The notes under the pieces are model-generated. The model searched no databases and was not told where the DNA came from. It saw only the letters and a list, made by a program, of their open reading frames with translations. Made by a program: the position numbers and the translations under genes. From positions 32,001 through 96,000 of the forward strand of contig JBHLOY010000010.1 of assembly GCA_048939995.1 (NCBI GenBank): 64,000 bases of DNA, read 5' to 3'. Each line of letters begins with the position of its first letter. Within the stretch, counting starts at the first letter, position 1. The stretch comes from Promethearchaeota archaeon (GTDB lineage: Archaea; Asgardarchaeota; Lokiarchaeia; Sigyniarchaeales; SOKP01). This document shows, piece by piece, positions 1 to 64,000 of the stretch.

Positions 1-232
1 CAAATGAACAAGATCCAAATCTCTTAAAGTCAAATTCGAAACGAATTCTGTCAAGGACTGGATTAACAATTGAAGTTAAAACTGATACTATTTCCATATC
101 AATGTCCTTCCTTTTCTCCCCTGCTATAATCAGTCCATCTTGATCTGATACTATTACGGCTTCCACTTGTTCATTTCTTTCCAAAAAATTATTTAATAGT
201 TCAGTAAAAAGTGTTTTTTTGTTTATGGACAA
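1..232 (-). CDS. Roadblock/LC7-domain protein, N-terminal part (runs off window)
   Basis: Manual translation from TTG at 232: MSINKKTLFTELLNNFLERNEQVEAVIVSDQDGLIIAGEKRKDIDMEIVSVLTS..., showing the roadblock 'aivsd.dGl.i' pattern. Not in the ORF track. Confidence 0.8.
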   Translation of the reverse strand, partial: MSINKKTLFTELLNNFLERNEQVEAVIVSDQDGLIIAGEKRKDIDMEIVSVLTSIVNPVLDRIRFEFDFKRFGSCSF

Positions 233-564
233 TCAGTTCCCTCAATCCAATTTGATTTTTAATGACTATTAAAGACAATTAAAATTATTTGTTATTATAA
301 TAAAATAACCTTTATATAAATGTAGTTAAATTATACGTTTAGGCTTTCGAGACCCATAATTTTAATGAGTTATTACTTTAAGTAAAATGCTTAAAAAACT
401 CTGAATTAGCTATTAATTTTTTAAAGTATACCTTGTTATAGTAAAACTTGGTTAAATCCTCAAATATTTTTGACAAAATTGGAAATATTTAAATCTATTT
501 TAAAACAATTATACAATACTACAAAAAAAATATATAACATAAGAAATAACAAGAGTGATAATTT

Positions 565-861
565 ATGGGAAAATATTTACTTCTTTGGGAAATTGATGCA
601 TCTCGACTACCTGTAAGCCGCAAAGAACGAGCTGCAGGGTGGAAAGCATTGTTAAATTTTGTTAAAGAAGATATGAAAGCTGGAAAAACATTAGAATGGG
701 GCGCATATGTAGGTGAACTCAATGGTTTCAGTATTATTGATGCAGATGACGTCGAAATTAGTATCCTTCTTCAAAGGTATTCTCCTTTTGTACATTTCAA
801 AGCACGAGCACTGCTTGGAGTAGAAGACGCAGAGAAACTTATTGAAGGAATGCAGGAATAA
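565..861 (+). CDS. Small DUF3303-like (GYD/ferredoxin-like fold) protein
   Basis: 98 aa; KYLLLWE...EWGAYVGELNGFSIIDA...YSPFVHF pattern. Confidence 0.55.
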   Translation: MGKYLLLWEIDASRLPVSRKERAAGWKALLNFVKEDMKAGKTLEWGAYVGELNGFSIIDADDVEISILLQRYSPFVHFKARALLGVEDAEKLIEGMQE

Positions 862-867
862 GCATTA

Positions 868-887
868 TACCCAAACTAGTTTGGGTA
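868..887. repeat. Perfect 20-bp palindrome just after the 565..861 stop (hairpin or operator), followed by a T-run
   Basis: TACCCAAACT-AGTTTGGGTA read directly. Confidence 0.75.
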
Positions 888-996
888 CTTTAAAACACTT
901 TTTTTTTCTTTATAACCTCAAAATGTTTAATAAGAAAACAATCTAAATAGTTGACTATAATTATTTAAAACGAATTGAATTTTATTTTACTCTATA

Positions 997-1350
997 GTGA
1001 TTCCACCTTGTAATCACCCTATTAAAATCCAAATCCAAATTGAACAAGCATTTGGAGATCTATTTCCTCATCGAGATATTTTAAAACAAATTGGTTGCGT
1101 GTGAAATTCACAAGAAAAAAGGTGGGAGAAATGTGAACCTTTTACTGAACATCAAATCAAATCATTAACTAATTTAGGATTAATTATCTTCCACATTAAA
1201 CAAATAAAGTCAGTTTCATTAGATATCTCCCCGATTAATTTAATTATTGAGAACGCAAAAGATTCACATGTGGTTTCATACGTAGGTTATGTAAAAGAAT
1301 GTGAAACTTTGCGATCATTTACCAGAGAAGATGGAACAATAATTAATTAG
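997..1350 (+). pseudogene. Disrupted gene: DUF5710-like motif followed by the start of an RPA/SSB-like OB fold; in-frame TGA at 1102-1104
   Basis: MIPPCNHP...GDLFPHRDILKQIGCV*NSQEKRWEK...VGYVKECETLRSFTREDGTIIN*. The TGA falls where Trp is expected (G.xW....K.W). Confidence 0.55.
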
Positions 1351-1548
1351 TGTAAAATTGCATCTTTAATCTATTTGCTTACAACTTCTGAAACTTTTTT
1401 CAACTCACCCTTTTCATTCCACTTAGCTATAATTTCCTGGTTCTTGGAGTCAGTAATTTGTTTTCCTAAAAATCTCTCTATTTTTCTCAATTTTCGTTAA
1501 TATTCGCTTGTTTTTTTGCTGCTGCGAAAAATATAACAGTTTATAGAT

Positions 1549-3654
1549 TTAAGCTATTAGTTCTCCAAATTTCTTCGTAATCAAGTCTAGATGGGTAGAT
1601 ACATTGACATGAGTTATTGTAATATTTTCTATAAAGAGCGTATTCCTTACAAAATTATAATCCACATTTAGCTGGGGATTTTGTTCTTTAATTTTCAGTA
1701 ATGCCTCCTTGAGAAAAATATTTAGGTAATCATCAGAAGTTTCTTGGATTTTAAACCTAAGTGGATTTAAAATTTGTATATGAATTGTATCAGTTTTTTG
1801 TATCATGATTGCAAATAATTCATTATTATGAGTATAAAATCTCTTTTTGTAATTCGTATTATTTGAATGTGTTCTATAAGATCTTCTATTATTATGATTA
1901 GGTTGACTTAATATAGACTTTCTGTTAAGTGTAACAGGAAGATCTTTTATTTGTGTTTTACTACTTTTCCAAAATCTTTTTAATTTATTTAAAAGTGGAA
2001 ACGCAATATCATGCCGGAGAAGCCGATTATCAAAATCATGTTCTGCCCATAATTTCAGATTAGCACATAGTTGACGAAATCGCATTTGAGTAGGATACTC
2101 AAAGATTTGAGAATCTTCAAGCTTAATAGGATAGGTATTATTAATATAAATTTTAGGGAGAGAATGTTTTTGAGCAGGCTCAATATAATATTCTACCTCG
2201 CAGAATCCCGGAATAGAATCATTAGTGAAATTTTGGCGCTGATATACGCCATTCTCGCAGACATAGACTCGATCTTGGTGAACACAAATAATAGGTTCTT
2301 GATTAATTTTAATTGAGATAACATCATCATCTAAATTTGCAGATAAGTACTCAGATATTTTGAATTCAATTTGAAATTTCGAGAGTTTCTGTTGGCCAAT
2401 TTTCATAATAAGGTTATTTTCGAGATGGATTGCTTCAGTTGATGGTAAATCTCTACAATCAATTTCTAAAATCTTATTATAGGACAAATTTAATTCCTCT
2501 AAGGATTCTAAATGAGTTAATCCAAAAAGACTAGTAAGATTATTATGGGCTAAATTAAGTTTCTTTAACGATGGAAATCTGTCAAATCCCTTCAGAGTTT
2601 GAATATTCGTATATTGAAGGCTTAATTCTTCAATGTTATGCAATATCTCTAAACCGTTGATGCTAGTTAGAGAGTTATGGTCCAAAATGACTTTAGTGAT
2701 CGTCTTAAAATTCTCTAATCCTTCTAATTTTCTTAAATCTTTAACTTTTTTCCCTGTTAAATCAAGATATTCGTGGTCATTAATGAAAATGATCTCATCT
2801 TCATATCTTAACAAAGAATTTCTAAATATTTGATATTTAAATAAATTATTAAGTTGGCTTGGTTTCAAACATGAGACTATAAAATTTAAACCGAATATAT
2901 TCACAATATCTTCGATATCAATATAAAACTCACCATCATCAAGTTTATCGATTAAATAAGAGATAACTGTTTGTTGTTCTGCCTTTCTCAACCCCTTTAT
3001 TTGATTAAGCAATTGATTTGAGAGATAGTGATATTTTTTGTCTGAAAATGAATAGAGAAACAAGTTTGGCAATAAGTTAGGAGCTCCTTCTATGAAAAAC
3101 TGTAAGGGATATGATCTTTTTTTAAGGTTTGCAAAATTATTCAATAAAGCCGTTATAAATTGCGGATCTTCTGATATAGTTTGAAGCTCATCTTTGGTAA
3201 GATAATCAAAATATCCTTGTTGGAGTAGAAATTCTATAACGGATGGATGACCACTTACAATTCTAAGAGCAATTTGTTCTTTAAACACTTTTCTTGCTTG
3301 AGGATCACCGGCATCTACTAAGCTTTTCAAGAGAGGAAATGCTAAATTTCGATGTAATAAGCGAGTATCATACTCATTTTCTGCCCATGCTTGTAAATTA
3401 GAACAATGACCCCAAAATTCCGTTTCGGGAGTGATGTTTTGCGAATGATGTACATGATTCCCCTCTAAAGATCGATTCAACCGTTCTGCAGCTTCATCAA
3501 TGGATTCAATATCAGAATATTCATGAATTTGGGAAGTAGGAATATTCAATAATAGATACTTGCATTGATTAAACAATCTTCCTTTTACATAGATATTAGT
3601 CCGCGAATATTCTAATTTAAGTGTGATATAATCATTTATTTTGAAATAGAGCAT
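1549..3654 (-). CDS. Leucine-rich-repeat protein with duplicated Lokiarchaeia-type domain
   Basis: LRRs (LKKLNLAHNNLTSLFGL, LEELNLSYNKI). The EFWGHCSNLQAWAENEYDTRLLHRNLAFPLL motif recurs as LCANLKLWAEHDFDNRLLRHDIAFPLL. Confidence 0.85.
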   Translation of the reverse strand: MLYFKINDYITLKLEYSRTNIYVKGRLFNQCKYLLLNIPTSQIHEYSDIESIDEAAERLNRSLEGNHVHHSQNITPETEFWGHCSNLQAWAENEYDTRLLHRNLAFPLLKSLVDAGDPQARKVFKEQIALRIVSGHPSVIEFLLQQGYFDYLTKDELQTISEDPQFITALLNNFANLKKRSYPLQFFIEGAPNLLPNLFLYSFSDKKYHYLSNQLLNQIKGLRKAEQQTVISYLIDKLDDGEFYIDIEDIVNIFGLNFIVSCLKPSQLNNLFKYQIFRNSLLRYEDEIIFINDHEYLDLTGKKVKDLRKLEGLENFKTITKVILDHNSLTSINGLEILHNIEELSLQYTNIQTLKGFDRFPSLKKLNLAHNNLTSLFGLTHLESLEELNLSYNKILEIDCRDLPSTEAIHLENNLIMKIGQQKLSKFQIEFKISEYLSANLDDDVISIKINQEPIICVHQDRVYVCENGVYQRQNFTNDSIPGFCEVEYYIEPAQKHSLPKIYINNTYPIKLEDSQIFEYPTQMRFRQLCANLKLWAEHDFDNRLLRHDIAFPLLNKLKRFWKSSKTQIKDLPVTLNRKSILSQPNHNNRRSYRTHSNNTNYKKRFYTHNNELFAIMIQKTDTIHIQILNPLRFKIQETSDDYLNIFLKEALLKIKEQNPQLNVDYNFVRNTLFIENITITHVNVSTHLDLITKKFGELIA

Positions 3655-3860
3655 AAAAGGGAACCTTTTATGAGGCGCATTATTCCTAGATTTATGGTAA
3701 CAATAAATTATTAGAAGTGATATAAAAAATACTACACATTACCGATTTTTAATTACTACTGAAAGAATCATTAAAATCCTACTGTTTGGGAAAAAAAATA
3801 AAATGAAAGAAGAAACTGATTCTACCTTTTTGGTGCCTTTTTATTAGGTATTATGGAAGT

Positions 3861-4250
3861 TTAACTCCCACCACTAGAATAGCTTAATTTATGTTCATAC
3901 TTCTCCAAACTGCTTAGATCATCGGTTGGAAATGTGTATCTATAACAAGGTGCTGAATGATAAATGTAATCCCTTTCAGGATTTCTGCTACTCTCTTCAA
4001 ATAATCCTGTTCTGACCATATTTGCAATTTCTCGTGCAGTAGACTGATAAAAACGAAATAGCATGATTCCTTAAACAATGATTCGATAATTAATAACATA
4101 GATATCCCCGGATACTTGGATTGAATGTTGTTTTGAAACATTCTGTGTTACCATTCCCATAAATTCATGAATCACGTGTATTTGGATTGACCCAAGATGC
4201 TACATTGTTTAAGTTTTCTCTTATTTGTGATCCTTCAATCAATATAATCC
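3861..4250 (-). pseudogene. Possible fragmented gene remnant, product unknown
   Basis: Short overlapping ORFs (3861..4064, 3914..4141) and stop-interrupted upstream frames with coding-like composition. Confidence 0.3.
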
Positions 4251-4315
4251 TATTATTTCTAAGTTTATTTATAAAAATACGTAGTTAGAGTTTAAATACT
4301 TATCATATCGAATAT

Positions 4316-4864
4316 TCACTTATTTCTTAATAGAAATTCTTCTGAAATTTCTTGCCCTAATCCTGCTTCTTTGAATTTTTTACCATTTTCAGCATATAAC
4401 TTAGCTCCCCAATTAAGATCTTTTGGTTCAATATATTGCTTTTTTTTTTTTGCGGGGACTCCAGTATATAAACAGAGCTCTTTTGTGTCACCTCTTAATA
4501 CTGAACCTGCTCCAAGTACACAACCTCTCGCAAGTCTAGCATCTTGTAAAACTGTAGCATTTATTCCCACCAAACTAGAATCCTCAATAATACAAGGACC
4601 ATGGCACGTACATGAATGGCCTAACCTAACATTACTCCCAATTTGGCAAATTTCTCCAGGAGCAGAATGCACAACGACATTTTCTTGAATACTTGTATTT
4701 TCACCTATAATGATTTTCCCCCAATCTCCTCGAATTTTAGCACCAAACCAAATATTTGTATAGGCCCCAATTTTAACATCTCCAATTATTACAACATCTG
4801 GAGCGATAAACACAGTTGGATGAATTTTAGGGCTAGTTCCATTATAAGGGCTCTTGATTATCAC
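4316..4864 (-). CDS. Gamma-carbonic anhydrase family (hexapeptide repeat) protein
   Basis: IIGDVKIG, IWFGAKIRGD, SIQENVVVH, GHSCTCHG motifs. Confidence 0.9.
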   Translation of the reverse strand: MIIKSPYNGTSPKIHPTVFIAPDVVIIGDVKIGAYTNIWFGAKIRGDWGKIIIGENTSIQENVVVHSAPGEICQIGSNVRLGHSCTCHGPCIIEDSSLVGINATVLQDARLARGCVLGAGSVLRGDTKELCLYTGVPAKKKKQYIEPKDLNWGAKLYAENGKKFKEAGLGQEISEEFLLRNK

Positions 4865-4970
4865 TATCTTTCACTCTTCATCTCTTCTTTTTCAATTAAA
4901 CTTATCAAGCTAAGATATTATTAGATATGATATAATAATTACAATATCTGTTTAAATAAAAGTGATATTA

Positions 4971-5402
4971 ATGTCTGAAAAAGAGATTAAAAAAGAAATT
5001 GAAGAAATTGTGAATCGAGAGACTAAAGCATGGGATCAACAAGATGTTGACCTATTAATGACTATTTTCCATCCTGATATGGTTTGGCCCTGGCCGAGAA
5101 CACCGCAATCTCACGATCCAATGGACTGGGTTTTAGAATGGGGTCGATATAATTTCAATCGATGGAGAAATGGATGGTTAAAGTTATTCAATACTCATAA
5201 GCTTGAACATAATCATAGAGAAATTAAGAAAATTGAATTATCAAAGGAATTTGATGGTGCATTTGCGGTTGTTGATATTGATACTCTATGGATTAATAAA
5301 ATGGGTAATAAAAGCCACTGGAAGGGACGAGTTTGCAAAATATATTCCAAAGTAAATAATGCATGGAAAATGATAATGCAAACAGGAGTTCTAGAGTATT
5401 AA
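4971..5402 (+). CDS. NTF2/SnoaL-like domain protein
   Basis: AWDQQDVDLLMTIFHPDMVW...WKMI. ATG at 4971 is the likely start (ORF track starts at 4962). Confidence 0.75.
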   Translation: MSEKEIKKEIEEIVNRETKAWDQQDVDLLMTIFHPDMVWPWPRTPQSHDPMDWVLEWGRYNFNRWRNGWLKLFNTHKLEHNHREIKKIELSKEFDGAFAVVDIDTLWINKMGNKSHWKGRVCKIYSKVNNAWKMIMQTGVLEY

Positions 5403-5406
5403 AAGA

Positions 5407-6252
5407 TTACTCCATATCTTCTAAAATAGGGGAATCTTCCATAAATTCACAGTTTAGGCCTAACTTCTCAAAATATCGGCATACTGCGATACATGCGAAC
5501 TTTTCGGTTGAATAATGTGTTCCACCTATTAGATTTATTCCATTCTCTTTCTCAAATTCATGAATTTTCGTACTATATTCATTAAGAATAGTAATACCAG
5601 TTATATAGGTATTGATTCCCAAATTGATAATCTCTTGAACAATATCTATTTCATTTCCTCCTCCCGCTATTAATGCAACTCTTTGATCTTTAATTTCATT
5701 TGAGCCATATTTCCATAATTTTGTCTTATGACCTATTTTAACACTTAGTCTCTTTGCTAATTCTTCTGGAGTTTTTGAGTCAATAGTTCCGTAGATTCCA
5801 ACTTTCACCCCAAAATATTCATAAAATTCTCCTTCCGGATTTACACCTATTGATTTCGCTAAATTTGATGTAGTAGAATATTCACCATTTTTATCTAGTG
5901 GAACATGGAGAGTGTATATTGAAATATTCTGCTCCTTTAAAATTGGGAGCAATTTTGGATTAATATCCTCAAAAACTCTTGGTTTTCTTATATCCCACAC
6001 CATTGGATGATGTGTAAATAAAAGGATATTTGGTTGCTCTAATTGAATTATTTGGTTTAAAACATTATCAGAAGGAAAAACTGCGGTATAAACCATATCA
6101 ATTTCATTTGAATTGTCCAATAAAATTCCCATATAACAGCTTTTAAAATTTGGGCTAATAAATTTATTGAAATCCATTCGAGACCAATCATCTCTGCAGA
6201 GTGAGAGTTCGAAATCTCTATCCAATTTTTTATATAATTTTTTAGCCTTCAT
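5407..6252 (-). CDS. Nif3-like dinuclear metal centre protein
   Basis: THHP, HVPLD, GTHYSTE motifs. Confidence 0.85.
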   Translation of the reverse strand: MKAKKLYKKLDRDFELSLCRDDWSRMDFNKFISPNFKSCYMGILLDNSNEIDMVYTAVFPSDNVLNQIIQLEQPNILLFTHHPMVWDIRKPRVFEDINPKLLPILKEQNISIYTLHVPLDKNGEYSTTSNLAKSIGVNPEGEFYEYFGVKVGIYGTIDSKTPEELAKRLSVKIGHKTKLWKYGSNEIKDQRVALIAGGGNEIDIVQEIINLGINTYITGITILNEYSTKIHEFEKENGINLIGGTHYSTEKFACIAVCRYFEKLGLNCEFMEDSPILEDME

Positions 6253-6421
6253 TTATTTATCTAATTAATAGCTCTAATTAATAATTATCCTCAAATTAGC
6301 CATATTAAGTTATTCTTAATCATTATTTTTAATAACTATATGTACTAATATTTTAAATTTTGAGAATCATTACATAATTATAAAAATTAATCCAATTTTA
6401 ATCCATATGAGCTGAAAATAA

Positions 6422-8104
6422 ATGGTCAGAAAAAGAACAATCTTCTCGATTATAATCATAGCCACATCTATTATCGTTCAGTTATTTGGAATCCCATATT
6501 TAGGAGTTAAATTCTCTTCACATGACATAGAATTTGATTACATTTATAATTGGGACCTTAAAGGGACGGGAGGATGGTATGAGGGATATTCAGAAACCTT
6601 TAGATCATCCGGAACCTATACAGTGGATTTTAGTGGAAATGTGGCAAGTGTATCTGGTAGAGTATCATGGAGTTGGTCAGATAATTATGGAGCTTCTGAT
6701 AGTGATAACGAATTGTATCTTTTCACTTATTCTTTAATTAATGGTTCATATTTAGTAGGATCAGATCAAGATTATAATACATCTGGTATGAATGTATGGT
6801 TTCATATTCCAGGTGGTTTTAGTTCTTCTCAATACTCTATTCTTGATACCAATTATTCTTTATGGGCAGACTCAACAGTTTGGGTAGGTCATTTAATGCC
6901 TTTTCTAGGGAAGAGGATACATTCACAAGGAACATATTATAGGAATTCTTCTACTGATGTATATGGGGATTTCACTGTTAATTATATAGTTGATGATTAC
7001 TTTACTTCCGAAGGTTATCTTATAGCTGAGATATATTATGAAGAGGATGAAGGTTATGATGGAGGCACTGGGTATTGGTCTGAATTTACACTAAATTCTA
7101 TTCTGTTTATTACATCCTCTAGCTATATTAGATTTTTCAACATCGGTATGTATCTTTTAGCTTATTGGTTCCCAATATTTTGTATAGTGATAATTTTTTT
7201 TGTTATTTATGAAAAGTTAAGATGGAAACCAGTTATCATACATAAGGAGCCAGAAGAGAGAGATGTTATTGTAGAACGGGGCATCCCTCCTAATGTTAAA
7301 TTTTCTATAGAATCTGCATATTCAGACATAATACCTTCTTATTTAGTTAGAGCAAGATCTCAAGGAAAGGGGATAATTAGTGCTCATAATGCTAGTGAAC
7401 TGTTAGGAATTGGTTTTATAGAGCCAAATGGGAAGATTGGTACTTTTTATGGAAACTATACCATTGAAATGATAAGATATACAAAGGTTAAATACGCATT
7501 TACTGAGAGTCCTAGAATCTTTAAATTCAAAGTAATTGAAATTTATGACATATTTCAGATTAATAACCTTCAAACTCGAGATTTCACATTTGACACTAAT
7601 TATATTAAGCCAACAACTCCACAACACATCCAAGGAATCATGAGAATGGTAGCAAATGAAGATACTGGACGAAAGAATCCAAGATATGCTAAATGGGTCG
7701 AAAATTCGTATGAAGATGATATAAGTGTAGTTGCTACTTCTTCAACTCAAGATACTTGGATAAAACATGTTTTATCTGAATTACGACGTCATAATTACCC
7801 GAAACCTGAATTGATTGTGAATGAAGTAATTATGGGTGTTGGATTTGCTACTCCTGGTCAAATTACTGGCTGGTTATATGGTCTTTATGTACACCCTGCG
7901 TTTAGAAATCGTGGTATCGGAAAAATGTTAGTGTTTTCACGTCTTTCAGCTCTTAAAGAAATGGGTTGTGGGTCAGCAATTACAGAAATAGCAGAATGGA
8001 ATAGTCCTGCTAAAAAAATATATGAGGATATAGATGCTATAAAAATAGGAAAGATTCATCTTTTAGGGAAGAAGATGCCAAAAGTGAAGGTGAGACGATA
8101 CTGA
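6422..8104 (+). CDS. Membrane protein: extracellular beta-rich domain, TM helix, cytoplasmic GNAT acetyltransferase domain
   Basis: N-terminal TM/signal, second TM at about aa 240-262, C-terminal LYVHPAFRNRGIGK...NSPAKKIYE GNAT motifs. Confidence 0.75.
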   Translation: MVRKRTIFSIIIIATSIIVQLFGIPYLGVKFSSHDIEFDYIYNWDLKGTGGWYEGYSETFRSSGTYTVDFSGNVASVSGRVSWSWSDNYGASDSDNELYLFTYSLINGSYLVGSDQDYNTSGMNVWFHIPGGFSSSQYSILDTNYSLWADSTVWVGHLMPFLGKRIHSQGTYYRNSSTDVYGDFTVNYIVDDYFTSEGYLIAEIYYEEDEGYDGGTGYWSEFTLNSILFITSSSYIRFFNIGMYLLAYWFPIFCIVIIFFVIYEKLRWKPVIIHKEPEERDVIVERGIPPNVKFSIESAYSDIIPSYLVRARSQGKGIISAHNASELLGIGFIEPNGKIGTFYGNYTIEMIRYTKVKYAFTESPRIFKFKVIEIYDIFQINNLQTRDFTFDTNYIKPTTPQHIQGIMRMVANEDTGRKNPRYAKWVENSYEDDISVVATSSTQDTWIKHVLSELRRHNYPKPELIVNEVIMGVGFATPGQITGWLYGLYVHPAFRNRGIGKMLVFSRLSALKEMGCGSAITEIAEWNSPAKKIYEDIDAIKIGKIHLLGKKMPKVKVRRY

Positions 8105-9306
8105 GTAAAGAATTATCAAACAAGATATCTAAATATCAGCAATTTCTGCTAGATTCGACAGATATAGTTTTATTCGAATCAACTCCAGAAGAACGTGAAA
8201 TAAATCCCCAGTTTAAATCATTAGAAAAGTGGGTAAAATTGTATTTAGGTCCTGCTACCGCAGAATTACATGAATTAACTGATCTAGGCCATTCTGCCAT
8301 TAAAGATGAAAATAGAAATGCAATAATTCCCAATTTAAACGTGTCTGTCAATGATCACCTTTTATATTTATCAATAAAAGGATGTGGTGCATATGAAGAT
8401 ATGTTTTTTGGCGGATCGTTAACTCCCTCAAAGCTAAAAGATACATGTCGCGATTCACAGCTCTATGCTGCATTAGATCATCTTTCAACAGGACAAGGTT
8501 TTATTATGGGTGAATCTTGGATGGGGGAGAGCCCTTATGGAGCCCAGGGAAAAATTAATGCATTTGATGAATTGAATTATTCTATGCTTGCTTCAAAAGA
8601 TTCTTTAAACGGAGCACATCTATGTCCTGTTATAGGAGTAGTGCAATTCCCTAAAAAAATAGAAAAATTGGCTAGAAAGTTCTTTTGGTTTCGAACTTAT
8701 CAAGATAACTTCTTCCAAGTTATAAGGCTCGTCCCATCAAATATTAGGTTATATTTTGAGTCAAATATTTTAATTGCAAATCCTGCTTCGACATTTTCCT
8801 TATTTGAAGTAGATAGTGCTGAAGAAATTGAAAATTTTGAACTTAACTTTATCAAAAGTGGTATAGCATTATTATCACTGTATGCAAGATCAGCTAAAGT
8901 TAATGGAAATGAAATTACTGGGATAATTTATCAAGATGTGTGGTTAGATAAGGATTGTGTGGTTGCACCAGATGGAACTATATTCTTTGCTGATATTGAA
9001 GGATTAATATGGAAAAAAATCCCTCTAGAAAATATGGTTGAACTGCAGAAAAAAGAATGGCAAAAACTTTTTTATGAATTTATCTATGCTCTTTTCAAGA
9101 TCGATTCTTATCGTCATAGTATTCAAGATAGAAAAGTCAATTGGTCTAAACAACGTGAAGAATTAGCTTTATTATTTCATCATGCTTTAAATAAAGATTT
9201 ATTTTCTTATGTGGAAAATCAAAATAATAATTTATATATCTGTATTGAGGGAGAAGATTTCCCTCGAATTGAAATCCCAATATTGGAAATGGTGAATTAT
9301 GTATGA
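8101..9306 (+). CDS. Atypical protein-kinase-like (SelO-like) protein; probable CTG start
   Basis: Frame is open from CTG 8101, which overlaps the upstream TGA, with AGGTGA at 8088-8093. Motifs SIKGCG, IRLVPSNIR, DVWLDKD, FFADIEG. Confidence 0.6.
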   Translation: MSKELSNKISKYQQFLLDSTDIVLFESTPEEREINPQFKSLEKWVKLYLGPATAELHELTDLGHSAIKDENRNAIIPNLNVSVNDHLLYLSIKGCGAYEDMFFGGSLTPSKLKDTCRDSQLYAALDHLSTGQGFIMGESWMGESPYGAQGKINAFDELNYSMLASKDSLNGAHLCPVIGVVQFPKKIEKLARKFFWFRTYQDNFFQVIRLVPSNIRLYFESNILIANPASTFSLFEVDSAEEIENFELNFIKSGIALLSLYARSAKVNGNEITGIIYQDVWLDKDCVVAPDGTIFFADIEGLIWKKIPLENMVELQKKEWQKLFYEFIYALFKIDSYRHSIQDRKVNWSKQREELALLFHHALNKDLFSYVENQNNNLYICIEGEDFPRIEIPILEMVNYV

Positions 9307-10814
9307 AATGTGAAAGAACTTTAGAAATTTTAGATTCTATTCAGAACAAGACAGATATTATTACTTCTTATGAAGAAATATCAGAATTACTCCAATACAA
9401 TTTAGTTTCAGAATTCCGCTTCAAAGGCTTAACTAAGCATATAGAGCACGATCTTAAAGGATTAAAAGGAGAATATATACAATTGTCATCTCAGATTAGA
9501 GACTCTTATAAAAACTTAGTATCTATGGAAAGTGAGTACAATCGATTATCTGGTATAAAAAAGATTTTCGCTTTTTTTAAAATTGGATTTGGGAGCTCCT
9601 TGAAAAGTGAAATCAAAGAGCTTAAAGTAGTAATTGACAATAAAGACACCAATTTAAAAGATATCAAAAACCAAATTTTGGTTATGAGCTCTCAAAAAGA
9701 AACAGTTGAAAGAGCTACGAAAGTCAATGGAATGAATGTGGTTCTTACACCTCTGGGAGATAATATGATTGATGAAATCAAGGCACGTAGAAGATTTTAC
9801 TTTCGAGAACTCCATGAATTAATAGAAGTAATTCAGCATTTGGATGCAGAATTTACTAAAATTATTACTCAGGTAGGAAATATAATGAGAATTAACAATT
9901 TCTCAGCAATTTGGGCACTTTATTTAATTAATATTGATAGAGCAAACTTAGCTTATCTGATGAATACAATAACTATGAATGAATATAACTATAATACTGC
10001 TCAAGAAAGAATGATGACCTTATCCTTTTACTTATTACAAAATCCAGACATTTATTTGGCAAATTCATATAGAAATGCTCTTCAATTAGAAAATGAACTT
10101 AGATCCCAACTTCAAAGAAATAATCCTCGAAATCAAATACATAATCTACTTGATCGTACTAATTATGCAACTTTAACCGCTGGAAAGGCTATCTCTCTAC
10201 TCGGTAATTTATTCGCAATAAGAGCAGCTAAATTTCCAAATACTTTAAATGAAATTAATAAATATTTGGAAAATCTTCAAATTCTAGTAGAGTTTCACTC
10301 CAACTTACCTATGATAGGGAAAGAAACTATACTTTATGATCATTTAAGGAGCTTTACTAATGAGGAGATGGTACACGTGCTACTCATTTTAGCTCTCTCA
10401 ACTCATTTGGACTCTTATAACTATTTCTTCAAGATAATGGAGGATATTCCCCAAGGAACAAAATTTTTCTCAGCAGTTTGTTCGTTATTCCCGTGGGACC
10501 CAGAGGAGACATGGATGGTTATGCTTCGAGCCCAATCGAATATATTAAAAGCCCAAAGTGCGAAATTTATTCCTGAACTTATCGAATATTCTTTACTTAT
10601 GAGTTTAAATCCTCGGATTTTAACTATAGAAAATGACATTTCACAAGAGGAATTGAAAAGGTGGCAAACACTTTTCATACCTCTTATCCATTTAAGCATT
10701 TATTCATACCTTGAGAGAGATTTGGAAACATACATAAGGAGAAGACCATTAGCATATATAATTGCGCCGCGTTATTTCATTTACTCTTCATTACATTATC
10801 ATGCCATAGGCTAA
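9303..10814 (+). CDS. Coiled-coil/helical protein of unknown function
   Basis: 503 aa; N-terminal heptad-rich region; ATGA overlap with the upstream gene. Confidence 0.75.
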   Translation: MKCERTLEILDSIQNKTDIITSYEEISELLQYNLVSEFRFKGLTKHIEHDLKGLKGEYIQLSSQIRDSYKNLVSMESEYNRLSGIKKIFAFFKIGFGSSLKSEIKELKVVIDNKDTNLKDIKNQILVMSSQKETVERATKVNGMNVVLTPLGDNMIDEIKARRRFYFRELHELIEVIQHLDAEFTKIITQVGNIMRINNFSAIWALYLINIDRANLAYLMNTITMNEYNYNTAQERMMTLSFYLLQNPDIYLANSYRNALQLENELRSQLQRNNPRNQIHNLLDRTNYATLTAGKAISLLGNLFAIRAAKFPNTLNEINKYLENLQILVEFHSNLPMIGKETILYDHLRSFTNEEMVHVLLILALSTHLDSYNYFFKIMEDIPQGTKFFSAVCSLFPWDPEETWMVMLRAQSNILKAQSAKFIPELIEYSLLMSLNPRILTIENDISQEELKRWQTLFIPLIHLSIYSYLERDLETYIRRRPLAYIIAPRYFIYSSLHYHAIG

Positions 10815-10893
10815 ATAAGAGAAAAATCTCTTTTTTATAAATACTTATTTTTTTGATGGTTTTTTTCTTTTATTCCTCTTAAAAAATATTCCA

Positions 10894-11034
10894 TTATTTA
10901 GATATGTAAACCTGAATAATGGCGTTTATGACAATCTTATCAAAACCAGCCATTAAAGCAAAATGAGCTATGCCATAGCCCATAAATCCAGCTCCAACAA
11001 TCATGATATTCTTAATATCATCAATATTGACCAT
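10894..11034 (-). pseudogene. Truncated 3-hydroxyacyl-CoA dehydrogenase N-terminus (46 aa)
   Basis: MVNIDDIKNIMIVGAGFMGYGIAHFALMAGFDKIVIN.. (Rossmann GAGxMGxGIA), then a stop; GAGG RBS upstream. Confidence 0.8.
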
Positions 11035-11124
11035 GTGGATTAACCTCTTATTATTGATTTGATACTTTTTAAGATGAAAATTTATATAAAAAGATTTACA
11101 AAAAAGTAGATCACTGAAAGAAAA

Positions 11125-12792
11125 TCAAATTACTTCTCTCAAAAGGTAATTATCTAGTGAAATATTAAGAGAGTCATAAAAAATAGACATATATTTTTGA
11201 TAAAAATCCATTTTTTTATTCATAATTAAATTTTTATCTTTTGTATCTGGTTTTCCCTTACTCCAAAAAATTTGACCAGAATGATTGAGATCTAAACTGG
11301 TTCCACTTTTTATTATTTCTCCTCCCTTAATAACAAATTCGATTTCCATAAAAGCTTTCTTTAATTGATCATAGTTTTTGGAGGTATCTATTTCATTAAT
11401 ATTGATATTTAAAATATTTAAATCTCCATCTGCATTTAATCCTAAATTTCCTTTAATATTGCCAACACCTAATGATTTTGCAGGGCTAGATCGGCTTATT
11501 ATTATAAACTCATTGAAAGACAATTCCTGATCTTCATTTTCAAGTGGATTATTCTTCAAAAATTCTCGAATCATATTACTCTGGAATTTTTTTCTTGCTT
11601 TCTCACTCATCAACCAAGTAGCAATATTGGGGACATTTTTAATATGAGAATAATTTGGAAAGTTAAAGGAAAGTTGTATCTGCCATTTATTTTTTATATT
11701 AAGTGCCAAATTAACAGCATTTGCCCAGAATATGCAGGAATCCTTATCATTATTATCAAAAGTTCTAAAAGTCGAAAATGAATCCCCCTCTGATTCAACA
11801 GCCATGGTTATTAGCTGAAATGGTGATGTTGAAAAATCAAAAGAGTTGATTAATCTTCTATCACTCGTAATTAATGGATTAATAGGGTCAAATCCTAAAA
11901 TTCCAAGATCTAAACAAAAATCTTTGTTATTGTTATAAAAATTAATCAGATTAGATATATCACCATCATTATTATAAGTGGAAGCATGAGCGAGGTGAAA
12001 TATCTGTGTCCGTTTAATATCCATATTATTTTTTGGGTTTGGTTGTAAGTTTAAGTCCTTGATTTTTTTTAAAACTATGAATAGGTTCTCCTTAGCATTT
12101 TCTTGTTCATATCCTTCAATATGAGCATGAATTGAATGAGGTAATCCTAGAAACTCATTATACTTAACCATTTTTTCGTATACATCAATTGCGGAAAAAT
12201 TATATAATCGTCCTTTAACATTTACAGATTTTCTTAACTTTTGAAAGTTCCAACTTTCTGCTTCAAAAGGATTATAAATCTTAAAACCAAATCCTTTTGT
12301 TTTGTATAATAGGTCTGAAAGAAAACATGAAGCTTGTTCAGCCATTTCTCGTTGATATTCTAATTCTAAAGCCCAAAAGTTACTGACGTTTAATAACATA
12401 GCTTTATCTAGCACTGGTAGCCGTTGAAAGTTAAAGAGAGTATGTTTTGACAATGAGGGATATACATTTGCTTCTACAATGAATGTATAACCGTTGACTA
12501 CATAATCTTTAGCAATGTGTTCTAACTTTAAACTATTCCAGTAATCTTGAAAGCTTTTATTATTCTTTCCTAATAGTCGCACCCAGTTAACTTGTTGGGA
12601 TGCAATATGTGAATGAATATCTATTCCTGATGGAATAATAGTTTTATTTTTAGCATTTATTTCCTTTACATTTTTTACATTTGAGAACTTTTCTACAATT
12701 TTAGTATCTTCTATTAAGATATCTTTTATTTCACCTTCAATATTGTTGATAGGATCGAAGACTATCCCATTTTTAATGATTATCTTAGACAT
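11125..12792 (-). CDS. fwdA: Formylmethanofuran dehydrogenase subunit A-like amidohydrolase (divergent)
   Basis: IIKNGIVFDPIN, IDIHSHIA, GFKIYNP, LGLPHSIHAH, KGNLGLNADGD; operon context. Confidence 0.85.
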   Translation of the reverse strand: MSKIIIKNGIVFDPINNIEGEIKDILIEDTKIVEKFSNVKNVKEINAKNKTIIPSGIDIHSHIASQQVNWVRLLGKNNKSFQDYWNSLKLEHIAKDYVVNGYTFIVEANVYPSLSKHTLFNFQRLPVLDKAMLLNVSNFWALELEYQREMAEQASCFLSDLLYKTKGFGFKIYNPFEAESWNFQKLRKSVNVKGRLYNFSAIDVYEKMVKYNEFLGLPHSIHAHIEGYEQENAKENLFIVLKKIKDLNLQPNPKNNMDIKRTQIFHLAHASTYNNDGDISNLINFYNNNKDFCLDLGILGFDPINPLITSDRRLINSFDFSTSPFQLITMAVESEGDSFSTFRTFDNNDKDSCIFWANAVNLALNIKNKWQIQLSFNFPNYSHIKNVPNIATWLMSEKARKKFQSNMIREFLKNNPLENEDQELSFNEFIIISRSSPAKSLGVGNIKGNLGLNADGDLNILNININEIDTSKNYDQLKKAFMEIEFVIKGGEIIKSGTSLDLNHSGQIFWSKGKPDTKDKNLIMNKKMDFYQKYMSIFYDSLNISLDNYLLREVI

Positions 12793-12796
12793 GGAG

Positions 12797-13195
12797 TCAG
12801 CCCTCCTTAATTTTTTGAATAATAGTGTCGAAACTAGTTATAGGTTCCTCAGTTGGCACTACGTTTACAATAATATTTTTATACTTTAATTCTAAATTTT
12901 CAATACCCGTTATCTGATTTGACCAAATTGAATTTGGCATTAGAATAGTACCTTGAGTCACGTTTTCATGCTCTAATCCTTTTACGATTACTTCTCCAAA
13001 TTTACTAGAAATTTTTAAATGTGGTTTACTGCCCAGATTAATCTTTCCTAAGTCTGTTGGATTAAGAAATGTAATAGCTAAATTATCTTTCAAAGATGTT
13101 TTATCACCAAAAGCATACTCTTTTGCCTGATCATTTTCCATCCTTCTTACAGTATTCAAAATTAATTCCACTTTAATTACCCCCTTAACTTTCAA
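12797..13195 (-). CDS. fwdD: Formylmethanofuran dehydrogenase subunit D-like (molybdopterin dinucleotide-binding)
   Basis: LNPTD..KI, SKFGEVIVK, GTILMPNSIWSN; lies between the fwdB and fwdA homologues. Confidence 0.75.
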   Translation of the reverse strand: MKVKGVIKVELILNTVRRMENDQAKEYAFGDKTSLKDNLAITFLNPTDLGKINLGSKPHLKISSKFGEVIVKGLEHENVTQGTILMPNSIWSNQITGIENLELKYKNIIVNVVPTEEPITSFDTIIQKIKEG

Positions 13196-14480
13196 GTTTT
13201 TGAATTATTTGAATTATTACTTCCTCATCAGTCAGCACTTTGCTAGGAGGATTTATTATCTTTTTCAATTCAAGGGGAACATGATCTAATCTATATGCTA
13301 AACCACTGCATTCAATTCCAGTTATTGCTGTTGGCAATATAACATTTGCTAAGTTTGCTGTAGCAGTATTATGATTGTCTATTAATATTATAGGTTTCTT
13401 AGCTAATTTTGAACTTAAGCTTCTAGGAAAATGTGAGATGGGGTCTGTTCCAAAAAATATCGAGCAATCAAAATCACCTTTTTCGATTTTTGAAATAAGA
13501 GTGTCATTAGTATCGATAAGTTCATTATCCTTGAACTGTAAATTTCCATTCTTTCCATACATAGATAGAGCCACTTCATCAAATCCAGCCATATTAAAAT
13601 GCCCTCCCATCATAATAAGAGCGATTCTCCCTCTTTCTTGTTTTGAGTTCACCATTTGAAGTAATTCGAGTAACTCTGATATTATATTCGAATTTTTCTG
13701 AGGAGTTAATATCCCTTGACCTACAAATACAACCCCATATTCTGTTCCACTTAGATGCTGCAATAATCTTTTCATATCTTCTTTATCTAAACCAGCTACA
13801 CCTCCAGAAGGAATACTATCGGTTGCGCAACATTCTTCCTTTAAAGCTTTAATTAAATCCAAATCCTTTCCTGGAGTAATTCTTAATGCAATATCTCTTA
13901 CACCCATAGTATTAAAAGAAGCCGTCTTGATAGGATCAATTATAATAAGGGTCTTTATTTCCCTTCCAGTCATTCGAAATTTTCCTCTTGAAAATAATAC
14001 CTTGTTTAAAAGGCGAGGAATTGATTCAGCTGCGTTAGAACCCCATAAAATAATTAAGTCAGCTTTATTGATTGCTTCTGTTATCGTTGTTAATGTCATT
14101 CCTGTACTTATACCGCTCTCTAACACTTTTCCTTGACAAATCGAGGAATTTGAATCAATAAATCCATTCGTTAACTTAGCTAATTCTAAACCCTTAATTT
14201 GAGCTTCACAACTCGAATTTGAAAAGCCATACAACAATAACTTTTTTGAATCTTTAATTAACTCAACCGTTTTTTGTAAAGCCTCATCCCAAGATACATT
14301 TTGAAATTCTGAATTTTGGCGAATAATAGGACGTAAGATCCTATTTTGAGAGGTGATAAGATCAAATTTCTCTTTTCCTTTAAGACAAGCACCCATAACT
14401 TCATCAATATAAATTCCATCAGTTTTCACAATTATATCATCACATAATAACGAACATCCAGAACAAATGAACCTTTTCAT
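13185..14480 (-). CDS. fwdB: Formylmethanofuran dehydrogenase subunit B-like (divergent)
   Basis: CSGCSLLCDD...C Fe-S motif, NKADLIILWGSN, GHFNMAG, GIECSGLAYRLDHVP. Confidence 0.9.
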   Translation of the reverse strand: MKRFICSGCSLLCDDIIVKTDGIYIDEVMGACLKGKEKFDLITSQNRILRPIIRQNSEFQNVSWDEALQKTVELIKDSKKLLLYGFSNSSCEAQIKGLELAKLTNGFIDSNSSICQGKVLESGISTGMTLTTITEAINKADLIILWGSNAAESIPRLLNKVLFSRGKFRMTGREIKTLIIIDPIKTASFNTMGVRDIALRITPGKDLDLIKALKEECCATDSIPSGGVAGLDKEDMKRLLQHLSGTEYGVVFVGQGILTPQKNSNIISELLELLQMVNSKQERGRIALIMMGGHFNMAGFDEVALSMYGKNGNLQFKDNELIDTNDTLISKIEKGDFDCSIFFGTDPISHFPRSLSSKLAKKPIILIDNHNTATANLANVILPTAITGIECSGLAYRLDHVPLELKKIINPPSKVLTDEEVIIQIIQKLES

Positions 14481-14506
14481 AATTTCCCACTAAAATTATT
14501 TAAAAA

Positions 14507-15001
14507 CTAAACATATTCTATTTTGATAGCTTCACGAGGACAGTAGGTTTCACAAACTCGACATTCTCTTTCTCTACCCTCTGCTTCAATCCTACGGCAG
14601 AATTTTAATTCAAGTAATTCACATTTTCCCCCTTTCACTTGAAAGAGCTGATGCTTTTCTGGAGGATAATCTGGTGCTTTCCCACTTAATGTTGGAGGGC
14701 AATATCTTGCATTAACCGGACAAACAGAAACGCATATTCCGCATCCATCACATAAATCGGAATCTACATTTATCCTTAACTCTTTTAATTGTCCTTCTTC
14801 AGAACCTAATAATTCTTTTAAGGTATTATATTGTTTTTTATATTTTGGTTCCAATAGCGGTGTGCAATCGTCAACTTTTACTTTGCCTTGCAACAAATCT
14901 AAAGCAAAAGCCATACAAGTCGGCTTTCCACATAGTTTGCAATTAGTCTTTGGTAAATATTTGTATAGTTCCATGAAATTCTGAACAGGAATGAAACCCA
15001 C
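14507..15001 (-). CDS. Fe-S cluster domain + 2x[4Fe-4S] ferredoxin (FwdG-like)
   Basis: LPKTNCKLCGKPTCMAFA domain; CDGCGICVSVCP; CRVCETYCP. Confidence 0.8.
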   Translation of the reverse strand: MGFIPVQNFMELYKYLPKTNCKLCGKPTCMAFALDLLQGKVKVDDCTPLLEPKYKKQYNTLKELLGSEEGQLKELRINVDSDLCDGCGICVSVCPVNARYCPPTLSGKAPDYPPEKHQLFQVKGGKCELLELKFCRRIEAEGRERECRVCETYCPREAIKIEYV

Positions 15002-15132
15002 CTATTTATGTCTAATTAAATTTCTCTTTCTCTGAGTTATAATTATTAAATATTTTATTAATCTCTTTAGATTATTGATTATAAATTACGAGTTTTAAGC
15101 TCTTATTTTAAGAAAGATATGCCTTTAGTAAA

Positions 15133-16056
15133 TTAATGATGATTCCAGATTTGATTTTTGAGATTCCTATAGATTTCTTTAATACTTTTGCTGGCAGGGG
15201 ATTCGGGGGCGTATATAACAACAGGTTCGGCATAGGACATAGCTTCTGGAATGGATAAATCAAAATCAATACTACCTAGAATATTATATCTTGTTTTTTC
15301 TATGTATTTCTTAAATTTTTCTTGAAAGGAACTCTCTAAATCTGCTTTATTAATTACTATACCAAAATTAATCTTAAATTGTAATACCATATCTATAGCT
15401 CTCATTAGATCGTGTAAACCAGAAGGTGTAGGTTCTGTAACGGTAATAGCATAATCTACTCCTGAAATAGCAGATATTACAGGACAACCAATACCTGGAG
15501 GGCCATCGATGAAAATTATATCTGAATTTTGAAATTCTGGTAAATTTTGAGCAAATTTTTTTACATCAGCGACCAATTTCCCAGAAGTAGTGCTTCCTAG
15601 TCTGGTTTTGCCATAGACTAATGGAAATTTGTTTTTTGTCATATAAGATACTATCTCACCACTTTTAACGGTATTGATTGTAAATGCATGTTTAGAACAT
15701 AATGTTTTACAAGCACCGCATCCTTCGCATGCAAGATAATTTATTTCAGGTATTTCTTCTTCTTCAATCCAACTTAATGCATTAAACTCACAAAAATGAT
15801 TATCTATACATTCTCTGCAATGTATACATAATTCCTCTGATAAATTTGCTTTAAGAGTGGTAAAAACATCTTCAGAATGAATTTTCTGGTGCTCTCCAGG
15901 ATTTAAAATTATTGATAAATTTGGAGCATCAACATCACAATCAAGCACTATAGGATCGATGTTATCATTGCCGGCAAGAATGCTTAAAGATGCAGTTAGA
16001 GAGGTCTTTCCAACACCTCCTTTTCCCGAAATTATAGCTATCGATTTTCTAATCAT
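15133..16056 (-). CDS. MinD-superfamily P-loop ATPase with inserted ferredoxin (COG1149)
   Basis: SGKGGVGKT, DCDVDAPNL, CEGCGAC, DGPPGIGCPV, VTEPTPSGLHDL. Confidence 0.92.
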   Translation of the reverse strand: MIRKSIAIISGKGGVGKTSLTASLSILAGNDNIDPIVLDCDVDAPNLSIILNPGEHQKIHSEDVFTTLKANLSEELCIHCRECIDNHFCEFNALSWIEEEEIPEINYLACEGCGACKTLCSKHAFTINTVKSGEIVSYMTKNKFPLVYGKTRLGSTTSGKLVADVKKFAQNLPEFQNSDIIFIDGPPGIGCPVISAISGVDYAITVTEPTPSGLHDLMRAIDMVLQFKINFGIVINKADLESSFQEKFKKYIEKTRYNILGSIDFDLSIPEAMSYAEPVVIYAPESPASKSIKEIYRNLKNQIWNHH

Positions 16057-17003
16057 GCTTTTATCTCACTCCATTTAATCAGATTTTTGTAAATCCGCAT
16101 AAAAGCTTTATATCCCTCACCACTTTTATTAAAAGAATTATCACCCATTAATGGCGTTCCTTCGCAATAAGATTGAACAATATCTTTATCTAAGGGTATA
16201 TCACCTAGGAGTTGAATGTTACTTTCCTTTAATTCATCAAAAAATTCCTGTTTAAAGCCTAATAGATTAGATCTATTTACTATCACTTTAAATTGTTTTT
16301 TAAGAAGTTTAATTAAATCAATAATTCTAAATAAATCTAATTGACCAAACTTGGTTGGTTCTGTAACTGGAATTATGTAATCGGCATGTTGAATTAGTTC
16401 TTCAACATCACAATGAGCTCCAGGAGCAGTGTCAAAAATAATAATGTCATATTTACTAGGATTATCATCTAAGATAATATCTAATTTTTCCATCAAAGCT
16501 TTTACAATAACAGCTGATCGCGCTTCTGATGGAATTAATTCACCAATTAACAAATCAATATTTTTAATTTGGGTTTTATAGAGATTACCAATGATTCTTG
16601 AATCTGCTATTATAGCTTTAGGAGGACAAATTTTATAACATAATTTACAACCTGAACAAAGATTTAAAACGGGAATTGGAACTGCATCCTTTATATATAA
16701 TAAAGCGTGAGAAAGACAATTCTCAGCACATAACCCACATTTGGTGCACCTTTCCTCATCAATTTTTGGGACAAAAAAAGGTACCTCTTCTCCATCTTCA
16801 AGTTTTCCATTCAATAATAAATAAGAATTAGGATTTTCAACATCTCCATCTATTAAGAGTACCTTAAATCCTTCATTTCTATACATTACTGCTAAATTCA
16901 CAGCAACTAAAGTTTTTCCCGTACCTCCCTTTCCACCTGTAATGCAAATGATTTTTTGTCTTTTTGGCATAATTTTAGACCAAGGAGTTGAACTATGATT
17001 CAT
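16053..17003 (-). CDS. MinD-superfamily P-loop ATPase with inserted ferredoxin (COG1149), paralogue
   Basis: GGKGGTGKT, CTKCGLC, CSGCKLC, VTEPTKFG. True start is probably the ATG of MPKRQK. Confidence 0.92.
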   Translation of the reverse strand: MNHSSTPWSKIMPKRQKIICITGGKGGTGKTLVAVNLAVMYRNEGFKVLLIDGDVENPNSYLLLNGKLEDGEEVPFFVPKIDEERCTKCGLCAENCLSHALLYIKDAVPIPVLNLCSGCKLCYKICPPKAIIADSRIIGNLYKTQIKNIDLLIGELIPSEARSAVIVKALMEKLDIILDDNPSKYDIIIFDTAPGAHCDVEELIQHADYIIPVTEPTKFGQLDLFRIIDLIKLLKKQFKVIVNRSNLLGFKQEFFDELKESNIQLLGDIPLDKDIVQSYCEGTPLMGDNSFNKSGEGYKAFMRIYKNLIKWSEIKA

Positions 17004-17008
17004 TTTAC

Positions 17009-17452
17009 CTAAAATTGGCCTCGATTTTGACGTCCCATTCCACGACCGCCTCCCATACCTCCGCCTTGACCCATTCCATGATGTGATGAAACATTAGCAG
17101 AGGTTATCAATTGTAATTTCTTCTCTGAATACAATTGAATTACTTCTTTCACCGTTATCGGGCGATCTGGTGCTTGGTATATTTTCAGGTTCAAAGAGTT
17201 TAACGCTTGAGCCGCATTAGGACCTAAAAAGCCTACTATTACCTCTTTAGCTCCATTATTGCCAATTATTTGAACAGCTTGTACTCCAGCTCCCCCCATT
17301 GCTTCTGAAGCATGATTTGGGACAGTTCTTACTTCCTGTATATTATTATCTTTAATTGTCACAAAAGTAAAACTTGGGCATCGTCCAAACCTAGCATTCA
17401 TTTGTTCGTTCATTCCACCATTACCATTTGAAGGTACAGCAACTATAACCAT
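17009..17452 (-). CDS. NifB/NifX-family (COG1433) protein with Gly/Met/Arg tail
   Basis: RFGRCPSF, GGAGVQA, GPNA, C-terminal GMGQGGGMGGGRGMGR. Confidence 0.92.
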   Translation of the reverse strand: MVIVAVPSNGNGGMNEQMNARFGRCPSFTFVTIKDNNIQEVRTVPNHASEAMGGAGVQAVQIIGNNGAKEVIVGFLGPNAAQALNSLNLKIYQAPDRPITVKEVIQLYSEKKLQLITSANVSSHHGMGQGGGMGGGRGMGRQNRGQF

Positions 17453-17505
17453 TTTTTTATCAACCTCACTTAACTTTAATTAATATAATAATACAAGTAA
17501 TTATC

Positions 17506-17925
17506 TCAATGGTGATGATGTTCATGAAAATCATCAGCCTCAGTATGAACTTTTTCAACACCATATCCTTTTCCTCCTCCGGGAGAACAAAGACTTTCGC
17601 CACCCATAGTCTTAATTTCACCAGCTAAAATTCTTTCAATAACAGTCTCAATATCTCCCTCGACCCCCACAATTACATTTATACCGTACTGTTCAAAAAA
17701 ATGTCTAGCCCTATGCCCCATTCCTCCTGCAATAATATATTCTGCTCCGTGTTTATTTACAAATTCAGGTATACTACTTACTTCATGCCCCGGATTCGTG
17801 AATTCTTCTTTATTGACTAACTTATCATTCTCAATAGTCAGGAAAGTAAATGTTGGAGCTCTTCCAAAATGAGGACTAACTTTATTAGAATCAGTACTTA
17901 TAGCTATTTTCATATAATTTTTCAA
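17506..17925 (-). CDS. NifB/NifX-family protein with His-rich tail
   Basis: VSPHFGRAP, IIAGGMG, C-terminal HEHHHH. Confidence 0.9.
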   Translation of the reverse strand: MKNYMKIAISTDSNKVSPHFGRAPTFTFLTIENDKLVNKEEFTNPGHEVSSIPEFVNKHGAEYIIAGGMGHRARHFFEQYGINVIVGVEGDIETVIERILAGEIKTMGGESLCSPGGGKGYGVEKVHTEADDFHEHHHH

Positions 17926-17951
17926 CCTTTTTTAAATAAATTTTAACATTT

Positions 17952-18311
17952 TTAATGACCTTTACACATTGGTCCTTTTAAAGGATCTAATCTGTTTTGT
18001 AATAAAAATTCAATATTGTCCTTCAATGAACCATTTATACCTTTAAATAAATTTATATTATATTGAATAAACCCCATATAAGGTCTACCACCAATTCCAC
18101 CAACAATCATATCGGTTACATTTTGTCTAACCATATTAATAACCGGTTCCATACATCCAAAATGCCCATTATTTTGGAGTGAAAAAATTTTTCGATAATT
18201 GTTATTTTTATCGACTTCAATACCAATAAAATAATTACAATGGCCAAAGTGCTCCGATATGGGATCTCTTAATTCAGTTCCATCAGAAGGAATTGCAATT
18301 AGTCTTTTCAT
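17952..18311 (-). CDS. NifB/NifX-family protein
   Basis: ISEHFGHCNYF, HFGC, VGGIGGRP. Confidence 0.9.
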   Translation of the reverse strand: MKRLIAIPSDGTELRDPISEHFGHCNYFIGIEVDKNNNYRKIFSLQNNGHFGCMEPVINMVRQNVTDMIVGGIGGRPYMGFIQYNINLFKGINGSLKDNIEFLLQNRLDPLKGPMCKGH

Positions 18312-18346
18312 ATCATTTCTATCTAGTTATTTAATTCTGCTAATAA

Positions 18347-18360
18347 TGAATAATTATTCG
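18347..18360. promoter_or_regulatory. Putative operator YGAAT-N4-ATTCR upstream of the NifX operon
   Basis: TGAATAATTATTCG; the same motif occurs at four other upstream sites. Confidence 0.55.
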
Positions 18361-18516
18361 AAATTACTTTTATGTTATTAAAACCATTATTCCCTTAAAA
18401 ATTTGATGGTAATGATTAAAAGTAGACAGATTTGTTGAAAAAATATTAAGTCAAATTTTAAATACAAAAATTTAAACTATTATGATAGGCTTTAAACGGA
18501 AAAAATCAAACTTTAA

Positions 18517-19059
18517 ATGTCTATTTCAAGAAAAAAAATTTACAAAATTTGCATAGTTGGCGATGGTGGAGTAGGAAAAACTACAATCCTTTACCAATAC
18601 GTAGACGGAAAGTTCATTGAAAATACTCAAATGACAATTGGTATCAACTTTTTTGTAAAAGATATATTTTTAAAAGAATTTAACACTAAAATTATACTTC
18701 AAATATGGGATTTGGGGGGTCAAGAACACTTCAAATCTGTTCGCCCAAGTTTCTACGAGGGTGCAGTAGGCATAATATATACCTATGATTTAACACGAAT
18801 AAATACTTTTACCGATTTAATTGAATGGAAAAAGGAAATTGACAGAGTTCTGAACGGAAAGACTCCAAGTATTTTGATTGGAAACAAATTAGATTTGATT
18901 GATTCTGAGAATCGCAGGATTTTTCCCAAGGATATTCAAAAACTAAGAAAACTTATAGGATTTTCAAATTACTTTGAAACAAGTGCAAAGGAAAATGTCG
19001 GTATAAATAAATTATTTAATAAGATCACAAAAGACATTTATAAGGTTTTAAATAACTAA
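18517..19059 (+). CDS. Rab-like small GTPase
   Basis: GDGGVGKT, TIGINF, WDLGGQEHF, GNKLD, ETSAK; no C-terminal prenylation Cys. Confidence 0.95.
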   Translation: MSISRKKIYKICIVGDGGVGKTTILYQYVDGKFIENTQMTIGINFFVKDIFLKEFNTKIILQIWDLGGQEHFKSVRPSFYEGAVGIIYTYDLTRINTFTDLIEWKKEIDRVLNGKTPSILIGNKLDLIDSENRRIFPKDIQKLRKLIGFSNYFETSAKENVGINKLFNKITKDIYKVLNN

Positions 19060-19236
19060 TATTTAAATTTATCGCGGCTCATATTGCGTTCCACAAGTAT
19101 TTTATGGGCCCTCCTTCTTTAAGTTCTCTCCAAATTTGATTGATAAATATTTGAGCTCTTAGATTTTGGCTATTTTAAAAAAAAGTGTTAAATTTTAAAT
19201 ATGAAAAATAAAACTTATATGCTAGGTTAATACTAA

Positions 19237-19779
19237 ATGTATAATTCAAAACGAAGAATTTATAAGGTTTGTATAGTTGGAGATGCCGCAGTAGGCAAGA
19301 CTACAATTCTTTATCAATATGTAGATGGTAAGTTTGTTGAAAATACTCAGTTAACTATTGGTATAAATTTTTTTACAAAAAATATATATTTAGAAGAACT
19401 TGATGTAAAAACAGTCCTTCAAATATGGGATTTAGGAGGACAGGAACACTTTAATACTGTTCGACCAAATTTTTATCGAGGAGCAACTGGTTTAATTTAT
19501 ACTTATGATTTAACGAGGAAAATCACGCTTAACAATTTAATTAAATGGAAAGAGGAAATTGGAAAAGTTATAGACTTAAAAATTCCAACTATTCTGATTG
19601 GAAATAAATTAGATTTGATTGATCCGGAAAACCAACAGACATTTATAGGCGCTATACAAAATTTAAAGAATGATTTAGGCTTTTCAGATTATTTTGAAAC
19701 TAGTGCAAAAGATAATGTTGGTATTGATGAGGCATTTCATAAAATTACGAAAGATATATATAAATTTCTACTTAAATAA
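19237..19779 (+). CDS. Rab-like small GTPase (tandem paralogue)
   Basis: GDAAVGKT, WDLGGQEHF, GNKLD, ETSAK; same length and similar sequence to 18517..19059. Confidence 0.95.
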   Translation: MYNSKRRIYKVCIVGDAAVGKTTILYQYVDGKFVENTQLTIGINFFTKNIYLEELDVKTVLQIWDLGGQEHFNTVRPNFYRGATGLIYTYDLTRKITLNNLIKWKEEIGKVIDLKIPTILIGNKLDLIDPENQQTFIGAIQNLKNDLGFSDYFETSAKDNVGIDEAFHKITKDIYKFLLK

Positions 19780-20091
19780 AAGTAAAAAACTTTTTTCTAG
19801 TTATTTCTATTGAAAAGATGTGAATAGCTGTCGTTTTGAGTAAAAATTAAACTTAAACTAGAAGTATTAAAACAAAGGTTAAAATGAAGGCCATGTAAGT
19901 GATTTTATGAGTTCTGGATAATTATTCAAAAAATTTTTATAATATATTTCGTTTAAATCTAATGAAAATATAAATAAAATCTTGTTAGATTTTTCAAATT
20001 ATTAACATTAAATTAAAGATAATTAATGAATCATATTAAATTAGAATTAAAATCAAATTATTTTTAATTAGAAAAATGGTGGTTTAGAATT

Positions 20092-20961
20092 TTGAATGAT
20101 AATGAGATACCTGATATTGATCTGAAAGAAACGATTCAAAACTCTCAACAAGAAATATTAGATGAGCGGATGGAAAATATTCGGAAGAATATGGAAAAAA
20201 TTAAACATAAAATTGTAATTATTTCTGGAAAAGGGGGCGTTGGAAAAACTACTGTAGCAGTTAATCTTGCAATGAGTTTAGCGAGTATAGGATTAAGAGT
20301 TGGATTACTAGATGTGGATATTACAGGACCTAATGTTAACAAAATGCTTGGAATTAAACCAGATGTGAGACCACGAGTAGATCCAGAAGCAAAAAAGTTC
20401 TATCCTGTGAATGGACCCTTAAATATTAAAGTAATGAGTATGGCATTTTTAACACAAGATAACGACACTCCTGTAATTTGGAGGGGTCCAATGAAAATGA
20501 GTGCTGTACGACAATTCCTTGGTGATGCTATTTGGGGAGAACTTGATTACTTAATATGCGATTTACCACCTGGTACAAGTGATGAAACTCTTGATATTTT
20601 ACAGCTTATTCCTGATGAAAATGTAATTATTGTTTCTACTCCTCAAGAGGTTGCTCTTATGGATGCAAGAAAGACCATAGCAATGTCACAAACGATGCAG
20701 AGAAAAGTCTTGGGAATCATTGAAAATATGTCTGGTTTTAAATGTCCTCACTGTAACAACTATATTGATCTTTATCCAGCTGGAGGGGCTGAAAAGGCCT
20801 CAAAGGATTTTGGCATCACACTCTTAGGAAAAATTCCATTTGAAGTGGAAATAGGTCAACAAGGGGATCAAGGTCTTCCATTTATACTAAAGAATCCAGA
20901 TAGCGAAAGTAATAGAGCCTTTAAATCAATAATTAAGAATATTAGGGAAAAGTTGGAATAA
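20092..20961 (+). CDS. mrp: Mrp/NBP35 (ApbC) Fe-S cluster carrier ATPase
   Basis: SGKGGVGKT, VIWRGPM, DLPPGTSD, STPQ, ENMSGFKCPHC. Confidence 0.95.
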   Translation: MNDNEIPDIDLKETIQNSQQEILDERMENIRKNMEKIKHKIVIISGKGGVGKTTVAVNLAMSLASIGLRVGLLDVDITGPNVNKMLGIKPDVRPRVDPEAKKFYPVNGPLNIKVMSMAFLTQDNDTPVIWRGPMKMSAVRQFLGDAIWGELDYLICDLPPGTSDETLDILQLIPDENVIIVSTPQEVALMDARKTIAMSQTMQRKVLGIIENMSGFKCPHCNNYIDLYPAGGAEKASKDFGITLLGKIPFEVEIGQQGDQGLPFILKNPDSESNRAFKSIIKNIREKLE

Positions 20962-21212
20962 AATTTCTTATTCTCTTTTATCAATACTTTTTATTTCTCT
21001 CCAAATCCCAATCTTACCTAGAAAGGGTTGGTTTTCTTTTAAAATTTAAAAATATTTAAATCAAAATATTCTCATATTATGAATTTTGATAAATATAAAA
21101 ACAATTTAAAAGGATAAGTGTTACTATGTTATTACATATTTTTAGAAATCATCTAATTACACGTTAAGGGGAATACGTTATTAATTTAGGGCCTGAATTA
21201 GGAATATCAAAA

Positions 21213-21680
21213 TTGCTAAAAGGAATTGTAATTTGTAAAGAAACTGGTGTATATTTGTTAGATTTGATTTTAGATTCAGAAATAAATCCTATCTTGTTAT
21301 CTTCTTTTGTGGGTGCTCTTTCTTTATTTGGGGAGGAGAACATGGGAAAAATTGAGGAGATAACAATTAAAGGGTTGGATATTCAAATGATTATTGTATG
21401 TAAACATAAACTTATATTAATTGCGATAATGGATAAAGACTTTTTGAAACAAGACATCAGAGAAGAGGCTGAAAAAGCTCTTGATATGTTTTATACCCTC
21501 TACAAGAATGAGATTGATGAGTGTGTTGATGTTTTTATATTTGACTCATTCAAGAAAATCTTACTCAAACAAATAGAAGATTTCTTTAATAAGATAACTG
21601 ACAAAGAAAAAGAAGTAAATATTGGAAATTTTGGATTTTTTACAGAGGCTATTGCTAAGATGAGAAATCATCATGATTAG
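21213..21680 (+). CDS. Longin-like domain protein (Asgard type)
   Basis: GIVICKETGVYL...NPILLSSFVGALSLFGEE...F...Y pattern typical of longin folds. Confidence 0.55.
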   Translation: MLKGIVICKETGVYLLDLILDSEINPILLSSFVGALSLFGEENMGKIEEITIKGLDIQMIIVCKHKLILIAIMDKDFLKQDIREEAEKALDMFYTLYKNEIDECVDVFIFDSFKKILLKQIEDFFNKITDKEKEVNIGNFGFFTEAIAKMRNHHD

Positions 21681-21736
21681 CGGCTCAACTATAAAACTAT
21701 CCTAAAAAAAATTAGGGAGTTAAGAAAAGGCTTCCT

Positions 21737-22222
21737 CTACTCTTTTTTTGCGAGACTCCCAAAAACTATCAAAGCAGCTCCAATAAATGGACCAATCACA
21801 CCAAAAAAAGGTTTATATCCACCTCCAGTAAAACTCCAGTGATTATATCCATATAGATTATAAAATACTTCCATCATGATAATCCAAGCAAGAGTAGACA
21901 CAATCACCAACCCTGCTAATATAATCAATTTCCATCTGAGTTTCTTTAAATTCAGTGAAACTCTAAGATATGTAGTGGTAAGAATAATTACTATAAGACC
22001 ACTTGAGAATATAATCAGGGCAAGAATCGTAGAAATTGCAACAAGTAATAAATCTGTTCTTAAAAGATATATAGCAAGGGGGTCAATGTCTACACCTATT
22101 TGAGTCATCCAAACATAGTAAAGAGGAGGACCATCATTATAACTAGTTGGAGTTAAAATTGAGATTAATACAATTAAACCTCCAATAATATTAAGAATCC
22201 AAAGATTTTTTCTAATTTTCAT
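21737..22222 (-). CDS. Four-TM membrane protein
   Basis: Four hydrophobic segments; GVIGPFIG near the C-terminus. Confidence 0.75.
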   Translation of the reverse strand: MKIRKNLWILNIIGGLIVLISILTPTSYNDGPPLYYVWMTQIGVDIDPLAIYLLRTDLLLVAISTILALIIFSSGLIVIILTTTYLRVSLNLKKLRWKLIILAGLVIVSTLAWIIMMEVFYNLYGYNHWSFTGGGYKPFFGVIGPFIGAALIVFGSLAKKE

Positions 22223-22315
22223 CAGAAATCTATTTTTTAAATATTTTGTTATTTAATTAGATGTGTAATCTTATATGTTTTTTTTAAACAACAAATAAAA
22301 TAAAAAAATAAAATT

Positions 22316-23695
22316 TTATAATTCTGCAATTGCTTTTTGTCTTGCTAATTTTTCTTCTTCGGTGAGCTCAATTTCCCCTCTTCTAACAAAAAACATTAGA
22401 ATAAATGCAATTATTAGAAATATTGCTCCATCCAGAAGAAGACTTTCCTTTCCGAAAAGATCTCTCAGAATTCCAAGTAGAGCAGGTCCAAATATAGCTG
22501 CCAAGACACTGAAGAAATAATATAATCCTGTATAAGTTCCTATCTTTCTAATACTAGGAGCCAGTTCCCACACGATAACAATAGAATTTATGTTGACGAA
22601 AGCCCATCCAATACCAAAGAACACCAAGATAATAATTGTTAACAGTTGTGTTCGGATTAAGAATCCGATAAGCAATGCTACAATCATAATTATTAATCCA
22701 ACTTTAATACAATTTCTCCTTCCTATCTTATTAGCTAGCAAAGATAAGGGGTAAGCTGCTATTATAAATGGAATCGCCACAAAATTGAATATAAAACTTG
22801 CCATTCCTCCACTAAACCCTAGAACACCATTCGGAAAGAGAATAGGATCATAAGGTCCCGCATAGATTGAAAATAAAGCTTCCATTCCTTGATATCCTAC
22901 AAACCAGAAAAAGATCGCAAGCAAGATCAAGAGTGTACTTTTATCTTTTTCCTTAAATATATCTTTAAAGCTAGCAATAAGAGTTATCTTTTCCTTTTTT
23001 TCTTTAACTCTTCCGCCTTCTTTTGTTTCTACTTCTAGTAGCATCTGATAACTATATGATTTTGTTTCTTTAATTGTGAAAAAGAGTATTATCATTGCTA
23101 CTAACATTATCACTGAAGCAATAATAAAAGGTAAATATGTATTAATATCGATTAACAAACCAAGAGTAAACGCTATAACGGCTCCAATTCCCCCCATTAT
23201 GTTAATAATTGCATTCCCCTTACTTCTGTTTACTGGTTTAACAAAATCTGGCATCAATGCCACAGCTTGTGATCGATAAAATCCCATACTAATACCAAAA
23301 AAAAATATCCAGAGCAATAATATCCATAGCTGACCAAAACCACCTCCACCGGTAAAGGTAGTTGGAAATCCTGTAGGAATCAATATGAAAAATATTACTG
23401 AAAGAATCACTCCTATGACAATATAAGGCATCCTTCTTCCATACCTTGTACGTGTATTGTCTGAAATATTCCCCATTATAGGCTGAATTATGACACCGAT
23501 TATATTATCCACAGCCATTATAATACCAACAGTAAATCCCGCTAATATAAAACCTGCAAAGTAATTATCCAACGCTCGATTGACTTGTGTATTATATAAA
23601 CTCCAGCTAAATGTTGTAAAAAATGCTAATCCAATAAGGAACGTTTGACCTGCTTTAAATTTATCTTCAGACTTTTCTTCCGCCATTTTTATCAC
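22316..23695 (-). CDS. MFS transporter (GPH/SLC45-like sugar transporter)
   Basis: QPIMGNISDNTRTRYGRRMPY motif; 12 TM segments. Confidence 0.92.
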   Translation of the reverse strand: MIKMAEEKSEDKFKAGQTFLIGLAFFTTFSWSLYNTQVNRALDNYFAGFILAGFTVGIIMAVDNIIGVIIQPIMGNISDNTRTRYGRRMPYIVIGVILSVIFFILIPTGFPTTFTGGGGFGQLWILLLWIFFFGISMGFYRSQAVALMPDFVKPVNRSKGNAIINIMGGIGAVIAFTLGLLIDINTYLPFIIASVIMLVAMIILFFTIKETKSYSYQMLLEVETKEGGRVKEKKEKITLIASFKDIFKEKDKSTLLILLAIFFWFVGYQGMEALFSIYAGPYDPILFPNGVLGFSGGMASFIFNFVAIPFIIAAYPLSLLANKIGRRNCIKVGLIIMIVALLIGFLIRTQLLTIIILVFFGIGWAFVNINSIVIVWELAPSIRKIGTYTGLYYFFSVLAAIFGPALLGILRDLFGKESLLLDGAIFLIIAFILMFFVRRGEIELTEEEKLARQKAIAEL

Positions 23696-23819
23696 GGTAA
23701 TAGTTTTTAGTTTAAAGTTATGATTTTAAAAGTAAATTAGTTTTTGTTGTTTATAAATTTATAATTTAAACAAGTTATCAGTTTTGAATAGATTCTAATA
23801 GAAGAAAGTAAAAAAGGAT

Positions 23820-23972
23820 TTATAATTCAATTTCGATTTTAATTTGTTTGATTTCTTCAGGGATTTTTTTAGCGGATTGCAAATACCCTAAAATTATGTT
23901 TACTAACATCTTTTCCATTAGTTCGTTTAATGGGATTTCTTTTTCATTTACTTCTAATTTAACACCTGTCAT
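23820..23972 (-). CDS. 50-aa protein resembling the C-terminal extension of some MobB proteins
   Basis: Manual translation: MTGVKLEVNEKEIPLNELMEKMLVNIILGYLQSAKKIPEEIKQIKIEIEL. Below the ORF-track length cutoff. Confidence 0.65.
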   Translation of the reverse strand: MTGVKLEVNEKEIPLNELMEKMLVNIILGYLQSAKKIPEEIKQIKIEIEL

Positions 23973-24044
23973 AATTCTAATTTATTTCACTCTATGTTTT
24001 AAAGTTTAAGTTTATTTTTTAAAAAAAGTCCCTAAATTTAAATC

Positions 24045-24431
24045 TCATTCATGGCTTAAGAACAAATTTTCTAAAGCTCTTATAACTTCAGGAGTAATGT
24101 GGTGTTCGATCTTACAGCATAGCTCTTTAACTATTATTTCATCCTTTACATTTAAGATCTTTTTGAAAAAATCTTTCAGTTTCATATTGTATCTCACAAT
24201 ATCTGTAGCAACTTGTTTGCCGCTAACGGTTAAACGGATTGACTTTCTTGGCTTCCATCTGATATAACCTTCACTTCTTAATCTATAAAGCATATTAGTA
24301 ACTGAAGGAGGCTTTACTTTCAAAAAAACAGCAATCTCTGAATTGCTAACCCACCCACCTTTATTTCTCTTTGAGATAAGATATATGGCTTTCAAATAAT
24401 CTTCATGACTATCTTGATAATCTTTAGACAT
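24045..24431 (-). CDS. DtxR/MntR-family metal-dependent transcriptional regulator
   Basis: EDYLKAIY, VKPPSVTNML, CKIEHHI. Confidence 0.92.
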   Translation of the reverse strand: MSKDYQDSHEDYLKAIYLISKRNKGGWVSNSEIAVFLKVKPPSVTNMLYRLRSEGYIRWKPRKSIRLTVSGKQVATDIVRYNMKLKDFFKKILNVKDEIIVKELCCKIEHHITPEVIRALENLFLSHE

Positions 24432-24485
24432 AGCTAATAATTAATTTTACTTTTAAAATCTAAAAAAAAGTGCGAATGATGATAA

Positions 24486-24845
24486 TTATTCGCTTGATTC
24501 TAATTCCTCAATTTTTTTTGATATATCCTCTAATGCTCTCTTAATTTCGCCCATTTCAGAGTCCAGATATTCTTTTTCTTGTTTTAACATGGTTAATTGA
24601 TCTTTTGAGTCGTATACTGGTTTATAAATTGGAGGAGGAACAACATAAGGAACATTTGGTGGATAGTACCATCTCCATCCTCTTCCTCGCCCTCTTCCCC
24701 ATCCCATACCGCGTCCCCATCCTCTCCCATAACCCATACCATATCCTTTAACATATCCAGGAGAATTATAACCAGCACAATACCCTAATAATCTCCCAGT
24801 CATTGGACCTTCTCCTCTCGGACCAGTTCTATCTCCACCAGGCAT
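24486..24845 (-). CDS. DUF5320-family protein
   Basis: MPGGDRTGPRGEGPMTGR..GYCAG, GRG repeats, C-terminal coiled coil. Confidence 0.92.
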   Translation of the reverse strand: MPGGDRTGPRGEGPMTGRLLGYCAGYNSPGYVKGYGMGYGRGWGRGMGWGRGRGRGWRWYYPPNVPYVVPPPIYKPVYDSKDQLTMLKQEKEYLDSEMGEIKRALEDISKKIEELESSE

Positions 24846-24880
24846 TTTTTATATCATCACCATCTTTTTAGTTATTATTT

Positions 24881-24953
24881 TGAATGAATATTCATATCTA
24901 GGTAACTATTAGAAAACAGCTTATTTAAATATTATGAATAAATATTCATAATA
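24881..24953. promoter_or_regulatory. Two TGAAT-N4-ATTCA operators in a divergent promoter; the second lies within a perfect 11-2-11 inverted repeat
   Basis: TGAATGAATATTCA (24881-24894); TATTATGAATA-AA-TATTCATAATA (24930-24953). Confidence 0.7.
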
Positions 24954-24972
24954 AAGGAGAACCTTTAACAGA

Positions 24973-25641
24973 ATGGAAATTAGAATTCTTTATGATAATA
25001 AGTGTTCTGAATCAGGATTTTTAACTGGTTTTGGATTTTCTGCTTTAATCTATAACTCTCTTACAAGAAACTACTTGCTTTTTGATACAGGAGGTAATGG
25101 TAAGATTCTCCTTCATAATATTAACCAATTCAACATCAAGCTATCTTTAATTAAGAAGGTCATAATATCTCATAATCATCATGATCATGCTGGAGGTTTA
25201 GTGGATATTTACAATTTGAATAAAAATGTTGAAGTATATGTACCTTTTAATGATCAAAAATCTTTTAAGAATGCTTTCCTGGGAATTAATATTCACGGTA
25301 TATTAGAGATGACAGAAATTGAAGATAATATTTTCTCTTCAAGCCAATTTTTAAGAAGCTCAATTTCAGAACAATGTACAATTTTAAGATTAAAAAGTAG
25401 TGAATTAGTTCTATTGGTTGGATGCGCTCATCCAGGATTAGAACAATTCATTTTAAAAGCGCGAGAATTAGGTTCAATAAGAGGAATAATTGGTGGTTTT
25501 CATGGGTTTCGAAACTTGGAATATTTAGAAGGCACCAAATTCATTGGAGCTTGTCATTGTACCCAGCATATAGAATTGATAAAAAGAAGATTTCCTGCCG
25601 CTTTTCATAAAATATGTGTGGGGAACACTTTAACATTTTAG
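24973..25641 (+). CDS. MBL-fold metallohydrolase (COG1237-like)
   Basis: LFDTG, ISHNHHDHAGG, GCAHPG, GGFH, CHCT. Confidence 0.9.
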   Translation: MEIRILYDNKCSESGFLTGFGFSALIYNSLTRNYLLFDTGGNGKILLHNINQFNIKLSLIKKVIISHNHHDHAGGLVDIYNLNKNVEVYVPFNDQKSFKNAFLGINIHGILEMTEIEDNIFSSSQFLRSSISEQCTILRLKSSELVLLVGCAHPGLEQFILKARELGSIRGIIGGFHGFRNLEYLEGTKFIGACHCTQHIELIKRRFPAAFHKICVGNTLTF

Positions 25642-25863
25642 ATTTTTTCTCATTTCACCATTAGATAACATGTTATCCGGATTAATTTCTCCACTTTCTT
25701 CCATTTGATATCTTAGACAATCTTTATTTCCAATCAGGTAATATTCTTCAACCCATTTTTTTTCAAGCATCCCCTCATTAATGAAATATTTAATTGGGCA
25801 ACAATTGTACCACTTACATCTTTTTTCAATTTTTAAATTTAGATTTTTGATTGACTTGTACAT
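25630..25863 (-). CDS. Small conserved Cys-containing hypothetical protein
   Basis: CKWYNCCP...W.E.Y...C.RYQMEE.G..PDNML pattern. Confidence 0.6.
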   Translation of the reverse strand: MYKSIKNLNLKIEKRCKWYNCCPIKYFINEGMLEKKWVEEYYLIGNKDCLRYQMEESGEINPDNMLSNGEMRKNLKC

Positions 25864-25883
25864 GAATAAAACGTTTGATTATT

Positions 25884-25998
25884 ACATCTTTAATAAGCAT
25901 TACATCTATCTAAATTTTCCTTGACAAATCTCCCTAAAGTCAATAAATCCTTGTATAAGTTTGTCAAATTTAACAGATGGATGAGGTCTATTTATTTT
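25884..25998 (-). pseudogene. Degenerate ~115-bp copy of the radical SAM gene segment at about 27720-27835
   Basis: Shares CCTAAAGTCAATAAATCCTTGTATAAGTT and AGATGGATGAGGTCTATTTATTTT with the intact gene. Confidence 0.85.
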
Positions 25999-26073
25999 AT
26001 GGGCCATCCAACCCATATCGCCTGTACTGGGATTAAATACATTTCAAGATAAAAAAAAAAGAAAAATTTAGAA

Positions 26074-26982
26074 TTAATTACAAGTACCAGGTACAAAGGG
26101 GATTGAAGGTTTATCTATATCGTTATTATCTGGATTAATTCCATCTCCTAATATGTGTGAATGGGACCCATGACGGATCCATATGTGCCCATTTGTCCAA
26201 TAGCTATAAAAATTAAATATCACTCTTATTCTTATCGATAAGATTCTTCTTGTAATAATTGCTGTTCCAGGTTCATAAGTGGTAACTCCAGATCCAAATT
26301 CACTAGCAACATCATTATGCACGTGTAAACGAACACTTGACTTGAATTCCTGTCTCCCATGATCATATATACTATTAAAATACCCCATATACCGATAAAT
26401 ATCATCAGCAATGGGAGGATTAACTTGAGGATAATCATTATGATATGCAGAGGCTGTATAAGAATATCCAAAGGTAAAACTGAACCCTTTAGCTTGCGCT
26501 CCAACTCCAACATTATAGGTCCAAGTCATTGGAGTGGTTGCTGCATAATCCATATCCCCATCCCAAGTTACTAAATTAATGGGAGGTGCATCCCAAAAAT
26601 GACTTATATATACATTTCCCGAGCACATGCTCATCCATTCTTGTTCGTAATACGCAGTTACATACATTTTTACTTCTATTTTAGTAGGGGTGGTATAAGT
26701 ATTTTGCCCATTAATGAATATTGCATATCTTTCATATCCACCAGGTCCAGGAGGATATCCTTCATTATTATATACCATATGTCCTTGAACATCCACAATC
26801 GATAAAAGACGATATTCACCAATTTTCCACCATAAAAAGTAAATTGGAATTCTTTGATCTGTGCTTTCTCGTGCATCTGGTGCAACTTCTGAAGCATAAC
26901 CAGTTACCACTGCTTGGGTTAAAAATATTACAAATAAAATAGCTATTAAATATTTGATTCTTTTTTGATTTTTGGTAGTCAA
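26074..26982 (-). CDS. Secreted beta-rich protein, possibly beta-pore-forming-toxin-like
   Basis: Signal peptide; amphipathic TWTYNVGVGAQAKGFSFTFGYSYTAS segment. Confidence 0.6.
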   Translation of the reverse strand: MTTKNQKRIKYLIAILFVIFLTQAVVTGYASEVAPDARESTDQRIPIYFLWWKIGEYRLLSIVDVQGHMVYNNEGYPPGPGGYERYAIFINGQNTYTTPTKIEVKMYVTAYYEQEWMSMCSGNVYISHFWDAPPINLVTWDGDMDYAATTPMTWTYNVGVGAQAKGFSFTFGYSYTASAYHNDYPQVNPPIADDIYRYMGYFNSIYDHGRQEFKSSVRLHVHNDVASEFGSGVTTYEPGTAIITRRILSIRIRVIFNFYSYWTNGHIWIRHGSHSHILGDGINPDNNDIDKPSIPFVPGTCN

Positions 26983-27316
26983 GATTTTTCACTTATTTGT
27001 ATAAATTGGATTTTCCAATTAAATTATAATTCAAGTAGCATATTTAAATATTTCCCATCTTGCTTGGAGAAAGTATCCCATCAATTACAAAGCTTAATTC
27101 AGTTTTAAGAAGAGAAACGAAAAGACATCCCAGATCGAAAGGGAAGAGTCTAAGAAAGAAGCAACTTAGAAAGCAAATTAAATTATTGCTTAAAAACTAA
27201 AAGCGATTAAGAATCATTATAAAGAACAAGTTTTGATATCAGAATGGTTATTAGAAACAGTAGAATAACAAATTCAGGAAATATTCATATCTATCTTCTA
27301 AGTATCTATAGATCAA

Positions 27317-28264
27317 TTACTTAGTTGGACGAGAATAAAAAGTATGATCATTATAGACAGTTTTTCTAATTTTATCTACGGACGCTAGTTTTTCTAACTG
27401 GAATAAGATATTAAGTTTAGTGAATCGTTCATTTGAAAAGGTTTGAAGAATTTGCTCTTGCGTCATTGGATGTCTTTCAATTATAGCTAATAATTCTTTT
27501 TCAAAATTTTTGGAATAAATTCTAAATTTTCCATTTTCAGGATAAAAAACATTATTGTAATCTACAAAAATCTCGTTTAACAAGGAGATAATATTTTCAT
27601 CTGGAATTTTAACCCATTCTTCAACAGGAGGTCTAATAGGAACATTGAAGTCGATACGATCTGGCTTGATCAAATCCATTTTTTCTTTAATTTTAATCAA
27701 TTCTTCTTTGGAATCATTTACATCTTTAATAAGCATTACTTCTATCCAAAACTTTCCTTTATAGATTTTCCTAAAGTCAATAAATCCTTGTATAAGTTCC
27801 TTAAATTTTATAGATGGATGAGGTCTATTTATTTTAATAAAAGACTTTTCATCTCCTGCATCCAAACTTGGCAAAACAACGTCAGCGCAAATCAATATCA
27901 CTTGAATTTTCTCATCATATAGTAAACCTCCATTTGTAATTACACAAATAGGTTTTTCAGCTAATTCTTTAGCCAATAGGATTAATTTTTTTAGATCTTT
28001 ATATAAAGTAGGTTCTCCGCTTCCTACAAAAGTGATATAATCAAAATTACCTTCATTCTTTTTAATAGCCTTTTTTAATTCACCAATTATAGCTTTTACC
28101 GGGAAAAAATTTTTCCTTTCATTAGTGAAATTTGTTGTTTTTCCTAGTTGACAATATATACATTTATAATTACATGTCTTTAAAGGGATTGGATCAATTC
28201 CAAGTGATCTCCCTAATCTTCTACTAGGTACAGGGCCATATACATACTTCATTAATAAAATCAA
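27317..28264 (-). CDS. Radical SAM protein (COG0731-like)
   Basis: YGPVPSRRLGRSLG, CNYKCIYC, GSGEPTL. Confidence 0.92.
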   Translation of the reverse strand: MILLMKYVYGPVPSRRLGRSLGIDPIPLKTCNYKCIYCQLGKTTNFTNERKNFFPVKAIIGELKKAIKKNEGNFDYITFVGSGEPTLYKDLKKLILLAKELAEKPICVITNGGLLYDEKIQVILICADVVLPSLDAGDEKSFIKINRPHPSIKFKELIQGFIDFRKIYKGKFWIEVMLIKDVNDSKEELIKIKEKMDLIKPDRIDFNVPIRPPVEEWVKIPDENIISLLNEIFVDYNNVFYPENGKFRIYSKNFEKELLAIIERHPMTQEQILQTFSNERFTKLNILFQLEKLASVDKIRKTVYNDHTFYSRPTK

Positions 28265-28265
28265 G

Positions 28266-28706
28266 CTATAAATTATATGCTTTATATTTGCCTATAGCAC
28301 GTTTTAAGGTCCTTGCAGCTAATTCTGCACAGTGTTTGTGATCCTCTGGTAAACCTTTCAGAGCGTTATCTATATCTTCTGGTTTCAAGTTTTCAGCAAA
28401 TTCTATACTTTTACCTTCGATCAACATCATAGCCTGGCTCCCAGCAGCTACTGAAGCGCCACATCCATCTGTTATAAAATTAGCTTTCTCAATTATATTA
28501 TTATTTATTTTTAAGAAAAAATACATAGTATCCCCACATGGTCCCTCATAAATTTGCGAAACTGTGATTTCTTCATCAGGAGGTTTGCCCCAATTTTTCG
28601 GATTATGAAATAATTCGACAATATATTCATTATAATCCTCTGATTCTTGCTCTATTATCTCTTTCTGGAGACCTTCAACATATTTATCAAAATCGTCTTT
28701 GGCCAT
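28266..28706 (-). CDS. IscU/NifU-like Fe-S scaffold
   Basis: GPCGD, DGCG, HKHCAELA. Confidence 0.92.
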   Translation of the reverse strand: MAKDDFDKYVEGLQKEIIEQESEDYNEYIVELFHNPKNWGKPPDEEITVSQIYEGPCGDTMYFFLKINNNIIEKANFITDGCGASVAAGSQAMMLIEGKSIEFAENLKPEDIDNALKGLPEDHKHCAELAARTLKRAIGKYKAYNL

Positions 28707-28727
28707 ATTTTTTTCTTAATATATATT

Positions 28728-28741
28728 TGAATGATTATTCA
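28728..28741. promoter_or_regulatory. Putative operator TGAAT-N4-ATTCA upstream of the IscU-like gene
   Basis: TGAATGATTATTCA, 21 nt upstream of the start codon. Confidence 0.6.
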
Positions 28742-28834
28742 TTAAGTGAAAATTAATGTTATAAAATAAATTTTTTTTTTAATGAAAATTATTCTTGAAC
28801 GCTAACAAATGGTTTTTAAAAAGAGGATTAGAGA

Positions 28835-29776
28835 TTATTCTTCATCCTTATAAATGATTAATTCAAGCATATTAATTAACGAATCAAAAGTATCTTCAAA
28901 AAAGTAATATCCTTTTTTAAGTAAAATAAGATACCAAGAAGAAGGAACCTTTTTTAATGAGAATCTCTTGAAGACAAAATAATAATTTGCTCTTTGAACA
29001 ATTATCTGTTCTTTAGGATCCTCTCCTAAATGATCTTTAAATTCGTTATCAAGTATAAAGAAATATGGCAAAACTCTTTCAATAAGCCTTTCAGATTTTT
29101 CATCTTTAAAATAGGAACCAAGAATAATTGAATTTTCGTCCAGGATTACCATACTATTACAATTTATCTTAAGACAAAATTCACTGATTGTTTTTGTAAT
29201 TAATTGAGCTTTTGGATACAAATTTAATAGAATTTCAGATATTGTAAATAATATCGATGGTAAATCATATACTGAGGTTGTATAAAAAGATAATTTATCA
29301 TATTGAATCTCTCTTTTAATTTTCTTTTCTAAATTACTAATCAATTCATCCCAATTTTTTCTAATACCTTCGGAAAGATTAGGATCATATTTATGAAAAA
29401 GAATATTTATAGGAGGGGAAAGTTTCAATTTATAAAATTGAGTGATAACGTCATTTAAATAGCTTATTGCTTCTGGAATTCTTAGCATATTTTGAATATC
29501 TATTACAAAAACGGCAATATCTGTATTATCAAAATACTTATCTGGGTTCTTTAAATAAGAAATTCGGTAAGATTTTTGACCTCCCAAGTCCCATTCACTA
29601 ATTTCAATATTTAGGAAATCAAATATCCTTCTCTGTGCTCCTTTTGTTGGTGAGACTACAGCAATTTTGGAAAATTCTTTCTTCAATGCGAGAATTATTG
29701 ATGTTTTTCCTGCTGTGTCTAATCCGGTAAATAGAATTTTTCTAGCTTGATTAATATCTTCTTTTAAATATTCCAT
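28835..29776 (-). CDS. Arf/Rag-like small GTPase with C-terminal roadblock/longin-like domain
   Basis: GLDTAGKTS, PTKG, WDLGGQ, HKYD (Rag-type G4), TSVYD; about 125-aa C-terminal domain. Confidence 0.85.
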   Translation of the reverse strand: MEYLKEDINQARKILFTGLDTAGKTSIILALKKEFSKIAVVSPTKGAQRRIFDFLNIEISEWDLGGQKSYRISYLKNPDKYFDNTDIAVFVIDIQNMLRIPEAISYLNDVITQFYKLKLSPPINILFHKYDPNLSEGIRKNWDELISNLEKKIKREIQYDKLSFYTTSVYDLPSILFTISEILLNLYPKAQLITKTISEFCLKINCNSMVILDENSIILGSYFKDEKSERLIERVLPYFFILDNEFKDHLGEDPKEQIIVQRANYYFVFKRFSLKKVPSSWYLILLKKGYYFFEDTFDSLINMLELIIYKDEE

Positions 29777-29897
29777 ATCTCCTCTAAATTAAATATACAA
29801 AAATCCACAAATAAAAATTATTATATTAGAGTGATAATATTGAATTGAAACTAAAAATTTTCAATCATTCTAATTATATTTGGATGAAAATTACTAG

Positions 29898-32297
29898 TTA
29901 AATTTTGACTTCTAAGCGATCTATTATATCATTTTGAATTGGAGCACCTAAATCTATAAAAGTTGCATTATAACCTCCAACTTTCACAATTAAATCGGGA
30001 TATTTCTCAGGATGAGTCTGAGCGTCTTTAAGGGTATCTGTTGATACTACATTTGGCTGAATTTGCATTCCTCCTGAATTGAAATATGTTTTTAGAAGAT
30101 TGTAGAATTTTTCAATGTTTTCCTCATTAGATAAATTCTGTGGATGGATTCTTATATTTACAGCAACTCCATTAGTTGCTTTTTCATAATTTAGCTTAGC
30201 AATTGAGTTTAAAATCGCAGTGATTCCATTTTTTTCTACTCGATTTACAGGAGATAAACTATTTGAAATTGCCTCCATTGCTTTTCTTCCATCTGCAGTT
30301 GGCTGAGTAAACAATCCTTCCATTACATGAATCCCCATAGAATACGCTCCAGCACTATATCTGCCGCCCCTTAAAGGTTTATATTTTGCCACTTCCGAAG
30401 TAAAAAGATTCCATAACTTCAAAGCTAAATCATCAATTTCATCTCTGTCATTTCCCCATTTTTTATACTTGTTGATTAACTTCTGACGTAATTCTTCTTG
30501 TCCATTGAAATTAGAGTTTAAAATTTTTACTAATTCGGGCAGTTGGATTAAATGTTCATCATAAACTACCTTTTTTATATTAAATAAGGAATCAACTAAA
30601 GTAGCGAATCCATAGGCTGTGATTGAAGAAAAATTATATTTTGCCCCTCCACACACATAATCCTTTCCATTTTCTATACATCCCTCTAAAGTAGCTGAAA
30701 TGAATGGATGTTGCATATATTTCATTGCTTCAATATCTCCAACTTCCGCTATCTTTACACAATGTTCAAGGTTATATTGTAACTGTCTGATAAAGGCAGA
30801 ATATAGCTCTTCAAAGCTTGAAAAATGTGATATATCTCCAGTTTGTAGACCTGCGATGGATTTTGACATATGATTATAACCATTGTTTAAAGTCAATTCC
30901 AGCACACCAGGTAAATTTATAAACATACGAGCAGTAGCAGCAAAGCTATTTCCTTGACCCGTTGGTTCTACACACCCTATTAATGCATAATCAGAAGCAT
31001 CTTCTGCAGAATAACTGGCTTTCATCAAGGCAGGGATAATGATTTCATCATTATAGAATGCTATTCCAGAAGTAGAGCTTAACACTCTTAATGCTTCTTT
31101 AAAAAATTCCTTTGGAGTGTTCTTATGGATTCTAATGGATAAATCAGTCGTGAATAACTTTACATTTTTATAAGCTTCAAGAAAAAGATAAGAAATTTCA
31201 TTTGTCATATCATTCCTATCTTTATTCATTCCAGAGATTGTAATCGTCTGAGTATTTTGACCTAGGGCATTAGCCACCATCGTGAAATCAGTTGGTAAGA
31301 GGGTAACGTTCCACGTAAGCTTCAGATTTAATTCTTCTATTAATTCCAATGCAAATTCTCGAGTTATTCTACCTGATTCAATATCTTTTTCATAATAGGG
31401 CCATAGAATCTGGTCCAACCGTCCTAAAGCAAGAACACTTCTTTGATAAATAATGTTTGCAATGTTCTGGGTGAACCAAATAAATTGTACGGCTTCATAG
31501 AAGGATCCTGGAGCTTCAGTACAAAATTTATACATCATACTTCCAATCAAGTTCAGTTCTTCCTTACGAGTGTCATTAATTTCTCTCTTAGCCATGGAAA
31601 AAGCCAAATCTGAGAACCTCTGGCTAAAATTGATAGCTGCATTATAATATATTTTCACAGCTTCATAAAAATCAAACTTCTCTTGAAATTTCTTATTATT
31701 GGTATTTAATTGTTTTTGGTAAGTCTCGGCTTCCTTTATAATCCCTTTATACCCCAATTTTAACAATTTTTCATAACCTGCGCATAAATGGCCTTCTGTA
31801 GCTCCTACTTGTATAGCGATATTAGGAACTAAAGAAGAAACTAGTCCTGTTCCACTTATCAAACCTTCTTCAAGTAATCTTTTACTAATTCTACCATCTA
31901 TTAGATCCTTATCTTTCCAGAAAGGAATTAACTCCAATAAATTATTTATATCATCTTCTTCAATAAAAAATGGTTGAAGCTTTCTTCTTGCTAACTTTTT
32001 ATAGGTAATCTTTTTTTCTAGGCTATTATCATACCTTTGCAAGTCCAAATTAATCTTTTCCCCTAAATTTTTGCTGGTTTCGTTTCCAACAAGTAATTCA
32101 TTGTCTCTAATGAAAATAGTCATATTCTTTAATGTATGAGATACAGCTTTTGCCCTTTTCATAATTTCAGAATCATTTGGGTACTTTTTATAAATTTCAG
32201 TAAAAAATTTCATGCGTTCAATGCATAACTCGTACTTACTTGACAATAGATTCCTTTTTAAATTAAGAATTCGTTTAGAATCAATCAAATTCTTCAA
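29898..32297 (-). CDS. Glycyl radical enzyme (PFL family), substrate unknown
   Basis: GRLDQ, IGCVEP Cys loop, WGND, DLIVKVGGY Gly loop. Confidence 0.92.
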   Translation of the reverse strand: MKNLIDSKRILNLKRNLLSSKYELCIERMKFFTEIYKKYPNDSEIMKRAKAVSHTLKNMTIFIRDNELLVGNETSKNLGEKINLDLQRYDNSLEKKITYKKLARRKLQPFFIEEDDINNLLELIPFWKDKDLIDGRISKRLLEEGLISGTGLVSSLVPNIAIQVGATEGHLCAGYEKLLKLGYKGIIKEAETYQKQLNTNNKKFQEKFDFYEAVKIYYNAAINFSQRFSDLAFSMAKREINDTRKEELNLIGSMMYKFCTEAPGSFYEAVQFIWFTQNIANIIYQRSVLALGRLDQILWPYYEKDIESGRITREFALELIEELNLKLTWNVTLLPTDFTMVANALGQNTQTITISGMNKDRNDMTNEISYLFLEAYKNVKLFTTDLSIRIHKNTPKEFFKEALRVLSSTSGIAFYNDEIIIPALMKASYSAEDASDYALIGCVEPTGQGNSFAATARMFINLPGVLELTLNNGYNHMSKSIAGLQTGDISHFSSFEELYSAFIRQLQYNLEHCVKIAEVGDIEAMKYMQHPFISATLEGCIENGKDYVCGGAKYNFSSITAYGFATLVDSLFNIKKVVYDEHLIQLPELVKILNSNFNGQEELRQKLINKYKKWGNDRDEIDDLALKLWNLFTSEVAKYKPLRGGRYSAGAYSMGIHVMEGLFTQPTADGRKAMEAISNSLSPVNRVEKNGITAILNSIAKLNYEKATNGVAVNIRIHPQNLSNEENIEKFYNLLKTYFNSGGMQIQPNVVSTDTLKDAQTHPEKYPDLIVKVGGYNATFIDLGAPIQNDIIDRLEVKI

Positions 32298-32406
32298 TTT
32301 TAAAGTCTCTCGAAAATGTTGTTAGATAGGTGAATTATATCTTAATATCATAAAAAGTTTAAAATTTTAAAAGATAATTCAAATTATTAAAAAAAAAAAA
32401 AAGGAG

Positions 32407-32949
32407 TTAAAAATTAATAAGTTTAATTACGTCGTTTCCTTTGAAATTGATGCCATCAACGAATTTGCCAGTAATGGAAATCTCAACAAACTCAGTAGGT
32501 TCCAAAAGCAAGATATTTATAACTGAAGCACGGTCAAATTTAATTTTTAAACAATCAAAATTGTCATAATTCCCAGTCTCTAAAGTCACTTTAATAGGGC
32601 TTAATTCTCCATTAAAACGAATTGAACCAAAATTAACTGTAGTAATATCTTTTTTATTTGAAAAATGAATCCTCACTGTAACCCATCTACCTTTGCTTTT
32701 ACAGTTTAAGGTATCAGGATCAAAATCTACACACCCTTCTATAGTATCCTTCTTCTTTTTATTTGGATCCTCCTTATTGGGTATTTCATTCGAATTAAAT
32801 GATTTATCTTGTGGAACCTCCCCCTGAATAGATTGTAATGATAATGATAAAGGTGTTATAGTCACACCTAATCCAATAACGATTATTATTAACCCTGTTA
32901 AATACTTTTTCATCGTCCTACATATAAGTATAATTCCTTCATAATACAA
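32407..32949 (-). CDS. Secreted/membrane-anchored hypothetical protein
   Basis: Signal/TM segment; DFDPDTLNCKSKGRWVTV...KFDR..V..LL motif. Confidence 0.7.
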   Translation of the reverse strand: MYYEGIILICRTMKKYLTGLIIIVIGLGVTITPLSLSLQSIQGEVPQDKSFNSNEIPNKEDPNKKKKDTIEGCVDFDPDTLNCKSKGRWVTVRIHFSNKKDITTVNFGSIRFNGELSPIKVTLETGNYDNFDCLKIKFDRASVINILLLEPTEFVEISITGKFVDGINFKGNDVIKLINF

Positions 32950-33226
32950 TGAAAAATACGCCTTTTTAAATCTTTGCGAAATTTAGCCTTATTTTTGTCA
33001 TTTAATTCCCTTGAAAGAATTGAAATTACAATCCGGCAGAATTAATTAGACTTTTCAATCTATTCCCATGAAAAATGAGAAAATTAAAAATACTCTTAAA
33101 TATTCCCACTAGCATAATTAGGAATACCAATTAAAACAAAGAATATGAATAAATGAAAATAGTGTATCTTTTTTTCTGTTTCAATATTAAATTAATACAA
33201 ATACTAAAATCAAAATCTTAGGAAAA

Positions 33227-34081
33227 ATGAATTTTGAGACAATTAATTTTGAAATAAAGGATAATGGAATAGGTCTATTAACTCTTAATAGACCAGAAAA
33301 ATTAAATGCAATGTCATTTCAGATGATTGAGGATTTGCATAAATTATTTGATCATTTGATGATAAATCTAAACTGCAGAGTTGTCATTTTAAAAGCAGAA
33401 GGAAGAGTCTTCTGTGCTGGTTTAGATCTAAAAGAATCCACGGTTTTACAATCAAAAAAGAAACCTCAAGAGCTAAAAGAGAAATTCTTCTTTATAGACG
33501 TTCCCGAAAAGGATACGATTAAGGCGAAAATGTATGCACAATGGTATACAAGTCAAGTTATCGTAAAGATGAGAAAAATCTCACAGCCCATAATAGCTAT
33601 AATTAATGGACCAGCATCTGGGGCAGGGTTTGCGTTCGCATTAGCCGCAGATATCAGAATAGCAAGTAAAAATGCGCGATTTAATAATGCTTTTATTAAT
33701 ATTGGTTTTTCAGGGTCAGACTTAGCCTCTAGTTATCATCTCCCGAGGCTTATTGGGATGTCTAGAGCTGCTGAAATACTTTATACAGGTCGTTTTGTTG
33801 ATGCTAATGAGGCAGAGAATATTGGATTAGTATTAAAAGTAGTAGATGATGATGAATTGTTACCTGCTGCCACCGAATTGGCAGAGGAACTACTCAGAAA
33901 AAGTCCTTTAGGGTTACGAATGACTAAACAAGCAGTGAATTTTTCACTTGATTCACCAAGCTTAGAGACGATAATTCAACTAGAAAATCGAACTCAGATG
34001 CTTTGTTCTACTTCTAATGATATATTGGAAGGAGTTCAATCTTTTTTTGAGAAAAGAGCTCCAAAATATCCCTTAAAGTAA
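33227..34081 (+). CDS. Enoyl-CoA hydratase/isomerase (crotonase) family
   Basis: LNRPEKLNA, FCAGLDL, GAGFAFALAADIR, LPRLIG. Confidence 0.95.
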   Translation: MNFETINFEIKDNGIGLLTLNRPEKLNAMSFQMIEDLHKLFDHLMINLNCRVVILKAEGRVFCAGLDLKESTVLQSKKKPQELKEKFFFIDVPEKDTIKAKMYAQWYTSQVIVKMRKISQPIIAIINGPASGAGFAFALAADIRIASKNARFNNAFINIGFSGSDLASSYHLPRLIGMSRAAEILYTGRFVDANEAENIGLVLKVVDDDELLPAATELAEELLRKSPLGLRMTKQAVNFSLDSPSLETIIQLENRTQMLCSTSNDILEGVQSFFEKRAPKYPLK

Positions 34082-34105
34082 ATAATATGTATAAAGTGCT
34101 ATAAA

Positions 34106-34951
34106 ATGGAATTTAAGACTATTAAGTTTGAATTGACGGAAAATGGAATAGGAATAGTTAGTTTGAATAGACCAGAAAAATTAAACGCAATTTCCTTTCA
34201 AATGGAGGAAGAATTACATGAAGTATTAGATATGCTTACAGTTAATTTAAGTTGTCGTATCCTTATTTTTAAAGGGGAAGGAAGAGCTTTTTGTGCCGGT
34301 ACAGATTTACAAGAAGGATTAATTCTTAACTCTAAAAAAAATCCTCCTGGATACGATTCATTTGACTATTTGAAAGTTTCTGAACCAATAAAGAGAAAAT
34401 TGTATCACCAGTGGAGAATTAGTCAGATCTATGTGAAGATGAGAAAGATCAGCCAACCAATAATTGCAGTCATCCATGGTGCAGCAGCGGGAGGGGGTTT
34501 TGGGTTTGCAATGGCTTCTGATATAAGAGTTGCTAGTAAAGATGTAAAATTTATTAACGCTTCTATTAACATTGGCTTAACTGGGGCTGATACAGGAGGT
34601 AGTTATTTTCTCCCTCGTTTAATTGGTATGTCAAAAGCAGCAGAGATTCTTTATACTGGTAGATCTATTGGTGGAGCTGAAGCCGAAAAAATTGGACTTG
34701 TTTTAAAATCAGTAGAGAACAGTGATCTAATGCCTACAGCATTAGCAATTGCTGAAGAAATGTTAAAAAAAAGTCCTTTAGGCCTAAGAATGACTAAACA
34801 AGCAATTAATTTATCTATGGATTCTCCAAGTTTAGAAAATATTTTACAGCTTGAAAACAGTTCAATTGTGCTTGCATTTAGTTCAAAAGACATAAATGAA
34901 GCTTCGAGTGCTTTTTTCGAAAAAAGAAATCCAAAATATGATTTGTTATAA
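34106..34951 (+). CDS. Enoyl-CoA hydratase/isomerase, tandem paralogue
   Basis: LNRPEKLNA, FCAGTDL, GGGFGFAMASDIR, LPRLIG. Confidence 0.95.
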   Translation: MEFKTIKFELTENGIGIVSLNRPEKLNAISFQMEEELHEVLDMLTVNLSCRILIFKGEGRAFCAGTDLQEGLILNSKKNPPGYDSFDYLKVSEPIKRKLYHQWRISQIYVKMRKISQPIIAVIHGAAAGGGFGFAMASDIRVASKDVKFINASINIGLTGADTGGSYFLPRLIGMSKAAEILYTGRSIGGAEAEKIGLVLKSVENSDLMPTALAIAEEMLKKSPLGLRMTKQAINLSMDSPSLENILQLENSSIVLAFSSKDINEASSAFFEKRNPKYDLL

Positions 34952-34984
34952 TAAGAAAAAAAATAAAAGTGAAGATATAGGATT

Positions 34985-35500
34985 CTATCTGATTTGAACT
35001 TTTGGAGTAATTTTAGAAGCGCCACCAAAATTGGTTATAACTGGGCAATGTGTAAATACTTTATCCATTAACTCGTTTATCTTTTCTTCTGAAGCATCAG
35101 CCTTAATTCTAATCACAGGTTCTAATTGATCATAACCAGCGAGTTTACTATCATCAATCCCGAAAATTGCTCCAAGATTTATATGACCACGAGAAAAAAC
35201 TTTCATTTCTTGAATATTTATATTCATTATCTTTGCCCAAAATCTAGTTACTGCTATAATACAAGCCCCAATAGATGATAGAATCACTAATAGCGGAGAG
35301 GGCCCTTCATTTGTGCCACCTAAACCTCCAGGAGCATCAATCAATAGCTCAAAGGGCTCTCCACCTGGATTGCCCATCTTACAATTAACTTGCATCCCAT
35401 CGGATAGCATTTCACATTCAATATTAAAGTTTTTCTCTCCAGCATCCCAATTAGCCTTAATGGCTTCATAAGTTTCTTCAAAACTTGGCATTTTATTCAC
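34985..35500 (-). CDS. OsmC/Ohr-family protein
   Basis: DAPGGLGGTNEGPSP, GAC, HCPV. Confidence 0.88.
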   Translation of the reverse strand: MNKMPSFEETYEAIKANWDAGEKNFNIECEMLSDGMQVNCKMGNPGGEPFELLIDAPGGLGGTNEGPSPLLVILSSIGACIIAVTRFWAKIMNINIQEMKVFSRGHINLGAIFGIDDSKLAGYDQLEPVIRIKADASEEKINELMDKVFTHCPVITNFGGASKITPKVQIR

Positions 35501-35531
35501 TTAGTTTATTTTAAATTTAATTATTATTATT

Positions 35532-35545
35532 CGAATATTTATTCA
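35532..35545. promoter_or_regulatory. Putative operator CGAAT-N4-ATTCA upstream of the OsmC gene
   Basis: CGAATATTTATTCA. Confidence 0.45.
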
Positions 35546-35563
35546 AAATATGTATAAATTAAA

Positions 35564-36181
35564 ATGGAATTTGATTTAAAAGTGTCGATTTTGAGAAAAA
35601 AATTCATAATTTTTGTTATTTTAAATTATGTAATTAAAAAAAATGAGATGAATTTGAAAATGGAAGATAAAAAAATCTCTGAATCTCAGGTTGAAATAGC
35701 CCAAATAATGTATCCTGAGCATGCTAATCCCTCAGGAAATGTCCATGGTGGGCATATATTAAAATTAGTCGATCAAGCAGCAGCTATTGTAGCAACAAGA
35801 CATACACACCTCAACTGTGTGACTGCAAGTGTTGATAGAATGGATTTTATAAGTCCAGTATATGTTGGCAATTTAGTAATGGTTAAAGCATCATTAAATT
35901 ATGTATCGAGGACTTCTATGGAGATTGGAGTAAGAATTGAAGCTGAATGCTTAAGGACCGGAACCCATACTCATGTGGGCTCAGCATATCTAACTTTTGT
36001 AGCTCTTGATGATGAAGATAGACCCACAAAAGTACCGGGGTTAGCTTTAGAGACAGATGATGAGAAAAAAAGGTATAAAGAAGCAGAAGAAAGAAGAACT
36101 AAAAGAATGAAACAAGTTAAAGCCCATCAACATCGACAGCAACCTTGTATTGTAAGAGTTGACAGGTTAAATTCTAAATAA
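35564..36181 (+). CDS. Acyl-CoA thioesterase (hotdog fold, YciA-like)
   Basis: PEHANPSGNVHGG, VTASVD, TFVALD. True start is probably ATG at about 35660 (MEDKK). Confidence 0.92.
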   Translation: MEFDLKVSILRKKFIIFVILNYVIKKNEMNLKMEDKKISESQVEIAQIMYPEHANPSGNVHGGHILKLVDQAAAIVATRHTHLNCVTASVDRMDFISPVYVGNLVMVKASLNYVSRTSMEIGVRIEAECLRTGTHTHVGSAYLTFVALDDEDRPTKVPGLALETDDEKKRYKEAEERRTKRMKQVKAHQHRQQPCIVRVDRLNSK

Positions 36182-36258
36182 TCTTTTATTAATATTTCTT
36201 AGTTAAGTCTATAAGTTTTTATAAAAGAACATATGATGATATTTTAAAGGTAAAAGTA

Positions 36259-37614
36259 ATGGAAAGTGGAAAAAAAATCCCTAAATTAAAGCGTAAAATC
36301 TCTTTATTTGGCCTCACTGCTTACGGTGTGGGTAATGTATTAGGAGCAGGAATTTATGCTCTAATTGGAGAAGTTGTAGGTATTACTGGAAATCTAAGTT
36401 GGTTAGCATTTATTTTAGCCGCAATCACAGGAGCATTTACAGGTTTATCATATGCTGAACTTTCAGCAATGTATCCAAAAAGCGCCGCAGAGTTTGTTTA
36501 TACAGAGCAAGCGTTTAATAGAAGAATTTTATCCTTTATATTAGGGTGGATAATAATTTTCTCAGGTATTCTCTCCGCTTCTACAGTCGCATTAGGTTTT
36601 GCTGGGTATATATCAGATATATTAGGAATAGATATTAGTACAATGAAAATAATATTCGCGATTTATTTAATTCTAATTCTTAGCGTAATTAATTTCATTG
36701 GCATAAAAACTTCAACGCGAATGAATATTATCTTCACAATAATTGAAGCTTCTGGTTTAATCTTCATCATAGTAATTGGGATTCCTCATATTGGATCAGT
36801 TAATTACTTTGAAATGCCCACACTCAATTCCTTTGAAGCGATATTTTCCGCAGTAGCTTTAATCTTTTTTGCTTATATTGGTTTTGAGGATATAGCAAAT
36901 GTAGCTGAAGAGGTAAAAGAACCTCAAAGAAAGCTACCAAAAGCGATAGTTATTTCAATACTTATAACCACAATATTATATTGTTTAACAGCGATTTCAG
37001 TCGTCAGCATTTTACCATATTCTACAATAGCGGCTTCAGATGCTCCCTTAAGGGAAGTTGCTAATGAAGTCTTAGGTCCTATAGGGGCAAATGTTATAAG
37101 CTTAATTGCTTTATTTGCTACTGCTAATACTGTTCTGATAATGTTAATTGTTACTTCTAGAATGATCTATGGAATGGCGAGGGATAAAGCGTTGCCAGAA
37201 GAATTAAGTAAAATTTCTCCAAAGAATAGGATTCCAATATCAGCTGCTTTATTCACAATGATTTTCACAATTATTTCAGTTTTATTCGGTGATATTACTA
37301 TAGTAGCAAATGCTACAGTTTTCGGTGTTTTAATAACCTTCTTCCTTGTAAATATTAGTTTGATCGCATTAAGAAAAAATAAACCAGAATTAGAAAGACC
37401 CTTCAAATTGAAACCTTCAATTGGATGGGTCCCGATAATTGCATTGCTTGGATCTATCGTTTGTGCAGCCTTGCTATTTACTTTTGAATGGTATATATAT
37501 ATAATTCAAATAATCATTATAGGAATAGGTATAATTCTGTTTTATGTAATGAGATCGAAAATCGAAACTAAAGCTTTATCAAAAATTCAGCGAGATAAAG
37601 AGATAAAGAATTAA
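36259..37614 (+). CDS. APC-family amino acid permease
   Basis: GAGIY, YAEL, FFAYIGFE..AEE, SRMIYGMARD. Confidence 0.93.
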   Translation: MESGKKIPKLKRKISLFGLTAYGVGNVLGAGIYALIGEVVGITGNLSWLAFILAAITGAFTGLSYAELSAMYPKSAAEFVYTEQAFNRRILSFILGWIIIFSGILSASTVALGFAGYISDILGIDISTMKIIFAIYLILILSVINFIGIKTSTRMNIIFTIIEASGLIFIIVIGIPHIGSVNYFEMPTLNSFEAIFSAVALIFFAYIGFEDIANVAEEVKEPQRKLPKAIVISILITTILYCLTAISVVSILPYSTIAASDAPLREVANEVLGPIGANVISLIALFATANTVLIMLIVTSRMIYGMARDKALPEELSKISPKNRIPISAALFTMIFTIISVLFGDITIVANATVFGVLITFFLVNISLIALRKNKPELERPFKLKPSIGWVPIIALLGSIVCAALLFTFEWYIYIIQIIIIGIGIILFYVMRSKIETKALSKIQRDKEIKN

Positions 37615-38759
37615 TCTTTTCCAATCATTTCTAATAGAAACTCTGTTATATATCTAATTTTTTTATTACCTTGAGTTTTATAATTAACGTATCGATAATT
37701 GAACACGCATAGTGGACAAGAAGTGATAATTTCCTCATTTTGAGCTTGATCAAGGATACTTTTTCCTATTTGTATTGAAATATTGCTATCAACTCCTCTG
37801 ATACCTGAACCCGCTCCACAGCAGGGAGTTAAATCTTGATTATTATTTAATTCATTTACTTTGACTAAAGTCTGAGTTAATAATTCACGGGGTTCATCAT
37901 AAATTTTAAGATTGTTAAGTTTTCTACCAAGGCGACAAGGATCATGATATGTGATCTCTTTATCTGACTTATTAAATTTGATTTTGCCATCTTGAAAAAG
38001 CTTATAAATTATTTGAATTACATGGTTTACGTTTATATCCCAATCCTCGATATATTTAGGATAAACGTTGTTAAAGGCATATAAACATCCACCACAGGTA
38101 GTTATTATATTCTTAATTCCAATTTTCTTGAAACGAGTATAATTATCATTAAATATTTGTTTTGCGAGATTTAAATTTCCAGCAGAATAAACATATTCTC
38201 CACAACATGGTTCTTTTTCCAATATTTTAAAATCATATCCTCCTTTTTTCAAAATTTCGTAGGACGCGCTCGCACTCTCTTTAACACGAAAAGAAGACAT
38301 ACAACCCAAAAATAGTAAGGTATCAGTCTTGTTTTCTTCGAATTTCTCTTTTGCAATATAATTTGCTGGAATCCAATTTAATCTTTCCTTAGGATTTCCT
38401 TTAACACTATTATCGTTCTCAATGATTCCTTTAATGATCTCATTATGAATTTCTAATGGAGCTTTATTTAATTCAACTAGTTTAATTTTCGCATAATGAA
38501 TAATATCAGCAATTGGGATGTTATTATCGCAAGCAAGATTACATAACCCACATAGAGTACAGGTATATAATGCTATAAGTTCTTGATCTGAAATATCTGC
38601 ATTCTGAAATACTTTTTCAGCTACTTTTAATCTTCCTTGTGGGGATTTTAAGGGATCCTGAGTCACTTGATAAGTATCGCATTTTTCAAAGCACTCTAAA
38701 CAATCAGTACAAGATTGAATCTGTTCAAGTAATTTCTTTTTGTTCATATTTATTACCAA
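37611..38759 (-). CDS. HdrD/GlcF-like Fe-S oxidoreductase (ferredoxin + CCG domains)
   Basis: CTDCLEC, CTLCGLC, EPCCG, YHDPC, CCGAG, SCPLC. Confidence 0.9.
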   Translation of the reverse strand: MVINMNKKKLLEQIQSCTDCLECFEKCDTYQVTQDPLKSPQGRLKVAEKVFQNADISDQELIALYTCTLCGLCNLACDNNIPIADIIHYAKIKLVELNKAPLEIHNEIIKGIIENDNSVKGNPKERLNWIPANYIAKEKFEENKTDTLLFLGCMSSFRVKESASASYEILKKGGYDFKILEKEPCCGEYVYSAGNLNLAKQIFNDNYTRFKKIGIKNIITTCGGCLYAFNNVYPKYIEDWDINVNHVIQIIYKLFQDGKIKFNKSDKEITYHDPCRLGRKLNNLKIYDEPRELLTQTLVKVNELNNNQDLTPCCGAGSGIRGVDSNISIQIGKSILDQAQNEEIITSCPLCVFNYRYVNYKTQGNKKIRYITEFLLEMIGKD

Positions 38760-39505
38760 TTATTCTCAATTTCATTAATATTTTTATATCCCACCACATT
38801 GTCTCTAAGAAAAATTGAAAATAGCAACTTTTTCTTTCTATATTTTTTAAGCATATTAAATAGAGCAAAATGTTCTGGAATATTATAAATCTCTTTATAT
38901 TTTTCTCCTACACCCTCAGAATATTGATATTGTTGTACAACAAAATTCCCTCTGAATCTATTCTTCTTAAGAAAACTAATGATCTTATGAATATCCTTTG
39001 GAGCTAATAAATTCTCTACATAAGTTGTTCTTATTTCAAATTGAATATTCTCTCGACTATTTACAAGCTTGAAAGTTTCAATGATATGATCTATATCAAT
39101 TTCACTATTCACTATATTTTCATATGTTTTTTTACTGAGTGGTCCTTTGAGATCTAGAGAGATTCTGTTAATATAGGGAAATAGTTTCTTTATTTTATCT
39201 GGATTTGTACCATTTGTGTCTATATTTAATAATTTCCCTACTTTCTGTATTTCTTTGCTTAATTCTATTATTTCTTCTTGAAGAGTAGGTTCTCCACCAC
39301 TCACACTTACCCAACTAACTAATAAATTACTATTAACGTGATCTAATATCTCATTAACTTCTATTTCTCTCCCTGCTTCAGGGTTTAGTAAATGTTTATT
39401 ATGACAAAAAGAGCAGTTCAAATTACAACCAACTGTAAAAATAACCATTGATGTCTTTCCTGGAATATCTTTTGTTGATATATCTATAATTCCTCCGATT
39501 CTCAT
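38753..39505 (-). CDS. Glycyl-radical activating enzyme family radical SAM (NrdG-like)
   Basis: GCNLNCSFCHN, SGGEPTLQ, DTNG, EIRTT. Confidence 0.9.
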   Translation of the reverse strand: MRIGGIIDISTKDIPGKTSMVIFTVGCNLNCSFCHNKHLLNPEAGREIEVNEILDHVNSNLLVSWVSVSGGEPTLQEEIIELSKEIQKVGKLLNIDTNGTNPDKIKKLFPYINRISLDLKGPLSKKTYENIVNSEIDIDHIIETFKLVNSRENIQFEIRTTYVENLLAPKDIHKIISFLKKNRFRGNFVVQQYQYSEGVGEKYKEIYNIPEHFALFNMLKKYRKKKLLFSIFLRDNVVGYKNINEIENNW

Positions 39506-39514
39506 AACATCACC

Positions 39515-40411
39515 TCAATAATTCATTCGAATAAAGTTTTCTACTTCAAATAAAGTTAAATTAAAAGGACCTGGAGTTTCTAATTTTAGGGAGGTTAATG
39601 CTGTTGAGAATTTCAATGATTCATCAGGAGATTTAGAAATTCTAGAACCCAAATAACTAATAAAAGCGGTATCTCCTCTTCCTGTTCTGCCTAAAGTTAT
39701 TTTGTTCTTCCATGGATAGAAGTATATATTACCTGCAGCATATAAAGTAATACCTTTCTCATGGGTGGCGATAATTTCTTTTGGACCATAACTATTTAAT
39801 TCAATAACAGCATCATTAACGTTAGTTTGATTTGTAAGGATTCTAGCTTCTTTTTGATCAACCTTGAGATAACTTATGCATGACAATATGGCTTTGATTT
39901 CTTTTTTTGATAATTTCTCATAGAGAATTTTGTTATTTTTCCTGATTCGTATGAATCCTTGAATATCTAATGCGAGCCTTCCGTTAAATTTTTCATATAA
40001 AAATTCTAGCAATTGAAAATTGATTTCACCTGCAGTGATTGGACCAATCACAAAAAATCTAGGATTTATTTTGGGGATATTTTCTTTTTTAAACAACCCA
40101 GCAAATCCCAATGGTTTATACTTTCTAAATTCTAAACTTTTTGAAGAATATATATTCCATAATCCTGAGGTTTCATTAGAAGGATACGCAAAGTATTGAA
40201 TTCCCTTTTTATTAAAGATTTCTAGTATTGAAAAGTCTTCTTTTTTTAGCAATGTAATAATTGAAATTCTTAAACCCATATGACTTCCCGCAATTCCACC
40301 ATAATAAACTGTTCCCCCTAATGATTCTATGAGTTTTCCGTCCACTTCTATAATATCTTTAGCAAGATGTCCTAAAATCGCAATATCAGAATCAAATGTA
40401 CCATTAGCCAT
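39515..40411 (-). CDS. PfkB-family carbohydrate kinase
   Basis: GGTVYYG, DIQG, GRTGRGDT. Confidence 0.88.
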   Translation of the reverse strand: MANGTFDSDIAILGHLAKDIIEVDGKLIESLGGTVYYGGIAGSHMGLRISIITLLKKEDFSILEIFNKKGIQYFAYPSNETSGLWNIYSSKSLEFRKYKPLGFAGLFKKENIPKINPRFFVIGPITAGEINFQLLEFLYEKFNGRLALDIQGFIRIRKNNKILYEKLSKKEIKAILSCISYLKVDQKEARILTNQTNVNDAVIELNSYGPKEIIATHEKGITLYAAGNIYFYPWKNKITLGRTGRGDTAFISYLGSRISKSPDESLKFSTALTSLKLETPGPFNLTLFEVENFIRMNY

Positions 40412-40582
40412 AATTATAACTAGAATAATTGATGAACTATTTAAGAAATTAACTGACTAACTAACTAATTGTTTTAAACAAGCTATTCAATTCTTTATCT
40501 TTCTTCTAAAAGAGAAGAAATGATATGTATATTAATAAGTTCGCAACTTTATAAAAAGAATTGTTAAATAACGACTTTAAAT

Positions 40583-40795
40583 TTATTCATATATTAATGA
40601 CGGATTTGTTTTATTACGAATATAAGTTGCAATTATTCGTTCTTCAATTTCATGAAGCTTTGAGCTATTAAAATTACTACAATTCCAATCATAACACTTT
40701 CTATCATTTTTAAATACTATACTGCAATGAATTTCATGATATGTTCCTTTTACGTATTCTTTACCGCATACTAAACACTTTTTCATTGTTATCAA
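40583..40795 (-). CDS. Small putative Zn-binding protein
   Basis: CLVCGK...H..HC...C...C. Confidence 0.5.
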   Translation of the reverse strand: MITMKKCLVCGKEYVKGTYHEIHCSIVFKNDRKCYDWNCSNFNSSKLHEIEERIIATYIRNKTNPSLIYE

Positions 40796-41194
40796 CTTTT
40801 ATCTAAAAAATTTTCTATTAATATTTTTTCTAATTTAACATATATTATCATTTTTTCATATTTAAACCTTCCCATTATTTTCCCATATTGTTAAAAAAAA
40901 TAGAAGTGAGTTGTAGTTCGACAAAAAACCTTTGATTACAATATCATAATGAACAAATTTCAATAATCATAAATCTAACTGAAAAACCTTCATCTCAAAA
41001 AGGATGCTATTTAAAATTTATGGTATATTATTGAAAAAAATTTAGAAATGAGTAGTTTTAGTGGTATTAAATACATAATAATTCTCAATATAGGATTATA
41101 ATTTATTTTCAAAACCTTTTTTAATTTTGATATTTTTTCTTAATTACAATTTAGTAAAATTTATAGTTACTATTTAACAAAGGTAAGGGATATA

Positions 41195-41488
41195 ATGGCT
41201 ATTGATGATCTAATAAGTTTTTTGAAGAAGAAAGGTTTTAGAGATACATTAGAAGTCTTAACTCAATTTAAGAGTTATAAAGTTGATAAGCACACATTCT
41301 ACAATGAACTGAACAAATTTAGTTACTACAATTCATTCTTTCGCGTGAAAGATGATTTAATTGATAAAGGATTGATTGAGATCGAGCACAATCAAAATAA
41401 CAAGAAGAAATATGTAAAACTTACTGAGAAGGGCTTAGATGTATATAATAAATTAGTCGAGATTAACAAATTGATAAATTCCAAATGA
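41195..41488 (+). CDS. Winged-helix DNA-binding protein
   Basis: LIDKGLIE...YVKLTEKG wing motif. Confidence 0.8.
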   Translation: MAIDDLISFLKKKGFRDTLEVLTQFKSYKVDKHTFYNELNKFSYYNSFFRVKDDLIDKGLIEIEHNQNNKKKYVKLTEKGLDVYNKLVEINKLINSK

Positions 41489-41577
41489 TATCACGAGATA
41501 TTAATCCTTTAGATAATTTTTCTTAATTTTTCTTATTTTTATTTATTCATTGATACTTACAAGAACGAGTTCAAAAT

Positions 41578-42210
41578 ATGATATTTAAAAGACTCATAGT
41601 AGGACCTTTATCAACCAATTGTTATATCTTTGGTTCTGATAAAACTAAAGAAGTAGTTATTATTGATGCTGGTGGCAATTCAGATAAAATCATTGAAGTT
41701 ATAGATAACCTTAATGCTCATCCTAAAGCCTTACTATTAACTCATGGTCATTTTGATCATACATTAAAGGTCGGAAAACTTTTACGCTATTTTAAAATAC
41801 CTTTGATGTATAATAAAAAGGAATTTGATTCTGGAGTTTTTTCTCAAAAAGAAGCAGATAAGTGGTTAGTTGAAGGTGATATTATAGAAATTGGCGAATT
41901 AAAATTGCATGTTCTAGAAACCCCAGGTCATTCCCCTGGATCTTTATGTTTTTATACAAAAGATATTAAAAAGTTTGAGAGATTAGAAATTGACGGAATC
42001 ATATTTTCTGGAGATTTAATTTTTCGAAGGAGTATTGGTCGATCTGATATTCCTGGAGGAGATTCTAAGCAACTATTTAATAGCATTAGAAACAAAATAA
42101 TATACAATCGAGAATTCACAGATAATTTTTTAATTTTTCCAGGTCATATGGAAATGACGACTCTTGGAGAGGAATCCCAAATGAATATGTTTAGAAATTA
42201 CTTTCTTTAA
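41578..42210 (+). CDS. MBL-fold hydrolase (glyoxalase II/YcbL-like)
   Basis: THGHFDH, TPGHSPG, SGD, PGH. Confidence 0.92.
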   Translation: MIFKRLIVGPLSTNCYIFGSDKTKEVVIIDAGGNSDKIIEVIDNLNAHPKALLLTHGHFDHTLKVGKLLRYFKIPLMYNKKEFDSGVFSQKEADKWLVEGDIIEIGELKLHVLETPGHSPGSLCFYTKDIKKFERLEIDGIIFSGDLIFRRSIGRSDIPGGDSKQLFNSIRNKIIYNREFTDNFLIFPGHMEMTTLGEESQMNMFRNYFL

Positions 42211-42325
42211 TTGAAAATGTTTTTCATTAAATATTTATTTAATAAGATGATAATTTTTTAAATACAAAATATATTATATTATTAAAAATTAGTTTTTAAC
42301 TAGGATTAATTGAGAGTAGATAAAT

Positions 42326-42610
42326 TTGATTAATAGAAGTGAAGTCAAGGCTATAATACGCCGATTTGAGGAACGTGAAGGAATTCGGGGAGTCATTATC
42401 TGTGATTCAACAGGGTTGCCAATAGATTCAAATATGGATATTAATATGAGTGAAGAAGTAGCTGCTTACGTTACATCGCTAATTGGTAAGGGAAAGCAAG
42501 TGGTTGAAGCTTTAAATGAGGGTGCCTTAAAGTTTATAAGGCTCGAGACTTCTAAAGGGGAAACAATGATCGCTCTTGAATCTAATCTAATTTTGATCAT
42601 ATTGAAATAA
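42326..42610 (+). CDS. Roadblock/LC7 protein
   Basis: GIRGVIICDSTGLPIDS; resembles the dynein light chain roadblock pattern. Confidence 0.88.
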   Translation: MINRSEVKAIIRRFEEREGIRGVIICDSTGLPIDSNMDINMSEEVAAYVTSLIGKGKQVVEALNEGALKFIRLETSKGETMIALESNLILIILK

Positions 42611-42820
42611 CTTTTGGAATTTTTTTTCCACTTTAACTTATAAATCTATTTTTAAGATGATTATCTAAAGAGATTAAGTCTTTGCATCTAATTACTATTG
42701 ACAGATTACTTTTTTTTTTTCTATACTTGATAAATTTAAATTTCTTTAAATTATATATATATTTAAGAAAATTTCTTAACTCAATTTTAATAGGTAAAAA
42801 GAAATAAAAGTTGCATATTT

Positions 42821-43168
42821 ATGGATAAAAAAGCGATTGAGAAGAAATTAGCAGAATTAATGGACATTGTACCCGAATGCGAAGGATTGATTGCAGCAGA
42901 TACAAATGGTAAAGTTATTATTGGTCAAACTTTAACTGATATGGATCACGATCTTATCGCTAAAGCTTGTACTAATATAGTTAAAGATTCTAATTCATTA
43001 GGAAAAAATATTGGTAAGGGGAACTTAAAGACTACCACTATAGAACTTGATGACGGTTTTGCAGTTCTTGTAGGTTCTGATGCATTAATTTTAATTGCAT
43101 TAGCTGGGCTTGATGGCCGATCATCCCTAAGTCTTTTGAAAAGAAATCTGATTTCAATTTTAAATTAA
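42821..43168 (+). CDS. Roadblock/LC7 (MglB-like) protein
   Basis: EGLIAADTNGKVI...IELDDG. Confidence 0.85.
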   Translation: MDKKAIEKKLAELMDIVPECEGLIAADTNGKVIIGQTLTDMDHDLIAKACTNIVKDSNSLGKNIGKGNLKTTTIELDDGFAVLVGSDALILIALAGLDGRSSLSLLKRNLISILN

Positions 43169-43215
43169 TAATATTCTCTCTTTTTTTAAAAAAAGATAAT
43201 TAAAATAGTTTTGAT

Positions 43216-46200
43216 TTACTTCTTCTTTTTATCATTAAGACCCTCTTCTTCCAATAAAGAGTCTAAATCTGTTTTTTCAGCTTTTTCTGTTTCTTTCTGA
43301 ACCTGCTTAATTTCTGATACTTTAACATATTTCCCACGTTTAGCTTTCTTTTTGGTTGGTTCTTCAATTGGAGTTTCAATACGTTTTATAAGGCGCTTTA
43401 TTGAACTATATATGATTAACCAGAATAATACAATAACCCCTATTATCAAAATAGTCAAGAAAGGAATAATATAGTCTATTAAGGGAAGATCAAAGGTATA
43501 GAACCTCATCGAATTATGGTACTCTATGTACTCATTTGTAATTATATTCTGAGCGTTTATTGAAACATTAATGGTAATACTATTCACTGAGGATACATCA
43601 ATTTCTATTATAATTACAGTCGATTCTCCTGGATTCAACCGATTAAGGTGAAAATAATCTATTTGTACAATTCTATTTACTAAGCTTGGTTGGATGATAA
43701 TAGAAATATTTGATGCGGGTATATATAGACTAGATGTCCCATTATTAACAATAGTCAATCTGATTGTTGTTTTTACATTTCTATATATTTGTGGAACATT
43801 TTTGTTAATTGAAATTCTAAGATTATTTAATTCTCTGTATAAATCTACTGTTATATTTTGAGCATTACTTAATCTATAAATATCTCCTGACCAAATCAAC
43901 CTAAATAGTAATTGATCTTCTTCATTTAAAGCTAAAGTATCAATTTCGAAGTTTAGTAAGCCTTTACTATCTGAAATTTGAGAAGATAAATTTAACCATG
44001 AACTATCATAATATTGAAGCGTTACATTTTTTGTTGGTAATGGGGCTCCAAATTCAGTAGTTAAGATTGCACTAAGATTAAATTTTTGGCCACGAATAGG
44101 TGATTCAGGGTTTATAGTAACATTTGAGAATCTACTATTTCCTTTCAACGTAAATGATTTGATGAAATCATTGTAACTGCTAACATAATTTTTATCATAG
44201 ATATTTACAACAAAGGTCGTTTGGTTTGGAAGATAGGTGCATTCATTTCGATTAAATGGCTTTAATATAGATACTCCTGATATATCTTTATCGTATTTTA
44301 AAGCTAATAAATAACCTTCAAAATTAGTTTGGGTGCTGTTTACAATTAACGAGTAATCCGTACTTTCATAGGTTCCTAAATCAATATCTTCATTTTGATA
44401 TTTAATAATTATTGTTATTTTAGTTAAAACTCCCCCCTTTCTAACGGGGGCATTAACTCCTTGCCATATTCCATCATTAAATAAATGAGGAATGCTAAAA
44501 TCTAATGAGAACTCTTGACTATCTCTCCCCAGAGGGTCTCCTTTCAATTTCAATGTTTTATAACTGGAAGTAACTTCATCAATAATCCATTCATTATTTG
44601 CTAATGAAAGTAGCTGAGCATGAATCTTGATATTCACATCACTTAATTCAAACATATTTTTAAGGGTGACCTTAATATTTACCATTTCATCAGGATTTAG
44701 AATCGTTTCATTTTGAAGGAAATTTTTCAAACGGATTGGAATGTTATATCCACCTATTTCAAAAATATAATCTTGATCGATGTTATAATTCTTCACAGGA
44801 TAAAAGTTAGCACGGTTAGTAACATTTACCGTTCCTATAAGGATTGAATAACTCTGGAATACTTTATCTACTCCTCCAGATAAAATATTCTTATCTAATA
44901 CGGGTTCATAAAAGAAGTCATCTAAATCAACATTGTACGAATCGATATAAAGTTTAAGTTTTTTACAACCTATCGCTGAACCATTAGTCCAAAAGAAACC
45001 TAGATAATAATTTCCAAAATAACTTAGAGAATTTCTTATTTGCAATAATGTATCATTATTGAAATCGTATCTAAGAAGAGACTCTTTAATAATCCCCGTC
45101 AAATCATTTCTTTCTCCTCCAGGATATTCTCCTCCAGGATTTTCGGGATAAAACAATTTAACATTGGCGCTTCCACCTTTTGCTGGATTACCATTTATAT
45201 CCTGAATATCTACACTAGCTGTCAAATCATCTCCAAACATAAATCCATTTGTTTCCCAAAAAGTTCCACTATAATTATTAAAGCTATGCATTTGATATAC
45301 AAGATTCGGGCTAGTAGTACTTAGTATATATGTACCATAAATTCCATTAATTAAAGTCGTATTAACTACTATTTTGTCAAATCCAGATTTAGAAATTTCG
45401 CTCGATTCTCCTGTCGTACTAGGATATAAATCTGCATTATTTGGATTAGTTAGGTTATTAGCATCATAGGAATTTGGATATAAATACCAAAATTCAAGGA
45501 AGTTCCAATCAGGGATATTAGTATGGCTTAAAGTTAAGTCAAAACTTAAAAACCACCTCGGTAAGTCATCATAGGTACAATTGTAAGTAGTAGTAGTTAA
45601 TTCAATCCAATAAGCCTTAACAGAATAAGAAACATTAAATATAAATCCTTTAGCAATTGTAGTATTCCAATTAAGATCTATACGGAAATCATTTGGGGGA
45701 ACTGCACTTATATGAGTCGTAAATTCATGTGCCCATTGTCCCAAACCCCAAGTTAAATATGAGCTGTCTGCATATGGACCACTATTATCGATTTGGTTTT
45801 CTATTGGCATATTCTGAATATTTAAATTATCCTCTTCGGATTCCCAAAAGTCTGAGGGCATGTATCCTCGTGTAACATTAATTTTAAATGAGCTTGAATC
45901 TAGATGCTCAGATAGATATGGAATCGCTGAAGGAACAGTTTTTCGGGCAATATCCCAGCTTACCCCATTATTTGTAGTTATTCTTAATTGATGATCCACT
46001 TGATTATCAGGATCTCCGAAGGTAAATCTAGGTAATGTTGCGAGACTATACAGATTTTCAGAGCGATTTGATTTGATTACTATAAAGTAATTAAATAGCT
46101 TCAGATCTATAGTGTTAGCGGTATTAAATGCAAAATAAGTCAAGTTATCTCCATTGTAATTTGAAATAATGAATGAATCTATCATTCTAGTATAATTTGG

Positions 46201-47292
46201 GCTTATATTATTAGTCCTTAAAATTGTTTGGGTCCTAACAATTGTATCAGTAGCTTCATATAGAGTGATATTCAATTCGGAATGAGTAGCTAAACTCACA
46301 TCTAAAGTACGTATCCAAGCATAGAATCCATTTACGGTTGATCTTTTTCCTTTTAAATCAAATTCCAATGCTACGTAATCATCATTTGTAATCGGTAAGT
46401 CAAAACCATAACTTGCATAATCAACTAATTCAGTAACCCTTACTGTATAAGAACTCGCTGTTGAATTTCTAAAATAAAATTGGATGTTATTCATATCTGC
46501 AAGATCAATAAAATCTAAATTTTCATTTATGATTCTTTTATCAAAATTGGTGAAAGTCGAGCTGCCTTTAATAAAAATAGGTTCTGTCACATTTTTCCAT
46601 GCGGATTCGGATATATCGTACATCTTTATCGTTAGGTAAGTATTTAAAGAAGATCTTAAAGTAAATTGATTGATTAAACCCAAAATGTATGTTCTATCAA
46701 AACCTAAATTTATTGGTGGACTTGCTCTCGTAAAGAAAGTACCAGTAAAATCTGCTGCTAATGTAAAATTAATTATGCCCCCTGATGAAGTGAATCGAAT
46801 AAATGTTGTACTTTGCCCATCATCTAAATAATAAAGGTTTAAAGGATCGAGATTTGTACCTGTGTGGACTGATATAGAAGAAATAGCTTTATTGTATTTA
46901 AAACGGATGAATTCTCTTGCATTTAGCGCATCATCATTTTCTAATACATAATTCGTTGTATAATTATTCTGAAATGTAAAATTAAAATTTCCATAAGATA
47001 AATATCCTGTATCTGTAGAGGATATTGAAGGAATCTCAAGAAATTGGTTATTATCAGCAGTATAGGAATTATTTTCGCCGTAGATTCGTACATCTTGAGG
47101 ATCTCCTGCTCCCGTTATATAATAATCTGATAAATATCCATCAGCACTAGTGGATAAATCTTTTTTATCATAGGTTCTATTATTATAAACATAATTTTCA
47201 TTAGGGTAAATCTGAAGGCTTGATATTATTATAGACAAGACAAATATAATTAATAGTAAAATTCTTCTAATTTTCTTTTTCCTCTCCATCAA
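43216..47292 (-). CDS. Large membrane-anchored surface (glyco)protein
   Basis: 1358 aa; N-terminal signal/TM, many NxS/T sequons, Ig-like beta-rich segments, C-terminal TM and charged tail. Confidence 0.8.
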   Translation of the reverse strand: MMERKKKIRRILLLIIFVLSIIISSLQIYPNENYVYNNRTYDKKDLSTSADGYLSDYYITGAGDPQDVRIYGENNSYTADNNQFLEIPSISSTDTGYLSYGNFNFTFQNNYTTNYVLENDDALNAREFIRFKYNKAISSISVHTGTNLDPLNLYYLDDGQSTTFIRFTSSGGIINFTLAADFTGTFFTRASPPINLGFDRTYILGLINQFTLRSSLNTYLTIKMYDISESAWKNVTEPIFIKGSSTFTNFDKRIINENLDFIDLADMNNIQFYFRNSTASSYTVRVTELVDYASYGFDLPITNDDYVALEFDLKGKRSTVNGFYAWIRTLDVSLATHSELNITLYEATDTIVRTQTILRTNNISPNYTRMIDSFIISNYNGDNLTYFAFNTANTIDLKLFNYFIVIKSNRSENLYSLATLPRFTFGDPDNQVDHQLRITTNNGVSWDIARKTVPSAIPYLSEHLDSSSFKINVTRGYMPSDFWESEEDNLNIQNMPIENQIDNSGPYADSSYLTWGLGQWAHEFTTHISAVPPNDFRIDLNWNTTIAKGFIFNVSYSVKAYWIELTTTTYNCTYDDLPRWFLSFDLTLSHTNIPDWNFLEFWYLYPNSYDANNLTNPNNADLYPSTTGESSEISKSGFDKIVVNTTLINGIYGTYILSTTSPNLVYQMHSFNNYSGTFWETNGFMFGDDLTASVDIQDINGNPAKGGSANVKLFYPENPGGEYPGGERNDLTGIIKESLLRYDFNNDTLLQIRNSLSYFGNYYLGFFWTNGSAIGCKKLKLYIDSYNVDLDDFFYEPVLDKNILSGGVDKVFQSYSILIGTVNVTNRANFYPVKNYNIDQDYIFEIGGYNIPIRLKNFLQNETILNPDEMVNIKVTLKNMFELSDVNIKIHAQLLSLANNEWIIDEVTSSYKTLKLKGDPLGRDSQEFSLDFSIPHLFNDGIWQGVNAPVRKGGVLTKITIIIKYQNEDIDLGTYESTDYSLIVNSTQTNFEGYLLALKYDKDISGVSILKPFNRNECTYLPNQTTFVVNIYDKNYVSSYNDFIKSFTLKGNSRFSNVTINPESPIRGQKFNLSAILTTEFGAPLPTKNVTLQYYDSSWLNLSSQISDSKGLLNFEIDTLALNEEDQLLFRLIWSGDIYRLSNAQNITVDLYRELNNLRISINKNVPQIYRNVKTTIRLTIVNNGTSSLYIPASNISIIIQPSLVNRIVQIDYFHLNRLNPGESTVIIIEIDVSSVNSITINVSINAQNIITNEYIEYHNSMRFYTFDLPLIDYIIPFLTILIIGVIVLFWLIIYSSIKRLIKRIETPIEEPTKKKAKRGKYVKVSEIKQVQKETEKAEKTDLDSLLEEEGLNDKKKK

Positions 47293-47460
47293 AAAACGAC
47301 CGTCTATCTCAAATTTTTTAGTTATAAAATCATTTAAAAATATTAAAATTTGCCAATTTTTTTAAAGTTATTACAAATTATAGTAAAATGACTTAATATT
47401 ATAAAATGTTTAAATTATTTTTATATCTAGAACAATTCAAGTTTAAAATAAAGAAAAATC

Positions 47461-48801
47461 ATGGCTATAGATCTAATTTTAAAGGAAATAGAAGAAAATA
47501 AAGACGAATTTATTGATTTTTTGCGAAAATTAGTGCAAACAGATTCTTATAATCCTCCAGGAAATGAAAAAAATGTTGCTTTAATAATTGAAAGTTATCT
47601 AAAAGAATCTGGAGTAAAAACCGAAATATTTCCATTTGGAGATAATAGAGCAAATTTGATAGCCTATTTAAATGATAATTTTAAAGGAAAGAACCTTCTT
47701 TATAATGGACATATGGATGTTGTACCTGCTGGGGATAAAGAAGAGTGGAAAAATCCTCCGCTTTCTGCCGTCATTAAGAGAAATAAATATATGTATGGAA
47801 GAGGTACTTCTGATATGAAGGGGGGTTTAGCTGCTATGACAATAGCATTAAAAATTCTAAAAAAAGTTAGTGATAATTATTCAGGAAACTTAATATTAAA
47901 TGCTGTTGCTGATGAGGAGACAGGAGGAGACTTAGGAACTAAATGGTGCTTAGATGAGAAGTTAAATGAGTTTAAAATCGATTTTGCAATTATTTCAGAA
48001 CCTTCTGGTCTTGATCCTTTACCCAAAGCGATTATACTTGGAGAAAAAGGGCGACTTGTGGTTAAAATAATAACTAACGGAATTGCAACTCACTCTGGCT
48101 GGCCTTTCATGGGAAAAAATGCTATACTTATGATGAATGAAATTATCACAAATCTTGATAAAATAGATAAATATGTAGTTAAAGTAGATCCTCCTATGCC
48201 ATTAAGTAAAATCAAGAAATTAGTAAGTAGAGCTTTCCCGAATGAAGAAATTTTTGAAAGAATTTTAGATGAACAACCATTACTTAAAAATGTACTAATA
48301 GCGTTAACACAATTTACTACAAGTGTTAATATTATCCATAGCGGTATAAAGGATAATGTAGTACCAGATAAATGTGAGGCTATAATAGACTTTCGTCTAT
48401 TACCAAACCAAGATCCGAACGATGTAATAAAATCATTGAAGAAGCTAATTGAGGATGAAATTGGCTATCCTATAAAGAAAAAAGTTAAAGATGTGTATGT
48501 TGATATTAAGATCTTACAGCAACATGCGGGTTCATATTGGAAAGATTGGGAGAAATCTTCAGTATTAAAAGAATTGCAAGAAATAATAGATAAGGTTTAT
48601 GGAAAAAAATCATTTTTTGTATTAATGCCCCAAAGTGCTGATTGCCACTATCTTCGTAATACTGGATCTTGTCCTCAGACAATAATTTTTGGTCCCGGAA
48701 GTGGTTCTAAAGTGCATTCTGCTAACGAATTCATTGAACTAGAAGATTTTCTAAATGCAATAAAAGTTTTCACATTATTTGCTTACAAATTTTTAACATA
48801 A
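47461..48801 (+). CDS. M20 metallopeptidase (ArgE/DapE family)
   Basis: NGHMDVVP, GRGTSDMKGG, DEE, HSANE. Confidence 0.93.
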   Translation: MAIDLILKEIEENKDEFIDFLRKLVQTDSYNPPGNEKNVALIIESYLKESGVKTEIFPFGDNRANLIAYLNDNFKGKNLLYNGHMDVVPAGDKEEWKNPPLSAVIKRNKYMYGRGTSDMKGGLAAMTIALKILKKVSDNYSGNLILNAVADEETGGDLGTKWCLDEKLNEFKIDFAIISEPSGLDPLPKAIILGEKGRLVVKIITNGIATHSGWPFMGKNAILMMNEIITNLDKIDKYVVKVDPPMPLSKIKKLVSRAFPNEEIFERILDEQPLLKNVLIALTQFTTSVNIIHSGIKDNVVPDKCEAIIDFRLLPNQDPNDVIKSLKKLIEDEIGYPIKKKVKDVYVDIKILQQHAGSYWKDWEKSSVLKELQEIIDKVYGKKSFFVLMPQSADCHYLRNTGSCPQTIIFGPGSGSKVHSANEFIELEDFLNAIKVFTLFAYKFLT

Positions 48802-48841
48802 AAAATTTTAATAAAACCATATGGATTGTTAGAAAACTAAA

Positions 48842-50020
48842 TTGAATGATTTCAAAATTGAAGATTCAATTATTTTGATTGATACTTCTAGATCGATGTT
48901 AAGAAGAGACTTTAAACCAAATCGATTAATTGCAGCCTTGAGTGCCGTAAAGGCTTTTATCCAATCAAAATTTGAAATTGACCCCAAAGATAGAATAGCA
49001 CTTGTATCCTTTGGAGAGAGTGCCAAAAAGTTATGTCCTATTACTTATGAAGAGGATAACCTATTTGAAGCTTTCAAGAAGATCCAAATTTCTGGTAAAG
49101 GGTTATTACATGAAGGTATAGCATTTTGTTTGCAACTGTTAGTTGAGGAAATGAGAAAAGTAGGAGGAAAAACCAACAGAATTTTTATAGTTTCAGATAA
49201 TAAGATTCTTTATACTGAAAAATTGCATAAAATTGTGGAGATTGCCAAAGGTTTAGGAATTTATATAGATTCCTGCCAATTAGGGCAATCTGAAGGATAT
49301 TCAGGAAGTATTCTTAAACAGATTGCTAAAAACACTGGAGGTCAATACGGTTTTTTTAATAATTCTAAAGCATTAATTAATGCCGGAAATTCATTTGCTT
49401 CAAAAAAAGAGTTTAAAGAGTCAATCGATTATTTTTCACCTATAAAAGATAAAAAAGAAACTCCATTAATGGGTGAAATTGCTTTGGATTTACGAAGGCC
49501 TAATCTCTTAGATATTCGTTTAATGATGAGTGATAATGACAAATTTGGTGAAAAGTGTCAGATCTGCCATTCTGTAAAATCACCTATTACTGATGCTGAT
49601 TTTTACTCTGAAGGAAGATATTGTCCTTCATGTGATCGCCCAATGCATTTATCATGTGCAGCAATGTGGGCAAAAAAAACTGAAAAGAAGGAGCGGATCT
49701 TTAGATGTCCCTTTTGCTTTTTTCTTTTAGAATTACCCTCTTCATTTTCAAAATTAATTGAAGATAAAGAAGAAAGTCTTCCTAAAGTAAGATTAGTTAA
49801 TGAAGGAGAAGAAAAAACAACAAAAATGATTGTCTTTCCCAATGAAAATATCCATGAAATTAATGAATCATGTTCCTATTGTCACAGCATATTTTTAGGA
49901 GAATATAAAGTTTATCAATGCGAAAAATGTGGAGCTTATTATCATGAACCTTGTTTAGAAAAAGTCACAAAGGAACTCAGGGGATGTAGGAACTGTGGCG
50001 CTCAAATTATTAACTATTAA
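48842..50020 (+). CDS. VWA domain + two RING-like zinc fingers (TFIIH p44/Ssl1- or Rpn10-like)
   Basis: IDTSRSMLRRDFKPNRL VWA start; CQIC...CPSC...HLSC...W...CPFC; CSYC...CEKC...HEPC...CRNC. Confidence 0.8.
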   Translation: MNDFKIEDSIILIDTSRSMLRRDFKPNRLIAALSAVKAFIQSKFEIDPKDRIALVSFGESAKKLCPITYEEDNLFEAFKKIQISGKGLLHEGIAFCLQLLVEEMRKVGGKTNRIFIVSDNKILYTEKLHKIVEIAKGLGIYIDSCQLGQSEGYSGSILKQIAKNTGGQYGFFNNSKALINAGNSFASKKEFKESIDYFSPIKDKKETPLMGEIALDLRRPNLLDIRLMMSDNDKFGEKCQICHSVKSPITDADFYSEGRYCPSCDRPMHLSCAAMWAKKTEKKERIFRCPFCFFLLELPSSFSKLIEDKEESLPKVRLVNEGEEKTTKMIVFPNENIHEINESCSYCHSIFLGEYKVYQCEKCGAYYHEPCLEKVTKELRGCRNCGAQIINY

Positions 50021-50101
50021 AAAGTAAATTTAAAAGAAAGAATGCTTTTTATTAAGCATATTAAAGCTAATTAATGTTTTTATCTTAACGAGTCAAAATC
50101 G

Positions 50102-52191
50102 GTGATTAATTTAAGCAAAGCTCATAAACATAAGTGGATCATTACTAGTGCTTGGCCTTATGTGAACGCAAATATTTCTTGAGAGCTTTAAGAATTAGCG
50201 TACTTCCACATCTAGGCAACTTAATAGGAAGCACATTATCAGCAGATGTATTTGCTCGCTTTCTACGAATGAAGGGAGATGAAGTATTATTTGTATCTGG
50301 TTCAGATATGCATGGAACTCCCGTAGCAGTGGAAGCTAAAAAAACAGGTGTTTCAGTAGAAGAATTAGCTATAAAAAATCACAATAAAATTAAGGAATTG
50401 CATAAAAAATGGAAAATTTCATTTGATAATTACACTCAAACGCATAATCCTACACATATCGAATTTGTGCAGAAATTTTATTTAGATATCCAAAAAAACG
50501 GATATATCTTAGAAAAAGATATAGAATCCCTTTATTGTGAAAAAGATAACCTTTTTCTTCCTGATAGGTTTGTAGAGGGGATTTGCCCTCACTGTGGAGC
50601 TGAGAAAGCGAGAGGGGATCAATGTGACAATTGCCAGAAGTTATTGACACCTCTCGAGCTTAAAGAATCGTACTGTTCGATATGTGGCGCAAAACCTATA
50701 CTTCGAAAAACTAAACATTGGTATATGGATTTTCCTAGGCTTCAAAATCAATTGAAGAAATTAATTGAAAAAAATGAAATTATCCCTCAAAATGCTCGGC
50801 AAATGTGCTTAAACAGTATCGAGGAAGGTCTTCCTGAAAGAGCCATTACGCGAGATTTAGAATGGGGTATTCCCGCACCGTTTAAAGGAGCTGAAGGAAA
50901 AACGATATATGTATGGTTTGAGGCTGTGTTAGGTTATGTTAGTGCTTGTTTAGAATGGGCTGACAAGCTAAAAAATCAACCAAAAAAATTTGATTACTTT
51001 TGGAAAGATAAAAATACCAAATCGGTTTATTTTATAGGGAAGGATAATATCATCTTCCATTTAATTGTGTTTCCAGGACTCCTAATGGCATATAATGCCG
51101 ATAAAAAGGATTCTGATAAATTAGTTCTTCCATATAACGTCTCTTCTACAGAATGGTTAATGCATGAAAATGAGAAATTTTCAAAATCTAGAGGAATAGG
51201 GATTTGGATTGATGAGGCGTTAGACCTGGCACCATTGGATTATTGGAGATTCAATTTAGTTTATAATCGTCCGGAATCAAGTGATACCTCATTTTTATGG
51301 TCTGAATTTGAAAATAACATTAAGACTTTAAATGATAACATAGGAAATTTCATTCATAGGACATTAACCTTTATTGATAAACAATTCAATAAGATCATTC
51401 CAGAGAAAGTTGAATATGACAAAGTAGATAAGATTTTTGTTGAAAAAATCAATAGAATAGGCGTTGATGTCGGAAAAAGCTTAGATAATTTTAGTTTACG
51501 TAAGGCAATACGAGATGTTGTGAGTTTTGGAAAAGAAGGAAATGTTTATTTAAACGAAAAGGCACCATGGCATTTAATAAAGAAAGATAAAAAAAAAGCG
51601 GGACATGTATTTAATATATGCGCTCAAGCGGTATATGCTTTGGCAGTTCTTTTAAGCCCATTTACTCCTGGGACAGCAAACAAAATTATTTCATTTTTGA
51701 ATGATCCTAAATTATCCGAATCATCTTGGGATAGTATTAATGAAAATGCTGTCAGTGCAGGAGTTAAAATTAAAAGTCCAGAGCCAATTTTTCAAAAATT
51801 AGATATTGAAGAAATAAAGAATAATTTAAATAAAATCAGAGAAGAAAAGCAAAAGGGAGGAAAAATTGAATTGATATCTTATGATTATTTTAAAAAGTTG
51901 GATATTAGAGTCGCAAAAATAGAATCTATTGAGAAGGTACCTAAAGCAGATAAACTATATAAATTAGGAATCGATATTGGGAATGAGAAAAGGACACTCG
52001 TAGCAGGTTTAGCGGAACACTATAAAATAGATGAGCTAATTAATAAAAAAATTATAGTGCTAACAAACTTAGAGCCAAGAAAATTACGAGGAATTCAAAG
52101 TGAAGGAATGCTGCTTGCTGCTGTGGATAATGAAAAGGTATCTATTTTAATACCAGACAAAGAAATTGAGATCGGGGCAAAAGTAGAATAA
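50102..52191 (+). CDS. metG: Methionyl-tRNA synthetase, two exons: 50102-50171 and 50204-52191 (685 aa after splicing)
   Basis: Exon 1 gives [23 protein letters not shown]; exon 2 gives (I)PHLGNLIGS, Zn knuckles, KFSKS and a C-terminal Trbp111-like domain. Confidence 0.95.
50172..50203 (+). other. 32-nt bulge-helix-bulge (tRNA-endonuclease-type) intron in metG mRNA
   Basis: Central 4-bp helix ACGC(50166-69)/GCGT(50198-201), 3-nt bulges AAA and ACT, flanking helices on both sides. Standard cut sites restore the reading frame. Confidence 0.88.
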
Positions 52192-52193
52192 AT

Positions 52194-53438
52194 CTATAAT
52201 TTTAAAGAAAATACTGGATTTAAGCGGGCTATAACTTCTCCTAGATCTAGTTGTAGCATTTTTAAGATTACGTCTCTTCCTCGATATTCAAATTGTAATT
52301 CTTTAACATTCTTAATTATTTTTAATTTATTACGATCTTTTACTAACTCACACACAAAATATCTCTGGTCATTGTATTCCAATATTTTTTTCACATTTTG
52401 AATATCTGGCAAATTATAGCCTCCTCCATGTGCTAAAATATCTACATTTCTCAATAATTCCAATAATTCCAATTTTACCGCTCTTTTTAAAAAATTATTA
52501 TTTTTTAAGGTTATCTCTGAAAGATTTTTCTGTCCCATAAATAGATAACAAGCCATATCTGCTCTAAGAGCGGTAGGAAAAACATTGGAGGTGATATACT
52601 TACAATTGAGATCAGTACAATTACTCCCTAAATACATATTATTATAATCTTTTAAAAACTGGTGTGGTTGATTGCAAATTATTTGAAAATCATTACCAAA
52701 TAGATGATTTGCAATGAGTAATCTTTTTCTGCTTGAAAAATTCAGAGCTTTTTTATTAAAATCTAAGTACTCATCAGCCTCAGAATCAATAAGGATATAT
52801 TGTTTTCCAAAAATGGTATTCTCTTCTAATGCATGTTCTTTTAATGTTTTAGATTGATCAATATACAAACCAATTCCATGTTTATCATCTCTGAATTCTG
52901 GAGCAGAACCATGTATAAAAAAAGTATATGGTGGAAAATCAATATCAGTTAGATTTTTAGTTTTAAAACAATTAATGAAATGGTTTGAGATCCCATAGTC
53001 CCAATTAATTAGAATGTCTTTATAATATAATTCTGTGGATTTTATTTCATCAATCTTCTTAATAAGATCATAGGGGTCTGGTAGTTCATATAATCCTCCA
53101 CATAATATACCACAACAATTAGGTTTTATATTTAGAAAAATTAATTTTTCATTTCCAGATCCCCAATTTAATCTACCGCCATATCCGAGACCAGAATTCC
53201 ATCTGAAATTATTTTTTGATATTGTTTCATCTGGAGAGGAGATAAATGCTGCTTTAGGTTCAAACCCATATTTTTCTTGAATAAGTTGAAATTGAGCAAG
53301 TCCATACTTCATATTAGCTCTACATAGTTTTGAAGCGCCATCATTTAAACCAGTTGAAAAAATAAACTTTTCTGCTCTACTTAGTAACTCAACTTTATCC
53401 ATTTGAGATAAATTCTCAGAAATACTAGAGGTCGCCAT
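52194..53438 (-). CDS. Divergent RtcB-family RNA ligase
   Basis: Ordered motifs PD...G..GG, NCCG, SNHF, HGS, HQ, HGGG and C-terminal EVIARLNPVFSLK match the RtcB order PDxH, DINCG, GNHF, HSGS, HN, HGAG, V..L.P....K. Confidence 0.75.
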   Translation of the reverse strand: MATSSISENLSQMDKVELLSRAEKFIFSTGLNDGASKLCRANMKYGLAQFQLIQEKYGFEPKAAFISSPDETISKNNFRWNSGLGYGGRLNWGSGNEKLIFLNIKPNCCGILCGGLYELPDPYDLIKKIDEIKSTELYYKDILINWDYGISNHFINCFKTKNLTDIDFPPYTFFIHGSAPEFRDDKHGIGLYIDQSKTLKEHALEENTIFGKQYILIDSEADEYLDFNKKALNFSSRKRLLIANHLFGNDFQIICNQPHQFLKDYNNMYLGSNCTDLNCKYITSNVFPTALRADMACYLFMGQKNLSEITLKNNNFLKRAVKLELLELLRNVDILAHGGGYNLPDIQNVKKILEYNDQRYFVCELVKDRNKLKIIKNVKELQFEYRGRDVILKMLQLDLGEVIARLNPVFSLKL

Positions 53439-53461
53439 AGAATACGAAAATTTCTTCTTAT

Positions 53462-53491
53462 TAAACCTAAATTATATAAACCTAAATTATA
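53462..53491. repeat. Perfect 15-bp tandem direct repeat in the divergent promoter of the RtcB-like gene
   Basis: TAAACCTAAATTATA x2. Confidence 0.8.
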
Positions 53492-53578
53492 ATAATTATT
53501 TCGTTGATATATAATATTAATGCATGTTAGTTTCAAATTTAATCATATGATCTATTAAATATTACTCTGCAAAACACT

Positions 53579-54196
53579 ATGAATATTCTATACGATTCAT
53601 TAAAAAGAATAAAAATGAATGGAGATTTTGAAGGTTCGATCATTACTAAATGTAATGACAAACCTAATTCATTAATTTTCTCAGACAATATGAAAGTTAC
53701 AGATAATGAAGGGATATTCATAACAAAAGGTTTAAAAGTCGGCTTTGAAAAGGCTTACAATAAAAGGTCTGCCTACTCAAAAGTAATGGATTTTCACTGG
53801 AATGAAAACCTATCAAGAATTCAATACTGTGTCCAAATCCCTGAGGATATAATGCATCTCTATTCCGAAGGTCAGTTTTCGGATACTTTTCCTTACACAT
53901 TGACTCTTCTTCATACCGCAGCATTATTTTTAGATGATTATGAGTCAAAGATTAATCATTTGGAATTTTTCAAAGGTGAAATACTTAAAAATCCCATTTG
54001 CCTTATAATGAATGGAATTTTAATTGCTGATAGAGTTGTTATTAATCATAGAGGAGATCCAGTTTTTTATGATTGTCTAATTATCGGAAGGGATAAAAAT
54101 GATGATTTAAAAATAAGCTATGAGCCTTTAACAAATGTTGATGATAAAGTAGTCAAATACATAATAATCCTCGGTATTGAAGAATTAAGAATTTAA
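53579..54196 (+). CDS. Hypothetical protein
   Basis: 205-aa ORF, 4 bp upstream of the ATPase gene; no recognised motif. Confidence 0.65.
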   Translation: MNILYDSLKRIKMNGDFEGSIITKCNDKPNSLIFSDNMKVTDNEGIFITKGLKVGFEKAYNKRSAYSKVMDFHWNENLSRIQYCVQIPEDIMHLYSEGQFSDTFPYTLTLLHTAALFLDDYESKINHLEFFKGEILKNPICLIMNGILIADRVVINHRGDPVFYDCLIIGRDKNDDLKISYEPLTNVDDKVVKYIIILGIEELRI

Positions 54197-54200
54197 AGCG

Positions 54201-55442
54201 TTGTTTATGTTATTATTTGAAGATAAAAAACGGATGGTCCTCAATTTCTTAAAGACAGGGATAAATCCCTTTGAAAAGTTTGTAAGTACTGGTGAAATTA
54301 GAGAAGATTTAAGTTTGGTTAATTCCAGAAAAGACTTATTAGAATCAATTATCAATGTTATAGAAAAAAAGAAAAACTTCATTTTACCTATAATTGGTGA
54401 TGTAGGAATTGGAAAAACCCATTTATATTGGGCTTTAAAAAATAGTCTTTACTACTTCAATACGATTCATATTTCACTTGAAAAGGTATATAAGAAATTC
54501 TTTTATAATACTTATTCAGAATTCATTGAAACGATTGAAGTTGAACCATTGCGAAACATTATTAATCAACTTTGTAATAGCTGGGGGGCATTAAAAAGAA
54601 AATATGGATTCTTTCATGTTGCAGACCTCGAAAAAGTGAAAAGAGAAGCATATGAAAAATTAAATGAAAATTTTTCTGCAGATGAGAAATTAGCATTATT
54701 TGATGTAATCACAGGTATAACCACACATCAACTAGATCCTTATAAAAGAATTGAAGCGGAAAGATGGTTATTAGGCGAACTGATGAATGTAAGAGAGTTA
54801 GCTCACCTTAATCTAAAATCTGATCTAAGCAAAAGCAAACATGCTTATATAATGCTCAAAATACTAATTGAAAATTCGAAGTTAGGTACAGTTTTATTTA
54901 TTGATGATTTTGAGAAGATTATTTCAATCCCAAAGTTATTGGGAGCAGATGATGATGAGGATGAGGTTTTTGACAGAAGTTGGCTCTATGGTAAGAAACA
55001 ATCACCCGATGAGTTTGTAACACAAAAAGTTCTCGAGAAAATTCTTAAATTACAAAGAATCGAAGATCTACGTATATTAATTGTTTTAAGATCACTCGAA
55101 TCATTAGAACAAGTTAAAAAAAAGATAAAGAAAGCTAAAACTCCTTTGACTTTGGAATTCCTAGAACCATTTCGACTACAAAATTTTACTAGGGAAGATA
55201 TTGATGAATTTTATCTAAAGACTATGGAGATCTTCCTTCAAAATTTTAATTATTTACATTTTTATGATGACTTCCCAAATTCTATCTTTCCTTTAACTGA
55301 AGATATTTTAGAAACCATCTATTCCAAAACAAAAGGTAATCCAAGGGGAATATCCAAATTTCTCATAAAAATTTTCAATGATATTATTTCTTCTCATGAA
55401 GGACTGAATATAATCTTACAAAATTATAAAGATTCTAATTAG
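54201..55442 (+). CDS. AAA+/P-loop ATPase (DUF2791/BrxD-like)
   Basis: NPF at the N-terminus, GDVGIGKTH, AERWLLGE, LFIDDFE, GNPR. Confidence 0.75.
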   Translation: MFMLLFEDKKRMVLNFLKTGINPFEKFVSTGEIREDLSLVNSRKDLLESIINVIEKKKNFILPIIGDVGIGKTHLYWALKNSLYYFNTIHISLEKVYKKFFYNTYSEFIETIEVEPLRNIINQLCNSWGALKRKYGFFHVADLEKVKREAYEKLNENFSADEKLALFDVITGITTHQLDPYKRIEAERWLLGELMNVRELAHLNLKSDLSKSKHAYIMLKILIENSKLGTVLFIDDFEKIISIPKLLGADDDEDEVFDRSWLYGKKQSPDEFVTQKVLEKILKLQRIEDLRILIVLRSLESLEQVKKKIKKAKTPLTLEFLEPFRLQNFTREDIDEFYLKTMEIFLQNFNYLHFYDDFPNSIFPLTEDILETIYSKTKGNPRGISKFLIKIFNDIISSHEGLNIILQNYKDSN

Positions 55443-55446
55443 GAAT

Positions 55447-56181
55447 TCACTTTCTATTTAAAAGTATTCTTTGAAAAGATTCTATCTCTTTTACGAATAA
55501 ATTTTGATATTCATCTATCCAATCAGCCTTCAATACTTTTTCTTTAAAGGTCTCCAAACTAGTTATAAAATCAAAATATTCAATTAAGAGAGTTCTAAAT
55601 GAGTTTTTTGTTAATAATGTGTAATTTCTATTGGTATTTAATATATTAAATAAAGCGATCTCATCCTTAATATGATTCTTTAATACTCGAATACTGTACT
55701 CAACAATTTCTAAATTGCTGACATCAATTACTTTAATTATGTTTTTAATAATGATATTTGGTACATGCTTTAACCTTCTTAGGAGTTTTAATGCATTCAT
55801 TTTAGTAGGGATATAATCTTCAAGTACAGCATAAGCTAATATAGTATAAATCTCACTTGAAACCTCATGTTTATCAACAATTTTCCCTAGACTTTGAATA
55901 ATTTCATTTCTAATCCATCGATCAGAATCAAAATAAGACTTTATCAAATATTCTATATACTTACTTTCAAGAATATTATTCTCTCCGATTTCGCCTATAA
56001 GATAAATTAGGTTTAACTTAACTTTCTCTAAAAGTGAACCTTTTGCGTTTTCAATAAGATAATCAAAGTAAATTAAATCTTCTCTTTTGGCCCTTCTACT
56101 TGCTTCAATCAAAAGATTATTAATTGAATCAAAATCCTCATTTTTTATAGATTCTAAGAAGAAATTGTGTTTTTCTAGCAA
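55447..56181 (-). CDS. HEAT-repeat protein
   Basis: DSDRWIRNEIIQSLGKI-type helical repeats. Confidence 0.7.
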   Translation of the reverse strand: MLEKHNFFLESIKNEDFDSINNLLIEASRRAKREDLIYFDYLIENAKGSLLEKVKLNLIYLIGEIGENNILESKYIEYLIKSYFDSDRWIRNEIIQSLGKIVDKHEVSSEIYTILAYAVLEDYIPTKMNALKLLRRLKHVPNIIIKNIIKVIDVSNLEIVEYSIRVLKNHIKDEIALFNILNTNRNYTLLTKNSFRTLLIEYFDFITSLETFKEKVLKADWIDEYQNLFVKEIESFQRILLNRK

Positions 56182-56305
56182 AATTTATCTTTTTTAATTA
56201 GGATTAATTTATATTGGAGAAAATTATTCTATAAGATTTAAATATGCTTTAATAAATATTAAAAAAATTGACCAAACAAATTTAAATATTTAAATCTCCA
56301 TTTGA

Positions 56306-56599
56306 TTTACAAATTTCATATCTTACAATACTGCTAACTTTAATAATCTTGGAGTTTATTTGGATGCGAGTAATGACAATTTTATCTTGTATAATAACGT
56401 AGCAAGCAATATAGTTTGCTTCAATGAAACTGGAGGTACGGGAAATATATTCGAGGGGAATACATGTATTGCTATTGCACCTGCTATGGATCCTTTTGTA
56501 CTTGGACTTATTATAGGTCTAGTAGTTGCTGGAGGAGCTTTCGGAATTGCGATTGGTGCAACTTTTTTTATCAGAAAAAAAAAAAGAACTAAAGAATAA
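56306..56599 (+). pseudogene. C-terminal remnant of a NosD/parallel beta-helix surface protein with TM anchor
   Basis: The frame upstream of the TTG reads NFISYNTANFNNLGVYLDASNDNFILYN (beta-helix repeat) back to a TGA at 56303. No signal peptide. Confidence 0.6.
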
Positions 56600-56638
56600 A
56601 TTCGAAATTTAAATTTTCATTTTTTTCTTAATAAATTT

Positions 56639-57214
56639 TTAGCTTTCATAACCAATTGGTATAATATATAGAGGCTCAATATCCTTTGGAAGACTTAAAA
56701 CTTGCTTGACACTTTCATCGTTATAGGCTCCAATTGGTACAGAGGCTAAACCTAAAGCAACTGCTTGTAAATGTATATTCTGAGCACAATGCCCCACTTC
56801 AATTAAAACATATCTTACTCCTCTTTTGCCGTATACTTGAGTAGTTCTTGAAAATCGAGCGCAGATGATTATGTTAACATAAGCCTCTGCTATAAAATAT
56901 TGGTCTAAAGATGCCTGAACTAATTTTTTAATTAAAAAGTTATCAGTTAACATTTCTAACATATGCTTTTCAATATTATAATGGAAAAGACCTTTATCTC
57001 TCAAAGTAACATAAATTTCTAACGGATATGTTGCTCCTGCTGAGGGAATAGTTCTCTTTGTACCCTTCTTTCCCTGTGCTGCCCATAATATTTGAGAAAT
57101 TTTCTCTATTTCGATCTCTTTGCTTCTAAATCTCCTTATACTTTCTCTCTCATAAATAGATCTTTCAAGACTAACAGTACCATCGAGTTTTGGAGATGGA
57201 AGTGTGATATTCAT
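56639..57214 (-). CDS. Nitroreductase-family protein (SagB/ThcOx-like)
   Basis: RESIRRF, PSAGATYPLE, EVGHCAQN, IGAY. Confidence 0.92.
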   Translation of the reverse strand: MNITLPSPKLDGTVSLERSIYERESIRRFRSKEIEIEKISQILWAAQGKKGTKRTIPSAGATYPLEIYVTLRDKGLFHYNIEKHMLEMLTDNFLIKKLVQASLDQYFIAEAYVNIIICARFSRTTQVYGKRGVRYVLIEVGHCAQNIHLQAVALGLASVPIGAYNDESVKQVLSLPKDIEPLYIIPIGYES

Positions 57215-57287
57215 TTTTAATAAGGAATTATTAATTATTTCTATGATAATAAATGTATTTTATTCTAATAAACTAATTAATATTCTT

Positions 57288-57650
57288 ATGAGCTCAAAAT
57301 TAAATTTAGAAAAATTATTCAAAGAATGGAATGAGTTAAACTCTTCTGCTGAAGAATCTTTCGGACAATTCAATTTCTCAAAAATTAAGGAGATTAGGGC
57401 AAAGCAGAAAAAACTTGAGGATACAATATATGAAATACTGATACAAAATGCTCCAGATGAATTTAAAGCTTTATTACCAGATGACTGCGGTCAATTGGAA
57501 GTAGGTTATGATACAGAAGGAGATATTTTTTATTTTGTAATGATGGACCCAAATCTAAATGGTGAAGATGCAATTAAACTAATTGCTTTCACTATTGATA
57601 TTGAAAAAAATGTGAATCGTATTAATGATTTCAAAATAGAAGATTCTTGA
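57288..57650 (+). CDS. Hypothetical protein
   Basis: Likely start MSSKLNLEK (ORF track starts at 57204); acidic soluble protein. Confidence 0.65.
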   Translation: MSSKLNLEKLFKEWNELNSSAEESFGQFNFSKIKEIRAKQKKLEDTIYEILIQNAPDEFKALLPDDCGQLEVGYDTEGDIFYFVMMDPNLNGEDAIKLIAFTIDIEKNVNRINDFKIEDS

Positions 57651-57843
57651 TTTTTGGTCGGAGATATAGGATTCACAGTGCAAAGCATGATATTCTTAAT
57701 CATTTTATATCATGATCCTACTTTAGATGTGATCCAACAAATTTTTTCACTGACTTGTTGGAAATTATTATCTGTATTCTATTAATTATCCAATTTCTGA
57801 TCGAATACTTCAAAAATAAAAAAAATAGAATAAATATACAAAT

Positions 57844-59373
57844 TTAAAACTTATCTGAATCTTCATACCAGTCGGGGTACCATTCATAATATTCTCTTGG
57901 AAATGAATCCTTTAAACCAGTATAGGTTGCTTTAACTAATATAACTTTACCTGATTTATCTCGATGTGCGACTATAAGCTTTTTTTCCTCTAAAATTTCA
58001 AATATTTTTTTAATAGCTGAACGGCTTCCTCCAATATCTTCCCTTACATCTTCAATAGTCATATATAATCCTGGATTAACTTTGTAATCATGAGCAATTA
58101 CTTTTAATACATTTTCCTCATTCACTTCCATTCCATTAAATTGTGACTTTTTCTTAGAAATAATTGGAGCGTTGACTTCATCATTCCATCTAATTCTCAT
58201 TGAAGCATTATAAGAAGGAAGCATGGAAGAAAATCTATAAACTATCATTTTTTGTATTTCTGTAGTCCCAGCTACAATTTCCCCTATTTTACCCTCTCTT
58301 ACCAAACGCTCCATCGGATAAAATCTAGTAAGCCCATCTCCTCCCATGATTTGAACTGCTTTAGTACCTGCCTCTCTAATATATTCACTGATCACCCATT
58401 TTGCGACTGAAGCGTCAATCATGGGCTCAAGACCGTCATCTAATTGTTTAGCACAATTATAAGCAAATAATCGTCCCATTCGATATTTAGCAATAATATC
58501 CGCAATCTCATTTTGAATTCCTGAGAATTGATTTGTAGTCTTATTAAATTGAACTCTCCTTTGAGTATAATAAAATAAAACCTTAATAATATCCATTAGA
58601 GTGCCTACATATACAGCACCTGCTATCAAGCGTTCAAAATTCAATCCCGCCATCATTACATTCCATCCTTTCCCAACAGGACCAATTCTGTTTTCATCAG
58701 GAATTCTAACATCTTCAAAACTTAAATAACCATTTGGTACATTATCAAATCCGACGAGTGGATTGATTCGTTCCAAATGAAATCCTGGAGTTCCTTTTTC
58801 AACAATAAAAGAAGTAATATGACCATATTGTTTCCTTAGACTTGGATCTTCGCTAGTTTTAGCATAAATAAAATATCGATCTGAAACTCCTGCCCCTGTA
58901 ATATATCTTTTTTTACCGTTTATTACCCACTCGTCTCCATCTTTTATAGCAGTAGTCATGACATTTGCTGCATCAGATCCCGCGTATGGTTCAGTAATAC
59001 ATACGGCTCCTAGTTTATCCCCTTTAGCTAACTGTGGCAACCATAACTCTTTTTGTTCATCTGAAGCATACCTTAAAATTTGCTCCAACCCTGCAAGCAT
59101 ACTAACAACAAAAACGTGTCCAACAGCGTATAATCTTCCTAATTGCTCTGCTACTATACAGGCTCCAGTAGCCCCTAGCTCAAGTCCCCCATATTGCTTT
59201 GGAATTCCTGCACCAAAATATCCTTCTTCAGCTACTTTCTTAACTAATGGCCAAGGAAATTTTTGTTTCCAAAAATAATATTCCGCATCTTCAAATAGAT
59301 TATCCGCAAACTTTTCAACTTTTAGTGCGAATGCCCTTTGTTCTTCATTCCACCAAAAAAAAGGCTCAGACAT
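57844..59373 (-). CDS. Acyl-CoA dehydrogenase with C-terminal winged-helix-like extension
   Basis: TEPYAGSD, NGKKRYIT, RVQF, GGDG, GTTEIQK, plus about 125 extra aa. Confidence 0.92.
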   Translation of the reverse strand: MSEPFFWWNEEQRAFALKVEKFADNLFEDAEYYFWKQKFPWPLVKKVAEEGYFGAGIPKQYGGLELGATGACIVAEQLGRLYAVGHVFVVSMLAGLEQILRYASDEQKELWLPQLAKGDKLGAVCITEPYAGSDAANVMTTAIKDGDEWVINGKKRYITGAGVSDRYFIYAKTSEDPSLRKQYGHITSFIVEKGTPGFHLERINPLVGFDNVPNGYLSFEDVRIPDENRIGPVGKGWNVMMAGLNFERLIAGAVYVGTLMDIIKVLFYYTQRRVQFNKTTNQFSGIQNEIADIIAKYRMGRLFAYNCAKQLDDGLEPMIDASVAKWVISEYIREAGTKAVQIMGGDGLTRFYPMERLVREGKIGEIVAGTTEIQKMIVYRFSSMLPSYNASMRIRWNDEVNAPIISKKKSQFNGMEVNEENVLKVIAHDYKVNPGLYMTIEDVREDIGGSRSAIKKIFEILEEKKLIVAHRDKSGKVILVKATYTGLKDSFPREYYEWYPDWYEDSDKF

Positions 59374-59484
59374 AATATATTTCTCTTAATATAATAATTT
59401 TAATAGATTATATTGAGTCATAATAATTATTAAATCTAAAACTTTAGCATCTACTTTAATGTAAATTTTGTAGAAAAAAGAATT

Positions 59485-60198
59485 TCAATGATGAGCTCCT
59501 TTCTTTAATTTCCTGACTTCATAATAAGTAAAAGTTACAACTCCGATAAGAGTAAACCATATGAAGTAACCTCCAAAAGGAATAATAACGATAATATCAT
59601 TTTTTACTAATTCCCATTTAAATATAGTAGTTCCATTTGTTTTTTTTTCTATAGAAGTCGAGATGCCTTCAGAATTGTACACCACCTCAATAGTGGTTGC
59701 ATTAAAATAATCTAACAATAAAGTATTAGAGCTAATTTCAGTTGCGTTTAAAAAAGTTTTCTCAATAATAGCATTACTAACTAAGGTAAGATTGATTGGA
59801 ATTGGAATTACTAATGGATATCCCTCAAAAAACACAACTTTTGACCAGTTCAGGTAATTTAATGAGAAATTATAAGAAAGGTAAAAAGCATTATCATCTT
59901 CTAAACTCTTTTTAATCCATGCAAAATTATGGTAAAATTCTAGAGTATAATTTACTATCAAATATCTGTTTAAATTAATACTTGCATTAAATACGTCTGT
60001 TGCAGTAAATCTTATGAACTCGATTTCTTCATAGTAAGGTTCAGTTGCATTAACAGTCTTCCATCTTATGGATTCATCTTTTTCCAATGGAAATGATGAA
60101 TCTCCTAACGTGATATCACCAATAGTAGGTGTTAAAAAACTGCATAATGTTATTAGGCAAATAAGCAATGGTAAAAGTATTTTCTTACCAGTATTCAT
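59485..60198 (-). CDS. Secreted protein with C-terminal membrane anchor
   Basis: Signal peptide; IPFG + TM + basic tail. Confidence 0.75.
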   Translation of the reverse strand: MNTGKKILLPLLICLITLCSFLTPTIGDITLGDSSFPLEKDESIRWKTVNATEPYYEEIEFIRFTATDVFNASINLNRYLIVNYTLEFYHNFAWIKKSLEDDNAFYLSYNFSLNYLNWSKVVFFEGYPLVIPIPINLTLVSNAIIEKTFLNATEISSNTLLLDYFNATTIEVVYNSEGISTSIEKKTNGTTIFKWELVKNDIIVIIPFGGYFIWFTLIGVVTFTYYEVRKLKKGAHH

Positions 60199-60384
60199 AA
60201 TTTATTATCGAAAGTTAGTTGTCTACTATACAATAAAATCTTTAGATATTTAAGTTTTTGAATTTAAGTTTTCTTATGTTGCCTAACAATAACTTGGATA
60301 GACTTTATATATTTTATAATTTTCAAAAAAAGTAATTGGAAACAATAAAAGATGGAGAGAATACAAAATAAAAAAAGATTAACT

Positions 60385-61074
60385 TTATTCTTTATTTTTC
60401 TTATCTTTAAAGAAGTTTAAGGCCTTACTTTCTAAACGTTTCGAGTATTCTTCCCAATGATCATTTTCGCCCAATTTTTTCTTTGTAATTATAAACAAGC
60501 AAGTTTCAGCTCCTGCAGGAATAGTACTTTTAAACTGAATTTGGTATTCATTTCTCAGTTTTCCAGAATCTTTAAATGCTGCTATTATACCTTGTACTAA
60601 ATATCTTTGCACTCGACAATCGAATGCACTATATATGTCTTGGAGTGGACACCAAAGTATATCAAATGAACATTGATTTTCATTATCTATCCGTGGATTC
60701 TCAAGAGAAGTCCATGCTTGGGTATTAATTATTGTAGTTAAAAAACTCATTAATTCAATATCAGTAATATCGTCTGGAATAATACTATTTGAAATTATTT
60801 GATTCCCCATTTCATATCCAGTTTTAATTAAAGCATCTATTACGATTTTTTGTCCCTCTTTCCCTAAATTTTTTTCAACTTCCTTTAAAATGTTAATAAT
60901 TCCCCTTGACATGAATAATCCAAATTGTAATAAAGACGTTGGATCAAAATCATTTCTCTCTAAGATTTCTTTTCTAAAACGATCTAGAGCTTCTTTATAT
61001 GGCTCCCCAAATTTGGTTCTCTCCCATATGGGTTCTTTTCGATTTGCTCCTTTTAAAATTCCTTTGGCTTTCAT
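60385..61074 (-). CDS. V4R/ATC-hydrolase-like fold protein
   Basis: WCPL...DC...IPAGAETCLF Cys pattern. Confidence 0.55.
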   Translation of the reverse strand: MKAKGILKGANRKEPIWERTKFGEPYKEALDRFRKEILERNDFDPTSLLQFGLFMSRGIINILKEVEKNLGKEGQKIVIDALIKTGYEMGNQIISNSIIPDDITDIELMSFLTTIINTQAWTSLENPRIDNENQCSFDILWCPLQDIYSAFDCRVQRYLVQGIIAAFKDSGKLRNEYQIQFKSTIPAGAETCLFIITKKKLGENDHWEEYSKRLESKALNFFKDKKNKE

Positions 61075-61196
61075 TTTTAATTGTTTTTGAAAGATTTATT
61101 TGTATTTATTATATATAACATAAAATTTAACAAATTTAGATTATTAAAAAATATATTAGGAATCATAAAATTTGATTTCCAAAAAAGTTGATGTTA

Positions 61197-61943
61197 ATGC
61201 ATGTTTTGGTACTTTTAAGGCATGGAGAAAGTATTTGGAATAAAGAAAATCGTTTCACAGGCTGGACAGATGTTGATTTAAGTGAAAAAGGAATCGAGGA
61301 AGCAAAAAAAGCAGGACAATTGTTAAAAAGTGAGGGTTACACGTTTGATATTGCTTTTACTTCTGTATTAAAAAGGGGAATTAGAACTCTATGGATAGTA
61401 TTAGATGAATTGGATTTAATGTATATCACAGTTGAAAGAAATTGGAGGTTAAACGAAAGACATTATGGAGCTTTACAAGGCTATAATAAATCAGAAATGG
61501 CAAAAAGTGTAGGGGAAGAGCAAGTGTTAATTTGGCGAAGGAGTTACGATATAAGGCCCCCTGCTTTAAAGACTACAGATCCACGATATCCTGGTAATGA
61601 TCTGCGATACAAAGATTTAAATCCAAAAGATATTCCTTTAACTGAATGTTTGAAAGATACAGTTGAGCGATTTTTACCTTATTGGCATGAAGTAATCGCT
61701 CCAACGGTTAAATCTGATAAAAAGGTGCTTATTTCAGCTCATGGTAATAGTTTAAGAGCTCTTGTTAAATACTTAGATAATTTATCTGAAGAAGAAATAG
61801 TAAAATTAGATATACCTACAGGAATCCCTCTCATTTATGAACTTGATAATAATTTAAAACCTTTAAAGCACTATTATCTCGGAGATCCAGAAGAAATCGA
61901 AAAAGCAATACAAGTAGTTGCTGATCAAGGTAAAGTCAAGTGA
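61197..61943 (+). CDS. gpmA: 2,3-bisphosphoglycerate-dependent phosphoglycerate mutase
   Basis: [35 protein letters not shown]. Confidence 0.97.
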
Positions 61944-62026
61944 AAAAATACGATTGAAATACCTTTATTTTTTAAATTTTCTAATATAAATAACTTTAAT
62001 GTAAACCATTAATAATTGAATTTATC

Positions 62027-62815
62027 ATGAAAAAACACGTGGTAATAGATAACCCTGTAGTTTCCAATATCGTGTTCTACCCTCAAAAAAGTCCTATACC
62101 CTTAAATCTTGATTCAAATACAGAAATTTTGGAATTTCAAGTGGAAAAAAATGTGACTATTGGCGGATTTTTTTTCTTAAATGACATGAGTCTTCCTACC
62201 ATCCTATTATTTCACGGAAATGGGGAAATTGCGATAGATTATAGATCTCTTGCTCCTCTCTTTTTTGAATGCGGGGTTAATTTAGCTGTGGTTGATTATC
62301 GGGGGTATGGATTTTCTTCGGGAAAACCATATTATACAAGCCTAATTAATGATGCTCCAGTTATTTACGAAAATTTTATTGATTGGATAAATAAAAGGGG
62401 GTTAAATAATTCTATTTTTATTCAAGGGAGATCATTAGGAAGTGTGTGTGCTGCTGAGATTGGATCTAATAATCCTAAAAACTTAAAAGGCATTATTTTT
62501 GAAAGTGGTTTCGCCAGCCTTTATAACATTATGACTTACTTATTCAGAGTATCTAGCTCACAAGTAACACCCACATCTCTGATTAAATATTCTAATGATA
62601 CGAGAATAAAACAATTCAAAAAACCAGTTTTAATAATTCATGGAACTTCGGATTTTATAATCCCTAGCAGTGAAGGGGAGTTGATTTACGAAAGTCTACC
62701 TATTGATATTGATAAAAGTCTTGTTTTAATAGAAGGAGCTGGTCATAACGATATCTTATTGTATCATGATAAATATTTTGACCCTTTAAGTGAATTTATT
62801 GAAAAATTTAAGTAA
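62027..62815 (+). CDS. Alpha/beta hydrolase (BEM46/ABHD13-like)
   Basis: FHGNGE, DYRGYG, GRSLG, HGTSD, GHND. Confidence 0.92.
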   Translation: MKKHVVIDNPVVSNIVFYPQKSPIPLNLDSNTEILEFQVEKNVTIGGFFFLNDMSLPTILLFHGNGEIAIDYRSLAPLFFECGVNLAVVDYRGYGFSSGKPYYTSLINDAPVIYENFIDWINKRGLNNSIFIQGRSLGSVCAAEIGSNNPKNLKGIIFESGFASLYNIMTYLFRVSSSQVTPTSLIKYSNDTRIKQFKKPVLIIHGTSDFIIPSSEGELIYESLPIDIDKSLVLIEGAGHNDILLYHDKYFDPLSEFIEKFK

Positions 62816-62912
62816 GCTTTAATTTTCAAATCAAGTATTGGACTAAAGATCATTTTAGTATAATTTAATCTTCATTCTCATATCTATAATATAATAAAAA
62901 AAAGTTCTTAAT

Positions 62913-63197
62913 ATGATGAATTTTTGTCCCTATTGCGGTTCTCAACTAAATAAAGAAAGAAAAGGTAAGCTTAATTTTTGCCCGTATTGTGGAGAACAAT
63001 TAACCCCTCATCTTAAAGAATTTAAATGCACAATCTGCCACCAAAAAATAAAACATAATCAAACATCTATAAATTGCGCATATTGTGAAAGTCCATATCA
63101 TTATAATTGCGTGGTTAACTGGTTATCAACCTATAATTCTTGTCCCACGTGTCAAAACACCTTTCTTAATCCTTACTTAAAGATTCATAAAAATTAA
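62913..63197 (+). CDS. Zinc-ribbon + RING-finger protein (candidate E3 ligase)
   Basis: CPYCG x2; CTIC...CAYC...HYNC...W......CPTC. Confidence 0.8.
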   Translation: MMNFCPYCGSQLNKERKGKLNFCPYCGEQLTPHLKEFKCTICHQKIKHNQTSINCAYCESPYHYNCVVNWLSTYNSCPTCQNTFLNPYLKIHKN

Positions 63198-63220
63198 TTA
63201 ACATTTAAATACCATTTATA

Positions 63221-63442
63221 CTATCGGTTTTTCGGTTCCCTTTTATCTTTATCGTAGGCCATCGTGATTATGAGGATTAACATACCCAATGCAATCCGAG
63301 CTATTAGTGAGTCATAGGGAAGCACTCCAACGAATAATAAGCTTTTTAAATAAAAATTTTTATTTTCAATGACAAAACCCAGAGGAGTATAATCCTTTAA
63401 TCCAAATTGACTCCAAGATGAGAATAATATCGTTATAGTCAT
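63221..63442 (-). CDS. Small membrane protein or gene fragment
   Basis: 73-aa hydrophobic ORF. Confidence 0.35.
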   Translation of the reverse strand: MTITILFSSWSQFGLKDYTPLGFVIENKNFYLKSLLFVGVLPYDSLIARIALGMLILIITMAYDKDKREPKNR

Positions 63443-63520
63443 TTAACATAAAAATATATGTGACGGTTAATTATTTAGTAGAAATAGCTGTTTTTTAATA
63501 AAAAAATTAAAAAAAAAAAG

Positions 63521-64000
63521 TTATTTCTTCTTTAACATATAAATACCATTTTCAAAAAACCAAAATAGATTAGCAAAGAGAAATAACCATTCTGTAAAAC
63601 TCTCAGCCTCGGGAGTCAGACCATGTATTATTCGATTTAGAATTAAAAGCACTAAATAAAGAAGAAAGAAAATTACGACTAAAGTATTGAATATTGCCTG
63701 AGATCTGGGAAATTCAGATGACTTTAATTCTAAATAAGTGTAGAGAAAGAGATAAAGAATCCCTGTAACAAAGAAAAGTAATTCAAACATTAAATGTGCT
63801 AGATAAATAGTATCTGAATTAAAAATTGCCATCCCCATGATTCCAATTGCTGAAAGTATTCCCAGAATGCATGTTATCAATGAACCTTTAGAGCTAATAT
63901 TCTTTTTCTGTAAGTATCTTGTAAAGCCGAGAAAGAACAATATAATAAAAATTGCAGTAACAAACCAGCAAATATTGAATAATATATGTAATGGATTTGA
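63521..64000 (-). CDS. Multi-pass membrane protein (DUF998/Frag1-like), 5' end outside window
   Basis: Frame is open to the window edge (SNPLHILFN...); H-containing TM segment and EW motif. Confidence 0.7.
   Translation of the reverse strand, partial: SNPLHILFNICWFVTAIFIILFFLGFTRYLQKKNISSKGSLITCILGILSAIGIMGMAIFNSDTIYLAHLMFELLFFVTGILYLFLYTYLELKSSEFPRSQAIFNTLVVIFFLLYLVLLILNRIIHGLTPEAESFTEWLFLFANLFWFFENGIYMLKKK

Follow-up and report, generated by a model that had tools for sequence, protein, structure and literature searches.

The TFIIH core subunit p44 (Ssl1 in yeast) consists of a VWA domain with a degenerate DxSxS motif, a C4 ribbon in the middle, and a C4C4 RING at the C terminus. This RING is described as a protein-protein clamp on the VWA domain of p34 (PMC5737387). 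Rpn10 (human PSMD4) contains a VWA domain and UIMs but no zinc fingers. Plant ubiquitin ligases of the RGLG and WAV3 families unite a VWA domain and a RING in the same polypeptide (PMC12846806; PMC11047095). They have either a VWA domain of the copine type or a RING at the N terminus, and no more than one RING. C4HC3 has been described as the usual configuration of prokaryotic RINGs (PMC11354881). Cascades of an E1, an E2, and a RING E3 from archaea are functional in vitro (10.1101/2023.07.25.550441; PMC5654768).

The window analyzed here, a 64,000-nucleotide stretch of a Promethearchaeota contig, encodes a protein that shares with p44 the domain types and their order, at 15 to 21% identity. 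The modules in this p44-like order are a VWA_2 domain and two C4HC3 RINGs, all of prokaryotic type. In contrast to p44, the VWA-RING-RING protein has an intact DxSxS motif, a full C4HC3 RING with E2-type residues where p44 has the C4 ribbon, and a terminal finger of the C4HC3 type, with H368 among its ligands. In contrast to Rpn10, it has fingers and no UIM.

Gene structure and protein architecture

The gene and its modules are located in the window as follows:

48842..50020, + strand: whole gene (paralog A), 392 aa, TTG start; VWA domain, linker, RING finger 1, linker, RING finger 2
48857..49411, + strand: VWA domain, about residues 6 to 190
48881..48895, + strand: MIDAS-type D14-x-S16-x-S18 motif, invariant, as is D119; an invariant Gly (G87) stands in place of the MIDAS Thr
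49397..49528, + strand: conserved linker, residues 186 to 229, FASKK...DYFSP...PL..IAL.LRRP..LDIRLMM, with many invariant or nearly invariant columns
49556..49717, + strand: finger 1, residues 239 to 292, a C4HC3 cross-brace RING with I241, W276 (four residues past ligand 6), and P290 (past ligand 7)
49739..49846, + strand: variable linker, residues 300 to 335, of low conservation, with pLDDT of <50 at residues 309 to 322
49871..49996, + strand: finger 2, residues 344 to 385, a C4HC3 finger without the Trp and Pro residues and with a C-R-N-C end

There is an in-frame TAG at positions 48830 to 48832, and the first start codon after it is the TTG of this ORF. The TTG start is correct, because homologs of 390 to 395 aa align from residue 1 and the N terminus is conserved. 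The linker at residues 186 to 229 is partly helical in the structural model, with a dip in pLDDT at residues 205 to 209, and its first helix can still be aligned to stand-alone VWA proteins. The linker at residues 300 to 335 is probably flexible, as judged from the model. Two antisense ORFs, at 48829-49026 (65 aa) and 49603-49842 (79 aa), lie wholly within the conserved gene, and we take them as chance frames.

A first-pass annotation of this DNA had described a VWA domain and two RING-like fingers in a single ORF. This is confirmed: the alignment of 68 homologs (A1) shows no exchange at the 16 zinc ligands, the DxSxS residues, W276, or P290. The VWA-RING-RING protein is real and strongly constrained and consists of three folded modules joined by linkers.

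VWA domain

The N-terminal motif IDTSRSMLRRDFKPNRL (IDTSRSM...DFKPNRL) contains residues D14, S16, S18, M19, D23, P26, and R28, which are invariant in the 68 homologs. The D.S..M...D..P.R pattern, read initially as a signature of Ssl1 and Rpn10, is indeed present, but it is not specific for these proteins, since the closest stand-alone prokaryotic VWA proteins carry DxSxSMxxxDYxPxR. Among the Pfam models matching the domain, Ssl1 (34.8 bits; cutoff, 27) is outscored by VWA_2 (64 bits), with VWA at 36 bits. The Ssl1 model is matched by 68 of the 68 family members at E values of ≤0.001 (best, 6.5e-12) and touched by 8 of the 26 generic stand-alone VWA relatives. The other p44 model put forward by the first-pass annotation, C1_4 (PF07975), fared differently, being found in none of the 68 members at E values of ≤0.001 and nowhere in the whole genome at E values of ≤1.

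A search of all PDB sequences with the family profile retrieves Schizosaccharomyces pombe Rpn10 (E = 1.9e-10), human p44 (1.1e-9), and human PSMD4 (1.3e-9), so that the match to Rpn10 equals that to p44; the best bacterial VWA structures are 4rck (7.9e-6) and BatB (0.012). Foldseek gives Rpn10/PSMD4 a TMt of 0.75 to 0.81. Comparison of VWA structures yields Z scores of 25.1 for yeast Ssl1, 23.8 to 24.8 for human p44, 22.1 to 23.6 for Rpn10, 21.8 to 23.1 for bacterial VWA domains, and 21.0 for p34, which places p44/Ssl1 first among characterized proteins by a margin of just 1 to 3 Z units.

Stand-alone prokaryotic VWA proteins from a library of 1.84 billion proteins match at 60 to 80 bits, and the best 150 matches listed are all Asgard relatives or generic VWA proteins. 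HHalign comparison of the family profile with 26 stand-alone prokaryotic VWA proteins gives a probability of 99.95% and an E value of 1.3e-37, with 28% identity over 195 columns. These stand-alone proteins, of the VWA_2 or BatA type, share with the VWA-RING family the motifs DxSxSM...D[FY].P.R..A.K and K..ID..DR, and the closest of them come from unrelated taxa, including Thermoplasmatota and Patescibacteria. They have no fingers, in contrast to the two fingers of the VWA-RING family; the exception is P0222, with one Prok-RING_1 finger. Whereas the MIDAS Thr is kept in at least 90% of the stand-alone proteins, its position is the invariant G87 in the VWA-RING family; in the alignments, a Gly is found there in p44 and an Ala in Rpn10. 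The Ssl1 matches in all 68 members and the loss of the MIDAS Thr hint at a particular relationship with the eukaryotic proteins but do not prove it.

The first-pass annotation had set grouping with generic prokaryotic VWA proteins against its own proposal, and by HHalign the stand-alone VWA proteins are far closer to the domain. BatA-type aerotolerance proteins have an N-terminal BatA membrane domain and a VWA domain with a complete MIDAS, and the VWA-RING-RING protein has neither: Pfam searches give no BatA_N match, and with the NCBIfam BatA model it reaches 25.7 bits (cutoff, 380). One or two of the closest VWA-only relatives (P0211, a protein from a Thermoplasmatota MAG) have a CDC48_2 domain N-terminal to the VWA domain, a fusion that possibly links this type of VWA domain to Cdc48-type machinery.

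Zinc fingers

The ligands of finger 1 are C239-x2-C242-x18-C261-x2-C264-x4-H269-x2-C272-x16-C289-x2-C292, and those of finger 2 are C344-x2-C347-x12-C360-x2-C363-x4-H368-x2-C371-x10-C382-x2-C385. A C4HC3 finger had been predicted between the VWA domain and the last finger, and C239 to C292, W276, and C289-P290-x-C292 are all in place. In 34 sequences that include paralogs A and B and distant relatives (mean column identity, 30%), the ligands, W276, and P290 are invariant, and I241 is kept in at least 90%.

Ile, Trp, and Pro at these positions of finger 1 are the classical E2-docking residues of RING E3s. Finger 1, by its sequence, is an eight-ligand C4HC3 RING with an E2-docking-type trio (I241, W276, and P290), which finger 2 does not have. 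An Arg or Lys "linchpin" is absent from the sequence after the last ligand of finger 1. In an alignment of six fingers from the window genome, the eight ligands are in register and two classes can be distinguished. In class I, which comprises finger 1 of paralogs A and B and a stand-alone 99-aa RING, ligand 6 is followed by Trp at +4 and ligand 7 by Pro. Class II comprises finger 2 of both paralogs and the C terminus of a 368-aa protein; it has no Trp or Pro and ends in C-[KR]-N-C. The 99-aa protein, encoded at 62898-63194 (+ strand) of the window, is a C4HC3 RING with the Trp(+4) and C-P-x-C of finger 1; it is a candidate small RING E3 in archaeal ubiquitylation. The 368-aa protein (G000:C23:88630-89733; L013:553-1659) has no Pfam match in its N-terminal part.

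The finger region, folded alone, has a pLDDT of 85, with values of >90 over both fingers, and the modeled fingers, with predicted zinc binding, superpose on known RINGs with an rmsd of 1.6 to 2.4 Å. In a search against all of 48,161 structures, with finger 1 and finger 2 separated by their matches, the top matches of finger 1 are E3 RINGs and not PHD fingers. It superposes on the FANCL RING from an E2-E3 complex with an rmsd of 1.9 Å (26% identity) and also on Listerin; p44 chains are absent among its listed matches. The best match of finger 2, in contrast, is the p44 RING. Foldseek searches with the finger region alone give no match at E values of ≤0.001; the best matches are RING-H2 E3s, and alignments of both fingers to p44/Ssl1 have E values of 0.02 to 0.07. 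The first-pass annotation had likened the last finger to the C-terminal RING of p44, with His for one Cys. HMMER aligns finger 2 with residues 351 to 389 of human p44, with the same x2/x4/x2/x10/x2 spacing of the last six ligands and H368 opposite a Cys, but the p44-specific C1_4 model recognizes none of the 68 family members.

All RING-type Pfam models fall below their cutoffs on this protein (zf-RING_2, 17.5 bits; PHD, 19.8; Prok-RING_1, 22.1). Prok-RING_1 (PF14446) has a gathering cutoff of 29.1 bits, which finger 2 does not reach; it scores 33.4 bits in paralog B and matches 30 of the 68 family members at E values of ≤0.001. Finger 2 is therefore related to the Prok-RING_1 family but lies at its edge; by type, it falls among Prok-RING_1, C1-like, and p44-RING fingers. 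At the same threshold, the commonest finger matches in the family are C1_1 (63/68) and PHD (42/68).

Paralogs and phyletic distribution

More than 400 clusters (90% identity) of proteins of about 390 aa match the VWA-RING-RING protein. The best 120 of these listed are 60 to 99% identical to it and come from Asgard MAGs; where named, all are "VWA domain-containing protein." No published description of the family was found in the literature that could be searched, and NCBIfam has no specific model for it, all matches being far below the cutoffs.

The family profile, run at an E value of ≤1e-10 against 301 genomes across the phylum, has matches in 77. The family is found in 76 of the 77 sampled genomes of the window's class (Lokiarchaeia in the usual naming) and, outside this class, in 0 of 223 genomes. 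Within the class, it is present in 68/68 genomes of family f1, 7/7 of family f2 (same order), and the one genome of family f4, one sequence of whose type is named Helarchaeota at NCBI; it is absent from the one genome of family f3. The Pfam Ssl1 model is over its cutoff in 75 of the 301 genomes, all in families f1, f2, and f4. Among the genomes searched, the VWA-RING family thus has a class-restricted pattern.

Two copies per genome are usual in the class. Paralog B of the window genome (G000:C3:96133-97305, - strand; L005:850-2046) is a 399-aa protein of the same architecture, 32% identical over its full length. Sequences from f1 and f2 are found in both clade A and clade B of a maximum-likelihood tree (SH-aLRT, 95 to 99), so that the A/B duplication is older than the f1/f2 split; one f2 genome, complete on a single contig, has members of both clades. 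A third subfamily, which forms its own clade, has a degenerate VWA domain without MIDAS, a finger-1-like RING ("...FRCPRC"), and a different C terminus; in the window genome it is represented by a tandem pair (G000:C7:97462-98679 and 98799-100145). Relatives of this subfamily in the protein library often have a zinc ribbon at the C-terminal end. A long form of 686 to 693 aa, found in the f4/"Helarchaeota" lineage (L056, on G294:C21; P0154), has a VWA domain and finger 1, with a long C-terminal region replacing finger 2. There is evidence that VWA-RING fusions arose more than once: P0222 groups with the VWA-only clade yet has a Prok-RING_1 finger.

Genomic neighborhood

The gene of paralog A has the following neighbors:

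47461..48801, + strand: M20-family peptidase, upstream neighbor; adjacency kept in 5 of the 7 f1 paralog A loci compared
50152..52191, + strand: methionyl-tRNA synthetase (metG), downstream neighbor; adjacent or one gene off in 7/7 f1 paralog A loci and in 1 of 2 f2 genomes

In the other two f1 loci, a different gene takes the place of the peptidase and one gene is inserted before metG. The metG adjacency is probably plain synteny. A functional link to either neighbor was considered and rejected, as all that is seen is gene order kept within close relatives. The metG ORF aligns to the Pfam tRNA-synt_1g profile from position 14 on, so the N terminus is missing from the frame. Beside it, in seven loci, is a conserved 414-aa gene without a family match (52194-53438, - strand); its identification as RtcB-like was rejected, since the faint 15-bit match was unsupported by the PDB sequence search.

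Small-GTPase signaling of the Rag/Roadblock type is abundant in Asgard archaea. Two Roadblock/LC7 genes, at 42326-42610 and 42821-43168 (+ strand), the first of which also matches LAMTOR5 (28.8 bits), are kept about 6 kb upstream of paralog A in f1, with a gene for a 1,358-aa CARDB-containing surface protein in between on the other strand. Paralog B is divergently paired with the gene for a 402-aa GTPase of the Gtr1/RagA family (L043:10833-12041, + strand) in 9 of 10 loci, including f2. An Arf-family GTPase is encoded 7 kb from paralog B. A role in a defense system was rejected, as there was no PADLOC match.

The window genome also encodes a ubiquitin system. On contig C23 (G000:C23:184000-200000; L074), genes for a Ubl (108 aa), an E1 of the ThiF family (410 aa), an E2 (175 aa), and a JAB protein (276 aa) lie on one strand, along with two ubiquitin-like genes. 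No RING protein was recognized in this cluster by a Pfam scan of ten ORFs or by a genome-wide pattern search.

Functional predictions

The best-supported reading, held tentatively and at slightly less than even confidence, is that the gene product is a soluble modular adaptor serving the Lokiarchaeial E1/E2/Ub/JAB system as a RING-type subunit of a ubiquitin (or Ubl) ligase. Finger 1 would recruit the charged E2, and binding of the substrate or of a partner would fall to the VWA face bearing DxSxS...D. Finger 2 might mediate self-association or association with the paralog, by analogy with the p44 RING and the VWA domain of p34. This assignment agrees with the conservation of the ligands and the Ile/Trp/Pro trio across subfamilies and with the presence in the window genome of the Ubl-E1-E2-JAB cluster, a second E2 (on contig C17), and five ubiquitin-like genes. 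E2 genes are found in 89 of the 91 genomes of the class, a co-occurrence that fits an E3 role without being discriminating, because E2 genes are near-universal there. The assignment has to be weighed against the position of paralog A, which is unlinked to the ubiquitin cluster and lies between the M20 peptidase gene and metG, against the several other RING proteins of the genome that could serve as E3s, and against the missing linchpin Arg/Lys and the lack of a RING-specific Pfam model over its cutoff. Finger 1 resembles the C4HC3 RING E3s FANCL, Listerin/Ltn1, and NSE1 and the archaeal small RING E3s, and it has the ligand pattern of the stand-alone 99-aa RING; it differs from these RING E3s in being fused behind a VWA domain, with a second finger after it, and in having no linchpin Arg, and its ligase activity is a prediction. 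No specific sequence or structure match to the plant VWA-RING E3s was seen, and the plant and Lokiarchaeial proteins are probably independent fusions.

The same architecture would suit a noncatalytic scaffold, in which PHD/C1-like fingers bind protein, lipid, or chromatin and the VWA domain acts as an adaptor, perhaps in GTPase signaling of the Rag/Roadblock type. Among the finger matches, PHD and C1_1 come up most often, the RING of p44 itself is a protein-protein clamp (PMC5737387), paralog B is paired with a Gtr1/RagA GTPase gene, and Roadblock/LC7 genes are found upstream of paralog A. However, the finger matches are under the Pfam cutoffs, finger 1 is structurally nearest to E3 RINGs rather than PHD fingers, and its Ile/Trp/Pro trio is kept across subfamilies; the GTPase pairing belongs to paralog B and not to paralog A, to which the Roadblock genes are not adjacent. 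We consider such a scaffold unlikely. An Rpn10-like receptor, bringing modified proteins to the proteasome/PAN or Cdc48 machinery, on which its VWA domain docks, would fit the CDC48_2 domain in one or two close VWA-only relatives. This is very improbable: there is no UIM at E values of ≤1 in Pfam searches, and no other ubiquitin-binding motif was detected; Rpn10 has no fingers, whereas the VWA-RING-RING protein has two; and whole-protein comparisons by Foldseek and the language model favor p44. To our knowledge, archaea also lack the 19S lid, on which Rpn10 docks.

Relation to TFIIH p44/Ssl1

Among characterized proteins, p44 is the nearest relative of the VWA-RING-RING protein. Full-length p44/Ssl1 chains occupy Foldseek ranks 1 to 18, with E values of 1.3e-15 to 2.5e-11 and about 390 to 417 aligned columns; the fingers add signal, because VWA-only entries score just about 1e-10 to 1e-11. 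The nearest named non-Asgard language-model clusters are eukaryotic p44, with similarities of 0.91 and 0.90 (14 of the 30 matches listed); Tfb4 is at 0.81. These matches, together with the Ssl1 model in all 68 members, the identical ligand spacing of finger 2 and its best match, the p44 RING, the loss of the MIDAS Thr as in p44 and Rpn10, the single XPD gene of the window genome (on contig C11), and the existence of a second paralog, are what would be seen if the protein truly did the work of p44/Ssl1 and was its evolutionary precursor, its VWA domain binding and stimulating the archaeal XPD helicase and its fingers building a small TFIIH-like core with the paralog.

Such a role is nevertheless quite unlikely. 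Stand-alone prokaryotic VWA proteins are by far the closer match to the VWA domain, the lead of p44 over Rpn10 and bacterial VWA domains is only 1 to 3 Z units, C1_4 is absent, and the middle module is an eight-ligand RING, whereas p44 has a C4 ribbon. Tfb2/p52 and BSD/p62 were not found in the genome, in a search whose control genomes were all prokaryotic and so gave no positive control. There is no linkage to the XPD gene, and among the genomes sampled the family is found in just one Asgard class, whereas XPD-type helicases also occur outside it, e.g., in Haloferax, Sulfolobus, and Methanosarcina, which served as controls. VWA-RING fusions probably arise repeatedly, as P0222 suggests. Both paralogs are p44-like and neither is p34-like. 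The Tfb4/p34 model gives sub-cutoff matches of 20 to 23 bits on the two of them. An assignment of paralog A to p44 and of paralog B to p34 was rejected, because the nearest eukaryotic clusters of paralog B are p44 (0.90), with no Tfb4. The two paralogs are therefore no mirror image of p44/p34, the language-model neighbors of both being p44.

The first-pass annotation had offered two alternatives, an archaeal precursor of a TFIIH subunit and a ubiquitin-system E3. The evidence favors an E3-type adaptor; descent of the VWA-RING-RING protein and p44 from a common VWA-RING ancestor is possible, not demonstrated. The wider proposal that the Lokiarchaeial family, TFIIH p44 (perhaps also p34), and Rpn10 all come from one archaeal VWA-RING ancestor, which would make the family an unlisted eukaryotic signature protein, is distinctly doubtful. 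If it were true, the TFIIH core scaffold would have begun as a ubiquitin-ligase adaptor with its C-terminal RING clamping the VWA domain of a partner.

Implications

For p44 and p34 of the TFIIH core, we know of no prokaryotic relative that has been described, and no such description was found in the literature that could be searched. With its p44 domain order, its best structural matches, and its p44-like terminal RING, the VWA-RING-RING family is the nearest candidate so far. If phylogeny joined it to p44, p34, and Rpn10, a transcription and repair scaffold would be added to the eukaryotic parts derived from Asgard archaea, and the origin of that scaffold would be tied to the ubiquitin system. 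On a more modest reading, the protein is a candidate multidomain RING E3 of a kind undescribed for archaea in the literature that could be searched, and it offers a candidate substrate-recognition module for the Asgard ubiquitin system, open to tests in cultured Lokiarchaeia.

Follow-up and report, generated by a model that had tools for sequence, protein, structure and literature searches.

A predicted tRNA-type intron in the methionyl-tRNA synthetase mRNA of an Asgard archaeon

Methionyl-tRNA synthetase (MetRS) is encoded by metG, and in the genome of the Promethearchaeota archaeon studied here (G000; 3.75 Mb in 38 contigs, 98% complete, 30.5% GC) this gene raises the question of how its protein can be made. 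In the 64,000-nucleotide stretch of contig JBHLOY010000010.1 that we analysed (the window), the unspliced message read from the GTG at 50102 ends at the TGA at 50180 after 26 codons. The stop (50180-50182) is carried in frame by a frame-shifting segment of 32 nt that lies two residues ahead of the HIGH-type motif HLGN. Comparison of sequences made it very likely that this segment is a tRNA-type (bulge-helix-bulge, BHB) intron, and that the metG mRNA is cut by the splicing endonuclease EndA and rejoined by RtcB to give full-length MetRS.

The interrupted gene and its predicted fold

Excision of 50172-50203 yielded a stop-free 685-codon MetRS containing VNAIPHLGN, with a spacing equal to that of 43 intronless genes (Table 1). 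Exon 1 encodes the first conserved stretch of the MetRS catalytic domain and was aligned, via an intronless congener, to the N-terminus of the solved MetRS structures 1rqg and 5gl7; its GTG start is in the same place in both sister species (G010 and G019). Exon 2 gave Pfam matches to PF09334, PF19303 and PF01588. A single metG was found in this 98%-complete genome and one each in the two sister species, and the other G000 matches proved to be class I synthetases of other kinds or an isolated tRNA-binding domain. The metG gene adjoins a vWA/Ssl1-like gene and a gene of unknown kind. The former lies directly upstream (48842-50020, + strand) and carries C-terminal zinc fingers, an architecture that resembles TFIIH p44/Ssl1; wherever the flank retrieved from an intron-bearing relative was long enough, this gene again preceded metG.

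Table 1. Parts of metG in the window, and inserts in four other genes of the same genome (G000, contig:positions)
Feature	Position	Strand	Description
metG exon 1	50102..50171	+	70 nt; GTG start (predicted) to first base of Ile codon
Gene-finder ORF	50152..52191	+	TTG start, 679 aa; −1 frame through intron, without exon 1
Exon-exon helix, 5′ strand	50155..50165	+	10 pairs, the same in every related sequence with the intron
Central 4-bp helix, exon strand ACGC	50166..50169	+	invariant across 7 related sequences
5′ bulge AAA	50170..50172	+	predicted cut 50171/50172; AGA in sister species
metG intron (predicted)	50172..50203	+	32 nt, phase 1, within Ile codon
Intron hairpin	50173..50197	+	arms 50173-50183 and 50187-50197, loop AGC 50184-50186; stop TGA 50180-50182 inside
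Central 4-bp helix, intron strand GCGT	50198..50201	+	GTGA or ACGT in sister species, 3/4 pairs
3′ bulge ACT	50202..50204	+	predicted cut 50203/50204
metG exon 2	50204..52191	+	HLGN motif, remaining catalytic domain, zinc knuckle, anticodon-binding and C-terminal tRNA-binding domains
Exon-exon helix, 3′ strand	50205..50217	+	codons for Ile-Pro-His-Leu-Gly
EF-1alpha insert	C11:167345-167313	−	33 nt, in P-loop; predicted cut restores GHIDHGKST
purA insert	C7:109926-109897	−	30 nt; predicted cut restores WGDEGKGK
fwdA insert	C17:377452-377423	−	30 nt, 10-bp stem
CoA-transferase insert	C38:64707-64737	+	31 nt, canonical BHB geometry

The predicted structure has a central helix of four Watson–Crick pairs (ACGC with GCGT), 3-nt bulges on opposite strands, and two flanking helices, the exon helix with 10 pairs and the intron stem with 10 of 11 positions paired (one U.U, two G.U, AGC loop). 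RNAfold returned central helix, intron stem and exon helix together as the minimum-energy fold (−17.4 kcal/mol), an energy that was itself unremarkable (z −1.8; 11 of 200 shuffles equally good). When the insert was shuffled 200,000 times between the real exons, the 4-bp central helix arose in 0.6% of cases and the central helix plus 10/11 stem pairs in none. The feature of the metG insert that goes beyond chance is its register, not its fold energy.

Our first-pass annotation of this DNA had described the bulges and helices, and had proposed that the EndA rule, cleavage after the second base of each bulge (PMC2738675), removes exactly the 32 nt to give VNAIPHLGN; both were confirmed, the former base for base. 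It had also pointed to the consensus MetRS spacing. That spacing is indeed restored, but taken by itself it fixes the cut site weakly, because any 32-nt removal starting between 50162 and 50181 reopens the frame. The residue at the junction narrows the site: the canonical cut gives Ile, which occurs in 41 of 108 intact homologues, whereas the neighbouring registers give Leu (0/108) or Asn (1/108). Across the interrupted genes described below the residue left by the canonical cut is Ile in this species, Val in the sisters and Ile in a second genus, all of which are found in intact homologues, and the intronless congener G016 carries the exact predicted 5′ junction, GTGAACGCA-ATTCC. A central helix with opposed bulges, flanking helices and a canonical cut that restores the intronless form, as in archaeal BHB introns, are all present in the metG insert. 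From the established cut rule (PMC2738675) we infer cleavage and ligation of the metG RNA. The local fold of the transcript would place the 4-bp helix, with a 3-nt bulge at either end, between the exon helix and the intron hairpin; a two-subunit EndA would cut after the second base of both bulges, and RtcB would ligate the exons into a message encoding full-length MetRS. Because only one metG was found, methionine charging would depend on this splicing. A search of short proteins, which is a weak test, returned no fragment from this clade spanning the junction.

Conservation, distribution and origin of the metG inserts

The identical 32 nt were present in three other assemblies, one from NCBI and two from independent sequencing runs (L160-L162). 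DNA of this species was seen in SRR30758830, SRR30758833 and SRR24270828. A strain of the same species, 99.7% identical (L163), differed at two positions of the insert, one change repairing the U.U mismatch and the other turning an A-U pair into G.U. We found a 32-nt insert at the same site in G019, G010, L156, L158 and L159. The genes with the insert form one clade (100/99), which comprises five or more lineages at species level whose proteins are 83-91% identical to one another, and the insert was absent from the other 27 congeners read. Within the clade dN/dS was 0.069-0.081, compared with 0.047-0.118 in intronless pairs, and metG had no other lesion. Between G019 and L159 the insert was identical at 32/32 positions against 65% at four-fold silent sites; in other pairs 22-25 of the 32 were identical against about 50%. 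The changes fell mostly in the loop and bulges, or kept the pairing. These data indicated that the gene and the insert are both under selection and that metG is not a pseudogene. The insert appears more conserved than structure alone seems to need, and for that reason a regulatory role was considered; we regard such a role as unlikely.

Pairing was retained in 95% of structure cells across the six distinct intron sequences, with four one-sided G.U changes. An alignment of metG across the class had been suggested as a check on presence or absence and on compensatory change: it gave a distribution, with 6 of 139 evaluable genomes interrupted, but no two-sided compensatory change at any base pair across the six distinct sequences, so that covariation was not demonstrated. 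The motif first described as canonical is so in this species and relaxed in its sister species, where three of the four central pairs form. Around the junction, over a stretch chosen after the fact and among kin that are not independent, 10/11 and 9/12 codons were identical at silent sites in the two intron-bearing clades; the rest of the gene gave 49% and 35%, and three trios without the intron gave 10/31. Near-frozen silent sites in intron-bearing clades only are what would be expected if the exon-exon helix were under selection.

Our survey of the class covered 161 genomes, of which 140 had a metG match and 139 could be evaluated at the site. Three of the six interrupted genomes belong to the 32-nt clade. 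The other three (G194, G195 and G197), from another genus, carry an unrelated insert of 31 nt with a perfect TGCG/CGCA central helix; its predicted cut lies one base later, after the second base of the Ile codon, with Ile in all three, and two of the three have an imperfect stem and are without the adjacent exon pair. Among the intronless genes each intron group stands as a clade (100/100), and the AU test rejected the tree in which the two are united (p=4.4e-5). Two separate gains of a metG intron are therefore likely, this being the simplest reading because sequence, length, phase and ancestry all differ; a single ancient gain followed by sliding and many precise losses is less likely. The 32-nt intron would have entered metG a single time, in the ancestor of a small group of species in the genus whose members inherited it, and the second, unrelated one would have been gained one base further on in another genus.

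Pattern scans, which reach WP-type metG with inserts of 9-39 nt, returned only the five relatives as real cases among all species genomes; the matches in Thermoproteus, Pyrodictiaceae and alphaproteobacterial metG came from an upstream look-alike of the pattern, with no insert. In JGI metagenomes the eight matches were chance matches or intact genes, none of them an interrupted metG. Three side observations were made in the survey. Nine genomes (loci L052-L060; G049, G043, G053, G059, G199, G041, G039, G198 and G200) are without the usual Loki-type metG match and have a distant protein of 637-680 aa instead (30-38% identity), perhaps a replaced MetRS type. Six catalytic-domain matches (G250, G237, G231, G242, G046 and G042) are 18 nt longer through an in-frame insertion without a stop. 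One match (L047, G264:C148) has a single in-frame TAA at about codon 70 without an insertion, which a sequencing error or a point mutation probably explains.

We then asked where such inserts come from. No donor of the insert was found elsewhere in G000, where the best match (23/32) equalled shuffles, or in viral contigs. A self-splicing group I or group II intron was rejected, as the insert has 32 nt only and no Rfam covariance model matched over it. A homing (mobile) archaeal intron was rejected likewise: there is no room for an ORF, the neighbours are the two genes described above, and no match to PF00961 (LAGLIDADG_1) was found in G000 or G019. Two insertions at one conserved motif would suit a homing nuclease that has since been lost, and survival and detection bias would explain them equally well. 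We also rejected a pre-formed hairpin at the empty site, as intronless genes on average fold no better at the junction than recoded controls (mean z −0.16, versus −2.4 for intron-bearing genes). The exon helix looks to have been selected after the gain, or to be a rare precondition for it. One intronless metG (L029, in G027) is an exception with a strong empty-site hairpin (z −5.5 against recoded controls), which may mark either a lost intron or a site primed for one.

Alternatives to splicing of the metG mRNA

We considered four other explanations, none of which retained more than a very small share of our confidence. In one, the unspliced mRNA is translated by a programmed −1 frameshift or a translational bypass, with the hairpin as recoding signal. 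In this window the −1 frame does run open from one end of the insert to the other, and the stop codon sits in the hairpin as it does in known bypass elements, those of phage T4 gene 60 and the mitochondrial byps, which are short hairpin inserts with a stop in an essential gene. Yet in all sister species, and in the 99.7%-identical strain of the same species, the −1 frame meets a TAA at the start of the insert, and a frameshift would add up to 11 residues beside the ATP-binding motif. Bypass elements need matching take-off and landing codons, whereas the metG insert has no matching pair at the 32-nt distance. The 31-nt insert of the second genus would require a shift in the opposite direction, and a hop there would place Lys in two species at a position where Lys occurs in 0 of 108 homologues. 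Recoding is thus highly improbable.

We gave equally little weight to removal of the RNA by another nuclease and ligase or by template switching, or to excision from the DNA in some members of the population. Several relatives have relaxed BHB motifs, and the role of the enzyme in this organism is read from sequence. Against this, the two unrelated metG inserts and four inserts in other genes all obey the rule of cutting after the second bulge base, and no intronless allele of this clade was seen among the 120 best full-length homologues.

Still less credible is the database annotation, in which translation begins inside or just before the insert and MetRS lacks exon 1. A TTG at 50152 does open a frame of 679 aa, and such proteins stand in databases, but the product would be without the conserved ITSAWPY stretch with which the catalytic domain opens in MetRS of solved structure, all the interrupted species conserve exon 1, and the starts chosen by gene callers differ between relatives (640-679 aa); the 679-aa ORF is a mis-annotation. 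The public MetRS records P0001-P0006, P0010 and P0121-P0124 have intron-derived or truncated N-termini in this length range, and databases hold truncated or wrong N-termini for the MetRS of this clade.

A pseudogene or an assembly artefact, the working MetRS gene having been left out of the bin, can be dismissed with near certainty: the genome is metagenome-assembled and 98% complete, and a few relatives do carry a different, distant MetRS type instead, but the insert is identical in three other assemblies and persists between lineages whose silent sites are about 50% identical, dN/dS is 0.07-0.08 with no other lesion, and no second copy was found in the three genomes searched. An artefact and a second intact metG had been named at the outset as outcomes that would overturn splicing, and neither was found. 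Splicing of the metG mRNA, and the dependence of the gene on it, was instead supported by the conserved insert, by intronless relatives that match the spliced product, by the second independent insert, and by intact genes for EndA and RtcB.

Splicing enzymes, further interrupted genes and relation to known introns

G000 encodes two EndA paralogues of 208 aa, near C3:124,000 and C28:98,400, and an intact RtcB of 492 aa. Among solved structures the Aeropyrum pernix EndA was closest to the catalytic subunit, which keeps the equivalents of the catalytic triad Y125, H133 and K164 (Tyr149, His157 and Lys188 in G000 numbering, by alignment to the Aeropyrum enzyme), of R157 and W183, and of K44 in the crenarchaeal specificity loop (Lys66). 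The equivalents of all six residues were present in the EndA alpha subunit of 6/6 interrupted genomes, and a second paralogue in 5/6. In the Aeropyrum enzyme the specificity loop confers cleavage of relaxed motifs (PMC3241643), which fits the imperfect helices in relatives; their BHBs would need such relaxed recognition, which is plausible for an enzyme of this type. ARAGORN called only 20 tRNA genes in G000, many with introns at odd positions and none for tRNA-Met, a low count that probably reflects under-calling of multiply interrupted tRNAs.

The metG gene is one of at least five in G000 with inserts of this form. In the genes for EF-1alpha, PurA, FwdA and a CoA-transferase, each insert combines a 4/4 central helix with a pair of 3-nt bulges; it contains an in-frame stop, and its canonical removal restores an open frame (Table 1). 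EF-1alpha is intronless in five relatives (G021, G016, G194 and both metG-intron sisters, G019 and G010), and its insert is probably a recent gain. The purA insert is common to four congeners, with a variable loop (L164-L167), and is shared with G019, G010 and G021. As one insert is absent from relatives and the other shared, the introns differ in age. Three further candidates of 29, 38 and 30 nt were noted at C7:27864-27892, C21:21570-21607 and C7:20329-20358 (all + strand), where canonical removal joins two coding stretches. A genome scan for BHB motifs, also proposed earlier, brought mixed returns. The four inserts above are canonical, but unguided scans did not separate signal from noise: an ab initio scan of G000 gave 65 frame-restoring candidates against 45-55 in shifted controls, and a relaxed one 82 against 70-90. 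For this reason we count motif-anchored cases only and give no genome-wide number.

In the searchable literature, outside which most subscription papers lie, endonuclease splicing within an archaeal coding sequence is described for cbf5 only, and predictions in further archaeal genes are mentioned, unconfirmed. The same literature held nothing on introns in metG or in Asgard mRNAs, in keeping with the initial impression that no case in an aminoacyl-tRNA synthetase or an Asgard mRNA was on record. The cbf5 pre-mRNA intron occurs in Desulfurococcales and Sulfolobales (Watanabe 2002; Yokobori 2009, PMC2738675). Like it, the metG insert is a short non-coding BHB intron (33-39 nt in the quoted cbf5 examples) at a functionally critical coding site, with a cut between the second and third bulge bases, a two-subunit EndA and frequent mis-annotation. 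They differ in phylum and in host gene, metG encoding an essential aminoacyl-tRNA synthetase, and the metG intron works alike without being a member of the cbf5 family by descent. The cbf5 intron represents one old gain with later losses, whereas metG shows two recent-looking gains at adjacent bases and, unlike cbf5, is one of several such genes in its genome. Splicing was demonstrated by cDNA for cbf5 and is predicted here for metG.

In Haloferax volcanii, HVO_1309 has a 46-nt BHB intron in its 5′ UTR (Schwarz 2020, PMC7714728). Here too the splicing endonuclease has an mRNA as its substrate, which was cleaved in vitro, and the intron was observed in circular form, but this intron lies outside the reading frame, whereas the MetRS protein could not be made without removal of the metG intron. 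Asgard tRNA introns share phylum, motif and enzyme with the metG intron; they were gained repeatedly and independently, and Asgard EndA mostly consists of two paralogues (bioRxiv 10.64898/2026.10.13.758758). That study covers tRNA genes only, and neither 'mRNA' nor 'cbf5' appears in its text. The metG intron cannot be optional, because the gene is essential and single-copy. The IRE1-dependent introns of eukaryotic HAC1 and XBP1 are also short, frame-shifting mRNA introns removed by a protein nuclease, with a tRNA ligase sealing the exons. Their splicing has been named spliceosome-independent (PMC13149111), but it is regulated by stress and uses another nuclease and another RNA motif, so the likeness is an analogy only.

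The metG mRNA intron would thus be new in its host gene and as an Asgard mRNA case, the BHB kind of intron being already known. We lean towards the broader view that G000 and its relatives harbour a shifting set of mRNA mini-introns that are spliced by proteins and have repeatedly been acquired at conserved motifs in core genes. With two gains one base apart, metG provides a natural experiment on how such introns arrive and at which sites. If this view is true, MetRS and EF-1alpha, and hence translation, would depend on EndA and RtcB acting on mRNA, and splicing of mRNA without a spliceosome or a ribozyme would occur among the prokaryotes most closely related to eukaryotes. The metG case is also relevant to whether protein genes were already interrupted on the archaeal side before the origin of eukaryotes.

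Follow-up and report, generated by a model that had tools for sequence, protein, structure and literature searches.

Does the unannotated reading frame that abuts the intron-bearing methionyl-tRNA synthetase gene (metG) of an Asgard archaeon encode a divergent RtcB-type RNA ligase, and does it serve that intron? The question arises from a 64,000-nucleotide stretch of DNA (hereafter the window) belonging to a 3.75 Mb Asgard genome that is 98% complete. A first-pass annotation of the window had placed a 414-residue open reading frame (ORF) 2 bp from metG and convergent with it, had read it as a distinct RtcB subfamily, and had proposed that the two genes form an intron and ligase locus, adding that their adjacency could be coincidental. 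The gene arrangement is as described there: the RtcB-like ORF occupies 52194..53438 on the reverse strand, starts with ATG and encodes 414 residues with no internal stop, and its reverse-strand stop codon (52194-52196) leaves 2 bp to the metG stop TAA (52189-52191). At its other end the gene is separated from a divergently oriented gene for a 205-residue protein by a 140 bp intergenic region (53439..53578), the sequence of which was read directly. This region contains a TATA-like element, TTTATATA, at 53480-53473, 35-42 nt 5' of the RtcB-like ATG, and two tandem copies of ATAATTTAGGTTT (53490-53478 and 53475-53463, together spanning 53463-53490) that overlap it, and is a probable archaeal promoter.

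The motifs on which the first-pass annotation relied are present in the order in which RtcB carries them: SPD (residues 68-70), G.GYGG (83-88), PNCCG (106-110), SNHF (151-154), HGS (176-178), HQ (259-260), HGGG (337-340) and a terminal motif that we read as L.P....K, one position longer than had been noted. In an alignment of 55 family members (21-83% identity) G87, H153, F154, H176, H259, G271 and H337 are invariant, and D70, C109, G110, N152, G338, G340 and R386 are at least 90% conserved; G83 and P336 also belong to the invariant or near-invariant positions. The conserved set thus coincides with the motifs flagged at the outset, and their conservation is far beyond chance.

Fold and range of the RtcB-like family

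The relationship of this protein to RtcB is visible to profile and fold methods only. We take the RtcB references to be Pfam family PF01139 and the structures of the Pyrococcus horikoshii (1UC2, 4DWQ), Thermus thermophilus (2EPG) and human (7P3B, 8ODP) enzymes. A Pfam search with the RtcB-like protein gave no match at E ≤ 0.1, the curated RtcB model included, the NCBIfam RtcB models NF007153 and TIGR03073 scored 15.4 and 12.6 bits against cut-offs of 407 and 272, respectively, and a single-sequence phmmer search of the PDB found nothing. When a profile of the family is compared with the PDB, four RtcB structures rank first (E about 0.009), with NHF aligned to N202/H203 and HxS to H234 of the P. 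horikoshii enzyme and, in 2EPG, HGGG aligned to HGAG together with the C-terminal tail. Alignment of the family with 31 canonical Asgard RtcBs using hhalign covers residues 147-413 with an E-value of 2.6e-4 and a probability of 42%, and pairs NHF, HxS, HQ with HN (P. horikoshii H329), HGGG with HGSGR, and the C-terminal Y/L/P/K motif. Matches at E 1e-12 were considered as canonical RtcBs that might bridge the two families and were rejected, as they have no Pfam match and a different C terminus.

The fold comparison is more telling. An AlphaFold (AF2) model of the protein (pLDDT 95.8, pTM 0.93) retrieves RtcB in all of its best 16 Foldseek matches (E 8e-9 to 2e-5, probability 1.0), and VIA-align, which is independent of Foldseek, superposes model residues 17-414 on 2epg with a Z-score of 21.5 and an rmsd of 3.4 Å over 304 residues, the next chain having a Z-score of 5.1. 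Judged by its predicted structure, the product of the ORF has the RtcB fold, as the first-pass annotation had supposed.

The protein is not the housekeeping ligase of its genome. A canonical RtcB is encoded elsewhere (E 7e-168), paired with Archease on contig C19 (20161-20580 on the forward and 20594-21901 on the reverse strand), the two genes lying tail-to-tail and 13 bp apart. Archease is a known activator and partner of RtcB. Among 301 Asgard genomes sampled, canonical RtcB is found in 285 and the RtcB-like family in 136 (about 45%). The RtcB-like protein is therefore a second, strongly remodelled RtcB-fold family, paralogue-like and distinct from the housekeeping tRNA-splicing ligase, which upholds the earlier assignment to a separate subfamily.

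Relatives are numerous, with 477 among clusters at 90% identity and 227 matches among representatives at 50% identity; among the matches listed, lengths are 402-418 residues and identities 69-88%, and every named one is a "hypothetical protein". Database relatives carry the labels Promethearchaeota or Lokiarchaeota. Six further loci, about 35% identical to the Asgard members, occur in Altiarchaeales. One cluster is labelled Anaerolineae, and a scan for related loci starting from that cluster found nothing, so that occurrence in bacteria rests on a single record label. Across the same loci the RtcB-like protein is as well conserved as MetRS (88 against 85%, 74 against 73% and 72 against 68% identity), and by this measure it is strongly constrained, evolving about as slowly as the synthetase encoded next door. 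We found no description of the family in the literature on RtcB in Asgard archaea or on RtcB paralogues.

Active site, gene partners and candidate substrates

Reference residues are given in PhoRtcB numbering, following published work (PMC8051266, PMC9745838). By alignment, the Mn1 ligands Cys98, His234 and His329 correspond to Cys109 (at least 90% conserved), His176 and His259 (both invariant), the Mn2 ligand His203 to the invariant His153, and the nucleophile His404 to the invariant His337, which lies within the sequence LAHGGGY. We propose that Cys109, His153, His176 and His259 are metal ligands and that His337 is the nucleotidylated residue; the equivalences in the N-terminal third, including that of Cys109, are weaker, because there they depend on a non-significant alignment combined with the fold match and the order of motifs. 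The 5'-OH strand is contacted in RtcB by Asn202, Arg238, Arg190 and Gln194 (PMC8051266), the first of which is retained in the family as Asn152. Guanine is contacted by Lys480 (at O6) and Glu206 (at N1/N2) (PMC9745838); the lysine corresponds to the conserved penultimate Lys413, and the position of the glutamate (residue 156) varies, with D, N or E in the majority of the family.

Other parts of the RtcB active site are missing. The position of Asp95 aligns to Lys105/Pro106, with K-P-N-x-C-G in place of D-x-x-C-G, so the aspartate of the DINCG motif is indeed not kept, as had been remarked on first inspection, and without an acidic counterpart of this Mn2 ligand the two-metal site may be altered or absent. 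Asn107, two residues before Cys109, is the closest polar residue that is conserved; it is invariant in the closer set of relatives and could stand in for the aspartate. HGAGR reads HGGGY, without the arginine. The position of Arg238, four residues past His176, is variable (P, D, A or S), and no conserved Arg or Gln was found 8-12 residues ahead of Asn152 in the family alignment, leaving Arg190 and Gln194 without a counterpart; the segment that bears these two residues is about 40 residues shorter than in RtcB. All of the residues missing here are retained by the canonical RtcB of the same genome. The family is also less basic, with a median pI of 6.3 against 8.4 for canonical Asgard RtcBs.

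Taken together, we consider the protein to be probably an active enzyme with the RtcB fold whose role is other than that of a metG intron ligase. The conserved catalytic core argues for RtcB-type chemistry, and the protein is most likely an active enzyme that nucleotidylates a histidine of its own and acts on a non-canonical phosphate substrate. In such an enzyme the divalent-metal site formed by Cys109 and three histidines would bind a purine NTP, probably GTP, and His337 would become covalently nucleotidylated; the NMP would then be handed to a phosphomonoester to give an X-pp-G anhydride, which a hydroxyl may attack to form a phosphodiester, as happens in RtcB. Its substrate would be something other than the customary two RNA ends bound in the RtcB manner.

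The genes found beside the RtcB-like gene vary by lineage, and none is universal. In the window, the divergent gene (53579..54196, forward strand) encodes a 205-residue protein of no recognised family, a family search with it having given no match, and this pairing is kept at 27 or more loci within the taxonomic family. Its model is all-beta (pLDDT 78.5) and weakly matches Sm/LSm chains (Z 5-6.5) in its C-terminal half; taken separately, both halves give weak Sm/Hfq-like matches. The idea that this neighbour might be a cryptic HD protein was rejected (hhalign probability 0.6%). It is followed in the same direction by the gene for a 413-residue P-loop ATPase (54201..55442, forward strand) with weak AAA_16 and archaeal-ATPase/STAND similarity, relatives of which are found near the RtcB-like gene in eight loci of two Asgard families, the window included. 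As a separate observation, the 205-residue protein gene and the ATPase gene form a conserved pair that is kept together where the RtcB-like gene has been lost.

Further partners are enzymes. An HD hydrolase of about 215 residues (PF01966, closest to the YedJ/HDIG structural-genomics group) is a neighbour in 12 loci, and in at least seven of them lies immediately upstream of the RtcB-like gene and co-directional with it. A GalT-branch HIT protein of about 405 residues is a neighbour in seven loci, and a metallophosphoesterase of the cyclic-nucleotide phosphodiesterase type in three. In one metagenomic cluster (P0151/P0272, 743-748 residues) the RtcB-like protein is fused to an N-terminal APH-type kinase (PF01636, E 3e-20). 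The Altiarchaeales loci (L149-L154) have a gene for a 240-residue TrmI/Gcd14 tRNA m1A methyltransferase head-to-head with the RtcB-like gene in all six cases. In three of these loci acetyl-CoA-pathway genes come after the RtcB-like gene (RACo, with CdhD in two).

Absence of the RNA contacts, a lower pI, fusion to a kinase and partners of nucleotide or NDP-sugar type incline us, tentatively, towards a nucleotide or a small phosphorylated compound as the substrate, in preference to an RNA or tRNA end. Spelled out in full, a GTP-dependent, His-guanylylating ligase would convert a small phosphomonoester or mononucleotide to X-pp-G and couple it to a hydroxyl, working with kinase, HD or GalT-like partners; in all these particulars together the proposal is doubtful.

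It is quite possible, instead, that the family comprises specialised RNA-end enzymes, which would ligate broken tRNA or other RNA, or cap it with 3'-pp-G, in heal-and-seal repair, with the HD, metallophosphoesterase and HIT partners trimming or de-capping the ends. All three kinds of enzyme are also familiar as modules that heal or de-cap nucleic-acid ends: end healing typically employs HD and calcineurin-type phosphoesterases, and aprataxin-type HIT enzymes strip the ppG caps made by RtcB. The HIT partner seen here, however, belongs to the GalT/NDP-sugar branch and not to the aprataxin branch, and the APH-type kinase of the fusion belongs to a class that acts on small molecules. In favour of an RNA-end enzyme, the family keeps Asn152, which corresponds to the residue anchoring the nucleophilic 5'-OH; against it, the other three contacts (Arg238, Arg190 and Gln194) have no conserved counterpart, and the proteins are less basic than canonical RtcB. 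Neighbours that act on tRNA in two lineages, namely MetRS in one Asgard family and TrmI/Gcd14 in Altiarchaeales, favour an RNA or tRNA substrate and count against the small-molecule lean, although the MetRS gene is tail-to-tail with the RtcB-like gene and is not co-transcribed with it. The weak Sm/LSm-like fold matches of the divergent 205-residue neighbour also speak for RNA, as does the precedent of the fold itself, whose sole known chemistry is the joining or capping of polynucleotide 3'-phosphates (PMC8051266).

That the protein is catalytically dead, and merely binds nucleotide, metal or RNA as a regulator or scaffold, is improbable. The absence of an acidic counterpart of Asp95 and of the arginine after the nucleophilic histidine would fit such a role, as would the ability of three close relatives to do without the gene (described below), but the putative metal ligands and nucleophile are exactly the positions that stay invariant across 21-83% identity, the pattern expected of a working active site, and the invariant Asn107 of the closer set could replace the aspartate. 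Our preferred reading is still an active, His-nucleotidylating enzyme, with the tentative small phosphorylated substrate proposed above.

The metG insert and the splicing toolkit

metG (50102..52191, forward strand) matches MetRS models with an E-value of 1e-204 and is the convergent neighbour of the RtcB-like gene. Its exon boundaries were placed by hand with the cleavage rule for bulge-helix-bulge (BHB) motifs, giving exon 1 at 50102-50171, a BHB-type insert of 32 nt at 50172-50203 and exon 2 at 50204-52191, all on the forward strand. The insert breaks the frame between W-P-Y-V-N-A and P-H-L-G-N, just ahead of the HIGH motif, and in its predicted fold an outer helix leads to a 4-bp helix (ACGC/GCGU) with flanking bulges and then to an inner hairpin, a topology that agrees with the bulge-helix-bulge as derived from the tRNA 37/38 case. 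Cutting each strand two nucleotides 3' of the 4-bp helix yields GCA AUU CCA, joined after the first letter of AUU, and so restores N-A-I-P, the consensus of uninterrupted relatives. The insert is found in four of 46 related genomes (the others being at L089, L092 and L074), one of them from another genus, where the sequence inserted at this codon is 31 nt long and unrelated, and in all four the cleavage rule restores N-A-(I/V)-P-H-L-G. The metG intron thus looks real, and on this point the first-pass annotation is borne out.

Upstream of metG, at 48842-50020 on the forward strand, is a gene for a 392-residue protein with VWA, Ssl1/Tfb4-like and PHD/RING/C1 zinc-finger matches. Its architecture resembles that of TFIIH p44/p34, and at five other loci of the taxonomic family its gene likewise adjoins metG.

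The genome is well provided for splicing. In addition to canonical RtcB and Archease it has two genes with an EndA domain (on contigs C3 and C28), each a frame of 208 residues, which suggests a two-subunit endonuclease. These EndA, RtcB and Archease proteins suffice for splicing.

Does the RtcB-like gene nonetheless belong with the intron? It is convergent with and adjoins metG in 28 of 29 close loci, and five further genera of the same taxonomic family, with six loci between them, show the adjacency throughout. Elsewhere it disappears: seven other Asgard families contributed 14 loci and Altiarchaeales six, and metG is adjacent in none of them. Within the taxonomic family, among genomes with a readable metG 5' end, 43 have the RtcB-like gene, the insert being present in four and absent in 39; three lack the gene, and none of these has the insert. 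In the latter three, which are of the same genus and 98-99% complete, metG is followed directly by the genes for the 205-residue protein and the ATPase, the RtcB-like gene having been precisely removed in a clean loss. The synteny and co-occurrence tests therefore indicate that the adjacency to metG reflects a gene order passed down within a single family and not a splicing module; metG is context only and stands outside any module. Adjacency is a feature of a single lineage, independent of the metG intron, and the check that the first-pass annotation had itself proposed for the functional link goes against that link.

The proposal of an intron and ligase locus is accordingly all but refuted, with 39 of 43 metG-adjacent genomes lacking the insert. 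That the gene encodes a ligase dedicated to the metG intron, or to mRNA introns at large, could be argued from the 2 bp that separate the gene from an intron-bearing metG, from its presence in four of four intron-bearing genomes examined, and from canonical RtcB and Archease, whose tail-to-tail genes illustrate that convergent neighbours can be functional partners, but it is scarcely credible when adjacency persists without the insert in 39 genomes, when a gene present in 43 of 46 genomes would be found in all four by chance (about 0.76), when members of the family in seven other Asgard families and in Altiarchaeales lie away from metG, when three close relatives have cleanly lost the gene, when a full canonical toolkit of two EndA genes, RtcB and Archease is present, and when the residues that would contact the 5'-OH strand are missing. 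A tRNA-type intron in the metG mRNA, then, needs no private ligase, and an attractive account of a self-contained module is removed.

Comparison with characterised RtcB systems

The RtcB-like protein and RtcB share their fold, the order of their motifs, the C-terminal ending and counterparts of seven residues (Cys98, His203, His234, His329, His404, Asn202 and Lys480). They differ in that the RtcB-like protein is about 70 residues shorter, is missed by the Pfam model, is less basic, and lacks Asp95, the arginine of HGAGR, and Arg238, Arg190 and Gln194; it also coexists with the canonical RtcB-Archease pair and has other gene partners. To our knowledge RtcB is the only enzyme family that joins RNA 3'-phosphate to 5'-OH ends, and we know of no characterised member that acts on anything other than nucleic acids. 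Retention of the metal and histidine core together with loss of the residues that hold RNA points to either a new class of substrate or a new mode of holding RNA, each of which would widen the capabilities of the RtcB fold. If the small-substrate reading is true, this would be the first RtcB-fold enzyme with a natural substrate other than a polynucleotide end. In either case, a family that ranges over Asgard archaea and Altiarchaeales has gone undetected by curated models despite conservation at the level of housekeeping proteins.

Extra RtcB genes are not without precedent. Bacterial paralogues occur in repair operons, as in RtcAB-RtcR and RtcB2-PrfH (PMC9304027, PMC6514570). As in those systems, the RtcB-like family represents an additional RtcB-type gene with sporadic loss and accessory genes that vary by lineage, and its faint NCBIfam matches (NF007153 and TIGR03073) are to the bacterial-type 'RNA ligase RtcB family protein' models. 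The bacterial paralogues, in contrast, are recognisable RtcBs with the full set of catalytic and RNA-binding residues, and clustering of neighbours across the RtcB-like loci examined found no conserved neighbour of RtcA or PrfH type. Fast sequence change is typical of conflict systems; the RtcB-like sequence is conserved at housekeeping level and is not fast-changing.

The closest precedent for the metG insert itself is the splicing of BHB introns from archaeal mRNA, known from the cbf5 pre-mRNA of Crenarchaeota, where EndA and RtcB carry it out (PMC2738675). The RtcB-like gene is not associated with the metG intron; what the window shares with this precedent is the 32-nt insert, which is BHB-like in shape and from which the standard cleavage rule restores the frame as N-A-I-P-H-L-G.
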